From NCBI GenBank assembly GCA_965112155.1, contig OZ218101.1: a stretch of 64,000 nt of DNA, one strand, 5' to 3'. The notes under the pieces were generated by a model. That model had not been told where the DNA came from. It was given only the letters and a program-made list of their open reading frames with translations, and ran no database searches. Both the position numbers and the translations under genes were made by a program. The DNA is from Podarcis liolepis. Its lineage: Eukaryota. Below are positions 1-64,000 of this stretch, piece by piece (position 1 is the first letter of the stretch; the number at the start of each line of letters is the position of its first letter).

Positions 1-159
1 CACCCTTAAGTTTATTCAGCTGCAATGACTTCCAGAAATGCCATCAAATTCTAAATTATTTGAAGTTTCCCACAATAACTTCAGTATTATCTGCAGAATT
101 GCTCTAGCTTTGGAAATGAATGAATGGTTTTGCACTAGATTCGCATCTAGGCGTCAGTG

Positions 160-262
160 GTTCATGGAAGAAATGGATTATCTTTACCCCTTTGGGTTTA
201 GATGTTGTTTTGGGACTGAGATAGCATTAGTCCTCTTGGTAGGCGATCTAAAGTGGGAAATA
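160..262 (+). mobile_element. Highly decayed L2 LINE reverse-transcriptase fragment
   Basis: Translation EEMDYLYPFGFRCCFGTEIALVLLVGDL resembles the L2 RT motif D(Y)LDPFQSGFRPGFGTETALVALVDDL; same motif as 34060-34360. Confidence 0.65.
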
Positions 263-407
263 AATTCCACCCCTAAATTTCATTTACAGCCAGCTTGAAT
301 TGCATTTACAATAATGTACATGATCATTTCTCGCACGATAGCGATCAGGAAACAACTTGAATATCTGGGCCAATGGCTAGTTGTGCATCATCTGCTGCAA
401 TGTACAG

Positions 408-768
408 AAGAGGTGGAGAAACTCTGCCCCAGATGTTGCAGGACTACAGCTACCATAACTACAACTACTGTCCATGATGCCTGGGGTTGATGGGAGAGGG
501 AGTCTAACAATATACAGTAGTACCTAAGGTTACGGATGCTTCAGGTTACAGACTGTGCTAACCCAGAAATAGTACCTCAGATTAAGAACTTTGCTTCAGG
601 ATGAGAACAGAAATCGTGCTCCGGCGGCGCGACAGCAGTGGGAGGCCCCATTAGCTAAAGTGGTGCTTCAGGTTAAGAACAGTTTCAGGTTAAGAACGGA
701 CCTCCAGAACGAATTAAGTTCTTAACCCAAGGTACCACTGTATAGACAACCAAAGGTGCCAGCCTTTG
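408..768. mobile_element. ~130-bp palindromic hAT-type MITE, interrupted by the Tc1/mariner-pogo MITE at 515-740
   Basis: Left arm ccagatgttgcaggactacagctaccat and right arm gatgggagagggagtctaacaa...caaaggtgccagcc match the intact family member at 2881-3019. Confidence 0.65.
515..740 (+). mobile_element. Tc1/mariner-pogo (Tigger-like) MITE, copy 1
   Basis: TIRs cagtagtacctaaggtta...taacccaaggtaccactg; TA TSD at 513-514 and 741-742; near-identical copies at 32366, 44887, 50298. Confidence 0.9.
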
Positions 769-2880
769 GAGTCCAGGATTAATCCTTTAGCATGTGTTTT
801 TAAGTGATCAAAAACTGCATAGTTTGGCTCAATAAGCTGTTGGTTTGGTGTACCTTTTACACAGCAAAGCACCAGATCAAACTCTTAGATTTGAGAGATA
901 GTGGCAAAACGAAAACATTAAATACATAATTGGTGTATGCTCACTGCGTGCAGTTTGAAACCCATTAAATAGGCTGGCAACACTAAGGCACTTGCTGTGC
1001 TCATCATGGTTCAAAGATTGAGGTCCTTGTTGTTGTCGTTGTTTAAAAAAGGAAGGTTCAAAATGCAGTCAAATGTGTGATTAGGTTGTCAGTTTCCCAT
1101 CTAGACGCATGGATGGCATCAGCCACATAGTTAGCTAAAATATTGCTCCTGGCACCTAAGAGATGTGGATTTAAAAAAGAAGAAGAAGCTATGACTTAAA
1201 AAGAAAAGAAAAACACCAATGACATTTTTAGTCTTACCTGATTGGCCATGGCTTCAAGCAATAAACAGCGTTTCCTCTTGAGAACCTCAAATGCCAGACA
1301 TGACATGCAAAGGTAATGTTCTTTCTGACTCATTAGCTATGTCATGCAAAGTCTTAAATGGCTGGTAAATAAAGCTGAGAAAAACATCTCTCCCTCAAAC
1401 ATCCCTCAATCTTACTAATCAACCCAGCTCTTTCATGAATAGAATATGTGGGAATTAACATAGACATTATAAGTAAGAAGTACAGGCATTCACAATTCGA
1501 ATAGATAAAGGAATCTTGTTAATTTCTTCTTCTGACACCCCTTCTAGCTCATAACATATTAAGGCAGTGGTTTTCAACCAGCATGCCATGGCAGCCTGAG
1601 GTGCCTTGAATAATGCTCAGGGGTGCTGCAGGCAACACTGGCCTGTGTTCCTCTTTCTTTCCTTCCCTCACTCCTCTGATGACTTCTCAGGTCTCTGCCT
1701 CCCAAAGGCTTGTGCAGCAGTTTGTTCTAGCAGCCCTGGCTACAAGATCCCCAGACAAATGGTGCCTCTGGGGCTGGCTGGGGGAACTGAGGTGACCTCG
1801 GAGTACACAAGCAAGTGGGTGAGGGACCCCAGCCAGCTGGTCTGTCAGCCCTTGCTCTTGGGAATGGATGGACAAGTGGGAAGCAGGGCAGGCAGGCTGG
1901 TGCTGCACTGGTCTTTATTGTGATTGCTGTGTGCAATATGAAAAAAACACTGGAAATTCTGTTTGTTCATTGTGCAATACACCAACACAACTAAAACAAA
2001 GAAAACTGTTTAAATTGGTTGAACTGGACCTTTGCCTTAGGAGTAAATGTACAACAGGTCTCTGGGTTTGATGTTGTGCGACTGGGAACCAAAGGAATGA
2101 ATCTTGTTCCCAGCTAAAGATACTTGATCAATATCAATAAATCTGATAGGATTATGAGGATGAGAAGTGAAAGAATGCCAAGTCTGTATACGTTCAAGTG
2201 AACCTTCTGTGATGAGAGATTAGTTTTGTTATATCTTTGTAGGACCTTTATTCAACATGAAAGAGACACTCCTCTCTTTAATAAATGAGCCAGGAATCAA
2301 TTAAGGATCTAAAAGACTCACAAACAATTTAACAAAGTTTCAGATCGTTTAATTGCTTGTGCTGCTTCTTTGTAATCACTTTGTAGCATAGTTTCTCTTC
2401 TTTCAAGTGTCTGAGCCTTCTATAAACTCTCCTGGGAAATCTAAAGCCAAATTAATGTTTCAATTATATATACAAACATCTGTGTCAGTAATATTTAAAT
2501 GACGTGGCAATGAAAAGACTGAGGATTTTTTTTGTTAAAGGCTGGTTTCTTTGGAAAAGCCAACTCTAATTTTTTTACTCCCAATTCAGGTATCTTTGCA
2601 ATGATATGACCCGTAATCAACATACTTTGCATAATAAAATCACATTCTGAGATATTCTAACTGTGCCATATACTGAAAATGGCATCGCTATTAATCCAGA
2701 ACCTTTGTTAAATCCACTATTTTGACCTCCTTTGAGGAGATGTAGAATTTGGCTTCCCCCCCAAATCCCATAGCTCAGTCTGCTACTAGGGATAACATCT
2801 CAACCACAAAACGTATTTTGTGTTTGAAAGCCATTAAAACTAGAACAGGAAGGCACCCACAGAATGATTTTGGGCTAAGG

Positions 2881-3019
2881 CAGGTGTAGGTAACCTCTGA
2901 CCCTCTGGGTGTTGCTGAACAATAACTCCCATCAGCCCCAACAATCATGGTCAATAGCCAGGGATGATGGGAATTTTAGTTCAACAACATCTCAAGGGCC
3001 AAAGGTTCCTCACACCATG
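2881..3019. mobile_element. Palindromic hAT-type MITE
   Basis: caggtgtaggtaacctctgaccctctgggtgttgctgaac...actcccatca / tgatgggaattttagttcaacaacatctcaagggccaaaggttcctcacacc form a long imperfect inverted repeat. Confidence 0.75.
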
Positions 3020-5916
3020 TAGTGATTAAAATATTACCAACACTTCCTTTCAGGATTTGAAGTAATGGCATCACTTCAAATTAGTAACTGTGGCATATAA
3101 ACATAGAGTCTTCTCTGCTTAGTTATTAACCACAAGCTACCCTAGTCTCCTTATTATCTAATCTAATATTATCCTATTTTTGATAAGCAGTTCAAAGAAA
3201 GACTTTCCAAGGGAGAAGCAGTTTCCAAAGCTTCCTTCCCATCTGTCAACAAAGCTGGATGGTAGAATCGTTCCCTTCTCTCTGACTTGGGGAGATGGGA
3301 GAGGTGCCCCAGAACTTTGCCACTGCCTACTGCCCTCTGCCCCTTGGGGCAGGGAAGACTGGTGGGAAACCTGGGTAGTGGAGCTCTGTGCTGTTTTGTC
3401 CCTGCCAGAGCCTCCCTTACCTATGTTGTTTCTGTGGTGGTGGTGGGGCGGGCAGGGCGCTCACGGGAGTGCTGCCTGTTCCGTTCCCACCACCTGAGGC
3501 AGCTGCTTCAACCTGTGTCATGGGTGGGCTGGCTCTGGTAGAGACAATACTGAGTTAGATGGAACAATAACAATATCTAACAGGCATCTTCCTGTCTTCC
3601 TATATAAGGCATCTTTTAAAAGTCAGAAACAAAGGCACTTCGGATATAGACACTTTTGGTGAGACTTGGCTTCCATTATTTTCCTTTATAAACAAGACAG
3701 AAAATACTTTTATTCCACCCACAACACAATAATCTCTGTGGAGAGGATACTTGAATTGACAATGCATAAATAAACATATTGCTTGTGTATTGTGTACTGC
3801 ATATGAAACTCAATAAGAATGTACCACTGAACAAGTCACTGTAGTTATATGTTGTACTATTTATATAAAAACCAATAAAATAAAATAACAACAACAACAA
3901 CAACAATAATTTTATTTATACCCTGCCCATCTGGCTGTAAAAGTCATTACATATATAAGATATCAAAGCTGGCCATCTTACAGTCGGAAAGGCACACTGG
4001 AGGAAATAATGTTACTTGTAGCTGATAATACCACTTCAGATATCTAAACTGTATTGAACAGATTACCACAGCGTGAAGACTTGCAATTTATTACACAGTC
4101 TATAAATACAGAATCTTCACTCAGCCTAGATAGGGGACGTATGTTACCTTTTTGTTCTTATTATGAGTTTGAACTGTTATAACCTCGCCTAGAGCTATGC
4201 TTAGTCAATGGACTATGATGCTCTCTGAGTCATATCACCCTTTCTTCAGCTTAATTTATTTGGATGGTGCAAAATGTTTCAAAATGCAAAATACCCAAAC
4301 ATATTGCAGCACCACTCAAAACACAACACTCATAAATAGAAGCTGCTAATGGACTATAACTGGGACAGGGAGACTTCCAGTGTCCACGTGCCATTGGTGG
4401 GTGGAACAACATATGAAATGGTTACCTTTACACAATAGGCTATTTTGTTACATGTAATCATGTGCTCCGTTCTATTCCCTATAAAGGCAAGCAAGATGCA
4501 TTATCAGAATTCAAGGACACATTATTTCCAGGCAAAAGCATTCCAGGTGTGAGGGTGGGCCACCGAGGGGTGGAACCTAAAAAGAGGATGTGGTGTAAAA
4601 AAGATTTAGAGGGCTGCATTTGGTCCCCAGGCTGGAAGTCCCTCAGCCTTGCACTAGATCATAGGGTCCATTAGAAGTGGCATGCATTTTAGTCAACAAA
4701 AATTCTATATATTATTAAAGTGATATCATCTCTGTTGTCTGTAATTAAAATATCACTTGGCAACTAAAATACTACAGTTTTGTATAATATACAACAGCAA
4801 GAAGGAATAAGAAAATAATTCATGACATACTTCTGTTCTGGCGGCAGTGGCAGCAACAACCACCTCTTGATGGATTTCAATATATGCCAAGTGTTAAAGC
4901 TTAGATTTATGTGCCAGACAGCTGCTAGCATGCACTGACTGAAGTATTGCTACACCTCGACAGCAGAAGAGTCCAATATTTAGTAGGATTTGGCTTGAGT
5001 GAGGTTTATGTCTGGTCTATACTTTCAAGAATGTCTAAACATAAAGCGAATGGTGATTGTGTTTATCTGAATGCATGAAACGCTTTGTTATGGTGCCTTG
5101 CTACACCTGTCCAACCTGTGCTGATCAGATGAGAAAACTGTCAAGAAGTTGCCACAAGCAACAGATTCAAGTGGAGAACACCATTTTTCTGGTTCCAGTC
5201 TCCATCTCTGTTTGTCATTTTAAAAAAAAACAAACAACAAGCTCCAGTCCGTCCAAATATTTTAATTGCTAACTTTTGATGTGAAGATTTGTACAGCTGG
5301 CATTGTGCACAGTTGGGAAACCACTGATGATGGTGGACAACAAAATGAGGCAGAATTTTTCGCTATTTCCAGTACTTGTACAATAAGAAAAGGGCAAAGA
5401 AAAGTTGCCAGATTATCTGCAGCAAAGTGTGAAAAGAGGCAGGTGTGGATGAGGTGGCAAGTTTCTGTTTGGAACAATAAGATTTCTTGGTTAAATTGCT
5501 AGAAATCTCATGAGAACTGTTATTAGGACCAGGGTCTCACATGATTTGGGGAGAGAGGCACCCCCCAAGCAGTGGTGGAATATGCCTTTTGTATGGTAAG
5601 AAAGTGAAGGTACCCAGGCTGCAGAGTACTTAAAATGTCTGAACTGCATATCAGAAATTTCATGCAATTAATCCAGTGAAGCTTGGAATTATCCCAACTG
5701 GAATCCTTTTGACCATATCTGTAGAATCCTCATAAAAACACAGCAACTAAATCCCACCCATGTCTACAAAATCAAATCTTTTATTCCTCAAATACAACTG
5801 CATATCAATACCCATCAGTTCTATTCTGGGGTGGGTAAATGATTCAATTGGAGGATATAAGAGAAGGGGGGGAAATGTCAATCATACCGTGCTGGTTGAA
5901 ACTTCCTACATACAAA

Positions 5917-6207
5917 GGGACGCAGGTAGTGCTGTGGTCTAAACCACTGAGCCACTTGGGCTTGCCAATCAGAAGGTCAGCAGTTCGAATGTTCGTGACA
6001 GGGTAAACTCCCATTGCTTTGTCCCAGCTCCTGCCAACCTAGCAGTTCAAAAGCATGCCTGTGCCAGTAGATATATAGGTATATGACCCAGAAAGCTATG
6101 TGTGGACAAATGCTGGCTTCCTCGGCCTGAAACAAGATGAGCACCACACCCCATAGTCACCTTTGACAAGACTTAACCATCCAGGGGTCCTTTGCCTTTA
6201 CCTTTTT
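5917..6207 (+). mobile_element. Sauria SINE with internal deletion
   Basis: tRNA-like head gggacgcaggtagtgctgtggtctaaaccactgag, tail caggggtcctttgcctttacc; TSD tacatacaa (5907-5915) / tacgtacaa (6208-6216). Confidence 0.9.
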
Positions 6208-8927
6208 TACGTACAATATACCTTACATCGTGCACTGTTACAAAGCACATTTCAAAACAAAGTTAGGGTTGGGTGTTAATCAATCAATTCAAGCTATTCA
6301 AATATAGCACAAAACAGTACAGAATAATCATCTACTGTCTCGGAAAGATTAGCATCTTGAATTAATGAGTCAGAGACTTCAGCATGTCAGAAGTAAAAAG
6401 ACTGAATTTTTCAATGCATCTCTGTTTGGAGGTGGGGGAACATTTTGACTCTTGGTGTGGGAGACAAGGTGATGAAATTACTTGCATCTTTATTATTGAT
6501 ATTTATTTATTGTCTTTTACATGTACGTGATTTGAAGCAGCTTCCTGACCAACCTTAAGGGTAGCCCTAGAATGATAAAGCACCTTGCAAATCCAACCCT
6601 GGGGTTACAGATGCATGGACAATGGTGGCCATGCATTTAACACTGATTCAGATCAGAGGATACCATAAACCGTCAGAGGAGAAGAAGAAAAATGTTGGGA
6701 CGTATGTGAATGCAGGCACCAAACACAGGCTAGTTTTACAAATTGGTCTTTTCAGGGGTTTCTATCCTTGGTAGCAATAACACATTGACTATTCAGGACA
6801 TTGCTATCTCTTTACTCTCACAGCGAGGAAATTAAGGGAAAAATGGATTAAGTGTCTTTTAGGTTGATTGCTCCTTGTGGATTGTTGCTCTTAAATAACG
6901 CCATTCAATATTATACCGGTGAAAGAAATAAAATTGCAATTAAGGATGCCAGAAAGCCTCTGTGCGCATTCCCAGAGAAGCTGCCCACTCACTAAATGCC
7001 AGGAAGCGCCAAAAAGAGCTCATCCATAGCTATCTAGGAATAGCAAAGAAAAGTATGCTGGCAGCTGTTCTGCGGGATTTGGATAGCGCACTTATTCAAT
7101 AAAATATACTCATATATCCACAGCATCTTGACATGACAAGTTTCTACAGTCTCCCATCAAACTAAACTATACAAAAGAGCACCCATTATTCAAGTCTCAG
7201 TTATCCAGAGTCACTGTATGTTTTCCACACAGCTGCAGGTCAGGCTAATCTCATGTGTGCTGCTTTAATCTATTATTTGAACTTCTGATTATCCAAATGA
7301 TGTTGGCTGCGTCCCTTCAGCCATTGGGATAAATTAGATTTTATTTCATTGACTGCTTCCCTAAAGCGTAGCCTTTAATGTCAATGTGCCTAGGAATAGC
7401 TACATGGAAGATAAAATTAACAGCAATAAGTGAGTATAATGCTTATAGGTCCCTAGCTATTTTTAATTTCATATTCATTAACAGTTAATTCCCAGGTCCT
7501 CATAAAACAAAGCATCACTCACCACCTGTATGGTAGGCTTAGATCCCATCCTTCCCACATATATTTGGCTTCAATTACAGAAATCAGACCTAGCCCTAGA
7601 TCGGTGTTCCTCCCCAGTTGTTGTGAAAAAATTATTGTGTGAAGCATCCTTACCTCTTCCCACATTGCTTTATTTAATAGTATTTGAAATAATAATGGTT
7701 GAGTTTAAAATCACCTCTATCCGCCCACCTAGAACTATTTCTGAAATGTAATTCTGAAGTAGTGTGGTTCTGGCAAAAGCTTGGCAAAAACACACAAATA
7801 TAGTAACTGGAACATACCAGTTGGGTGGTATTTATCATCACCATGGCCAGCCTGCAACTAGCTTATTTGAAAGAAAATCATAGTGGGGGGAAATTGGCGA
7901 TCAACCAGCTGTTGCATGGTTTTATTTAATTTAGGCCAGCCTCATACATCAAGAGGTTATCAGGCATCTTCCCATCATTGAGTTGACTGTAAATATGCCC
8001 TTCTCTTTTGCCACATGCCTCATTGTTCAGAATAGTAATTAAACAATCAATTTTTCATTATTATTTAAGAGATTTCTGAATTGCCTTTCAGCATATGAAA
8101 GCCTTCGCAAGGTGGCATATGATTTTCAGGTTGTAAGCCAAACCTCATTTTCCTGGGAATAAGCCCTACTGAATCCAATAAAATCCAGCAAAATTTTAAA
8201 TCTACTCTTTTGTAAGAATGTTAAGATTTAAGATTTGATTATTAGGAAGTCTAATCTTCTCCTTCTATATATTTATCAACTTGATATAATTTTTAAATCA
8301 CAGAAGGTGAAGCTATGTTTAATCCAAAGCTTGATCACATTCCTTTAGGATGATAAATTAAAAGGTCCTTTAACTTTTCCATGGTATCATTCACTTTTGC
8401 TCCACAATAAGTAGAAACAGTTTGTAATAAGAACCATACTGGAGACTCTTAATCATGACTTGTAATTACCTTAGGTATTCTTCCATAATACATTCCAAAA
8501 TTAAATAGGAATAGAAACACTGTATGCAACATTGTTCACCTGGGAGAAGAATGTGAATTAAAATATGCTGATATAACCCAGTTGTTTACAACACAATTTG
8601 CTGCAGGAGATGCAAATGTTGTGAAATATCGCTACACCAAAATAATTGGAATAGAAGGAAACTGTAAAATAATAGACTTGTGTTGCCTAACCTAATAATT
8701 CCTTTGAGCTGTGGGAGCATGTGGAGTTGAGTATGTACTAGGCCTACCCTGTTGCTCCAGTAGGAGGGCTACTCTATGCACCGATAGGGAATTCTTGGCA
8801 TCTGCAGGTAAGTTGAGATGAACTCCTGTCTGAAACCCCGGTGAGCTGCTGCTGATGTGTGGTGCAAGCAGGCCTTGCTCCAGCAAAGGAACAATTAGGA
8901 ACTCAAAGCTCCTCACCTTCTTAAACT

Positions 8928-9050
8928 CTCATAGACTCATAGAATTGTAGAGTTGGAAGAGTCACCTAGTCCACCTAGTCACCTATGAGAGTCACCTAGT
9001 CCAACCCCCTGCAATCCTTTGCCCAATGTGGGGCTCAAAGTCTGATCTCT
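8928..9050 (-). mobile_element. Short SINE with CR1-type tail (decayed)
   Basis: catagaattgtagagttggaag...tagtccaaccccctgca is the reverse complement of a CR1-like 3' end; same family as 58845-58990. Confidence 0.6.
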
Positions 9051-9135
9051 CTTTATCTCCTTATCTTTTCCAGCCCCCAAAGGACCTTAGTGATGCATGG
9101 CCACAGTCTATTCTGTTGTTCACTTTTATTATGGA

Positions 9136-9314
9136 CTGTGGAACACCATCCCATCAGATGCCAAGGAAATAAACAACTATCTGACCTTTAGAAGACAGCC
9201 TGAAGGCAGCCCTGTTTAGGGAAGGTTTTAACAACTGATGTTTAAATGTATTTTTAATATTTTGTTGGAAGCTGCCCAGAGTGGCTGGGGAAACCGTATC
9301 AGATGCTCAGGGTG

Positions 9315-9349
<35 letters not shown>

Positions 9350-9357
9350 ATATAAAA

Positions 9358-9401
<44 letters not shown>
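9136..9401 (+). mobile_element. L2 LINE 3' end with (AAAT)n/(ATT)n tail
   Basis: ctgtggaacaccatccc...ctgaaggcagccctgtttagggaag...cccagagtggctggggaaac then microsatellite tail; same family as 14597-15069. Confidence 0.85.
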
Positions 9402-9403
<2 letters not shown>

Positions 9404-9583
9404 CTGGAGGTAATCATAACATAGAAAGCTATCAGCTATAATATCCATAAAACAGAGGTTGAGTACCATAAACACATTTATCTTAGCAGATAAGCTTCAA
9501 TGATAATATACCACAAAGAATTTGTACATTGGTGACATTTAAAATCAAAGGGTAGTAAAAACGTTGTATGGAATACATCTTTA

Positions 9584-9766
9584 AAAAGGTCAAGGACCCC
9601 TGACAGTTAAGTCCAGTCGTGAACGACTCTGGGGTTGCGGCACTCATCTCGCTTTATTGGCCGAGGGAGCGGACATTTGTCCACAGACAGTTTTTCTGGG
9701 TCATGTGGCCAGCATGACTAAGCTGCTTCTGGCGAAACCAGAGCAGTGCACAGAAACGTTGTTTAC
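9584..9766 (-). mobile_element. 5'-truncated Sauria SINE
   Basis: aaaggtcaaggacccctgacagttaagtccagtcgtgaacgactctggggttgcgg is the reverse complement of the Sauria 3' end. Confidence 0.9.
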
Positions 9767-11139
9767 AACTTGGCAGGATATACTGTAAAAGCAACTTCAA
9801 AATGAGCTTTATGGCTAAGTGGATTTGAACCCTGGTCTCCCAGGTCTTAGTCCAGATATATCAACATAGCTGCCCAATGTGCATTACCTGAAAGCTTCCC
9901 AGAGAAATCTGAATAGTTTCTGATGGAAGCTCAACTGGATGAACCCTTTATTTCATCTGTTGTGGATCTTTTGTGTGTGTGTGTGTGTGTGTGTGTGCTT
10001 TTGAGAGCTCTAATTTAGTTTACCATCTATGAATTAGATAGGTATATACATATTTTTATTTAAGACTGGGGCCTGAAAAGGTGGCCTGAATCTATAATGT
10101 TGATGTAAGCACACTGCTAAGATTACTGACAATGCAATTATATTAATGCTGTACTCAAAAGTAAGACCCATTTAGTTCTCAGTGAGATTTACTCCAGGGA
10201 AGTGTGTATAGGACTGTAGCCTTTGCTTTCTACATGCTGGGAGCATTAAGTATTCAATCTTCCTTTCCTTTCTAATGTTATAAACATTGCTTACTGCCTG
10301 AGCACTCCACAGTCCTTTGATATCAGATGTTTCACCATAGGCTAAATGTATTAATTTGCATCCTATTTTCAAACACAATAAATATGTTTCTATTTGAATT
10401 TAACAAGAAATCTCCCTTTTATATTTCAGGCAAGTAATATATAGGGCATTTTATTCTCTGAACATTTAGTGAGATGGTTAGAAGGAGAAGTGACAAAGAT
10501 TCAAATTTACATAGTGTTATCTTCATCAGGTTTTGGAAATGTCATTTAACTTCAGAGATTTCAGCACTGAGAAAACCAAGCATCTTACTTACATGGTGTA
10601 GGGCACAAATCACTTCTCAGATTCTTGTACCGAGGAGTGAAAATTGCACACTTGCAGCTGTAGATAAGAGTTACAAATAAAGTATGGCAAGTTTCTGGAC
10701 AGTTATCACAGATCTGGGGGAAGGGGAATAAAGTTGTGATTTGTTTCACTATTAAGCCATTGTCACGTAAGGGAGATGAATGTGCAATTATCCTGCCTTT
10801 TGAAAAACAGCCTTGCACGATTCGCAATAAGGCGTTCCAAAGACCCTACCATGTGTGTTCAATAAATGCATAAGGGACTCTGGCCTCCACTGTTGGTATG
10901 CCCAGAATGCCCCCATCTCCTGTCCATGCATTCAGCATGCATGAGAAGGGTCTGTACAGGAGAACAAATTCTCCTTATGAGAGAGTGTCCTGCTCCAATC
11001 AAGTTCTCCCTTGTATGAAGGCTCTCTGTGTAGGTAGCCCCATAATGATCATTGAATGAATGTGTGATCTAACAAGCCAAGACTCTGATTGGGGAAGGAT
11101 AGGTTTTGGGTTTGATTTTATTTAGATTTCAACTTTGGT

Positions 11140-11361
11140 TTGGACCCTTATGTTTCCCTCCCCTTATGGTTTTGAACTATGGGCTACTATTAAAAAGAGG
11201 CTGCATTTTCAATTGTATTTTAACCCGTATTTTAAATTGTGTTTTTTCCCCTCCCCTATTATGTTTTTATTGTGATTTTACTGGTGTTAGCTGCCATGAG
11301 CCTGGCTCTGGCCAGGGAGGGTGGGGTATAAATTTATTCTTATTTTATTTTATTTTATTTT
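11140..11361 (+). mobile_element. L2-type LINE 3' UTR/tail remnant
   Basis: gttagctgccatgagcctggctctggccagggagggtggggtataaat plus (TTTTA)n; matches the tail of the 18129-18531 element. Confidence 0.65.
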
Positions 11362-13287
11362 CAGTACCGTGTCTCTGTAAACCACCTAGAAGCTATTGTA
11401 GATAAGTGGTATATAAGCAGCTTAAATACATAAATAAAATTACTAAATATACATCTCTTCTAAAACACATAAGTCAGGTTCTAGGGTCAAACATACAAGC
11501 TTTCTTTTTGCAGCAACAAATATATGAGGCTGCAAAGAGAAGTGTGCAGGTGCTAACCTTGGGCCTTCAGGGGACCAGCTTTGGGCAAATATGGTGAGGA
11601 TGTCCCCAAAGTTCTGAAAGGCCTTCAAGGTTACTCTGTCAACCAAACCTATCTCACAGTCTTCCTGCAAATAATGGGAGAAGAAGAATTAAAAAACCAT
11701 TTGCAGACTGAAACATGCTGCAGACATTCTTAATGAAAATGCTTCAGAATGGGCCTGAGCGTTACAATGCCACTCTCAGGAAAGATTATAAAATGGTGAA
11801 CACTGTTTCAAGCACTATAGCATTATATGTCATCAGGTGCATATCAGCAGGGATATTACTGTAATAAGCCCTTAATTTCCGTAAGTCCTTGGAGTGAATT
11901 GCCTTTCAGGAAAGGATCAAGTGAAGCCTATGATACTAGTAAGAATTGTGCATTAAAAAAAATGGAAAAAGGACATTGAAAATAATAATATACTTTACAG
12001 AGTTGAAGACCAAACCACCAAGGTAGCAAATCTATTTGCTTACAGAACGGTGTTTCGGTAGGCTTCTGCAATAGGGTATCACTTTTCTTAGCAAAAGCAT
12101 CTGGTGGGAATGAAGCAATACCCAGATCACATAAAAACAGATTAGTTACCCAGCAGCGAAGCAAACTTTCCTGATGCCTGGGGTGCACCCGGGGCTCGGG
12201 GAGGGTGGTGTGAGAAGGATGCCATGTGCCCTTCAATCCCAGCCTTGGCCATGAGGGGTTGGGATTGTAGGGTGCATGGCTGCTGTGTTCTTTTCACACC
12301 ACCCTTCCCAAGCCACTAGAGATTTGCGAGTGGTTTGCCCATTTTATGTGGAAGGTTGCAACCAGGAAGGGGACTTTTGGAGATCCATTGCAGATTTGAA
12401 ATTTCCTTCTGAGCCCTTTGGATCCATGTCACTATATACATGGTTTCCTGTAAAAGGTCACATTATAACCAGAAACAAAAATTAATGGAAATATGAGTTG
12501 GGCTTTCGTTCACTACCCATTATGAGAAGGACTGTTGTCCATACAATCAGTATGGAACGGATGAATCTCTGCTCATTTCACATTTGCCTCTATTTGTGGA
12601 GTCTTGCATTTGGGATTTTCACTGTGGAGGCCATCTTTGCTGGTTTCATAACTTCTGCATTAGGAATAAGAGCAGAAAGGAGCAAAGAGTGTTCATGATC
12701 ATGTAGAAATGTAGCATCATAATCAGGTTTGAACTTTTGTCGCTGAAACCCATAGTACACTTCTGGAGGAACACAGACATAACTGGACATAACAGCAGCA
12801 TTGAAACTCTTAAAACCAGAAAGTTACATGTGTTTAGGCCACAATCTCCCACCAATTTCTGCCTGTGTTGAGTATGCTGTAAATATATCAACCTGAATCT
12901 TACACAACTGAAGTGCTGGGTTGTGGTCATAATTATCAACAGAATAACAGGGCATGAAACTTGAATAAAGATAGCACTGCTTCTAATTATATATTGCTGT
13001 TTATCTATTTCAAGTATCCCTTGTGAAGTCTTGCTCTGCTAAGTAAATGACAAATGTTGCAGAAGCCATTTCTATTTGGTAAAAAAGGGTGGAAAGGCAA
13101 GTCTTACGTTGGTTAGGAATGAAGCATGGCAGCTGTCCAGGATAGGGCAGATATGAAGTGCCCCAAACAGAAAATGGGTAAGTAAGGGGAAGGACAAGAA
13201 GAAGATGAGGTTTAAACAAGATTAGAAGCAGGAGAACAAGGGAAGGGCTCTGTTTTGATTCATAAGAAAAATTCCATATTAAGACAA

Positions 13288-13335
13288 TGTTTGTTTGTTT
13301 GTTTGTTTGTTTGTTTGTTTGATTGATTGATTGAT
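13288..13335. repeat. (TTTG)n(ATTG)n microsatellite
   Basis: Directly visible. Confidence 0.95.
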
Positions 13336-13575
13336 TTGTATACTGCCAGTCACCCATAGATTCCAGGTCATTTTACAACATAAAAATACAAGATAAAAAC
13401 TGGGCTTGCACCCCAGAGAAGTCACTTTGCTGCTGTTAACACAGCAAAATCAACACAAGAGGCATCAGCTACTTGTCTCTGCAGCCACAGCGAGTTCTGT
13501 GATTCTCCAGCAATTTGACTTTCTGCGAGGTGCACTCCATTGTCTTTTGAGACAGACAGATGTCAACAACAACAA

Positions 13576-14409
13576 TGACCGCTCCCCGCTTAAAATAGGG
13601 GGCGCCCTTTGCGTGGACGCGTGCAGCCCCTAGATCTGGAGCGGCTCCAACAGCATAGGCTTGGCTTTGCCTTCCCTCAGGTGGGATACCTGGAGTTCTC
13701 CGCCTACCTCAGTCAGTTGTCCAATCCCACCTGGGGGAAGCGTTGCCAAGGAGACCAGGCCAGGTAGGGGAGGGATTACCTGCCCACACAATAGAGGGAG
13801 GATCTTACCTAGGAATCCTCACTTGGCTCAAGAGCTTCTCCCACCCTACCCACCCTCAGTTAATGTCTTATTTTGCAGGTTAACTTTTCTTCACAGGTAT
13901 GCGGGCGCTGCTACGTTAAGGTCGCTGTTAAAGGGCCGGAAAGGAATTTCCCTGCATTGGCAGGTTTCACCTTTCCCGTAGCAAAACGTCACAACTTTGG
14001 CGGTATCAGGCCTTGGGCGGAATCCTTTTGTCCATCTTCCTCTTGCGGCGGCGATACCAGGGTTCCCTGTTAAAGGGGTTTTCTGAAGGGAGGCTTTGGC
14101 CGTACACCGAAAGATCGTCATTGCTCTCTCCTGCGGCGGCGGCGTTACGGGGGCGGCCATCTCTGCTTGAACATATGTTCTCCAGAGCCGGCCCATCCCC
14201 CCACACACACACTGGATAACCCTGATGCTCCCTAGGTCCCCGGCTGGGGATCTGGGAGGGAGAACGCCCAATGCCTGAGCCAAGCTCTACCCACATTTGA
14301 AATTTAATAAAGTCGTGGCCAATTTAATCCCATAGCACGTTGTCTTGAGTCGTTATTCCACATGACGGGGAGACCGTGCAGGATCTGGGGACTCCGCCTG
14401 TCCACGCAA
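13576..14409 (+). mobile_element. CpG-rich, non-coding, highly structured LTR-like element; candidate DIRS/Ngaro (tyrosine-recombinase) terminal repeat or solo LTR
   Basis: Imperfect ~40-bp terminal inverted repeats beginning ttgcgtggac (13609-13618) / gtccacgcaa (14400-14409); TATA-like ttaaaata at 13590; AATAAA at 14306; many CpGs against a CpG-poor background; no TSD; no credible ORF. Family assignment is inference. Confidence 0.6.
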
Positions 14410-14585
14410 CTGCCTCTGACCATGGAAGCAGAGCATAGCCATCATGGATATCAGCCATCAATAGCCCTCTCCTCCATGAATTTTTGTAATCCTCATTTAA
14501 AGCCATCCAAGTTGGTGGTCATTGCTGGCTCCTGGGGGAGGAGTTTCATAGTTTGACTATGTGCTGCATGAAGTACTTTCTTTTC
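14410..14585 (-). mobile_element. CR1 LINE 3' end remnant
   Basis: Reverse complement reads aagtacttc..gcagcacatagtcaaactatgaaactc...accaacttggatggctttaaatgaggattacaaaaattcatggaggagagggctat, a typical reptilian CR1 ORF2 C-terminus and 3' UTR. Confidence 0.7.
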
Positions 14586-14596
14586 TTCTTTTGAAG

Positions 14597-15069
14597 TCCG
14601 CCGGGACCACATAACACCAGTTCTGAGAGATCTGCATTGGCTCCCAGTACGTTCTGAGCATAATTCAAAGTGTTGGTGCTGACCTTTAAAGCCCTAAATG
14701 GCCTCGGTCCAGTATACCTGAAGGAACATCTCCACCCCCATCGTCAGCCCGGACACTGAGATCCAGCGCTGAGGGCCTTCTGGCGGTTCCCTCATTGCGA
14801 GAAGTGAGGCTACAGGGAACCAGACAGAGGGCCTTCTCGGTAGTGGCGCCCACCCTGTGGAACACCCTTCCTCCAGATGTGAAGGAAATAAGTATCTATC
14901 CTATTTTTAAAAGACATCTGAAGGCAGCCCTGTTCAGGGAAGTTTTAATATTTAATGCTGTATTGTTTTTAATACTTGATTGGGAGCCTTCCAGAGTGGC
15001 TGGGGAAACTCAGCCAGATGGGCGGGGTATAAATAAATAAATTATTATATTATTATTATTATTATTATT
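14597..15069 (+). mobile_element. L2 LINE 3' end (ORF2 C-terminus, 3' UTR, ATT tail)
   Basis: Frameshifted DHITPVLRDLHWLPV / FKVLVLTFKALNGLGPVYLKE / RAFSVVAPTLWNTLP...FKRHLKAALFRE, diagnostic of L2 ORF2. Confidence 0.92.
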
Positions 15070-16217
15070 GACAAAAGGTAAGAGGAACTCTGTGTCATCA
15101 TGGTACTCTTGATCAGAGAACGTATGAGTTTACATTGGAGGGCTTCTGAATATTTGCACTGGTGTCCCTGTCATTTTAACATTCTCACACCAAGAACACA
15201 AATCACTACATTGTATGAAGTGTTTGTACAATGTAGAGACTTGTGCCTTCCAGCCAAAAGCAAATAGAACTCAGAGAGGAAACGTTAAATAATCAGGATC
15301 CCATGTTTCCTAGATCTTCATCTATTTATAACTGATGCAGCTCAACTGAAGTTAAAAAAATTCTCCACCCATGCTAGGTTTCAGCTATGTATTGATCAGA
15401 TGCTTGAGAAGGTTTAACCAGTTCTGCAAAATGACCTTGATGCAGGGTACAAGAAAGCTTTTCTTTTCTTTTACTTTTTCTCCAATCTATTTCCAAAACT
15501 AGGTCTTTAATACAAAATCGTCGTCTTCAAACAGCATTAGCTTCTTTAACTGTTCATGGCAGCAGATGGGTAGTGCTAGATCAATATATATATTGCTAGC
15601 AATGAGTTTAGAGAAGGTGAAACAGAAGAGCAGATGGTTATTTAAGGCCACAAACTAACTTTTAATAGAGAAAGTATTAAGTTCTTTACATGCACACCTT
15701 TTCTAAGGACAGCCAGGGATCCCCACAGCCCATCAAAATTCCTCACAATGGAAAAGCTGAGCTTGATCAAAGTCAAAAATCTGCAATGTGAATGCAAGGT
15801 ATTGGTGTATTTTTGTATGACTTGGGGATACTTGTTATGGCATTGAAGACAGCTGATCATAGAAAGCAGTGTGAGCCAGTGGTGTAGGTGGGGGGGGGCA
15901 CAGAGACAGTTGCCCTGGGCGCAAAATTGTTAGGAGTGCAAAATTTCAACACCTGGTGCTACCTCAATACAGCTGCATTTCTGGGCTCTGTTGTAAACAG
16001 CGTCTCCATGCAAAACAGGAAGTGACCTCTCCAAACAATGGGACTACTCTTCTTTTAGGCTGTTGAATACACATGCATACTCTGTCTGTTTCCCCCTCTC
16101 CCCACCTTCCCCTTCATGCAGCCCCGGGCACTGGCAACCCACACCATGCATTCTTCTGAACCAGAGGTGGGGAACCTCAGACCTAAGGGCCAAATGCAGC
16201 TTTCCACCCCTCTCTCT

Positions 16218-16856
16218 GGAGCCAGTGTGGTGTAGTGGTTAAGAGCAGTGGACTCGTAATCTGGTGAACCGGGTTCACTTCTCAGCTCCTCCACATGCAG
16301 CTGCTGGGTGACCTTGGACTAGTCACACTTCTCTGAAGTCTATCATCCTCAGCCACCCCACAGAGTGCTTGTTGTGGGGGACAAAGGGGAAGGAAATTGT
16401 TAGCCGCTTTGAGACTCCTTAAAAAGGTAAAGGGACCCCTGATCATTAGGTCCAGTCGTGACCGACTCTGGGGTTGCGGCGCACATCTCGCTTTACTGGC
16501 TGAGGGAGCCAGCATGTACAGCTGAGGGAGCCGGTGTACAGCTTCCAGGTCATGTGGCCAGCATGACTAAGCCGCTTCTGGCGAACCAGAGCAGCACACG
16601 GAAACACCGTTTACCTTCCCGCTGGAGCGATACCTATTTATCTACTTGCACTTTGAGGTGCTTTTGAACTGCTAGGTTGGCAGGAGCAGGGACCGAGCAA
16701 CCGGAGCTCACCCCGTCGCGGGAATTCAAACCTCCGACCTTCTGATCGGCAAGTCCTAGGCTCTGTGGTTTAATCCAGAGCGCCACCCGCATCCTCCTTA
16801 GGGTAGTGATAAAGCAGGATATCAGATCCAAACTCCTCCTCCTCCTCTTCTTCTTC
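16218..16856 (+). mobile_element. Squam3-like (MIR/Ther1-derived) SINE, split by a Sauria SINE
   Basis: Head ggagccagtgtggtgtagtggttaagagc, CORE-like gctgggtgaccttggactagtcac, 3' part resumes at 16801 gggtagtgataaagc with (CTC/CTT)n tail. Confidence 0.88.
16422..16794 (-). mobile_element. Full-length Sauria SINE nested in Squam3-like SINE
   Basis: Complete reverse-complement Sauria sequence; TSD ctcctta at 16415-16421 and 16794-16800. Confidence 0.93.
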
Positions 16857-17954
16857 TGGCCCTCAACTCTATCCTCAGACCACACCCATTCCTCAGTCCA
16901 CACCCCTCAACAACCCTGCCCTGTGCTCTCCTCAACTGCTTGTTTTATTTCCTATCTAGAATTGTTCTTGAACAGTAATGGTGCTTCTTGCTTCCCTAAA
17001 TGGAGAGAAAGGTGTGTATGTCTTTGCTTTGCAGAGGTTTGCCTACTGTGCCAAAGGAAGAGTCTGATCCATTTTTGCCTTTGGCTCTGACCACCACTGG
17101 CATGTGCCCTCCAGAAGATTTCCTATTGGGGAAGGTGGCCTTCATGCTGAAAAAGGCTCCCAATTCCTGTTCTAAACCATCAAAGTCAATGATGGATCTA
17201 CCACCAAAGAGACTGCCTCTTGCTAGGGCAGTTCTCACAATCTCTGCGGAGGAATCCAGCAATGCCAATGTCATCAAGAAATATGAAGTGGGGCCTGTGA
17301 GTATTAGAGTAATTAGAAAGGACACTAGTCCAGAAGGATCAGAGGCCACATCTGTGGAGGGTTTGGTCATTTGACCCCTAAGCATCTGAGGGAGGGAGAA
17401 GTTATCAGCAGACGGCCCTTGAGGTTTTCCCTGTGCTCTCAAGAAAAGGATACAGTGAGCCTTTTTAAACAAATATTAATATTCCTTCCATTAATAGTAC
17501 ATTTTTTAGCAAATGGAACACTGCATGTGTTTTAAATTATGCAAACCAATTATACTAATGGGATCAAAGGAGGAGATTTTAAAAATAAAGTAAGACATAT
17601 GCCAACAATTTCAGCTTCATTGCAACATAATTATTTTATCTGTTGCGGAAGATTTTCTCCAGACGAGCCTGGAGTCTGCATTTAGGTTATGCAAAAAGCA
17701 CTGCTGGCCATCTGCCTAGGGACCCAGAGCTGATGCAGGGGCCCATCATGAGGGTCCATGGAGAAGAATTTCCAAAGAATTTATCCCTTGGTGCACCAAA
17801 TATTCCATGATATGCTATGTTGCTTATTTTTTTTTTAGTTCTATTTTGAATGTGTTTATAAGCTAATGTGTATTTTATAACTAGTATTAGCCATACTAGT
17901 TCAAGCTGAGGTTGGCAGGGTGTTGAACAGCAATGGTGGTTCTTTCAATTCCTT

Positions 17955-18128
17955 NNNNNNNNNNNNNNNNNNNNNNNNNNNNNNNNNNNNNNNNNNNNNN
18001 NNNNNNNNNNNNNNNNNNNNNNNNNNNNNNNNNNNNNNNNNNNNNNNNNNNNNNNNNNNNNNNNNNNNNNNNNNNNNNNNNNNNNNNNNNNNNNNNNNNN
18101 NNNNNNNNNNNNNNNNNNNNNNNNNNNN
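17955..18128. other. Assembly gap (N run)
   Basis: Run of N. Confidence 1.
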
Positions 18129-18531
18129 CCAGCCGAAGCCGGGCTCAGGGCAGCTAACAACAATAAAATAAGACAACATTTTAAAATCATTTCATTAAAA
18201 AATTACGTCAAATCAAATTGATGGCAACCATTGGGTAGAGTTCTGTGTAGATTGCCAAAGGAGGGAGTCAGGCTGTGCCCTGGCCAAAGGCTTGGCGGAA
18301 CAGCTCTGTCTTGCAGGCCCTGTGGAAAGATGTCAGGTCTTGCAGGGCCCTAATCTCTTGTGGCAGAGCGTTCCACCAGATCAGAGCCACAGCCGAAAAA
18401 GCCCTGGCTCTGGTTGAGGCCAGCCTAACCTCTCTGAGGCCTGGGACCTCCAAGATGTTTTTGTTTGAGGATCATAAGTTCCTCTGTGGGACATACCAGG
18501 AGAGGTGGTCCCATAGGTACGAGGGTCCTAG
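18129..18531 (-). mobile_element. L2 LINE 3' end (second subfamily)
   Basis: ORF 18268-18453(-) LASTRARAFSAVALIWWNALPQEIRALQDLTSFHRACKTELFRQAF is an L2 ORF2 C-terminus. Confidence 0.9.
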
Positions 18532-18611
18532 CTGATTTATCTCCTTGCTATTTATCTCCTTGCCTTTTACCCTTCCAGTTCCGATGGGTGGGCAATGGCC
18601 CCCAAAGGTTA

Positions 18612-18975
18612 AAAAAGGTAAAGGACCCCTGACAGTTAAGTCCAGTCATGGACAACTCTGGAGTTGTGGCGCTCATCTCGCTTTACAGACCGAAGGAGCC
18701 GGTGTTTGTCTGCAGACAGTTTTTCCGGGTCATGTGGCCAGCATGACTAAGCCATTTCTGGCGAAACCAGAGCAGCGCACGGAAATGCTGTTCACCTTCT
18801 TTCCGGAGCGGTACCTATTTATCTACTTGCACTTTGATGTGTTTTTGAATTGCTGGGTGGGCAGGAGCCGGGACCGAGCAATGGGAGCTCACCCCGTCGC
18901 GGGGATTCGAACCGCCAACCTTCCGATCGGCAAGCCCTAGGCTCAGTGGTTTAGACCACAGCGCCACCTGCATCC
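18612..18975 (-). mobile_element. Full-length Sauria SINE
   Basis: Complete element; perfect 13-bp TSD cccccaaaggtta (18599-18611 / 18974-18986). Confidence 0.95.
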
Positions 18976-20290
18976 CCCAAAGGTTACTAGCCCTCAGATA
19001 CATTTGCTAACCTGCTCCATACGTATATTAGCTATTTTAGGCTGAAAGGGGAGGGAATCCTCCCTCCCTTTTCTTTTTTCTTTTTTAAAAAGGGTATTTT
19101 AAAAAACCTGATTGTTCAGAGGAAGTGTTTCTTTCCTTTCCTTTTTGCTAGGCAAATGACTGCATACAAACCTGGCATCACATCTCCGCTCTAAATACAG
19201 AAAAAGATTCCTTTGACACCTTAATGACGTCAAGATTTATTGAGGCTCAAGCTTTTGTTGAGCAGAGCCCATTTCAGCAGATGCAAGACTAACTTGGGCC
19301 AGCTGTAGGAACACTTCTTTCCCATACTTAAGCAAATGCACTGGCTGCTTGTCCATTTCTGGGTGAAACACAAAGTTTTTGTGTTAAAACGTTTGCAGCT
19401 CAGATGATCTCAGCGTACCTTTTCCCAAGTGAGTAAGCCTACTTCGTTACCAAGGCCATTATCAGAAGCCCTTCTCAGAGCAAAGTGGGTGGTGATTGGC
19501 CTTTTCAGTTCTGGTGTTCTCTATATGGATTTCCTTGCCTGCCACTTATTTTGATGTGTTTCCAAAACCAACTAAGACCTTTACTCAAGTCCCCTGTTTA
19601 GAACTTCTACTGAATTATAGGCAGAATAGAAACCATGTGCTGATTAAGAAAGGTCTGGTCATTTCTTCCTCTCCATTGGCACCAAACATCTGGTGCAGGG
19701 TTGTTGCAAATGTTAATATACCAGGTTTGTACCTTCTGTTTGATGTCCTTTCCTGTGGCTACTTTTGTAAGACTATTGCCTGTCACTATCTGTTATATTT
19801 TGACTGTCTAGTGCCAATGTTCACCTTCACACCCTTGCAGGAGTGGTTTAGCAGAACAATACAAAGCTCATTTGCACAGGGTTGGGGAAGCAGGGGGATT
19901 GGATAGCTCAGCGATGTTTCTCCACCAACCCTGCCGCCCTCCCACTGGCTGCCACCTGCAGAGAGACAATAGCATCACCGGCATGCAATTCCTCCTTCCT
20001 CCTGCTAAAGAGGTCACAAATTGCAGCTGGTGGAAAGCTTTAAAATGGGGCTTTCTGGGGGTGTGCAGAGGACAGGGCTGACCCACCCCAGAATCTATTA
20101 GATCCTGCCCATCCATGTCATCATATGATTGCATTGGGCCAATACAATCCCAGCTGCTATACTACAAACCACAGGACTGCTGCTGGCCCAGCTGCCCTTC
20201 ATTGCCCCACCATGCTGAGGGAGTTGGAGTTGGATTGCTACCTATGCTCCTTAAGACAACCCACCATTCTGCATTAGAATAACCTCTCTT

Positions 20291-20533
20291 CAGTGTGGTA
20301 TAGTGGTTAAGAGCAGTAGACTCGTAATCTGGGGAACCGGGTTCGCTTCCCCGCTCCTCCACATGCAGCTGCTGGGTGACCTTGGGCTAGTCACACTTCT
20401 CTGAAGTCTCTCAGCCCCACTCACCTCACAGAGTGTTTGTTGTGGGGGAGGAAGAGAAAGGAGAATGTTAGCCGCTTTGAGACTCCTTCGGGTAGTGATA
20501 AAGCGGGATATCAAATCCAAACTCTTCTTCTTC
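20291..20533 (+). mobile_element. Squam3-like SINE
   Basis: cagtgtggtatagtggttaagagc...gggtagtgataaagcgggatatcaaatccaaactcttcttcttc. Confidence 0.92.
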
Positions 20534-23010
20534 AACTCCCTATACAAAACCTTTATGGTAACTATTGTCGCTATTTGGATGTGTTCATATGAAAAGTCAA
20601 GCTTTTTGCCATTTCTGCAACAGCCACACAGCATTGCATAATGGTAAAACATGGTACTTGTATACAAATTTATGTAACCACAACAAGGCTAATTGGCCAA
20701 ACCGAAATAGGAAGGTTGAGAAGGGAAGGGGGGAACCCAGAGAGAAACATTCTAGCCCTCCAAAAGCTGTCTGTTGAATTTTGGGTCTGTGCAAACTATC
20801 CTCAGATGCTTGACATGCTGGGAAGGAATGCCTTTCCTTGCTGCTAACGTCCAACTTCATTTTGTTCTGTCTGTAGCCAGTGAGCTGGTCAAAATCCTAT
20901 GACTGAGTCTTTGTTCCACTTCCATCAAGAGGCTATGAAAATGCTTCTGTGATACAGCCCTTAGAATGGTCATTGTGCTGCTGTTTGCTACTCTGCATGG
21001 GACATTAAACCAATCATCTGTCCCATTTAAGATAATTCAGGAGACCACATCATTCTGAGAACAGTGGTGCTATTAACAGTCCGATGACATAATTGGGTCT
21101 TGGTTCAATATCTCCCCAAGAATAGGGAAATTGTTGCCCATTCAAGCATATTGCTGTTGCATTTAAAAATCTGCCTAATATACTGTCATCCATTTAAGAA
21201 CTATTCTTGACAGGAGAAAATGTAAAGTTGTCTCTCCTCTCCTGTATTTATAGAACTGGCATTCTGCAAAAGATCACTATTTATATCTTTAACCTTGCTT
21301 CCAGTAGCATAAGTATGCAAAAGTTGGCAGCTAGGAGCATTATTATTTTTTCTTGTGTTCTGTCATTATTTTCAAAAGGCAGCTTCTGAAGTAAATCAGA
21401 GGAATTATAAATTGAGCCTATGTTTTCACCTTAAATTCTAACTAGGGTGGGGGCTGGAGACTTCAACATCACTGTCACTTGTTATTTCCTGTAGGTGAAT
21501 TTCTTTACACTTTCTCTCTCTCTCTCTCTCTCTCTCTCTATTTCACAAAGCAAAAAAGTCACTATATCCTGGAAATCATTGTTTCAGAAATTTCTTGTAT
21601 TTATTGCAACTAATAAGCTTTAATATATAAATGAATGAATATATAAAGAAAACCAACCACATTTTCTATGCACGTTTTGAAAGGAGGAAGCCGATTTGAA
21701 AGTCTGGGCTCCTGAGTAACTATGCATAGGATTATACCTCACACCGCACAAATCAATCGTTTGGGGTCATTTTTGGTTTGACATGAAGATATGGGAATGT
21801 GACCTTCTTTGTTCTTAGGATATGGGGAAATGCTAATTGCTCAGGGAAAAAGTCTTTCCAAAAAAACTTTGTTAAAACTAAAACTAAGTCAATGCAAATG
21901 TGAAACAACACATTTCCTTTTTAAATTATTCTGTCTTCTATACCGAACTGCTTTACAAAATATCACATTTCAGTTGCCTGCAAGCCTATCTAGACACATG
22001 ATTTAGTTAAATTTGTTCATGGATTTTATATGTACTTTTAATGATGGCTTTATGCATATGACGACATTTTATGTATGTATATAATGACATTTTATGTAAT
22101 GTTATGGCTGGCCTCATACCCAAGATTGGCAACAAAGGACAACATGAGGCTAATTTTGTGCTAGCTTGCTAGCTTTTGTGCTTCTGTAATTAATAGACAG
22201 GCACTCTTGTGTATCTACTTTCCTGTATGCTGATAAAGTATCATCTCCCACCTTTAAATGTCCACAAAATTATATTAGACATCTAGGGGAAGAGACACCC
22301 CTTAACTTCCTTCTGGTACTTGAGCAGACTTTGGCAGGGAAGTCTGAGGAAAAAAGCTCTGGAAGCGAATTCAGGTTTCTAATTTAAGATAATTATTAAA
22401 TGGGTCAAGGTAAAGTAGTGAGAAATATCAGGTTGCATAAAAAGAACATTGACAGTAATTTTATAACTAACCACACATACGGTAGTTACTAGTTTTAAGC
22501 AAGTTCAGCACTTAAAATAAGAAAGGAAAGAGCATCTTTAATGTGCATTGTTACCTGGGACTTCTCTCGAGGGTGAAGACAGCCTGCAGCAATCTTCAGG
22601 GTAAGTGGAGACAAAGGCATACTCAACTTCCCCCTCCCTGTTTTATGGTATTCCAGAAGGGCTATGTCTGTGAGAAAGGAAGTGGGTGAAGTTCAGGGCC
22701 ATGTCCTGAATACAGGGCAACAATCTTAACACCTTGTTTCACTCATGAAAATGAAGCAGCTTAAGAGGTATAAACTTAAGAAAATGTCTCCCTTTGCTCT
22801 TTTTTTTAATCCATTATCTTCCTATTGTTACGCTCATGTCTATATGGTTCATCTGCCTTGTTGTTATGGAAGGAAAGTGTCTTTGGCAGATATAATCATT
22901 TGAAGCAGGGGAGAGATTTGGAGCTTTTTCTCCTGTAACAGCTTTACCAGCTCAGCTTAAAGGGATGGACTTGATCTTTTAAAGCTCTAAATGGCCTAGG
23001 ACCAGCATAT

Positions 23011-23278
23011 TGTAGAAATAGCTTCCCTGCGGGTCCAGGTGCAGCGAAGCTGTGGGTGGTGGGATCAATGCTTGGTGAAGTTGCAGTAAACACGGTGCAA
23101 ACATTTGGGGATTAAGCAGGCCAAAACTTTATTGATTACAGATGTCAGTAGGTTTTGGTGCAGTCATAGGGTGTGCATCCTCTATCAATCAACCCACTGA
23201 ACAAAAGGTTTCTCTTATGTTCTTAATAGACTGAGGGTCAGCAGGTGAATCTTTCCTCCATAATTGTATGCCCATACA
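23011..23278 (-). mobile_element. Decayed LTR-like remnant inserted in a small L2 fragment
   Basis: tgta...taca ends; minus-strand aataaagttttggcctgcttaatccc resembles aataaagtcgtggccaatttaatccc of the 13576 element; flanks read FKALNGLGPAY|LK of L2; TSD not clean. Confidence 0.45.
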
Positions 23279-24285
23279 TTTAAAGGGTTGATGGAACCCT
23301 TAAGCCAACAATGTTTGGAAGGCCATATGTTCCCCACCTCTGACATATAGCAACTATCTTTTAATAACTGATAGCATAAAAAATGATAGGAAAATATGCT
23401 ATCTTGACAAATACCTTTAAACCTAATAGTGATTTAATGGAGAAAAATCAATCCTATAAATTCTTTATTGCAGGGTAAAATCTATATCCTATTTTTGTGT
23501 TTGTCGTAAAAGTTGTCTGGAAACCTATACTGAAAGGTTTGCTATAGGTGTTGTTGTGTTGACACACTATCACGATTTTCTTGTTAGCTGTTTTGGAATA
23601 TCTTATCACAACTGTTAGCAGCAGAGACGTAACATCAGTTGCAACCTTACATCAGCACTTTGGGGGGAATAGGGTATGCAAAATACTTAATTAACAAAGA
23701 TATGCATGTTTAAAGTGCAATCTGTTAGTTGAACTGTCAGTTCTAGGTATATGAAGTAGACAGCTGTATAACACATTTAAATCAACCTTCTGTCCATGTA
23801 GCTGAAAACATCAGAAATAAATCACACTTCTTATGTTACCCAAACATGTGGTTATTTAGACTGTCTCCTCAGCATAGCTCCTGCAACAATTTCCCTGAAA
23901 GTAAGATTAACATGATTATTTGTCATAAAACTATAACCATTTTCACCTTCAGTACATTCTAATTATTCTTCACATATAATAGAGTCTATATCCTTGAGCT
24001 ATTGACCCAGCTCTGGTGTGATATATGAATGTATACAATTGTCAGTCTGTGTCCATTTACCTTTAAAATAGATAGCAGTAGCCTGCAGGTGGCTCAATAA
24101 CTAATTTTAACACCCAGCACAATATCTTTAATGATGCATCAGTGACCTCATATTCAACTTCTACACAGCAGAATAAGCAGCCCTTACTTAACGTAAGGAG
24201 TGCTATTACAACTATTTGCTCCTCAACCCACAGTACCAATAGCAATAATAAAAGCAGAAATTAGCTGTAATATATTCTGAAAATG

Positions 24286-24615
24286 GGGACGCGGGTGGGG
24301 CTGTGAGTTAAACCACAGAGCCTAGGCCTTGCCAGTCAGAAGGTCGGTGGTTCAAATCCCCATGACGGGGTGAACTCCCATTGCTTGGTCCCTGCTCCTG
24401 CCCACCTAGCAGTTCAAAAGCACATCAAAGTGCAAGTAGATAAATAGGTACCACACCAGTGGGAAGGTAAATGGTGTTTCCGTGCGCTGCTCTGGTTCGC
24501 CAGAAGCGGCTTAGTCAAGCTGTACACCGGCTCCCTCGGCCAATTAAGGGAGATGAGCACTGCAACCCCAGAGTCGGCCACGACTGGACCTAATGGTCAG
24601 GGGTCCCTTTACCTT
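24286..24615 (+). mobile_element. Sauria SINE
   Basis: gggacgcgggtggg head to ggtccctttacctt tail; 13-bp TSD tattctgaaaatg (24273-24285 / 24616-24628). Confidence 0.95.
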
Positions 24616-26086
24616 TATTCTGAAAATGCAACAAGTTAGATGCTGTTCTGAGCAAAGGAGCTAAAATAAATTTAACATGAAAAGCAATAGGAACTTCAGG
24701 GATCAGATTGGAACTGAGCAAGTATTTGAGAAAAATTCTAGAAAGAATGCAACTAGGAGAATTTCTTTCCTGGACTCGAAGGTAGCAAAAGTCTATCATC
24801 TTACTATGATTAGAAGTATTGTGAGTGATATAAATCTGATTATTCATGGTAACACAATGGTAACACAACAGTTTATTCAACTTTCTAGATTTCAAATTTC
24901 AAAGTTTGGATCTGAAACCCATTAAGTTACGCTTTGTCAAAGGAACCAATCAATTTCAAAGTTTGGATCTGAAACCATACATCAACCAATCACACTGATG
25001 ACACTTGGGGTTTATAAAATATTGTCATGTTTCACATAACGTATTTCTACAATTTACATGAATGAAATGCATATGAAAAGAAAATGCTTTGCAAGATTGA
25101 AATATAGAACTTTCACCAGTGGTTTATAACTTTCATCCATGTTTTATAACACTGGATTCGTAATTTGGCTACCCAGTTTCAAATTATAACACAATCAGTT
25201 CAGCCATCACTAATTCTGCTTTCAATCTTGCTTGTGGGCTGTTGTCTACAGACCACAGTTTAAAAGTCACTGCTTTACACTTAATAATTCCATTCTGCTT
25301 TCAATCTTGCTTGCTCAGTTTGGTTTTTTAAAAAAAAACAAAATTGGCTAATTTTCCACTTGAAAAATCCTTCTATTACTGATCCCAATATGCAATCATT
25401 TCAAATTGGAGAAAGCTTAAAAACCAGTCACGAGTAATAGAAATCTGATTATTCATGGTAACATTTACAGCAGTTTATTAAACTTTCTTGATATGTTGGT
25501 ATTACCCTCCTGCAGTTTTTGTTTAGTGAGTTTTCAATTTTATTTGCATGGTGAAAGCAGCCTAGGGATAACAGTAGCTGGTAGTTTCGCAATAGTTAGT
25601 TCTTCTGGTTATATTCTGCTCTCTGTGAGCCCCACAAACTTAAACTATACAAAATAATTTGAAGCATTTCAGGACCATGAACAGATGCCAGCAGGAATAT
25701 TGTAATGTGTGTGGTGCCATGTGAACTTTTCATATTTGGGGGGCTAACTAGTCCTCTCAGGCTCTCCACCTTTCCAGCAGAATAGAACACCTTAATGGAG
25801 CAGTCATGTGGGCTAGAGCCTTTGCACACTTATTTCTGTTATTTCTCACTGGGTCTATTGTCTGTGTTGGCTAGGCGGCTCCGTAGAGTGTGGAATGCTG
25901 AGAGTCATAAAGCCAGAGCCTCAGGTGAATACAGGCTTGAGTTTGGTGTGTTCTTAGCCAACGTGCTCAGTTTCTGTTGGGGCCCTCTGTAGCTTGTGCT
26001 ACTGGCCCTTCTGATCTAGCTAGCTCCTAAGAGGTTGTGTCAGTCCTAGATGATGTTTGCAGTAGGGGTCGTGGTACCAACTACTG

Positions 26087-26200
26087 CAGGGATGAGGAAC
26101 TTCTGATCTTCCAGATTTGCGAGACTACATCTCCCATCATTCCAGAAGATTGATCATTTCAGCTGGGGCCGATGCAGTTGAACAAAATCTAGAGGCCCAG
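26087..26200. mobile_element. Decayed palindromic hAT-type MITE
   Basis: cagggatgaggaactt...gactacatctcccatca...tctagaggcc; same family as 2881-3019. Confidence 0.55.
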
Positions 26201-26613
26201 CATGAACCATAAAATACGAATTCTAATATGCTTTTTTTTCCCAAGCACAACTACTTCGCAAAATTCAGGAAAGTGCATAATCGGATTGTCCAAGAACTGC
26301 CAATTATTTTTTTTGCTTTAAAATACAGAGTGAATTAAATTCTCCTTCTTCCCTAGCAGTGTATTTAAAATTTCTAACAACTGACTGTCATTATTTTGGA
26401 TCCTTGAGTTCCGGACACATTCTAAAACCAGTAGAAAGAAATCACAAATGGAGATGATGACTTCATTTGCTTCTTATGTGGCATTCTGAGCCTGAGCACT
26501 AATTACCAATGGCCTTACAAAACCACAAGTGCCCCCTGGACTGCTGATGTGGCTATAGAATAATAAAGTAATGCAATTAAATAAATTTTTGCAAAGCATT
26601 ACATTAGCATTAA

Positions 26614-26969
26614 GGGACACGGGTGGCACTGTGGGTTAAACCACAGAGCCTAGGACTTGCCGATCAGAAGGTCGGCGGTTCGAATCCCCGCGACGGGGTG
26701 AGCTCCCGTTGCTTGGTCCCTGCTCCTGCCAACCTAGCAGTTCGAAAGCACGTTGAAGGGCAAGTAGATAAATAGGTACCGCTCCGGCAGGAAGGTAAAC
26801 GGCATTTCCGTGCGCTGCTCTGGTTCACCAGAAGCGGCTTAGTCATGCTGGCCACATGACCCGGAAGCTGTATGCCGGCTCCCTTGGCCAATAAAGCGAG
26901 ATGAGCGCCGCAACCCCAGAGTCGGTCACGACTGGACCTAATGGTCAGGGGTCCCTTTACCTTTACCTA
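26614..26969 (+). mobile_element. Full-length young Sauria SINE
   Basis: Intact B-box-like ggttcgaatccc, CpGs retained, (ACCTTT)n-like tail; 12-bp TSD acattagcatta (26601-26612 / 26970-26981). Confidence 0.96.
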
Positions 26970-28062
26970 ACATTAGCATTATATGGCTTAAAGAAGCATA
27001 TTAAACACCACATTTTGAAGTAAGTGAAGTTAAAGCACATTACCATCTGTAGAGTGAGCCTCCATAAGACTATACCTATCTAGAATTACCTAATTGTACC
27101 ACTGAAATTGGAAAAAAAACATAAACATTATATTAGTAGGTTCAAAACAGAAAATAGCATTTTCTTATAAATCTGCTACTATACTCCTTAGAAGTAAATG
27201 GCACAAAAATACTTTCCAAATTACAAATTATAGATGGATTTTAATTAGGGCAGCTTTAGTTGAATAGTATGCAGACAGTTTATGCCTTACTTGATTAAAT
27301 TTAAATAAATTTACATGCTTCAAAAACAGTTGAGGTGCTTACGTGAAGATCTTTGAAGACAATTTCTCTTGTGTATAATTTAAGTAAGTAATTTAAAGCT
27401 ACCACTTATTGGTAAAAGAGAATCCATTTTAAACATGTTTAAATATATAATTTGAGAATGTGGGGTATTGCCATTATAGCAACACATTATCATTGCTTCA
27501 ATAATGAATGCACTGAACATCTGATGGTACTGTGAAATATTCATATTTGAAAGAAGGCACAGGCCCTGAGCACTGTCTGTTTCAAATGTCTGTTGTTTAA
27601 AAGAAAGGGGCATGATTTTACCATGACAGAATGTCTGTGTGCTAGCTTTGCATAGTCTGGAAGGAAATGTTATCTTGATGTTTCATTACTCTGGTGCATG
27701 AAGGTGGGAGCTAACACATAAGTCCTTGTCCTGCGTTATAGTAGTCTTTGTTCAAAAGATCCAAGTGGCAATGATTTTTTTTATTGTTGTCTCTTCTGCC
27801 ATTAAGCAGGGAGCAAATTTGAATATATGTTTTAAATGAAGGTGCCTTGGAGCTATTTTCAGCTCGTCAGAGGTGAAGAAGGATCTATTTGAGGTGGCAT
27901 GAGTCAAATCAAGGTTTCCTGAAACACTTTGTGGAGACGATGATCCAAACATTTTAAAAAAATGCTGCAGAAAAAGGTCTGCTGTAAACAGAAAGTATGT
28001 CTCTAAGCAGTGTTTTTTCCAGAAAAAGAAGTGCAGGAACTCCCACCTGTTTTGGATGGACA

Positions 28063-28289
28063 NNNNNNNNNNNNNNNNNNNNNNNNNNNNNNNNNNNNNN
28101 NNNNNNNNNNNNNNNNNNNNNNNNNNNNNNNNNNNNNNNNNNNNNNNNNNNNNNNNNNNNNNNNNNNNNNNNNNNNNNNNNNNNNNNNNNNNNNNNNNNN
28201 NNNNNNNNNNNNNNNNNNNNNNNNNNNNNNNNNNNNNNNNNNNNNNNNNNNNNNNNNNNNNNNNNNNNNNNNNNNNNNNNNNNNNNNNN
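28063..28289. other. Assembly gap (N run)
   Basis: Run of N. Confidence 1.
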
Positions 28290-28513
28290 TATCCCACTTT
28301 ATCACTACCCGAAGGAGTCTCAAAGCGGCTAACATTCTCCTTTCCCTTCCTCCCCCACAACAAACACTCTGTGGGATGAGTGGGGCTGAGAGACTTCAGA
28401 GAAGTGTGACTAGCCCAAGGTCACCCAGCAGCTGCATGTGGAGGAGCGGAGACGCAAACCCAGTTCCCCAGATTACGAGTCTATCGCTCTTAACCACTAC
28501 ACCACACTGGCTC
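28290..28513 (-). mobile_element. Squam3-like SINE (tail lost in gap)
   Basis: Reverse complement of the 20291-20533 element, ending gctcttaaccactacaccacactggctc. Confidence 0.92.
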
Positions 28514-29567
28514 TCAGTGGGAGCACCAAAGGGGGCAACAGCAGTTGCTTTTGGCACCGTCATTGTCACCTCCATTGCGCATCTACAAGCACCATGCCAC
28601 CAGCCTTGCAGCCCCAAGAAAGGGATGAAATGCTAAAGAGGAACTCACCACAGAGGTGCCGGAACTCAGTTCCAGTGAGTTCCAGCTGAAAAAGCCCAAT
28701 GTACATCAACATGTACTTTTGTGGATGAACACGTAAACAAGTGATCTCCTGAAATTACACTATCAACAAAATAGGGGGTGGAGATCCTATTCCTGAGTAC
28801 ATCATCCTATTCTTGAACTCGTGATTTAAAAATGGAGCTGCAGTTTCCTTGAATGAGCAAAACTAATTTAGATTGATTTGCATTACTTAACATTCATTTA
28901 AAATCTCCTAATGTTTTCTGTTAATAAATTTAGCAATTAAGTCCACTATTGATTTTTAACGATGACAACACAAATGCAGTTTAATTACCATAATCTGGGT
29001 GCTTGAGATGAAATTAGATCATTTTAGCAATGTGCCAACTTATTAAAATATAAAATTATTATTCTAATAGCAAACAAAATAATGTGGAAGAATGCCAAAA
29101 GAGCCGGGTTAGGAAAGCTAACCCTCCTGGCAATGCAACTCTGATCAACATTGAAGACCACACATAGAACTGGACAAAAAAAGTAAGAGAAAGTGGTGAA
29201 AGGCTGAGAGGACAGAAAAAAATGTACCTTGAATGAATTCCTAGAGCATTTGCTGCACCTTTCTATGGCCGCAACTTCGAAGAAATGCTTGAATATAGCA
29301 GTTATATGGCTTCATTTTTACATAGATACATACATATCTAATGCATACATACATACAGAATTTTATTTGTATGCTGACTTTTAATCGTTAAAACCTTGCT
29401 TAAGGTGCCTTTTACAACATGTAAAAATACATAATTACAAACATAACAAAAGTAGCCATAAACAATAATTAAAAAGCACACAACCAAGTTGAAACAATTT
29501 CCATATAAATCTTAATAACATCTAAAATAAAGATACGTGTGTGTGTGTCAAAAACAGCAACAACAGT

Positions 29568-29880
29568 CCAGTGTGGTGTAGTGGTTAAGAGTGGTGGACT
29601 TTTAATCTGGTGAACTGGGTTCGCTTCCCCGCTCCTCCATATGCAGCTGCTGGGTGACCTTAGGCCAGTCACACTTCTTTGAAGTCTCTCAGCCACACTC
29701 ACCTCACAGAGTGTTTGTTGTGGGGGAGGAAGGGAAAGGAGATTGTTTGCCACTTTGAGACTCCTCAAGGTAGTGATAAAGCGGGATATCAAATCCAAAC
29801 TACTACTACTACTACTACTACTCTTCTTCTTCTTCTTCTTCTTCTTCTTCTTCTTCTTCTTCTTCTTCTTCTTCTTCTTC
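29568..29880 (+). mobile_element. Squam3-like SINE with compound (TAC)n(TTC)n tail
   Basis: Same body as 20291 copy; microsatellite tail 29801-29880. Confidence 0.92.
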
Positions 29881-30545
29881 TAAATGATACCCCATCCAAA
29901 GAGACTGTTCAGCAGTCTCAGCTTTTGTAACTGGAGTCAGTCAGGGCCCCTTCTTCCCAGGCCAAGTGGGAAAAGGCCAGGGAGACAGGAAGCAGGTCTT
30001 CCAGGACTCACAGATGAGATGATTTTAAATGCCAAGTTTTAGCTATAATGTGAAAATGGCTGTATTGTTAGCATGCTGAGTACTGCCCTGGGTTCTTTCC
30101 AGAGGAAAGAGAATATATAAACACAATAAATAAATAAAAATAATGCTAGCTAAAACCAGCAGTCATAAATAATATGCTACAGTTAAATGTAAAGTTGACA
30201 TGTTCATGCAAGGCCTTAACAAATGAATCAACAGTTTCTCAAGGCTTCTTAGCTCTTTGATAGAAGCAAGTCCTCTCATTACTGACATTCCTCTCGGGGA
30301 CGAAACAGGAATCTAGCATACATAGCATGAAGGAGTGAGCTTACTTGCACTGTTCTTTCCTCCTGGTGGAGCTTGGTAGCCAGCCAAAATGAAGCAAACT
30401 TTCCCTTCAATTCAGGTCATGCTGCTGGATTATTAAAACTAAAGGATCCTAGTGCAAAGAGCTGTGCCATTTTCTTTGTTTTTCAAAAAAAGGATTTGTG
30501 AGTTTAAAACTTGACTTTGGGTACCATGTCATGAGAGCTATACAG

Positions 30546-30673
30546 CAGGCATGGGAAATCTGTGACTCTCCTGATATTTGTTGGAATACAGAAACCGTAA
30601 TTCTGACCATTGGTAATGCTGTCTGGGGATGATGGGAGTCCAGTAATACCTGTCCAGAGGTTCCCCAACCCTG
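30546..30673. mobile_element. Palindromic hAT-type MITE
   Basis: caggcatgggaaatctg...cagaggttccccaaccctg inverted termini; internal gatgatgggagt. Confidence 0.7.
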
Positions 30674-32057
30674 CAGGTAACTTTTATGGGATATTTCATA
30701 CATGATGAGAACAGACACCAGAAACTCATGACTCCACACAAGTACAAGTATGGCCAGTGCCATCTAGTGACTTAACCATATCCACACTATCCACACAAAA
30801 ACATTCACTTTTGTTCTAAAGTCCTTATGGACAGCGAGTCCTTAATTCCCTTTACTCTTATGGGGTGTACTCTGAGGATATTTTCAGACAACCAGAAAAC
30901 CCAAGAGGCATGTATATTGTTAAGTCACATCTAATGGCATAAGGAAACAGATATTTACAGACCCAATGACGCAATTAATTTTAGCATTACCACTGCCCCT
31001 CTCCTCCCATCTCAAATAGTTGCTCAGAAATCTAGCAAATGGAGGCATCGTAGTACTGTATTTAACCACCTAGAGGCTACAACTAATTACCTCTCCAATG
31101 AATTACAACACAATGTGCTAAGCTTTTAAGCAGCTATGTTGGGAACTTCAGTTGAATTCATGCTGAGAGCAGAGCATACAGCAGAATTAATATCAATATG
31201 GTTTATTAACTGCCAAAAATAGCACCCTGGTTATAGAATTCACTCCCCCTGTTGATCTTTATTTTTTGACACCACCAGGTCTTCAAGAGTTAAGGTTTGG
31301 CTTCCATCATAATATATGGACAGATTTGTGCTGTTGCAAGTGGACTGTGCTGTGTTGCTTGCATCATTTTATGGCTGAGTTAGACAAACAAGTAGTGTGA
31401 CCAGGTATAAACTCATGTTCTTAAGCTGCATGTCTTAATTGGCTCTTGAATGCATTCTCTCACAGCAGTTTGTCCATCCTTACAAGGTCTTTATTGCACA
31501 TACTTGGATAAGCCAAGGGAGCAGGTATTAGATCCTCTCATCCCTGATAATCCAATTAGTTTGTTAGATCACTGTGCAACACATACATTTTCTCTCCTTT
31601 GGCTATGCCTTACTCATGATGGGAGGGAGTATAGAATAGTATTACTGGATTAATGTATCACTTTGGAAAGAATTTAGGTCATTACTGTGTAAGTCACAGC
31701 AGCCGGTGCGAAGTCTCACCTGTTGTTTTATTAGCAGTGACAACCATAGCTATGGTTTGAAAAAATAAAAATGAGAGAGAGAGAGGAAAAAAAATGGAAA
31801 CCAAATTCACTACTCAGCATTTCCAAAGGAAAGGACTGCAATTAGAGAAGAGCAATGTGTTCCTTAATTGGGTTATCACTAAAAAATACAAGCTGGCAGG
31901 TACATATTGCAAATAATTGCCAGGAGCTGAAGAGGATGTGTGCATAAGTGCTAGCAGCGATATTTTTTTAATGCTAAAATGCTAGCCACCAACTTTATTT
32001 TGGAAAATTCAAACGTTAATGAAGAATGTTCCTAAAAATCCCATCCTGGGGATTTTC

Positions 32058-32308
32058 TAGGGCTGCCCTATGTCTGCATTTTCCCAGACATTACCAGGAT
32101 TTAAAGATGGAATTTATGTCCGGGGGGGGGGGTTACAAAAGGTGGTCCTTTGTCCTGGATCTTAGGCAAATCAATTGAAAAGGGGAGGGGCTTTCTTGTG
32201 TGTTTTTGTAAAATCTCAACAACATTGGGGTTTTCCTCTAAAAAACCCTCAACCATTTTGGTGGTTTCCTTAAATAAGGCTCAACAGCTTTCAGAGTGTC
32301 CTGCCCTA
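32058..32308. mobile_element. Decayed hAT (Blackjack-like) non-autonomous element
   Basis: Starts tagggctgccc, repeated gtcc(g/t)gg motifs, ends gtcctgcccta. Confidence 0.5.
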
Positions 32309-32365
32309 GATTTTCAGTAGTTAATTATTTTACAGGGTCTGTCTCTCTCTGTGTGTATGTGTGTA

Positions 32366-32591
32366 CAGGGGTACCTTGGATTACAAACACCGCAGGTTAC
32401 AGACTCCGCTAACCTGGAAGTAGTACCTCAGGTTAAGAACTTTACCTCAGGATGAGAACAGAAATCACACGCCGGCGGTGCGGCGACAGTGGGAGGCCCC
32501 ATTAGCTAAAGTGGTGCCTCAGGTTAAGAACGGTTTCAGGTTAAGAACGGACCTCCGGAACAAATTAAGTACATAACCAGAGGTACCACTG
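32366..32591 (+). mobile_element. Tc1/mariner-pogo MITE, copy 2
   Basis: caggggtaccttggatta...taaccagaggtaccactg; TA TSD. Confidence 0.9.
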
Positions 32592-34059
32592 TATTGGACA
32601 GAGGTGCCAGTCCACTCAGCTCTCTTGGACCTTGCACTAGCTGACCCTGGAGTGATGGAAATGGTTACTGAAATGTTTCAGTGTGGCACACCTCTTTCTG
32701 CCTGCTAATCATACCAACAAGAGTGGTGCTGGCTCTATGCTGGCTCTATGCTCTATGGCTCTATGCTTGCTAGCGTAAGCTCCCAAAATGTGGTGCTCCA
32801 AAGGTGGGGAGGAGTGGAGCTGGCTTGGGTAGAAGTGGGTGTGCTGCATCAATGGAGTGAATGCGGGGGGGAAATGAAAGTCTCTTTTGCAGGAGAAGAA
32901 AACTAGAGAAATCTGAGGACAGAGACAGATGACAGTAAAATATGGACCATGCCATTCCCTTGCTCTTAGTATTAAATGAAATGCTTAGACACCTTGATAG
33001 AAATCTTTGTTAAATCAGTTTTCCTTTAGTCAATGGACTTTTTGTTCTCTATTACATCTTATAACACAGTTATATACAGTTGCAATTGATGATTGATAGC
33101 TTCTATAGATAATTCAATAATGAAGTTTCCCCGGAATGTGCATGGAGGGAAGGGGAAAAATGGAATTTACTTGTGCATTCCCATCCATGATATTGCTTCC
33201 CTCCTGGTCTATATTCAATTCTGACTACTTAAAAACAAATAATAAATCCATTTCCAAACCCTTTTCCTGCCTTAAAATTGTGCAAAGAAAAGATGACTAG
33301 AGATGCAATGAACATGCAACAGTTTTGATTTCAGACTTTTAAAAATGAACTGTTTAGTTATATTTTACAGGTTGTAAAGCAAAGAACAAGATGGGAAAGA
33401 ACCATATTTCAATTTACCCATCCTTTCATGCTTATATATACACACTGAGTAAGAGAAAACAGAGTGGACACAGGAACAATTGTTGCAAGCATCTGTGTCC
33501 TTCAGTCTGTTCTAAATACCTCCTCTTCATCTTTATTTATTTTATTTTATTCATTCATTCATTCAAGTATTTATATCTCTGCTTTCAAGCGAAAAGCCTT
33601 CACAAACCACTTTGCAATATAGCTATAGTAGTAGAAAGCTCAAATAAGCCTCAAACTTACTTAAATGTTCTCACGCTGTTGAAATTATTTTTGGCATATA
33701 AATGGATAGACCTCTCAGATACTTTTGCTTCATAGCCATAAAAAAAGGGGTTCCGTCTCACCATGGTTATGTGAGTGGAGCTGATTTTCAAGCATGAGCT
33801 TCTGACTTTCAGGAGTGAGACTGGAGGTTACAGGGTTTGGATTATCCAACTGGTGTAATCTTGCCTAGGGAGAAAGGCTTCATATATGTGAAGAAATAAA
33901 ATGGTTAATTTTCCCTCTTACATTTTCACCTGCATACAGATATAGCTTTGTGCAGCTATATGTTAACCAACTGACACCATTTTCATCTATATTTTAGACT
34001 TCCGAATAAGGAGTGGAGCAGTTTGGGAGAGACTGAACAGCTCTTAGGAAGAATTAAGA

Positions 34060-34360
34060 ATAAGCCAATTAAAAATATCTCCTTCTTTGACAATGTTCTT
34101 GAGTGGGTGGTCACTGGACAACTGCAGACATTCTTGGTTGAGAAGGGGATTCTAGATCCATTTCAATCTGGGTTTCAGCCTGGTTTCAGCACTGAGACTG
34201 CCTTGATTGCCTAGTATGTGCTGGGGAAAAGGTGAAGGGGGTGTGCCCCCTTTTGATACTTCTCAACAATTTGAAGGCTGCCAGTGCCATCAACCATGAC
34301 GTCCTTCTGGAGTGACCAGTCAGGCTGGGAGTTGGAGGCCCTGCTTTGCAAACTCCAGAA
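34060..34360 (+). mobile_element. Decayed L2 LINE RT-domain fragment
   Basis: PIKNISFFDNVLEWVVTGQLQTFLVEKGILDPFQSGFQPGFSTETALIA matches the L2 RT motif LDPFQSGFRPGFSTETAL. Confidence 0.85.
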
Positions 34361-34460
34361 GGTGGTGCTTGGGGGGGGGTGTTGTAGCCATGAGATTGAT
34401 TCAAAAGCAAACAGCTAAATGGAAGTAGTTCTAGAATTTAACTTTCAGTGAAGATCTCGT

Positions 34461-34827
34461 TTTTGAATTATGGTGCTGGAGGAGACTCTTGAGAGTCCCA
34501 TGGACTGCAAGAGGATCAAACCTATCCATTCTTAAGGAAATCAGCCCTGAGTGCTCACTGGAAGGACAGATCCTGAAGCTGAGGCTCCAATACTTTGGCC
34601 ACCTCATGAGAAGAGAAGACTCCCTGGAAAAGATCCTGATGTTGGGAAAGATTGCAAGCAGAAGGAGAAGGGGATGACAGAGGACGAGTTGGTTGGACAG
34701 TGTTCTCGAAGCTACTAACATGAGTTTGAGCAAACTGTGGGAGGCAGTGGAAGACAAGAGTGCCTAGCGTGCTCTGGTCCATGAGGTCACGAAGAGTCAG
34801 ACATGACTAAACAACTAAACAACAACA
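34461..34827 (+). mobile_element. Bov-B (RTE-clade) LINE, 5'-truncated
   Basis: FELWCWRRLLRVPWTARGSNLSILKEISPECSLEGQILKLRLQYFGHLMRREDSLEKILMLGKI is the Bov-B ORF C-terminus; (AAC)n tail; TSD aagatctc(g/a)t at 34451-34460 / 34828-34837; in-frame stops. Confidence 0.95.
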
Positions 34828-36180
34828 AAGATCTCATAGGATCAAAATTGCACCTAGATGGTTTTCTGGATCATTTGGTGGAGGGGTGGGGGATAAGCAT
34901 TGAAAAATATATTCCTCATAATTCCCCCTCTTTTTCTTTTATAGCTCACTCAAAATGTACTAGACATGGTGTTTGTAAAGGATCCATTCCATAACCCCAG
35001 CTGGTAAGAAGTGTCTGAAGCAGTAACATATGCAGACCTAGCCACCCCATGTTTTTATTGAGCCTAGCAATAAGGGTCACTAGTTTAATTCAGGTGGATA
35101 AAGATACCATTAGGCAAAGAAAAGCACATTTTTAGGTCCACTGTACTTTGGCTCTATTCTTTCCTATTTCACCTGAATCATGCCTCTGTGCAAATTGTGT
35201 TCAGCATTTTTCAGATCACATATTCCTGTTAGAGTGTTCCTCACAGTGGGTATTCAAAGGCGGAGCAGGTCAGCCTGTAGCATTTACAAGTGCCTCATCT
35301 AGTTAGTATACAATGTCAGGAACTGACTGTTCATTATGCTAATGAACCTGCATAAAATAATGCGGAGGGCTGACCATTTTAATTGCAAAGAAACAGTTCG
35401 GTTTCCTATAACAAACACTGAGAACATTACTCTGTTGTTGTTTTTCACAGTGAGGTGAACATCAGAACACATTATGACTGATTTGGTAAATAATCTGAAT
35501 ATTACAACCACACAGTCATTAGGCATATTCTGTTTAAAGGTTTTGTTAACATAGTACAACATAACACAACAAAGTTTCTGTGATATGTGTCTAGATTATT
35601 CTACTAATGTCTTAAAGGATGTTACAATCCATATGCAGACCAAGGGTTGCTCAAAGATTAATCCAGCCTCCATTTTTAAGTGAGCCTACACAACTCACAG
35701 CTCCTGCACTAATGCACAGACTGGAACACCATTATCCCTGTTTTAACATTTCTTGGAATTTTGTGATGCATATTAAAATGCATATGAACTGTGTGTATTG
35801 AGTTAAATGCATAGAAAAATGTGTATTTTAGGAGAATATGTGGAGAAGGTGTATTTTGTGAAGAAATGTTAAAGAATGCAAATTGCCATGGTTTATTTGA
35901 AAAGAAATTGCAGAATGATTTGGAGATGGGATAGGATGGAGTTATGAACGAACACATGTGAAGCTGACACAAACTGTAAATAGTCTGATTCATCACCCTT
36001 ACTAGGTCCCACATCAGTCTCTCACATACTGCACTTTTCTTCCCTGCCTTGTCAAGCTTAAACATCCATGTTCTCCTGCATTCTTTGTTTCATTTGCCTC
36101 TTGACAGATCACAGCATAGATCACAGTAGCTAGAGTGAGGACCCACTACGGGGTCCAGAAATAACTGCCTCAACCTCTGG

Positions 36181-36353
36181 GAAGGGTCATAGATCAGTGG
36201 GAGAACATTGGCCTCACATACACAAGGTTATCCCAAGTTCAACCCCAAGCTTCTCCAGGTTGGGCTGGGAGTATGCCCTAGCTGAAACCCTGGTGGCCAG
36301 TGAGCTAGATGGGACAATTGTCTGGCTCAGTATAAGGTAGCTTCCTATGTTCC
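36181..36353 (+). mobile_element. Old tRNA-derived SINE
   Basis: catagatcagtgg...ccaggttgggctggga...ctgaaaccctgg...gagctagatgg...tataaggtagcttcctatgttcc; same family at 41255, 49592, 52137. Confidence 0.7.
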
Positions 36354-38965
36354 CCTCCCCAAAACAAGGTCAGTAACTGCTGTTGGGCTTGGGCTGGCTC
36401 AAGCACTTCCTCCTTAAACCCTCTCTGACCTCGCTCCATCATGGAGAAACTGAAAGCTTAATGGTTAGATGAGCAAATCCAATGAGAGATTTGAACCCTG
36501 TTTAAAGAAGACTGAGCTCTTCCCAAGTGAAGCCGTATAAGGCAGAATATCACCCAATCAAGTTCAAAGTCATGACATTTTCAGTGCTATTATGCGGCAG
36601 TGTTTTATAGTTAGGCACTGGCAGCAATTGGTTCTTGTGGCCAACACTGGGTGGAAGCCGTCCTCCAGATTTTGCAGCCCCTCAACAAAATAACAGAGCT
36701 CCTATCCTAGAGAACACAGAGAAAAAGAAGGATATAGGTGCAGAGGCATGGTATTGGCCAGATGTGCAATTTTTATTAGCACATACTTCTTTAGAGACTT
36801 GTGTGTGTGTCCCAGGATATAAGTCCCATAGTTCACTTAAGTTAAGCACTGGGGTGAAAAGGGGGGAGGCAACGCCCATCTGAGCACATCCATTTATTTA
36901 TACTTTGAATCAAAAGCAAACAGCTAAACTGAGGTAGTTCTCAAATTTACCTTTCAACAGGTAACCATTCTTTCAGTGATGTTTTGATCCTGTGAGATCT
37001 GTCTGTCTGGAATGTTTAAAAGGGTGATGAGGGAGCACAATTAGCATTAAAAGGAAATGGTTAATTATTCTTCTCTGTAATTCGCCAACCTTTTCTTTTA
37101 ATAAACATATTAAAAATTGAGAATCCTAAGTTCAAGATTTAATTACCAAACCCTGCTCAACAATTATAAAAGAAATTTGCAGAGGAGACATTGTGGCATC
37201 TGTCCCCATCAAACATTATCTTTAATAGAAGGTTTTGCTCAGTAGCTCATATTATAATGATGCTGTACAAAGTAAAATTAGGAAGTGAAAATTATCTTCA
37301 AATACAAGTGGATAACCTTTATCACAGATAGGCTTCTGCTCCTTAACTCAGTTTTCAGACTTTATGAAACTAACCAATTAATTATAGCCTATACTTTCAA
37401 GGATATGTCTCAGTGCTATGGTATGCAATATAACTTTAAGACTAGTTGAAGCTTTCTACCTTTTGGAGAAAATTAAAAGAGTTTCAGTATCATCTCATAG
37501 CAATTATGTATAGATATATATTGTCTCAATTACTTCAAAGGGCATGTCAAAAGCTCTGCTATTATTCCATGTTCCTATTTCCAGGATCAGAGGTGGCAAT
37601 TTCTGGCTTGCTATCCTGAACCAAGTATAAATTAGTTCTTGTTCATATGCAGTTCATTGAATCTTGCATTGTTAATAGACACTACTGGTGGATCATCGAA
37701 TTCACTCCCCAATTATTCATTAGTTCTTCAGGTTCTTTGGTGAATTATAACTTCCATGTTAAAAGTAATATATCCTCCAATCTGGAAGCATTTTCCCTAG
37801 ACCACTTTTTCTTTGAAGCCAATAGCCTAATCAGTGGTTAAAAAATAAAACATCCATGATGGTCCCTGGGACAAACACAAAACTGCAGATTCTAGAGGTC
37901 ACTGAGTAGGCTAGAGTAGCTTCATGTCAAATGGTTCAGCCTATCCACTGGACCCAGACTCACCATCAACCTACTAAAAGTAAACTGTTGCCATCCCTAA
38001 CCGGACTAAAGAGTGGTAGTACCCACTGCAAAAATGCAAGATTTTGCAAATAAATCAAAAGTCAGTAAGGGGTGAGCATCAACACATAAACCAACTATTG
38101 GTTGTATTCAAACAAGCTATTGTATTTACAAAAGAAAAATAACAACCATGAACATGAAGTCATTTAATAAAGACTAGAAAAACAATTTATATATCTAAGT
38201 AAATTGTTCCAATAATTCTTACCTTGTTCACCAGCCTTATTGTCTGTTCCTCTTCTGCAGAGCACAAGGCATTTCTTCAGTACCCTAGAAAGCTCACAGT
38301 GGATAGTGCTAGCTAGGACACACAGAAAGAGATCTGGTGCCTCAGCAACATGCCATTGCCCTGTTCTATGACTAGCTCCTACTGCATCCTACAGTTTAGA
38401 TGGAGCAATTGATGAACTGGATGCATATCACTTGATCTGGGGGAGTACAGAAAGGCCACATCCTCTGGTCTAGATGCTTTGGAGTGGAAGCAATGGCTTC
38501 TTCTTTCTCTTCTGAGCCGGTCTGAGGATTGTGGCAAGAGAACACAATAGCAGCAAGCATCCTTGAAGATGGTGGTGAAATGTTGTTGTTAATATTTACA
38601 GCCCACCTTTCTGCTTAAATCCAAAATACCTAAAGTAGTCAAAATCATCACCATCACTTCAGAAACATGAAAGCAGGCAAAATGAAACAGGCAATGACTA
38701 ATAAACATTATGGAGCAGGCTGGCACAAACCTGCTGATGAGTGATGTATTTTGTTCTTACTTTTGAAAGTCATCTTATGGTTGTTTTTATGCTGTCCACT
38801 GCCAAGATATTCCTTCTTAATGTTGGTAGGATTAAAATGTTTGCAAATAAATATATAGATAAATTCAGAGGCACCTCAGCTCTGAATACCACTTGCTGGG
38901 AATCCTAGCTGGGGAGAACATTGTTGCACTCAGGGCTTGGTTGTAGGCTTTTCATAGGCCTCTGC

Positions 38966-39180
38966 TTAGCTGACGAACAAATCGGTTCCCAAACGCCAGA
39001 AACCCAGAAATAATTATTCCATTTTTTGAATGTTTTTTGGAAGCTGAACGTCCGATGCAGTTGTCGGCTATTGTTTTTGGGGCGTCTGAGCCAATCGGAA
39101 GCCACGCCTTGGTTTTCAAATGTTTCGGAACTCAAATAGACTTCTGGAATGGATTACGTTCAAGGACCAAGGTACCACTG
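38966..39180 (+). mobile_element. Second pogo/Tigger-like MITE family, left end truncated
   Basis: Right TIR ccaaggtaccactg shared with the 515-740 family but a different internal sequence. Confidence 0.7.
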
Positions 39181-41254
39181 TGCTGGACAGGGTTCCCTTT
39201 TGCTTCTAAATAAACATGAAAGTAAATCAAACGAAATGCAGCCCCCTATGCACATATAGTGCCTGCCAGTGCTTGGCAATACCCCTTTCTTGATTGTTCA
39301 CTGCAAAGCATGAAGCAAATTTAGAAATTTTATTGAATTACTGCTGGGCTGCTTTACACTCCTTGTAGGTTCTGTTTGGCTTGATCCATCCTCAAGACTA
39401 CTATAGAGGTAGGTGTTAGCTATAACACAGAGGGTGGCTCTTGATCTAAAGTTCAAAGTGGCAATTTAGCTGCCCACATTCATATTTCATTCATTGCATT
39501 TTCATAATTAGTTTCACTTCCCTCCCACCTTCTTTCCTGGGGAATCCTCAGTACCTTGCTTCTCAGCAAGCCACACATATTGATCAAATGACAAAGCAGC
39601 ATGTTAACATGTTTCATAAGGGCATGAATTATCTTTTGCTTTCAGGTCCCTTTAATAAGAAGAAGCATTTAGAGTGCTTATGGGAATAATCAGCTTAAAG
39701 CTTTTGCAATTGACCTCAGCCACCTTCTGAAAGATGGCACCTTTTACAGGAAAATTGTGCATGGGATCTTCCTTTCATTGCACAACTGTAGAGGGGCAGA
39801 AGAAGACACATACGCCCTGCATGACAGCTGAGATCTGAAGCATACACTTTCTTCCTATACTACCAGAGGGAGGGGGGGTTGTATTAATCCCAACACATTA
39901 ACTTGTCTCCTAAAATGTTTCACAGTTTTCCTCTAGAGGACTGACAATATTAATAAAGAAGCAGAAGTACCCTGCAGTAATCCTAACATGTCAGACCTTT
40001 CTGCAACACCTTCCAATTACTGAACAATCCTTCCCCAGATCCCTTGAACAAATCACACCAACACCCTGGTTTCCTATATACAGTGGTGATGGATTGTTGT
40101 CCCTACTGGATCTACTGTAGAAACTGCCCAGCCCAATGGAAGCTCCAACAGAGTGTTTTTGCTGCTGTTGCTGCTGTTGCTGCTGCTGAAAGCTTGTATA
40201 ATAGGAAAATGTGTTGCCCACATTAATGTTGGCTGATGGGTTTGGCACTCTGCTCAGCAGCACATCACCCGCTCCCAAAAGCCACATTTCAATGGAGAAG
40301 TGGCCATTGGACAACTTAGTCTAACATTCAATGTGGTTGCTGTGTTTTGCCCTTGGTTGTTGCTCAGCAGGACCAAGAAGTATAGTTAGCCCAGTAGCAT
40401 CTACTACACTATTAATCTGAACACTTAAGCCATGCAAAGATGCCTTCTCATGACGATCAGGGATTAAGTGTGTGTGTCTGTTTGCACATTCCATGTCTGT
40501 CATTTGTCTGCAATAGTACACTGGCAAAAGCATGTATTCAAATTTGAAAATTGCTCATTCCTACTTTCAGCACCACAATAATAACAACCACAAGCACACA
40601 CAAATAGCATGAAAGAGGCTCAAAGGTGCTTTTAAAGTCTTTCAGGAAAACTATGTGTATTATTAGTAGCAATTGTAACAATAGATCTTATGCCCTATTC
40701 CTTAAAAAAAAGAATATATTGTAAAAACAGAACTATTTGACTCCCAAGGCATTGTTAATGTATATGATTGAACTGAAATTATACTGGATGGAGGGAGCAG
40801 CACCCTACTGCTAATATTGACTTTCTGTTTAACCAGAGCCAGGCTATTTTATTCCCTGCCCAGATTTCCCTACTTACAAGATGAGGAAACTGATAACCTT
40901 CCTTTGTAAAAAGCTGGCAGGGGGAGAAGCAACATACACTAATATTATGTAAATACAAGTGGGGAACCATGGACGATATTTTCATAAAAGAAAGCACAGA
41001 GGGACATTAAATGGAAGGAAAATATCTGAGGCCAGTCACTACCCATCTGGGTACTTTGCAAGCCAAGCAGATGGGCAGCAGTGATAGTCTTTAGAGCAGT
41101 TTAGAAAGATCCCAGGCAGCCAATTGACCCAAGGGCTTTGGGGCAGAAGGGTTTGTGGGGGGAGAGTTACTCCTTCTCTTTCTGAACTCCTTCTGCGTAC
41201 AGAGAAAGAATGAAGCTCTAATCCAGGCTCAGGGAAGAGCTCTCTTTGGAGTGT

Positions 41255-41414
41255 TTTATACTGAGTCAGAACATTGGTTCAGAATTGTCCACACTGACCA
41301 CTAGCAGCTCTCTAGGGTCTGAGACGGAAGTCTTTCTCAGCCCTACCTGGATATGGGAGGGATTGAACCCAGGATCTCCTGCAAAGTGTGTTCCACTACT
41401 GAGCGGCAGCCCTT
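41255..41414 (-). mobile_element. Old tRNA-derived SINE
   Basis: cagccctacctggatatgggagggattgaacccagg...ccactactgagc is the reverse complement of the 36181/49592 family. Confidence 0.65.
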
Positions 41415-42888
41415 GCATGAGCTCAAGAAAGTGGAGATATCATTATGGCTTTAAGAGCTACATGTGAACATTGTCTGCCTAGTCCAGCATCTTGTTCTCA
41501 CATTGGCCAACCAGATGCCTGCAGAACCCAAGCACAAAAGTGTTCTTCTCTCCTGTGGCTTCCATCAATTAGTGCAAAGTGGTAAGCTTCTCCTTTTTCT
41601 CCCCAGACCCCAAAATGATCACAGAGGCATGGGATTGGCTGTAAGGAAAAGCAAGCTGGATCTCGTCTGTACGCTGTTCTCTGCTTTCAAGTTTCCTTGG
41701 TAGCACAAGGAAAGCATTTATATGCAACTCCCACCAGTTTGGGGGCAGCAGGTGGGTCAAAAGGCAGGTGCATTTTGACTTCCCGTATTTTTCAGCATAT
41801 ATATCTGGGGTTCTTGTTGGTGGCATTTTAGCCTGCATTTTACTACAGCTGTAAGCCATCTACACATCCTTACTGGCATCTTTTGGTCCAAAAAGGAAAG
41901 TGTGCAAGTTTATTTTAGTACAAAGGACATCACTGATGTAAGAAATGCAAATATCCCTTGCAGTGTAAGATAATATGGGGTAACAGTCAAATTCTACACA
42001 GCACCATCCTTGGAGTGATTTGTTTTTCAAAGAAATGCGTGAAGCTAAATTTTAATCAACATCACACACCTCTTTGGCTGTAAATGATGCTGTATGGAAA
42101 AAGTAAACCATCCTTGGAATTGAACATTAAACTTCTTTTTATCTTGTTCATTTTCAAGCCCACTAATGATCACTAAATCCTAGGCAACTAATGGTGTGAA
42201 ACACGTTAAGTGGTAATCAGACATCAGTAAGAGGTCAAGCTCACTATGGACTTGCTCCGGTAATGTCTAATCTTTGTTCACTTTAGAGAAGAGCCTTTTG
42301 AGACTTTCCAGACTTGTCACTGAAAGAATGGGGACATCTAAGCACTAAACATTAAATTGACTTTGTTCTGATGGACTAATGGTAGCTCATGAACCAGGGA
42401 AAAGGGTAAGTCCAAGGAAAACAACACCTAGCTTACTCTTGTCAGTGATTCTGCAATAAAGCTACCAAAGCTAGAATGTTAAGGAAAAAAGTACTGAGGC
42501 TGCTTGAAGGCATGTTTGCAGCAAAGATTACCTTCTTCATGCAGATCAATTGTTCTGCCACTAAATTATGGCCATTTCCCCTTTCCTCAGATTTTTTTTT
42601 TAAATGTGGGTTGTTGTTTGTTTGTTTGTTTGTTTGTTTTTATGTTGTAAAGCACCTTGTGATTTTTGGATGAAGGGCAGTATAGAAATTTAATAAATTA
42701 GTGAACAACAACAATAAGTAGGAGCAGGGAAATGCAAAACATGATGACATTACACTTCAGGGGAAATAATGTGAGGTGTGGTTGCCATTTTATGGCCTCT
42801 AAGCTAAACCACTCTCCAAAGTTTGGTAGAGTTATGTAGCATAGTCTTTGAGACAATTATATATAATGAAAAATAATCTGATACCAGT

Positions 42889-43011
42889 AATTATTATTAT
42901 TATTATTTATACCCCACCCATCTGGCTGGGTTTCCCCAGCCACTCTGGGCAGCTTGCAGCATACATAAAAACATAATAAAAACACCAATCCTTAAAAACT
43001 TCCCTAAGCAG
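42889..43011 (-). mobile_element. L2 LINE 3' tail
   Basis: tttataccccacccatctggctgggtttccccagccactctgggc...aaaaacttccctaagcag is the reverse complement of the 14597-15069 tail. Confidence 0.85.
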
Positions 43012-44112
43012 TAGTAAGGAAGTTCAGATCAAAATTTTAAGGCCTGTCTTTAGGCAGATGTATTTACTTCAAATGTTTAATATCCCATCCTTCAACCAAA
43101 ATACCCAAGGTAGCTGGCAGCTAAAGCTGTTAAAACAACAACACGGAAGCACACAGCAATTAAAAATGGACTACAGTCAAATCGAGATAAAAACAACAGC
43201 CAAAATCCATATATTGAACACTGTCCAGTCAGTTCTGCTAATCAGAGCCCCCCAAATACCTGGAAGAATCAATAAGTCTTCACTATCTTATTAAAAGTCA
43301 TAGAGGGGTATGGCATCTGAAGCCTTCCTTTCAGTAACACATTCCGTAATTTTGTTGTAGCCTCAGTGAACATTGTCCTTTGCAGACCTGCCCAATGCAA
43401 AGCATGGACCTCATTGCTGTTGAGGCTCATCTAGAAGGAGACATTCTTTTGAGTACGTTGGACACAGTCTCTTTTAAGCTTTATAAATTACAGCCATCTC
43501 CTTGAGTCATGCCTATAAGCAAACTTAATAGTCTATAAAAGCCATTGATGTTTGCATGGAAACTGCACAGTGTCATCTCAATGGCATTGGTGTGTGGGTG
43601 GGTGGGTGGGTGGGTGGGTGTGGGTGTACTGAGAAGGCGAATGCATTTTTTGCATAAATTTGCCTCACCCCTCATTTGGGCTTCAGTAAATTTCACAGTC
43701 CACCCATGCAACGCAGTGGATGCTACCCAGCTTTCTGACAATTACTGGAAGAGCTCTGGCATTTTACCAAAGGGTTTCTGGTGAAATGCAAAACTTATGC
43801 TTAGCTAGTATACAACCACCTTTTAGGTGAGGGAGCATTTATTAGGGGAGAAGGGAGAAAGCAGCATTCAGCCTGCCACTTTATTAGTCAATTGCTTTGG
43901 TAATTTAAAGTAGATTGGGCATGAAGCTGAGGTCAATTGCCTGAGTTGAGGCATGCAATCTCATTTTGAGTTTGGAATTTGAACTTCAGTGTGAACCTCG
44001 AGGCAGCTACTTCTGTTGCTCCAATAACTCTGGCTGTCACCAGATTCAAAAACAGAAGCCTAAAATTTCTAATCTGCATATTCTAATTATACAATTCTGC
44101 TCCTTGCAATAC

Positions 44113-44257
44113 TATTTTACTTTTAAAAGACAACTGAAGGCGGCCCTGTTTAGGGAAGTTTTTAATATCTGATGCTGTACTGTTTTGAATATTTGGTTGG
44201 AAGCCGCCCAGAGTGGTGGGGGAAATCCAGTGAGATGAGTGGGGTATAAATAAATAA

Positions 44258-44317
<60 letters not shown>
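44113..44317 (+). mobile_element. L2 LINE 3' end with (ATT)n tail
   Basis: FKRQLKAALFREVF, ggaagccgcccagagtgg, long ATT repeat. Confidence 0.88.
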
Positions 44318-44438
44318 TAAAAGAGGCACCAGAACTCACCATGAACACCTCCCTCATTCTCTTAGAATGGCAATGGCACCCACCAGAGAGGTACCAGAAC
44401 AGAGTTCTAGTGAGTTCCAGCTAAAAAAAAAAAGCCCT
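44318..44438. mobile_element. Short hAT-type MITE (partial)
   Basis: gaggcaccagaactcacc...gagttctagtgagttccagctaaaaaaaaaaagccctg; related fragment at ~28640-28697. Confidence 0.55.
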
Positions 44439-44886
44439 GTACATATGCATATTTCTCATCTGTACATATGTTTGCTTTCCATATTGTGCATGAAGGATTG
44501 CTTCATATGTTTGATGGGCCACAAGTTGTGTGGTGTGTGCAGGACTGGTATTCATTTAAATTGGCCAAAGGGTTTTAAATTGCATTTCTACATGAAAACT
44601 CTAACCCTTTTCTATATTTATATAGCTCACACTCTGTGTTGGGAAAAATAATGATACACTGAATTCATCCAAGACTCGTTACAAATACAAAAGCTGTTCT
44701 GTGGTGAAAGTGACAGGAGTACTGATCTACCTACCATTGAAAATACAGGTGTCCCATCAAAATCTTTTCTCACTCCTAATTTTCTCTTCCATCATTTTCT
44801 CTGTAATTTCATCACACTCTGAAGATAATGTGTTTACTCACTCATTTTTTCCCCCAGTGAGAAAGATAGCATTGAAATTATCAATA

Positions 44887-45119
44887 CAGTGGTACCTCGA
44901 GTTACAGATGCTTCAGGTTACATACGCTTCAGGTTACAGACTCCACTAACCCAGAAATATTGCTTTGGGTTAAGAACTTTGCTTCAGGATGAGAACAGAA
45001 ATCATGCTTTGGCATCGCGGCGGCAGCAGGAGGCCCCATTAGCTAAAGTGGTTAAGAACAGTTTCAGGTTAAGAACGGACCTCCGGAACGAATTAAGTAC
45101 TTAACCCGAGGTACCACTG
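44887..45119 (+). mobile_element. Tc1/mariner-pogo MITE, copy 3
   Basis: cagtggtacctcgagtta...taacccgaggtaccactg; TA TSD. Confidence 0.92.
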
Positions 45120-45374
45120 TAAATAGTTCTTAGAGTTGACAATACTTAATGACACATGGGAAGCCCAGAAGGATCAGATCAAATATGGAGCTGGCCAACC
45201 AGATGCCTATGGGAAACCTGCAATCAGAACACAAAGGCATTTTTTTTAGAGTGGTGACCAGAACTGGATGGCCATGCCATTTTCCCAACTATGGAATTTG
45301 CTGTTTTCACAAATGGCATACCCTGGGTTGACATCATCATAGAGCTACCCACCATAACTTGAAAATGTATTTCC

Positions 45375-45498
45375 TAGCTGCAAGTTTAGACCTTGGAATC
45401 ATACTTTTTTGATCCAGCATACATCACTTTGCATTTGATTCCCTTTGCCGTTTTAATGCCCATTCACCCAGTTTGGAGAGATCTTTATGCAGTTGCTC

Positions 45499-45556
<58 letters not shown>

Positions 45557-46190
45557 TTTTGTTTCTGAACAAACCTGCCACCTCACTGCTCACCCCTTAC
45601 TCTGGATAATTTATGAACAAGTTGAAAAGTGCAGTTCCTTGGGAACTCCACTTGTTACATTTCTCTGTAGTGAGTTCTTTGACACTCTCAAAGAACTTTA
45701 AAAGGTTAGTTAGACAGGACTTACCTTTTCAGAAGCGATGCTAGTTCTTCTACAGCAACACTTGTCCTTTCTATACTTTTGGTAATTTAATTTTCAATAA
45801 TGTTTTTCACCAGTTTCCTGGAATAGACATTACGCTATACAGCCTGTAACCCACCCCTCCCATATTTAAAATAGTGTTTCCTCAAGTAGAGAAACTAAAG
45901 GGGGAAGTTACATATTTAATTGCTGCTAGAAGAGCAGCAATTTCACATTTGAGTTCTTTATAAGAACTCCCGGGTGCATGTCATCTGGACCTGGTGATTT
46001 GTATCTTTTTAATTTGCCAATAGCTCAGAGAGCTTCATCTCTCATCACCACTATTTGTCTCAGTTCTTCAAATTCTCTTTCTGAGAAAGTTAATACAGAT
46101 GTAGGAATCTGCCATGTACTTTCCACACAAAAGGCAGACACAAAGAATTCATTCAGGTTTTCTGCAACCTTCTTTCTCTCTTTTGTAAGG
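45375..46190 (-). mobile_element. Decayed CR1 LINE ORF2 fragment (multiple deletions; (CT)n at 45504-45554)
   Basis: Minus-strand segments translate as VAENLNEFFVSAF and KLKRYKSPGPDDMHPGVL..ELKCEIA, resembling CR1 KSPGPDGIHPRVLKELKCEIA. Confidence 0.8.
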
Positions 46191-47164
46191 AATTTGTGAT
46201 GGGGCCCAAGCTGAATTCAAAAATTCAGGTTTTGGAGATTTCATAATGCTCTATGTCATGTGCAGTGTGATATAATACGATTCACTGAGCTGCGTGGTAA
46301 CCTGAAAATATGGTGAAACAATCATATTACTGCTTCACTGTGTGCCAAACTTTTCATAGGCCCCCATCAATCCACAGCATCAGCGTGCCAATTTAGTTCT
46401 GTTAATTGACTTCTACACATCATCTGATCTGAAACTTAACAGTAGTGGTAAAATAAAAGTTTCCAATAAGTGGCATCTGAAAACCAGCTCTTTATGTGGC
46501 TTAACATTTTACTCTGTTATTAAAGCAATGTTGTCCTTTTCTTTTGTAGGGAATGCAAGAAAATGAAGGGGCTTACTAATGAGGTGCGCAGACAGAACAA
46601 AGAGCTGAAAATACTAGCTAATGCCAAACCATCTTGAAAAATATAGATCTGTTTTTCTTCTCTGCTTTGTTGACTGTGATTTGTAATGACAGTAGACAAA
46701 GCTATTTCAAAACGAAGAGAGCGAGAGCAGGGAGGGGGGGTCACCATATCCCTTAGAAGTATAAAACAGCCTCATTAATTCTTATGCCTGAGGCTATCTA
46801 AGACATTTGGGTAAGCAGACAATAGTGGCATGTCTACACTACCAATTTCCCATGAGACATTGTGGCACTGAGGGTGATTTAATCAGCAGCTGGTTTACAG
46901 CATATATATTGAAAAAGCTTGGTCTTGGAGCCAGAATCATCAGAAGCTATGTTCCCACAATACATCAGCACATCACTTTGAAGAGGGGAAACTCTTTCTG
47001 CTTGTGTACAACATGATATTCAACTATCATAGCTGCCATGTGCTATTGGCCCTCTCTCGCCTTTGCTTATCTTGGGCTTTATCCATGCTTCAGATCAATG
47101 TTTTTTGGGTGAACAGGAAATTATAGAAGGTGGGGAGAGTGAATGTCTGCTGAATGCATCCTTC

Positions 47165-47270
47165 AGCTTGGACTACAACTCCCTTCAGCCTCAGACAGCA
47201 TGGCCAATGGTCAGGAATGATGGGAGTTGCATTTCAAAATGTCTTGAAGGAACCAAGGTGAAAAAGGCTG
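47165..47270. mobile_element. Palindromic hAT-type MITE remnant
   Basis: ggactacaactcccttca...tgatgggagttgca. Confidence 0.6.
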
Positions 47271-47699
47271 TGTGAGGTATACATGTATTATAGCTGTCAA
47301 CCTTCCCTTATTTGGTGGGAAACTCCCTTATTCCAGTGCCATTTCCTGCTGCTATCCCGAATTGTTGATATCCCGTAAATTTCCCAGATTTCAAAGGAAG
47401 CAGCTCCTCTCCCTCCCTGCCCACCAGGGAGGCTCCTCAACTGCGTTGCTCGGCTGCCCAATAAGGAGTCTGAGAACGACTGGGGGGGGGGGGAGCTTGC
47501 ATGCCTTGTGCCGATCAAATCGGCCGCATTGCCTGGGGACTCGCCTTTGCTTCAGCGCTTCCCAGTGGTGTGGTGGTTTCCTTGCTGCTGATTCCCTTTG
47601 CCGGGTCGCTGTGCTGTGGGAACCACCGCTTGAGGCTTCATTTGGCTGCTGGCTGGGCTTTCTGCCTTTGGGCCTTTGGCTCAGAGGGGCTGTACTGTT

Positions 47700-47764
<65 letters not shown>
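47700..47764. repeat. (TG)n(GA)n compound microsatellite
   Basis: Directly visible. Confidence 0.97.
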
Positions 47765-47767
<3 letters not shown>

Positions 47768-48025
47768 TGTCACTTAAGCTGATAGTAGGAATGCTGTAGC
47801 TTCATACACTTACCTTCACACAATGTGTAATTAACTTGGGGAATTTTTTTTACCGCAGGATGTGGTGAGGTCAGTACTTTAGATTTACAAGGGGATCTGA
47901 GAGATGAATGGGAGATACGGTTTGTCAGTATTAATGGACAGCTAAACAGAAACTTAACCCCAAAAGTTAGGACCAAGATTCAAATCCTGACTGGGTAACT
48001 TTGCTCACTAGTAACATTGAACTAT

Positions 48026-48101
48026 GAGGACGAATGTTCTCGAAGCTACCAGCATGAGTTTGACCAAACTGTGGAAGGCAGTGGAAGACAGGAGTGCCTG
48101 G
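48026..48101 (+). mobile_element. Internal Bov-B fragment within the hAT element
   Basis: tgttctcgaagctaccagcatgagtttgaccaaactgtggaaggcagtggaagacaggagtgcctgg is near-identical to 34701-34767 of the Bov-B copy. Confidence 0.85.
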
Positions 48102-49399
48102 GACAGGTGAGGCTGCTGATCCCTTATTTTCAAATCTGAAAGTTGACAGCTATGACAGGTGTGTGTATGGAATGTCATTTAGTTTTAAAAGAAACTTGAT
48201 CTGTTTCCCTTTGAACAGGCCTTTCTTATAGCAGCCTAAATATTAGACCATGAGCAATCTTAAATTTGCCTCCACCTCTCTCCCCCTGCCTCCATTTAAG
48301 AACAATGAACATATGCAAATCTAATATTACCCCTCTTCTTTTTGGGTATCAACCCAAATCTCTATGGGCTTCCCTTTTTGTCTTTTTTGCCTGCCTTAAG
48401 TTGTTCTTTGACAGGTATTATATACTTACAACTCTGTCAGTGCTATAGAAATTACATTACAAAAGATGGCAACAGCAGCAGTATACCTCACTCGGCATGC
48501 CCACAGCCATCTGCCAGAGCTGATGGTATAATAGATTTTTAGTGCTGTCGCATTTTGCAGAAAGATGCCCTGCAAGTAGACTGTGGTGATCTGCAATATG
48601 GTCTTGAACTTAGAATTCAGTTAAAGGGAGATATATATGGTATGAACATTGGAAATGCAATAAAGGGTAGCTGCATCATGTACTACCCTTTGCACCTGTT
48701 AAGACCCCCTGGCAGCACCTCATCAGTCAGCAAGTTACAAAAAGAGAGAGGGGAAAAACATCCAGAGAAAGAAAATCCACTTTTTTGGCATAACTTGCAA
48801 AAAAAAACCACAAAAAACCCCACCCTTGAAATTCACTTGGCATGTCTCAAAATACTTTCTTTTATTAGGAAACCATTACAAGAATGACTGGTGACATGGG
48901 CACCCCATGAAGTGTCACTCATCCTTAGAAATCTTCCCCTTCTGTGCATATTCCTTCTCTCAGCTACTTGATAAATATAGAATGCCTTTCATTGCAAAAA
49001 AAATAAACCCTCCACAAAAACAGTGTCACACAAGGAGTTGAGATATTTTGGTCAAAACACTATGAACATGTCGGTTTCCGTAACCTGAGTTGGTTCAGGC
49101 TAAGTTAACATTTACGCCAGAAAGCTAATTTTAAACCAATAACTTCACATGAAATTTAGATTTATAATGCTGCTAGAGATGGCCTTTTCGCATTGAAATG
49201 TAAAAATCAATTATAACACTGGGTTGTGTAGCGAGAATAGCTAACATTAAACTGAAGGTCCCATAAAAGGGCACTTGAATGTATTAGAAAGTATTACGTA
49301 TAAAGGCACATATACTCTTAAGTAGTTACTGACACCCCAAATTCTGAAATACTTCAACCCATTGCCTCCTCTGGTCCTGTGTTTATTTTATAAGGGCAG

Positions 49400-49402
<3 letters not shown>

Positions 49403-49452
<50 letters not shown>
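49403..49452. repeat. (GA)n microsatellite
   Basis: Directly visible. Confidence 0.97.
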
Positions 49453-49454
<2 letters not shown>

Positions 49455-49591
49455 ACTGGATGGGCCCCTCAAGACCCCTCCACACATTGCATGTATATGT
49501 GGAAGGGCCAGTAGGATTGCACCTCTTAACCCTGCCCCAGTATTGCATATCTCAACCCTTGACACCAATATGAACACCAGTCGTGCCCAGA

Positions 49592-49767
49592 AAGGCCATA
49601 GTGGCTCAAGCTGTAGAGCATCAGAAGGCTTAAAGTTGATACTTGGCATCTTCAGGTAGGGCTGGGAGAGAATCATTTCTGAAATCCTGGAGAGGTGCTT
49701 CCAGTCAATGTAGAAAATAGTCAGTTGGATGGACCAATGTCAGTAGGAGGAACCTTCCTATGTTCCT
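49592..49767 (+). mobile_element. Old tRNA-derived SINE
   Basis: gtggctcaagctgtagagcatc...ggcatcttcaggtagggctggga...ttcctatgttcct. Confidence 0.7.
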
Positions 49768-50297
49768 CTGCCAATTGTGTGTCAGGCATCAGTGTGAAAG
49801 AACCATATGTGCATGGGCATGGAGGATTCCATACACCTGTCCATCAATACATATGGAGGGACCTTTCACACTGATGTGAAGACATCTTTGTGGGGTGTGT
49901 GGCTAGCATGCAGATGGAGTGTTGGGGGACATAGCTAGCGGGAGTGAACCTGATCGCCTATTCACCCATTCAGGAACATGGAATGCTCTTGACCTGAATA
50001 CCCTCTATAACTGAAAACGGAAGTGTTGTTTGGGGGGGGGGAGGCTCAGAGGGACTTTATATTAGATGAAAAATATATAAACACTTAGGTTGTTGTGGAC
50101 ATCCTATTCCAGGAATATAGGCTTACAAACTTACATGTTTCAGCAGAGAACCACCCACAGCAGGTCCACAGAAGTAGGTTATTGGTCTTGGAAGTGGCCA
50201 ATACAGAATTAGCTATAAGCAAGAGGACCCAAGGAATCCCCTATGGTTGAGGGGGAGGAAATAGATTTTTGGCCTGGTGAGGAACAGGATATAATTA

Positions 50298-50539
50298 CAG
50301 TGGTACCTCGGGTTACATACACTTCGGGTTACATATGCTTCAGGTTACAGACTTCACTAACCCAGAAATAGTACCTCGGGTTCAGAACTTTGCTTCAGGA
50401 TGAGAACAGAAATCGTGCGGTGGTGGCACGGCAGCAGCGGGAGGCCCCATTAGCTAAAGTGGTGCTTCAGGTTAAGAACAGTTTCAGGCTAAGAACAGAC
50501 CTCCGGAACAAATTAAGTACGTAACCAGAGGTACCACTG
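50298..50539 (+). mobile_element. Tc1/mariner-pogo MITE, copy 4
   Basis: cagtggtacctcgggtta...taaccagaggtaccactg; TA TSD. Confidence 0.92.
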
Positions 50540-52136
50540 TATACCTCTTCCCCTAACTTCCCCAAGAAGTATACACAGAGAAAAATTGTGTCTTTTTTTG
50601 TTCATGGATTTTTTTACTCTGCCCTCCAACAGCTTCCTGGAGCAGCTGTGTGTTGCAGTTCTAACACCAATACATAAGGGGTCTATAGAAAGGAATAATT
50701 ATTGCCTTATACAGTAATTGTCCTTGTATGGGGGAGGGGAGAGACCGGAGCCCCTGTTTGCCAAAACCACCTGACAATAGGGTGATAGAGTATTTACTGA
50801 TCTGTCATCTTCTGTCACACAAGCAATTTATCTCAGCCTGATTTTTTTGGGGGGGGGTGTACAGGAATCTATGCATTCAGGATGTTTCCCCCAATTGGCT
50901 TATGCAACATTTTGCTGCAGGTGTGTAGAACTGGGCTCCCTCCAGATTTAGTTGGACTTGAATTCCTATCCGTTTTGGCCAGCATGGTCAATGGTCAGGG
51001 ACTGTGTTTTACAATCTTTTCTCCACAAATGTTACTGACAATTCTTAATGAAGTTACATAAACCCAAGTTCCCTCTCTCATCTTCCCATGCTGTCTTCCC
51101 CACCATTTTCTCTACAATGTTTCAGTCCAACAATCTTGCTTGTCATTAGTTCCCGGGAATGAGTGTTTCATCCTGAATTTGTATCAGGTAAATGCTTAAA
51201 TGTTCTCTTTAAAACAAGCATCCAATAGAGGTCTCTAGTTAAATCACACCAAATCCTAAATTAGTCTTTGATTTTTGCTAATTTGGGGGAGATTAAACTA
51301 CCACCAGCAGACTTTCAAGGTGAGAGAATTATAAAGTCCTTTCATGTGTATCTAGTTAGAGGAAAGGGGAAATGGAAGGATTATTAATTTCCCGCAGCCA
51401 ACTAATTAGTACTCATTTGATAGAAAGGAAATGATGGTTAAGAATTTACCTGTTCTTACTTTAGTGGCTAATAGCTTGCCATCAGCAGCATTCTGGTACA
51501 ATAGATTTAATTTATGGGCTGGAATTGCACAACAAATAAAAGGTCTCTTGGGCCCTGTAAATAAAGGCCTGAATAGATGAAATAGGTGCAATAAACACTA
51601 TTCCCCTGGCTAAGAGAGCCTGCTACAATTACTTAATTTTAACCAGGATGAGAGCCGATAGACACAACAATGAACTGCAACAGAATTTGAAAGCTTTATG
51701 GAATGTGCTGCAGCGGTAAATGAAATACTGCAATAGCAAGATAGAGATGGCGTAAGATGAAACTGCAGTAAAATGCAGTGCATTCTGAAGCCTATGGGAA
51801 GAACAAAGGAAAAGTAAATATGCAAAACTGTTCTGATTAAGAATGTTAATGTTCACAGTGTGTGTGGTGGGGCAGAGCAGCAGAATCACCCACCTGACAT
51901 CAGATTGGTGCCACATGGCACTGACCTTGCCACCACCTTGTCCCAAGCAGGTAAGCAGCCACTACCTAGGACTGCCCTACTGCTACTAGCATTGGTACGT
52001 GTATGAATATGGTCACAAGCCAATAGATAAAATAATTTTAACATAGTTAATATTGACAAACTAATGTAAGAGCATGGAAGAAAAGGGCCTAACTGTAAGT
52101 GGGCATTGATTTCCACCAGTCAGAAGGATGCTAATC

Positions 52137-52314
52137 GGAAGGGAAATGGCTAGAGTTCAGTTGCATGCAGAAGGTACCTGATTCAGTGTGCTCTCTAGGG
52201 AGGACTAGAGATGTCCTCTGCCTGAAACCCTGGAGAGCCAAGGCCAGTCAGTGTGGATAACCCTGAGCTAGGTGAACAAATGGTCTAAGTATAAGGCAGC
52301 TTCCTGTTCTTCCT
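52137..52314 (+). mobile_element. Old tRNA-derived SINE
   Basis: tgcatgcagaaggtacc...gcctgaaaccctggagagcc...ctgagctaggtgaac...tataaggcagcttcct. Confidence 0.7.
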
Positions 52315-52387
52315 GTCTCCTTCCTAAACGAAAAGGAGGACAAAGTTCCTGTGCCTGTTTTATATGTTTTATAGTTTGATTTATAGA

Positions 52388-52806
52388 CTAGGATTCCCCA
52401 CCACCAGTTTTCATATTAGTTTTCCACATTTCCACATCAGTTTGGGAATTGTTCCAAAAGTCCTCATGAAAATTCACCAGTATTTTAGTCTGAATTTCTC
52501 TTAATATACACATTTGCATAAGCACTGTTGCCTAATGCACACATGTTGTTGTTTTTACAAAGTATTTGCCCCCTAATAGGGTGCATTTTATTATGCTATT
52601 TTCCCCAATAATGCATTTTTATGCACACTTTTCCCTAGAATATGCATGTTTGTGCCCTTTACCTGTCTGGAGAACTACATTACAAAATTCAAGAAAGTGT
52701 GAATTTTGAAGGGTGGCTGTGTTTCAGTATGTGCCTTGTTTCAAAAATTGTGAATTGGGTGGGTTTGCCTTTAAACTGAACTAAATCTCTCCCTTGCCCT
52801 CCCTAG
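52388..52806 (-). mobile_element. Old non-autonomous DNA transposon (hAT-like) with AT-rich internal repeats
   Basis: Repeated (c)taatatacacattt / aatgcatttt units ending tctcccttgccctccctag; related decayed segments at ~35750-35970 and ~63935-63975. Confidence 0.55.
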
Positions 52807-55800
52807 TTTTAATCTTAACTTCTGGAGCTCAACAAGTTGAACCAAGACTGGCCTAAACTGTTGTAGAACCATACAAATCTATTTGCATTTTGCTGTCCTA
52901 AATCTGGCATGTACTTTCCACGGGCAAATGCCTAAATCTACTGTGCATTCTCTCTTAAAACTATTCACTGTGTCTCTCGTATTTAAAGAGTGCTTGCAAC
53001 TCTTCCAACACTGTAAGAGTATTTAACCACTCAAAAGTCAACACCTCCAATCAGTTTTCTGGCTTTTATCCTTGATCAGTAATGTTAATATGAAGACTCA
53101 GTCTCTTTTCATGGCCAGATATCATATGTTTGGAATTTGGCTCAAATTTAAATATGAATTTTCAGCTGTCTCCATCCCCCCCTTTGGTTCTTTGCTGTTT
53201 TGTCTCTGCTGTCACCAATAAGATTTATGTTGTATCACCTTCATTCCCTGGAATGCAGAATGTCCTGCATACCCATTTCTCTCACACAGGGAGTGAAACG
53301 CCCTCATCCAGCACAAATCCACCTTTCCACTTAACTCATGTATTGGATCTAAATGCACCACGCATAAAAATAAGCCACTCCTCAGAGCTGCAAGAAGAAT
53401 GATAGCTCTGAACAATCAATCATAGATTTTTAAAAAATCTTTCATTTTGCAATGGTTCTTCTTAACACAGGTTTTATATTTCTTCCTGCTAAGATATTCA
53501 AGCACTTTTCTCCCTGCAATAATGGTTCATTAACTTCATTTACATCCCATGATAAATTTTATCAGTGCCTTAAAGTTTTACATCATAACTATTCAGCACG
53601 GCTAATGCTATACATTTTCTAACAGGCACAAAGTTCTTTACTTGGGGATTTATTTGTGTATAGAATGTGGATTTCTACAGTTAACTCTTTCATGTGTCTT
53701 CATGTTCGAAAAAGAGAGGGGCATTGATTTTTAGCTGCATGTTTTAACTGAGACTTCCTTTGGAGCAGCGTCAAATATTTATCAAGAGTGCATCTAGTGA
53801 CAATAAAGCAAACTGACTAATATATCATCATATTGATCATATCATTTATGTAGCTTATATGTGGTTGTGGTGTTAGGATGCTCAACACTGTTGTCCACCT
53901 GCACAAAGTATGAGTAGCATGGTGTTTCCTATGGAAGCACCTGTGCTATAGAACTGTTGAGAACTGGCTAGCTCTTTTGACATATAAGGTTAGAGATGTT
54001 AAGGACGTGGACATGGCCTCTAAATAAATTTCTAATTGGCTACCTAGAGCACTGACATTAGAAATGGAACTGTCCTCACTTTTGGTCCATACAACAATTT
54101 ATCACCATGAAGGGACTTTTAAAAAAAATCTCAGATTCGCATAAAAATATGAGGCTTCACACTATCTTTTTAGAACCTTGCAGAACTCTGTATAGGCTCT
54201 GAAACCCAGAATTCAGCTCAGATGGGCAACATGTAACTAGCTAAGTTTGACTGGGGTTTTTTTATTTCATAATCTCTGGTGCAATTAGTGTGTTCCATTT
54301 CCTCACTAAATTCCTCACTAAAAACTTCCCCGTGTATGAAGACTGCATGATTCTTAAGCTCCCTTCCCATATACATGCATCTGACACTTATTATATAGCT
54401 TTCAGCAAATGATGAAGACACGTCTTTTTCAGACACTTGAGATGTGTTTTCAGAACCCACAGATTCCTGCTTTTGTAATTTAACTGTTTTTAATTCCAAT
54501 TTTTAAACTGTTGTAACCCACCCTGGGACCTGCTGATGAAGGACATGTAAATAATAATAATGATACCATCTGTTCTGAGGATATTTCATAAAGTTTTGTT
54601 AATATTTGTGTACACAAGGCATTGGGAAAGTAAATTCAATGATTCCCTCTATCCATTTATTTTTCCTAGAGCTGGGCTGAAGGGATGGGTCTTTGCTAGT
54701 CAGGTTCAGAAAACACCACAAAATTCAGGACAGCTTATGGTGCGTCAGGAGCTTCTGCCTCCCTGGTAGCAGTCTAGCCTAATTATTTTTGGGGAGAACC
54801 CTTACGCAAAAAGGAAAAAGCCAGGGGGGAAATCCCTGACCCCAAATCCATCACAGATTGCAGCATTATTTCTGGAAGTAGAGGAACATCAGCTGAATCT
54901 CTGGTAAGAATCTGCCCTATGGAACAAAGCTATGAAATGTTGATTGTTGAAAGCATTGCATGGCTCAGTCAAGATGCTAATTCAACAGGAAATGAAAGCA
55001 AGTCAAACAAAACAAATTGAATTGTGGACATCACCCATCTGATTGGATTTGAAGCTGATGGGTCATCAGAATATTACACTTTTGAGAACTATGACATAAT
55101 AGAGCACCAATATTCTGTAATCTGAAGTGGCTTTCCATGAATCAGTGCTTCCTTTAAATCTAGCTATTGCTTTGTGACACCAGGATGGAAACTTTCCAAA
55201 CAATTAAGAGGATGCACATACCTGTCACCACATGTTAGTATGTTTTGGAAGTCACCACATGGAAGCCATAATGCCCAGTGCCCAGCGATGGTGGGGTGAG
55301 AATGGGTACATTTTTCCATGGACCCAGAGCAACCGGTCTTTGGCTGCAAGCACATTACTATGAGGGGCAAAAGAGGCCAAAATGTAGAACATCCTTGAAC
55401 ATTTTTGCAATATTGTATCTATAAGGTGTTGTTTTATTTAGTATTTTCATGTTCACTGGGCCACCAAGTTGAAGATAGGAGAGCAGAAATCCTGAACATT
55501 TTGGGAAATGGGGCAAGAAAGATGGGAAGGGATGATCAATTTGAGGGAGGGGTGTTAATGGCAGTTTTAATATAGTAATGATATTTATTTCAATTGAGGT
55601 GTTTAGAAGAAAATGTCGCTTTTACCCTTTGAGAGAAGTGTGCTAACTGTATTTCATGACACCTCCACAAAATGAGACAGCTGCTCTGATCAGCATGATG
55701 CTACCATATTGTAAAAATGATGATTCAGATGCAGGTCTTGATATATTGCTCCTAAATGCTGCAGTCCCACAGCTACCATCGCTTTTGCTACTTATGGGCA

Positions 55801-57483
55801 AACACAAGAATAAATTACTGATGCTGCTTTGGGGAAACCATTGTAACTTGAGTGTTGACATCCTATTTATCCCCTGTTGAGAAAAGAGGTATTTCCTAGT
55901 ATTTTGTGTATTGAAATGATGAATTATAACTGTTAAGCAAAAATGTAATGCATATGTTCCAGCTACCTAGCAGACAAATTACCATTATGCTATGTGAGTA
56001 ATACTTTATAAACCCATTTGTCACGCAGGATAGGTGTCATATACAATCTGATTCACTGTGTTTAATATATTAAGTAAAACTTACTCTGGTGGTTTTTTTC
56101 ACCTTCCCCCAGTGGCTAGGGGCTCACTGAAAAGTATTTTCTCTTTCCCTAAAAGTAGTTGATGTCTCTGGATGTTTGCAAGCGGAAATACGAGGCTATC
56201 CTTCATTTTTAATTGGCACTGGGAACCTGGCTTCTAGCTTTTCAAACAATTCGCAGTAAATGCAATATTACCTTTGCAAATGCAATGTGGCTTTATATGC
56301 CTTAAATAAATGCAACATGCCAATTTCTTGGCAGGTGTGTGTGTCACGTACCAAGTAGCACAGGGACCTACAGACAGAAAGGGGGAAATCAACTGATGCA
56401 AGCTGGGGGGAGGATCACACTAAAGCCTATGCAATGACTAACCACTTTCCCCTCATATTGCCATTCTTCCTGGCTATGAGACAATAATGATTCTATTCAT
56501 TCTGAACATTTGAGATGGAGTGGTTAAATACTCAAGCACACCTGCTTGATTTCGAATAGCCCCAATTCCAGATGGACACAAACTCTTCATGAGCAAACCT
56601 TTTCCCCAAATTGGCAATGGTTCTCCATCACATGCTGGCTGCTATCACTGCTACTTATCACCCATCTCCTCCATCCATATGCTAGGGGAACCTAACCCTG
56701 AAGAAGGTTAAGGTAATAGCAGGTGGCAAAAATCTCCATCAGCACAAGAGAGATACCCCAATGGTAGCTGATATACATGAGTGTATTTTCCTACATCCTC
56801 TTCTCACAGTAGCCACCCAGGTGCTTGTGGAAAGTCTGCAAGCAGCACCTGGGTGAAATAGGTTTCCCACAACTAGTATTAAGAAGCCTGCTGTCCAGTC
56901 GTAGAAAGCTTTCCATGTAGAAAATGGGTGGTGAGTTAAAGAAGCCCTTCAGATGAGCACACACCACAGTTCTCCATGCAACCTCAGAATGCTAGTGTAA
57001 AATATATATTTTTCCCTTCCCCTGCCTCCGAAAAGCTATCACAACAGGAAGGGAACTGGGTTTATATTAATTGTGCAGCGTCACTTTGAAACAAATGTGA
57101 TCCCCTGCACGGATTATGAAGTGGAATAATTGCATTGAGTCTTCAAATATGTTCTGAACAGCCATCCAAGAAGTCAGAGTGCCTTATTACAAAGCAGGTT
57201 GTTCTGTTGGATCTTCCTCTCCATTTTAGCATCGCCATTGAGGTCCAAATTGAAAATCACAGCACTAATGAGACGGAGCATCTGTTCTGAACTCTCAACT
57301 CTTTGTTCTCAGCAGAATGCCTTCCCATCACAATCTTTCTCTGTGGTCCTGACTGCAACAGAGAAGCTTCTCATTTGTATCAGTGTTTCTAAATACGATT
57401 CAACAGAACTTCCATGGAGCTGACTATCAACCTGCTATGCAGACGGCTGCAACCCTGGTATTTATATAATATATATACTATTT

Positions 57484-57950
57484 TATTGCTGCACTCGATA
57501 GCTGAGCAGTGAGAGATTCTTGCAGTTCTAGCCCTTACCCGTGGTTTGGATTCCTTGGAACGAAGGACAATGGAAACTGTGGTGACTTTTGGATATATGA
57601 ATTTATTTACCCTATATACAATGTGAGCATAGGATGGAGGGGCTCAGAGCATTAACATACCAATGGTTCTTGTCTCCCCATCAGATTTCCAGGGAAGCCC
57701 CAAGCCACAACTCTGGGACAAGCACAGACAATACAAGTCTCTATGTTTCCAGGTTCCACCATTAGTGAAAACATATGTACACAAGTTTAGCTAGTTTTAT
57801 TCTACCATACAAGGTAATGTCACTCCAACTAGGTGAGGTGGGGGAAGACGGCTACCCCAATTTGTCTGTATGAGGGCAATCTCTTTAGACATGTAAATAG
57901 CCAGCTAAGGTCATTATCTTACAAAAAACCCTGGTCTGATCGGTTCAACA
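57484..57950 (-). mobile_element. Candidate solo LTR
   Basis: Ends tattg (from tgttg)...caaca with weak inverted similarity; 4-bp TSD attt (57480-57483 / 57951-57954); minus-strand AATAAA (tttatt) at ~57602. Confidence 0.5.
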
Positions 57951-58844
57951 ATTTTTTCTACTAGATTCTAAGTCTCACTGGATACAGAATCACAGACCTG
58001 GAAGGGACTTATATCACAGCTGAGGAAGCTGAGAGTATACTGGTTTGCCAAAAGCTACCCAATGAAAGCTAAACTGATATTTGAAATGGAGATTCCAGAG
58101 TCCATTAACTCCAGTACTCCAGTCCTGTTCTGGCTAGACTCTGAGCTCCCATGATGAATTACAGTTGTGATGCCTATTCACTGGGTGGTGTAGTGGCAGT
58201 GTCATCAAGTTCAGGCTTTGGATGGTAAACTGAAAGAAAACTTGGACAGAGTCTTGGTGAGCAAGGACTAACACATAATGAAGAATTGGGTTAATGATAG
58301 GTAGAGTTGTTCAGGACCATGGATAGAGCATTGGATGGAAATTTCTCACTTCTGCTGACCCTCTTCCTAGTCAGTAATAACCATCAATTGTGGTGATAGG
58401 TGTAGATTTAGGCCCATCACCAGGAACTGTCTTTGGAGCTGCTTCTGAAGAGAGCCCAGGTACCTATGTAGCTGATGAAAAACCCCACCCCAAAGTACGA
58501 CATATATCTCCAGATAGAGCAATAGCAAATGAATCAAAAGTATGGTATCCATTGTGCAAAGAAATAAAAAGGCAACAGGGTCATTTCACACTTGAAAAAC
58601 CTTTCTGCATATTGCCTTGACTTTGAAATTTTTCAAAGAGTTCATGCTCGGAATAACACTGTCTTCCAATGGCTCAAAGCCAGCATGCATATTAGCAACA
58701 GTGAAGGTGGTGGGAAGATTGCAGAGAACATGGATGGGAGGAGAAAGGAGAGCTAAGTTCCACCATGGGGGGTGCATGCCTGCTGCTGTGAATGAAAATA
58801 ACCACAAATCTCATGGAAAAGAAGTGGAATAAAAACAAGTAGTG

Positions 58845-58990
58845 GGAACAGGTCACAATTGCTCAGTCAGTAGACTTGATCCCAGGGTTGTGGGTTTGGG
58901 GCTCGCATTGGGTAAAAGTTTCCTGCACTGCAGAGGATTGGACTAGTTGGTCCTCATGGTTCCTTCCAATTCTACAATTCTATGGCTCTA
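58845..58990 (+). mobile_element. Short tRNA-derived SINE with CR1-type tail
   Basis: gctcagtcagtaga...ggttgtgggtt head; ttggactagttggtcctcatggttccttccaattctacaattctatg CR1-like 3' end. Confidence 0.65.
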
Positions 58991-60083
58991 CGATTGTATG
59001 AAAACCCATGTATGGTTTTGTAAATGTAAAAATACTGCTATAATGCTACCATCTAAGTGTATCCTTTCTGTGCAAAAGAAAGTGGTGGGTTTTTGTTTTG
59101 TTCTTTGCTCTGTAGCCATCAGATCAAAGATAAATGTCTTCCAAGCATTTCAGGTATGCCGGGGGGGGGGGGAATCCATTCATTTCAGCACTGTTTTGAC
59201 TCACAAACTATGCCATTTCAGGGCTGAAATGGTTCAGCTATAACTGTTTCCACCAACCCCTTAGTTAAACATGTATTTCAAAGGGGTTTTTTGTTTTGTT
59301 TGTTTTTTAACCACCAGATTAATATGGAACTAGAGTGGAATGAAACTAGGACTAAAACATGTGAAAGGACCAAAAACAAACATATCCACTTGTCACTGTG
59401 TTTGGGATTCTGTTGACGTTTCTTCATTTTACTCAGTCCACACACGAGCAAAGGCTCCCATGCAACTCAGTTTTTTCAACTTCTGCTTTTTCTATCCTTG
59501 GCACTTTTTTTCTGGTAATGCAATGTGGCAGCTAAAAAGCACAAGGGGGATGGGTATATTTTTTAAGGTCCCTTGTACAACCTGTTTCCTGAAATGAAGC
59601 ACTCAGTTTTTCAATTCCAGCCTTCAAAAGAGCTGCTGTCACAAAAGAAACCTGATCTAAATAAAAAATGATTTGCCTGTTCTGTTTGTGAGTTGAATTT
59701 TGGACGTGCGTGTAGCTTAGGGCAGATGGACAGTTGGTGGGATAAACTTCAAGTGCAAGCTGTCAAGTGATGTCAGAATCTGGCGAGCTCAAGCCAGAGT
59801 TCCAACAAGAAGCTGGATCTCAAGTTGCTGTTTGCTACTAAGCATTTGTACTTCCTTAAGTAAACCTCCCGCTATGGTGATCTAAGAACTAAAGATTTTC
59901 AAATGCTGCATGCTGCAGTGTGACTATTCCAGTGCACAGCGAGAGCCAAAGAGCTTGTTATTTAGTGTTCAGGCTTCTGATATCACCTTCTTAGCCTTCT
60001 CTTCCTCATTACCAGATCTGGAAATGATCTGGGTGCCCTTTGTAAATGATTATTTTTCTTTTAGTATGACCGCTTTTCAAGAC

Positions 60084-60366
60084 TAGGGTGGCCACTTGCG
60101 CATTATGCAAAAAAGAGGACAAAAGACAGTGCATATTTGCATATGATTTGCATATGCTTTTATGTACAGAGATGCCAATTTAGAAAATACTACTATAACT
60201 TAAGTGGAAATTTAATACATTATCATACTGAGGAATGACCCTATGTGCCTGTTCAGTGTGTTGTTCAGGTGCTAACTACTGATGGAAAACTGTAAACTTT
60301 ATTTACATTGGACATCACTTCAAATAGGGGAGTATCCTTTGTAAAGGAGGACACATAGTCATCTTC
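60084..60366. mobile_element. Decayed hAT (Blackjack-like) non-autonomous element
   Basis: tagggtggccac...gaggaca left end; gaggacacatagtcatctt right end. Confidence 0.5.
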
Positions 60367-61641
60367 CTGCTGACATATGGTTAAGGGCTCAGTTCTGCTG
60401 CATACATTTCGTGTAAATGTAATAGGTGTCTTCTTTGTGACACTGGATTAGGCTATAACTGTGGATTATTGCAATTCATGGGTTGATATGCTAAGGTTGA
60501 CCCAACTTGAAAAGGGGGCTAAAATGCAATACAACATAATGTGTATAGTCAGGAACACAATGGTAGTCCTACGACTTGGCTATCAGGGCTTATCTGTGGA
60601 ATTCAAGAAATAATATAGAGTTGCTTTTGAACTTTTTCATTTCCTCTTGAGTTGATTTACTTACAATTAGTGATCAACTTGCTGCTTAAAACAGCAGACT
60701 GGAGCACCTAACTGTGAATGAATCTTCTTGTGAGTAGGTACTTAAGCCCTTATAAGCAGCCAGTTTTTTGAAGACCAGAGTTCTTTCCAAGCGTTGTAAG
60801 GAATATTGTAGGGAAGTTAATATAGCTTATATATCTTAATGACACCATCACGTCCTGGAAGTGAAGCCTGAGGACTAGTTCCACACATACAGTAGAAAAG
60901 GTGGCAAACTGGTAGTTCACATTCAACTAGAGAGTCCTGTATCATCTCATTTGGCTGCCTTAAGTCAACCAAGGTCAAAAGAAGGAGAATAAGGAGCATG
61001 AAAATCTGTGAAAGGGCCCATGGTGCTAATAGGCAGGTATTTCTATACTTTGCCTCCACAGCTGAAATGTCTTGCAGCTGAAATTGGTAATTGAAATGTC
61101 TTGTCAGGGTGTCCCTGGGAGCAATGTTCATATAATAATAGTGAACAGGCTTCTTGCAGACTGTGTTACCTCAACTGGTATTGTCTCTTCCTGAAAAGTG
61201 GGTGCTGTTCTGATGCGATTTACATGTAAAAAGCACATTCAATTAGGGCTGCGCTTTGAGAAATGTTCTATATCCATAACTTGTTAAGTACAGTAAAAAC
61301 CCAGTTATTATTCACAGCTGTTATTCCTTTTTATTATTTCTACAGCTATTGCACAGAGTGGAAAAATCCTTTACAATCCTATTTTTGCTATCCTTATCAC
61401 ACCATGGCCTGGATCAACAGTTCCAATGAACAAGAGCTTCCTTGTTCTCATTTATGAGCAGGGAGGCATGCTCATGGAGAGTTTTTCTTAGCCAAAATGA
61501 TAACAAGAAGCCCCTGACCATGCAATACTTTGAATCGTCCCCTATGCGTTATTTTCAAAGAGAGCATAAAAAGCCTCAGCATGCAATATTGTAGCAAGGC
61601 AAAATTAAAATGCCCAGACAGCCTCCACAATGTTGAAATGG

Positions 61642-61642
<1 letters not shown>

Positions 61643-61689
<47 letters not shown>
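61643..61689. repeat. (AC)n(AT)n compound microsatellite
   Basis: Directly visible. Confidence 0.97.
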
Positions 61690-62058
61690 ACAAATTTTAG
61701 ACTCCAATTTGTCCACATTGCACATCATCTTTGCCAAACTGTCACCTTTTTGAAAACAAGGAATAAGTGGTTATGCATTCCATCTGAAATTTGCTCCTTT
61801 AGGAACTGTGAAGTTGTGTCAAGTGACTCACTTACTTCATTTATTTCTCCCAAATAGCACAGTATGTTATTGCCTGTAGTAGGAAGACTTGGTTTCAAAA
61901 CTCTGCTCAGTTGTGTCAGTTATGGTTAGAAATTCAAACACCCTGATTAGAAAATTGCACACACTGTCCTCATCTCAAAAAGGATTCAATATGCACCGAA
62001 AGTGCAGCTCAAACAATGCTCAGAGGCCTTGGTTTCTTGAGAAATGTGATGGAGACAA

Positions 62059-62090
<32 letters not shown>
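62059..62090. repeat. (ATTG)n microsatellite, probably the tail of a minus-strand LINE remnant
   Basis: Followed by tttatataccgcccta, typical of a reversed L2-type tail. Confidence 0.85.
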
Positions 62091-62093
<3 letters not shown>

Positions 62094-64000
62094 TTATATA
62101 CCGCCCTATACCCGGAGTCTTAGTGGAGATCACAGAAAAGCTCACAATATATAAAATCAAAATAAGAACAATAACCCAATAACACCCCCTAAAAAACGGG
62201 TATAGGATTATTAGTCTACTAATAATTATTCTTATACTTTGGACATTGGGATGGAAAATGGCTAAATATTTGAGATCTAGAATGCATTATTCAGGAAGAG
62301 ATGGCACATAGTAGATGAGATCCAATATAATGTTGGCACAATAAGTGGGTAATTTGCAATTGTGGCACAAAATGTTTTCATTTCACAAGTGGTAGTGCAA
62401 GGAGTAGTAGTATAACAATACAAAACATTGCAGAAACAGCATATAATAGGTTAATGCCATGCAACACTTCCACTGGCCCAAGCTTCCCATTGGATTTGGA
62501 TGTTATGCTGTATAAGAATGGGGCTTCCATTAGCTGAATGGCTGTTGTGCTATTGGGCTGCAACAATTGGATCTCACCGAGTGTTTTTGCTTCTTCCTTT
62601 TTCCCTTTCTAAGATCTTCTGCAGCTTGCTGCTTTGGACTGAAGATAGAACAATAAAGCATCCTTTTGTGTTGCCTTTTTAGCCTCTTTTGTCTCACTTG
62701 AAGACAGCCTCATCACACAATAATACCAGGGTTATGTAAGAGGTCAGCTTATTCACCTTTGTCAGATAGGAAGTATGGGTAATCAATTTACTGTTAAGAA
62801 AGATAATTACTAGATTGGATATCTGGCTGAAACAAGTGTTTGAATTATCCACAGACAATTCTTTTCTACAGCTCATTCATCACCTGTCCAAGTGTACATA
62901 TAATTTCTGTGATAAATTACAAAAGTGTGGTCTGTGACCTTGTTGTATATCCAGACAATACTAGTTACACTGAAACAGCAACACTGGAAGGGACTGGGTT
63001 ACACTCATGTTTTAAATTTGAAAAGCACAGTTGAAAGAGGAATTATTAGGGAAGAGAATAATAATAATAGTGAGGGGGGGTGAAGTCTAAAATCTGACAT
63101 TCACATTATATTTTATCTTAAAATTCCAAATCAAATACATTGAATAGTATTTGTTATATTTATTTATTCAGGCCTCTCAGCCCCTCATGAATATCAACCT
63201 AAGCACTTGCATTGCCATGAAGTTGTAAAAACAAAGTGGCATCCAAGTGACTTTCCTGCCTGAACAGATCTGCCATATTTGGGCACTTTTTAATTTCATA
63301 TGCACCACAGAGATGTTTAAAGCCGAATGTGAAAGATGTCATATTAAAAATAACTCATGTCTTAGATGCTTCTTTAAAAACATGCTGTGTGCTCCCTGCC
63401 TGCTCACAGTATAATTCATGTACTACCTGAGTCCCATGTACTTAACATTTAGCTAAAAAGAAAAGAAAAAAAAATCCAGTGGAAGATATCTAAATATAGA
63501 TTGCTTCATTACCACTAAATCAGTCTCAAAAGGAGGCAACACTGGAAGCATTAAAATGAACCAAGTTGCTAAGTGCAACACGGTTTGCAATTAGAAGGAA
63601 TTACAATTATGGAACCAGCTACTACTACACACACACACCCTCCAACCTGTCCCTCAAAACCGCAGGCAACATTTTAGTATATAACACAGAATAATAATTA
63701 TTAGAAGTGAAAATATTATGCAAAAATTTAAACTTCGCATTAGCGGAATTATTATTCTTGGCAAGGATGCAGAATGTACTCAATGACTTAAACGTTCAAA
63801 TAGAAATAAATGGGAAAATCTATTTAGTCTGACCTGATCCCTGCAATCATGATCTCAGGCTCTTCTTTGTCTGCCCCCACCACGAGAGGGTTGGAGGGTG
63901 GCAACATGAGAATGGGCCTTTTCTGCAGTGGCTACCTCATGAAATTTCATCAGCATTTTAGTGCAAATTTGGAACTTCTCCATCTCTACTCAGGACTGGT

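Follow-up and report, generated by a model that had tools for sequence, protein, structure and literature searches.

An abundant 834-nt non-coding repeat of lacertid lizards, probably a solo A-B repeat of a Ngaro-type retrotransposon

Isolated A-B units of split-repeat tyrosine-recombinase (YR) retroelements have been described before, both for Ngaro (PMC8547959) and for SIRE (PMC6681497), and in the excerpts available the published lengths of A and B together are 388 nt (Xenopus DIRS-53) and 392-675 nt (PMC6681497). A tyrosine recombinase that integrates an element leaves a trinucleotide flanking it on either side, with a single copy at the junction of the circle (PMC7192593 and PMC3266345, in the sections cited). 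How the ends of such elements are rebuilt and recognized by the recombinase has, according to the same partial sources, hardly been tested even for DIRS-1 (PMC7192593), and the independent movement of A-B units such as SIRE is stated there as open (PMC6681497). ENE elements are described in the cited sections as clamping the poly(A) tail and raising the mobility of the Evade retrotransposon (PMC12501189, PMC7583470), and Table S10 of the HELIANO survey gives only HLE1 for Lacerta agilis and Vipera ursinii and no HLE for two turtles (PMC11417382).

The locus analysed here lies in a 64-kb window (the whole stretch of DNA under analysis, 64,000 nt). It is one copy of an abundant lacertid repeat with sharp ends and without an ORF, and at 834 nt it is longer than the A plus B units above (Table 1). 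Our best explanation, to which we give a probability of about 0.6, is that a Ngaro-type tyrosine-recombinase retrotransposon left the element behind as a solo A-B split repeat. A first-pass annotation of the sequence had put it forward as an under-described system; given that solo A-B repeats are already in print (PMC8547959, PMC6681497, in the parts cited), the element is not a new system, and the remaining interest lies in the folded joint between its ends, in a U-rich domain and in whether the A-B unit moves alone.

Table 1. Features of the element and its surroundings, in window positions (p, pair probability; z, folding relative to shuffles).
Feature	Position	Strand	Remarks
Whole element	13576..14409	+	834 nt, without coding ORF; depth step; joint 14406->13573 going back 834; no Pfam match; probable solo A-B split repeat
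Left CAA core	13573..13575	+	End of the flanking repeat's (CAA)n tail; 3 letters fit either side of the joint
Terminal GC-rich hairpin, TTAAAA (13590-13595) in loop	13580..13604	+	Weak in the window copy (z -0.7); TATA-like on +, or HINE 3' palindrome on -
Left arm of asymmetric inverted repeat	13609..13648	+	33 nt inside the left end; p 0.94-0.95
Long hairpin with 17-bp stem	13660..13750	+	z -4.1 (over 13653-13757) and -3.6; p 0.98
Intron-like signals	13679..13896	+	Donor-like AG/GT at 13679-82 and 13762-65; pyrimidine tracts ending in CAG at 13878 and 13896
Predicted three-way junction	13909..13983	+	U-rich internal loop (ENE-like) between helices 13938-44/13970-76 and 13951-55/13960-64; p 0.81-1.0; z -2.0 to -2.8
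Inner domain closed by a 13-of-14-bp stem (14006-19/14265-78)	14006..14278	+	p 0.68 full-length, 0.27 transcript-sized; absent from the first-pass annotation
GC-rich hairpin	14228..14258	+	z -3.0 and -3.3
AATAAA (14306-11) and GT-rich tract (14339-57)	14306..14357	+	Likely poly(A) site; bin 14295-14332 among the deepest in X1
Right arm of inverted repeat	14369..14409	+	Flush with the right end; predicted local hairpin with the left arm across the tail-to-head joint
Right CAA core	14407..14409	+	Seen in the sequence; 3 letters fit either side of the joint
Left flank, 3' end, with (CAA)n tail, of a different interspersed repeat	13527..13572	+	Own depth; loose ends at 13527 and 13567-69
Right flank, piece of a different repeat	14410..14480	.	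Usual neighbouring part absent; X4 loose ends before 14409/14410 (135 and 93 contigs)
Interspersed family 1, copies	16421-16805, 18611-18986, 24286-24619, 26614-26965
Interspersed family 2, copies	16210-16420, 20291-20537, 28290-28523, 29568-29816
Interspersed family 3, copies	513-762, 32364-32610, 44879-45121, 50290-50543

Copies, relatives and neighbouring repeats

At least half of the element's sampled words were present in 14 of the 24 listed sequencing runs (six organisms, seven studies; one possibly the source sample), and reads or contigs were examined against the element in four of the 24, namely X1 and X4 (contigs) and X21 and X23 (RNA). In X1, 9328 contigs matched the stretch, 7016 of them at 95% identity or more, and the summed depth, which is not the same as copy number, was 6,888-41,821 over 13573-14370, while the left and right flanks had 41-1,533 and 674-740, respectively. 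We infer that the copies number hundreds to thousands. This depth step, the thousands of matching contigs and the joint of tail to head described below bear out the earlier view of a multicopy non-coding mobile element with defined ends. The depth dropped 20-fold, to 924, in the last bin (14371-14408), where a variant tail follows 14370, and subfamilies probably differ in the 3' arm; a search for compensatory changes in the 5' arm would best start from these variants. Internal deletions were carried by single contigs of X4 (13636-14382, 13651-13998, 13823-14381 and 13837-14287, depth 8-86), each of which would correspond to about one or two copies, and one of them leaves little beyond the inverted repeats. 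Short tandem duplications were seen at the acceptor-like CAG region 13871-13898 (six go-back joints in X1 and X4 together).

No further copy of the element was found inside the window by blastn or motif search, and a six-frame Pfam search of 12000-16000 returned zero families at E<=0.01. The window copy departs from the majority letters at many sites and 4 of the 17 differences checked were CpG decay, which indicates that the copy is young yet was once methylated. The CpG richness claimed from the sequence was confirmed (observed/expected ratio of 0.62 in the element versus 0.21 in the window), while the accompanying suggestion that the element might be unmethylated is unlikely in view of this decay.

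A profile search of 1.84 billion proteins gave four matches, of which two were true relatives and two (P0003 and P0004) were dropped as repeat artefacts. One relative, P0001, is an unnamed translation from an 880-nt contig and contains a tandem repeat of about 234 nt, covering approximately 14030-14255. The other, P0002, is XP_060130858.1, a predicted FAS isoform of Zootoca vivipara in which 59 residues are read from 14040-13867 on the minus strand at 75% identity, and the presence of a relative in a Zootoca protein makes the family lacertid. According to the gene model only, this antisense piece sits after the FAS transmembrane region, and the tail that follows it is, as we read it, compatible in a shifted frame with the start of the FAS death domain; the element may thereby serve FAS as a frame-shifting cassette exon. 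No host or element proteins fused to plus-strand frames were found in the protein searches, which is weak evidence. Motif pattern scans elsewhere gave 0, 0 and 1 loci in viral collections, 4 in metagenomes and 0 and 82 in GTDB; the viral locus was within a long ORF, the similarity of the metagenome loci was confined to the motif, and the 82 GTDB loci were judged to be chance on prokaryote titles alone. In the literature on Ngaro and Helentron elements in lizards no description of a lacertid 834-nt family was found, nor any article devoted to Ngaro elements of lizards; Repbase, Dfam and the original Ngaro papers were outside this search and may list the family already.

The element sits in a pile of repeats (13345-13572 and 14410-15070) with two repeat ends on the left and multicopy fragments on the right. 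We take the left flank to be an RTE-like repeat and the right flank to be CR1-like, and the right-hand pile is presumably a CR1-like fragment followed by an L2-like end. The missing neighbour of the right-flank fragment hints at a local deletion. The window also contains three further families of short interspersed repeats, each represented by about four copies (76-95% identity), as well as a 120-nt imperfect palindrome at 12193-12314 (MITE-like) and a 19-bp hairpin at 15197-15245. A Pfam hint of EPS8 at 29472-29879 was dropped as low-complexity.

The ends of the element and their tail-to-head joint

Three genomic contigs of X1 with a depth of 48.9 joined position 14406 to 13573 on the same strand with the three letters CAA shared, compared with a depth of 4-12 for the other listed single X1 contigs; in the record of this joint the sequence between tail and head is marked as not known. 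The joint was also present in two RNA reads of X23 and was absent from X4, which has more data than X1, and from X21. CAA flanks both ends of the window copy (one insertion examined) and occurs once at the joint. A 4-6-bp target site duplication (TSD) was found at none of the five boundaries tried, the longest duplication being 3 bp, so the earlier claim that the element lacks a TSD holds for duplications of 4-6 bp and has to be amended for the CAA that is repeated at both ends. Judged from the letters at the ends and at the joint, this is the pattern published for tyrosine-recombinase retroelements, and the (CAA)n tail of the left-hand repeat is a natural target. A T^T target is satisfied as well, the boundary 13575-14408 reading A^A on the plus strand (one site); the third shared base would exceed what T^T requires, which we weigh at about 4:1 in favour of a Ngaro origin. 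Termini of the form TG...CA are present at 13576-14408, and the joint unit of 834 extends one base beyond them, this extra base belonging to the perfect inverted repeat.

The terminal inverted repeat recognized in the first-pass annotation is present (13609-13636/14382-14409); 28 nt are 79% complementary and the outer 10 bp are perfect. At the joint the two arms come to lie 33 nt apart and the model is one long hairpin with the small TTAAAA hairpin at its tip. Modelled as plus-strand RNA the joint reached -70.2 kcal/mol (z -6.1, 0 of 300 shuffles as good), as minus-strand RNA -65.7 (z -4.5), and as DNA a z of -4.4 on either strand. Since a transcript that stops near AATAAA would be without the 3' arm, the inverted repeat probably serves as a local hairpin at the joint. 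It would then act in the full-length RNA, in single-stranded cDNA or in a circle, either in end rebuilding or in presenting CAA to the recombinase. The majority letters at 13596-7 restore two pairs of the hairpin 13580-13604, and the T after TTAAAA is private to the window copy, the C found in most copies perfecting the hairpin around TTAAAA. TTAAA occurs in or at the loop of three small GC-rich hairpins (13590, 13927 and 14070), each weak alone; the repeated hairpins are possibly a protein-binding signal.

Transcription signals, folding and a U-rich junction

The TATA-like box and the AATAAA reported earlier are both there on the plus strand: TTAAAA at 13590, which lies 15 nt from the left end and is the only TTAAAA/TATAAA box, and AATAAA at 14306, about 100 nt from the right end. 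The window holds two acceptor-like sites 18 nt apart (13878 and 13896) and a variant with a pyrimidine tract was seen at the X1 loose end 13863. On the plus strand the element resembles a promoter end joined directly to a terminator end, with a transcript predicted to start near 13620 and to end near 14330, and such a transcript would lack the 3' arm and could therefore not close end to end. Two RNA runs labelled with the species of the best-matching run (one bulk and one single-cell, 12% and 6% read) gave 346 and 140 reads over the element and the flanking repeats, with a depth within the element of at most 23 per direction in X23 and below 5 in X21, in both mate directions. No start or end pile-ups, no spliced joint and no discrete or abundant RNA were seen in these two runs (tissue unspecified), which speaks against the discrete RNA of about 800 nt that had been proposed as a check. 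The reads fit read-through of many copies, and germline expression is possible.

The whole element folded better than its shuffles, as had been anticipated (z -3.65 on the plus and -3.79 on the minus strand; 0 of 20 shuffles as good on either). Of 13 further stretches of equal length in the window, one (26400-27233) reached z -3.3. In a strand-neutral count two stems scored 12 or more, against a shuffle mean of 0.25 and a maximum of 2 in 60 shuffles, and the counts at lower thresholds equalled those of shuffles; a small number of helices accounts for most of the fold signal. Twelve segments of 150 nt were folded on the plus strand and none fell below z -2.1, and G-U pairs were only weakly biased by strand (8 to 4 among the six best stems and 61 to 41 when all 58 are counted). 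Among sub-domains, which were chosen after looking, 13920-13990 (z -2.8) and 14225-14262 (z -3.0) stood out, and 14040-14230 (z -0.2) and 13758-13821 (z -0.8) had no fold support. An Rfam search found no family in the element at E<=5 and two chance miRNA matches outside it, and the CTGANGA hammerhead core is absent on the plus strand.

The individual stems of the first-pass annotation fared unequally. Its 17-bp stem (13671-13687/13724-13740, one G-U) is present with a pair probability of 0.98, the outer cttggc/gccaag reaching 0.54. The short hairpin gaggat/atcctc (0.86) and the ggtcccc hairpin (1.0) were recovered, while caggta/tacctg, ttctccc/gggagaa, cagggtt/aaccctg, ggtatc/gatacc and ccgta/tacgg all remained below 0.1 in the full-length ensemble. 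The long-range pairing cttggctca/tgagccaag was improbable in the full-length fold (0.05) and probable in a transcript-sized one (0.72). An RNA branched from end to end is thus not borne out, given that most inner stems are at chance level and that the transcript would lack the 3' arm.

The predicted three-way junction was missed by the first reading and is new here. Its long arm has a U-rich loop between GC-closed helices with pair probabilities of 0.99-1.0. Within 13918-13977 all 20 of 20 residues were kept in P0001 compared with 17 of 26 beside it (Fisher's test, p = 0.003; the boundary was set after looking), and 18 of 20 compared with 18 of 26 in P0002 (p = 0.09). The loop U positions are forced in both relatives where the code allows, and all pairs of the loop-closing helices are allowed by both, except one in P0002; one outer-helix pair is broken in P0001, and shifting the register by 3 nt would restore it. 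The letters read back from the two proteins are thus compatible with a conserved structure. The predicted loop resembles an ENE yet is short for one.

Origin of the element and comparison with known systems

A full element of the form A1-ORFs-B1-A2-B2 would account for these features, with A as promoter (TTAAAA hairpin loop and intron-like leader) and B as poly(A) site. The same-strand joint seen in genomic contigs would be the internal B1-A2 joint, templating the ends that the RNA is missing, and at this joint the arms are predicted either to fold into the long hairpin or to act as inverted recombinase sites beside the CAA crossover. The CAA on both sides of the window copy, which has no 4-6-bp TSD, would have arisen when circular DNA recombined CAA-to-CAA with the (CAA)n tail. 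Recombination between A1 and A2, or the recombinase acting at the internal joint, would then have removed the genes and left A-B, and the U-rich loop within 13938-13976 is predicted to bind the poly(A) tail and to stabilise the element RNA. The link to tyrosine-recombinase elements of the Ngaro type, already suspected in the first reading, is the best reading by the tail-to-head joint and the CAA core, and a same-strand joint is also what tandem Helitrons would give. The poly(A) region resembles, to our mind, the ends of vertebrate Ngaro elements, which adds to the weight we give to this origin. A Ngaro partner would encode gag, RT/RH and YR, and in amphibians SGNH as well; no gag, RT, YR or SGNH match lay beside the element within 12000-16000, the protein searches yielded two non-coding relatives and no coding partner, and the A/B boundary was not located among the loose ends listed. 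The smaller A plus B lengths cited above and the absence of the joint from X4 also count against this origin. An unlikely extension is that the A-B unit is an independent mobile mini-element and not debris: a partner recombinase would excise an 834-bp circle bounded by the internal joint and the element's right end, or RNA of the form A-B-A-B would be copied in trans, and the folded joint would reinsert at CAA.

The ends fit the anatomy of HINEs nearly as closely in the sections cited (PMC5148889, PMC4067079), and a non-autonomous Helentron/Helitron2 (HINE-like) on the minus strand, a possibility absent from the first reading, is a tentative alternative of lower probability that deserves to be taken seriously. 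It would have inserted at T^T by rolling circle, the joint being a tandem or a circle junction. Read on the minus strand, the inverted repeat is at the 5' end (0-1 nt from it) and its partner is 33 nt from the 3' end ahead of the hairpin 13580-13604, as in the layout published by PMC5148889, PMC4067079 and PMC11417382, where the second repeat stands tens of bp from the 3' end and precedes a palindrome of 5-10 bp; the T^T target is satisfied and the minus-strand target is T-rich, internal tandem repeats occur in HINE copies (PMC4067079, as excerpted) as in P0001, internal deletions are seen in X4, introns would be retained by a DNA transposon, and HLE2 elements in reversed form are described (PMC11417382, in the cited part). 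However, the perfect repeat is 10 bp compared with the 12-15 bp described (PMC4067079, same excerpt), with 28 bp at 79% in this decayed copy, there is no terminal T run, the shared end motif is 3 nt and not 2, and the portion of HELIANO Table S10 cited has no HLE2 row for the four reptile genomes (PMC11417382).

The remaining alternatives are all improbable to us. An ordinary solo LTR of ERV or Gypsy origin, which would have lost its TSD through recombination of two LTRs and whose mismatched flanks would be explained by the same event, agrees with the TG/CA termini, with a poly(A) signal followed by about 100 nt and with flanks from different repeats; it is quite unlikely in view of the missing 4-6-bp TSD at the five boundaries, of a unit exceeding TG...CA by one base of the perfect inverted repeat and of an only TTAAAA/TATAAA box 15 nt from the end. 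Retrozymes and other ribozyme-bearing elements are defined by a hammerhead or other self-cleaving ribozyme. A free-standing structured-RNA parasite of that kind or viroid-like, in which an 834-nt RNA is closed end to end and circularises, is very unlikely: it would explain the whole-fold z of -3.65, the terminal pairing (p 0.95) and the two RNA reads across the joint, but both strands fold alike, neither an Rfam match at E<=5 nor, on the plus strand, CTGANGA was found, RNA depth was low on both mate directions without pile-ups in the two runs, and the joint is also in DNA contigs. Least probable of all is a deletion derivative of a DIRS1-like element with inverted repeats and a 33-nt extension. 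NTT-type ends and extensions of 26-34 nt are known for vertebrate DIRS1-like elements (PMC3266345, in the section cited), but the arms are only 79% complementary and the joint is same-strand and not inverted. The DIRS1-like layout is further disfavoured because no internal complementary region was found (best scores of 20 and 23 compared with shuffle means of 20; 153 and 48 of 300 shuffles were as good).

Under the preferred Ngaro origin, this lizard family, being young and abundant and having a strongly folded joint as well as a conserved U-rich domain, would allow both end rebuilding with its recognition by the recombinase and the independent movement of A-B units to be tested from public assemblies. 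Were the unit independently mobile, no cis-signals of Ngaro replication in vertebrates would have been mapped before the joint hairpin and the ENE-like poly(A) clamp, and the family has enough copies for tests of covariation and for population studies. A Helentron origin would close a gap in the HELIANO reptile survey as far as the cited table goes (PMC11417382). Either way this is a result of transposon annotation and not a new RNA class.

Among known systems, and as far as the cited parts of the sources describe them, HINE/DINE-1 elements (PMC4067079, PMC5148889, PMC11417382) share asymmetric inverted repeats, a near-end hairpin, T^T insertion, tandem repeats and joined ends with the element, which differs in a perfect repeat of only 10 bp, in the lack of terminal T runs and in being GC- and CpG-rich with Pol II signals. 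The ENEs of KSHV PAN RNA and Evade (PMC7583470, PMC12501189) resemble the predicted U-rich loop between GC-closed helices, in the 3' region of a retroelement, whereas the element has only three U per side compared with the five triples of PAN and its loop is part of a predicted three-way junction. SIRE, which is A2B2 of VIPER in Trypanosoma cruzi (PMC6681497), is likewise short, repeated and non-coding, an A-B unit from a YR retroelement with split repeats, but is about 430 nt long and belongs to a kinetoplastid and to another superfamily. The nearest tetrapod split-repeat element that we found in print, likened here by its description, is the Ngaro-like DIRS-53_XT of Xenopus (bioRxiv 10.1101/2021.08.05.455354), with an A of 236 and a B of 152 nt. 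The solo AB repeats of the Cafeteria burkhardae Ngaro (PMC8547959) are isolated, gene-less and GC-rich A-B units for which a B1-A2 tail-to-head joint is expected, as for the element; the latter is found in a vertebrate, is known without a full-length partner, would judging from depth belong to a much larger family, and has the predicted folded joint and U-rich domain in addition.
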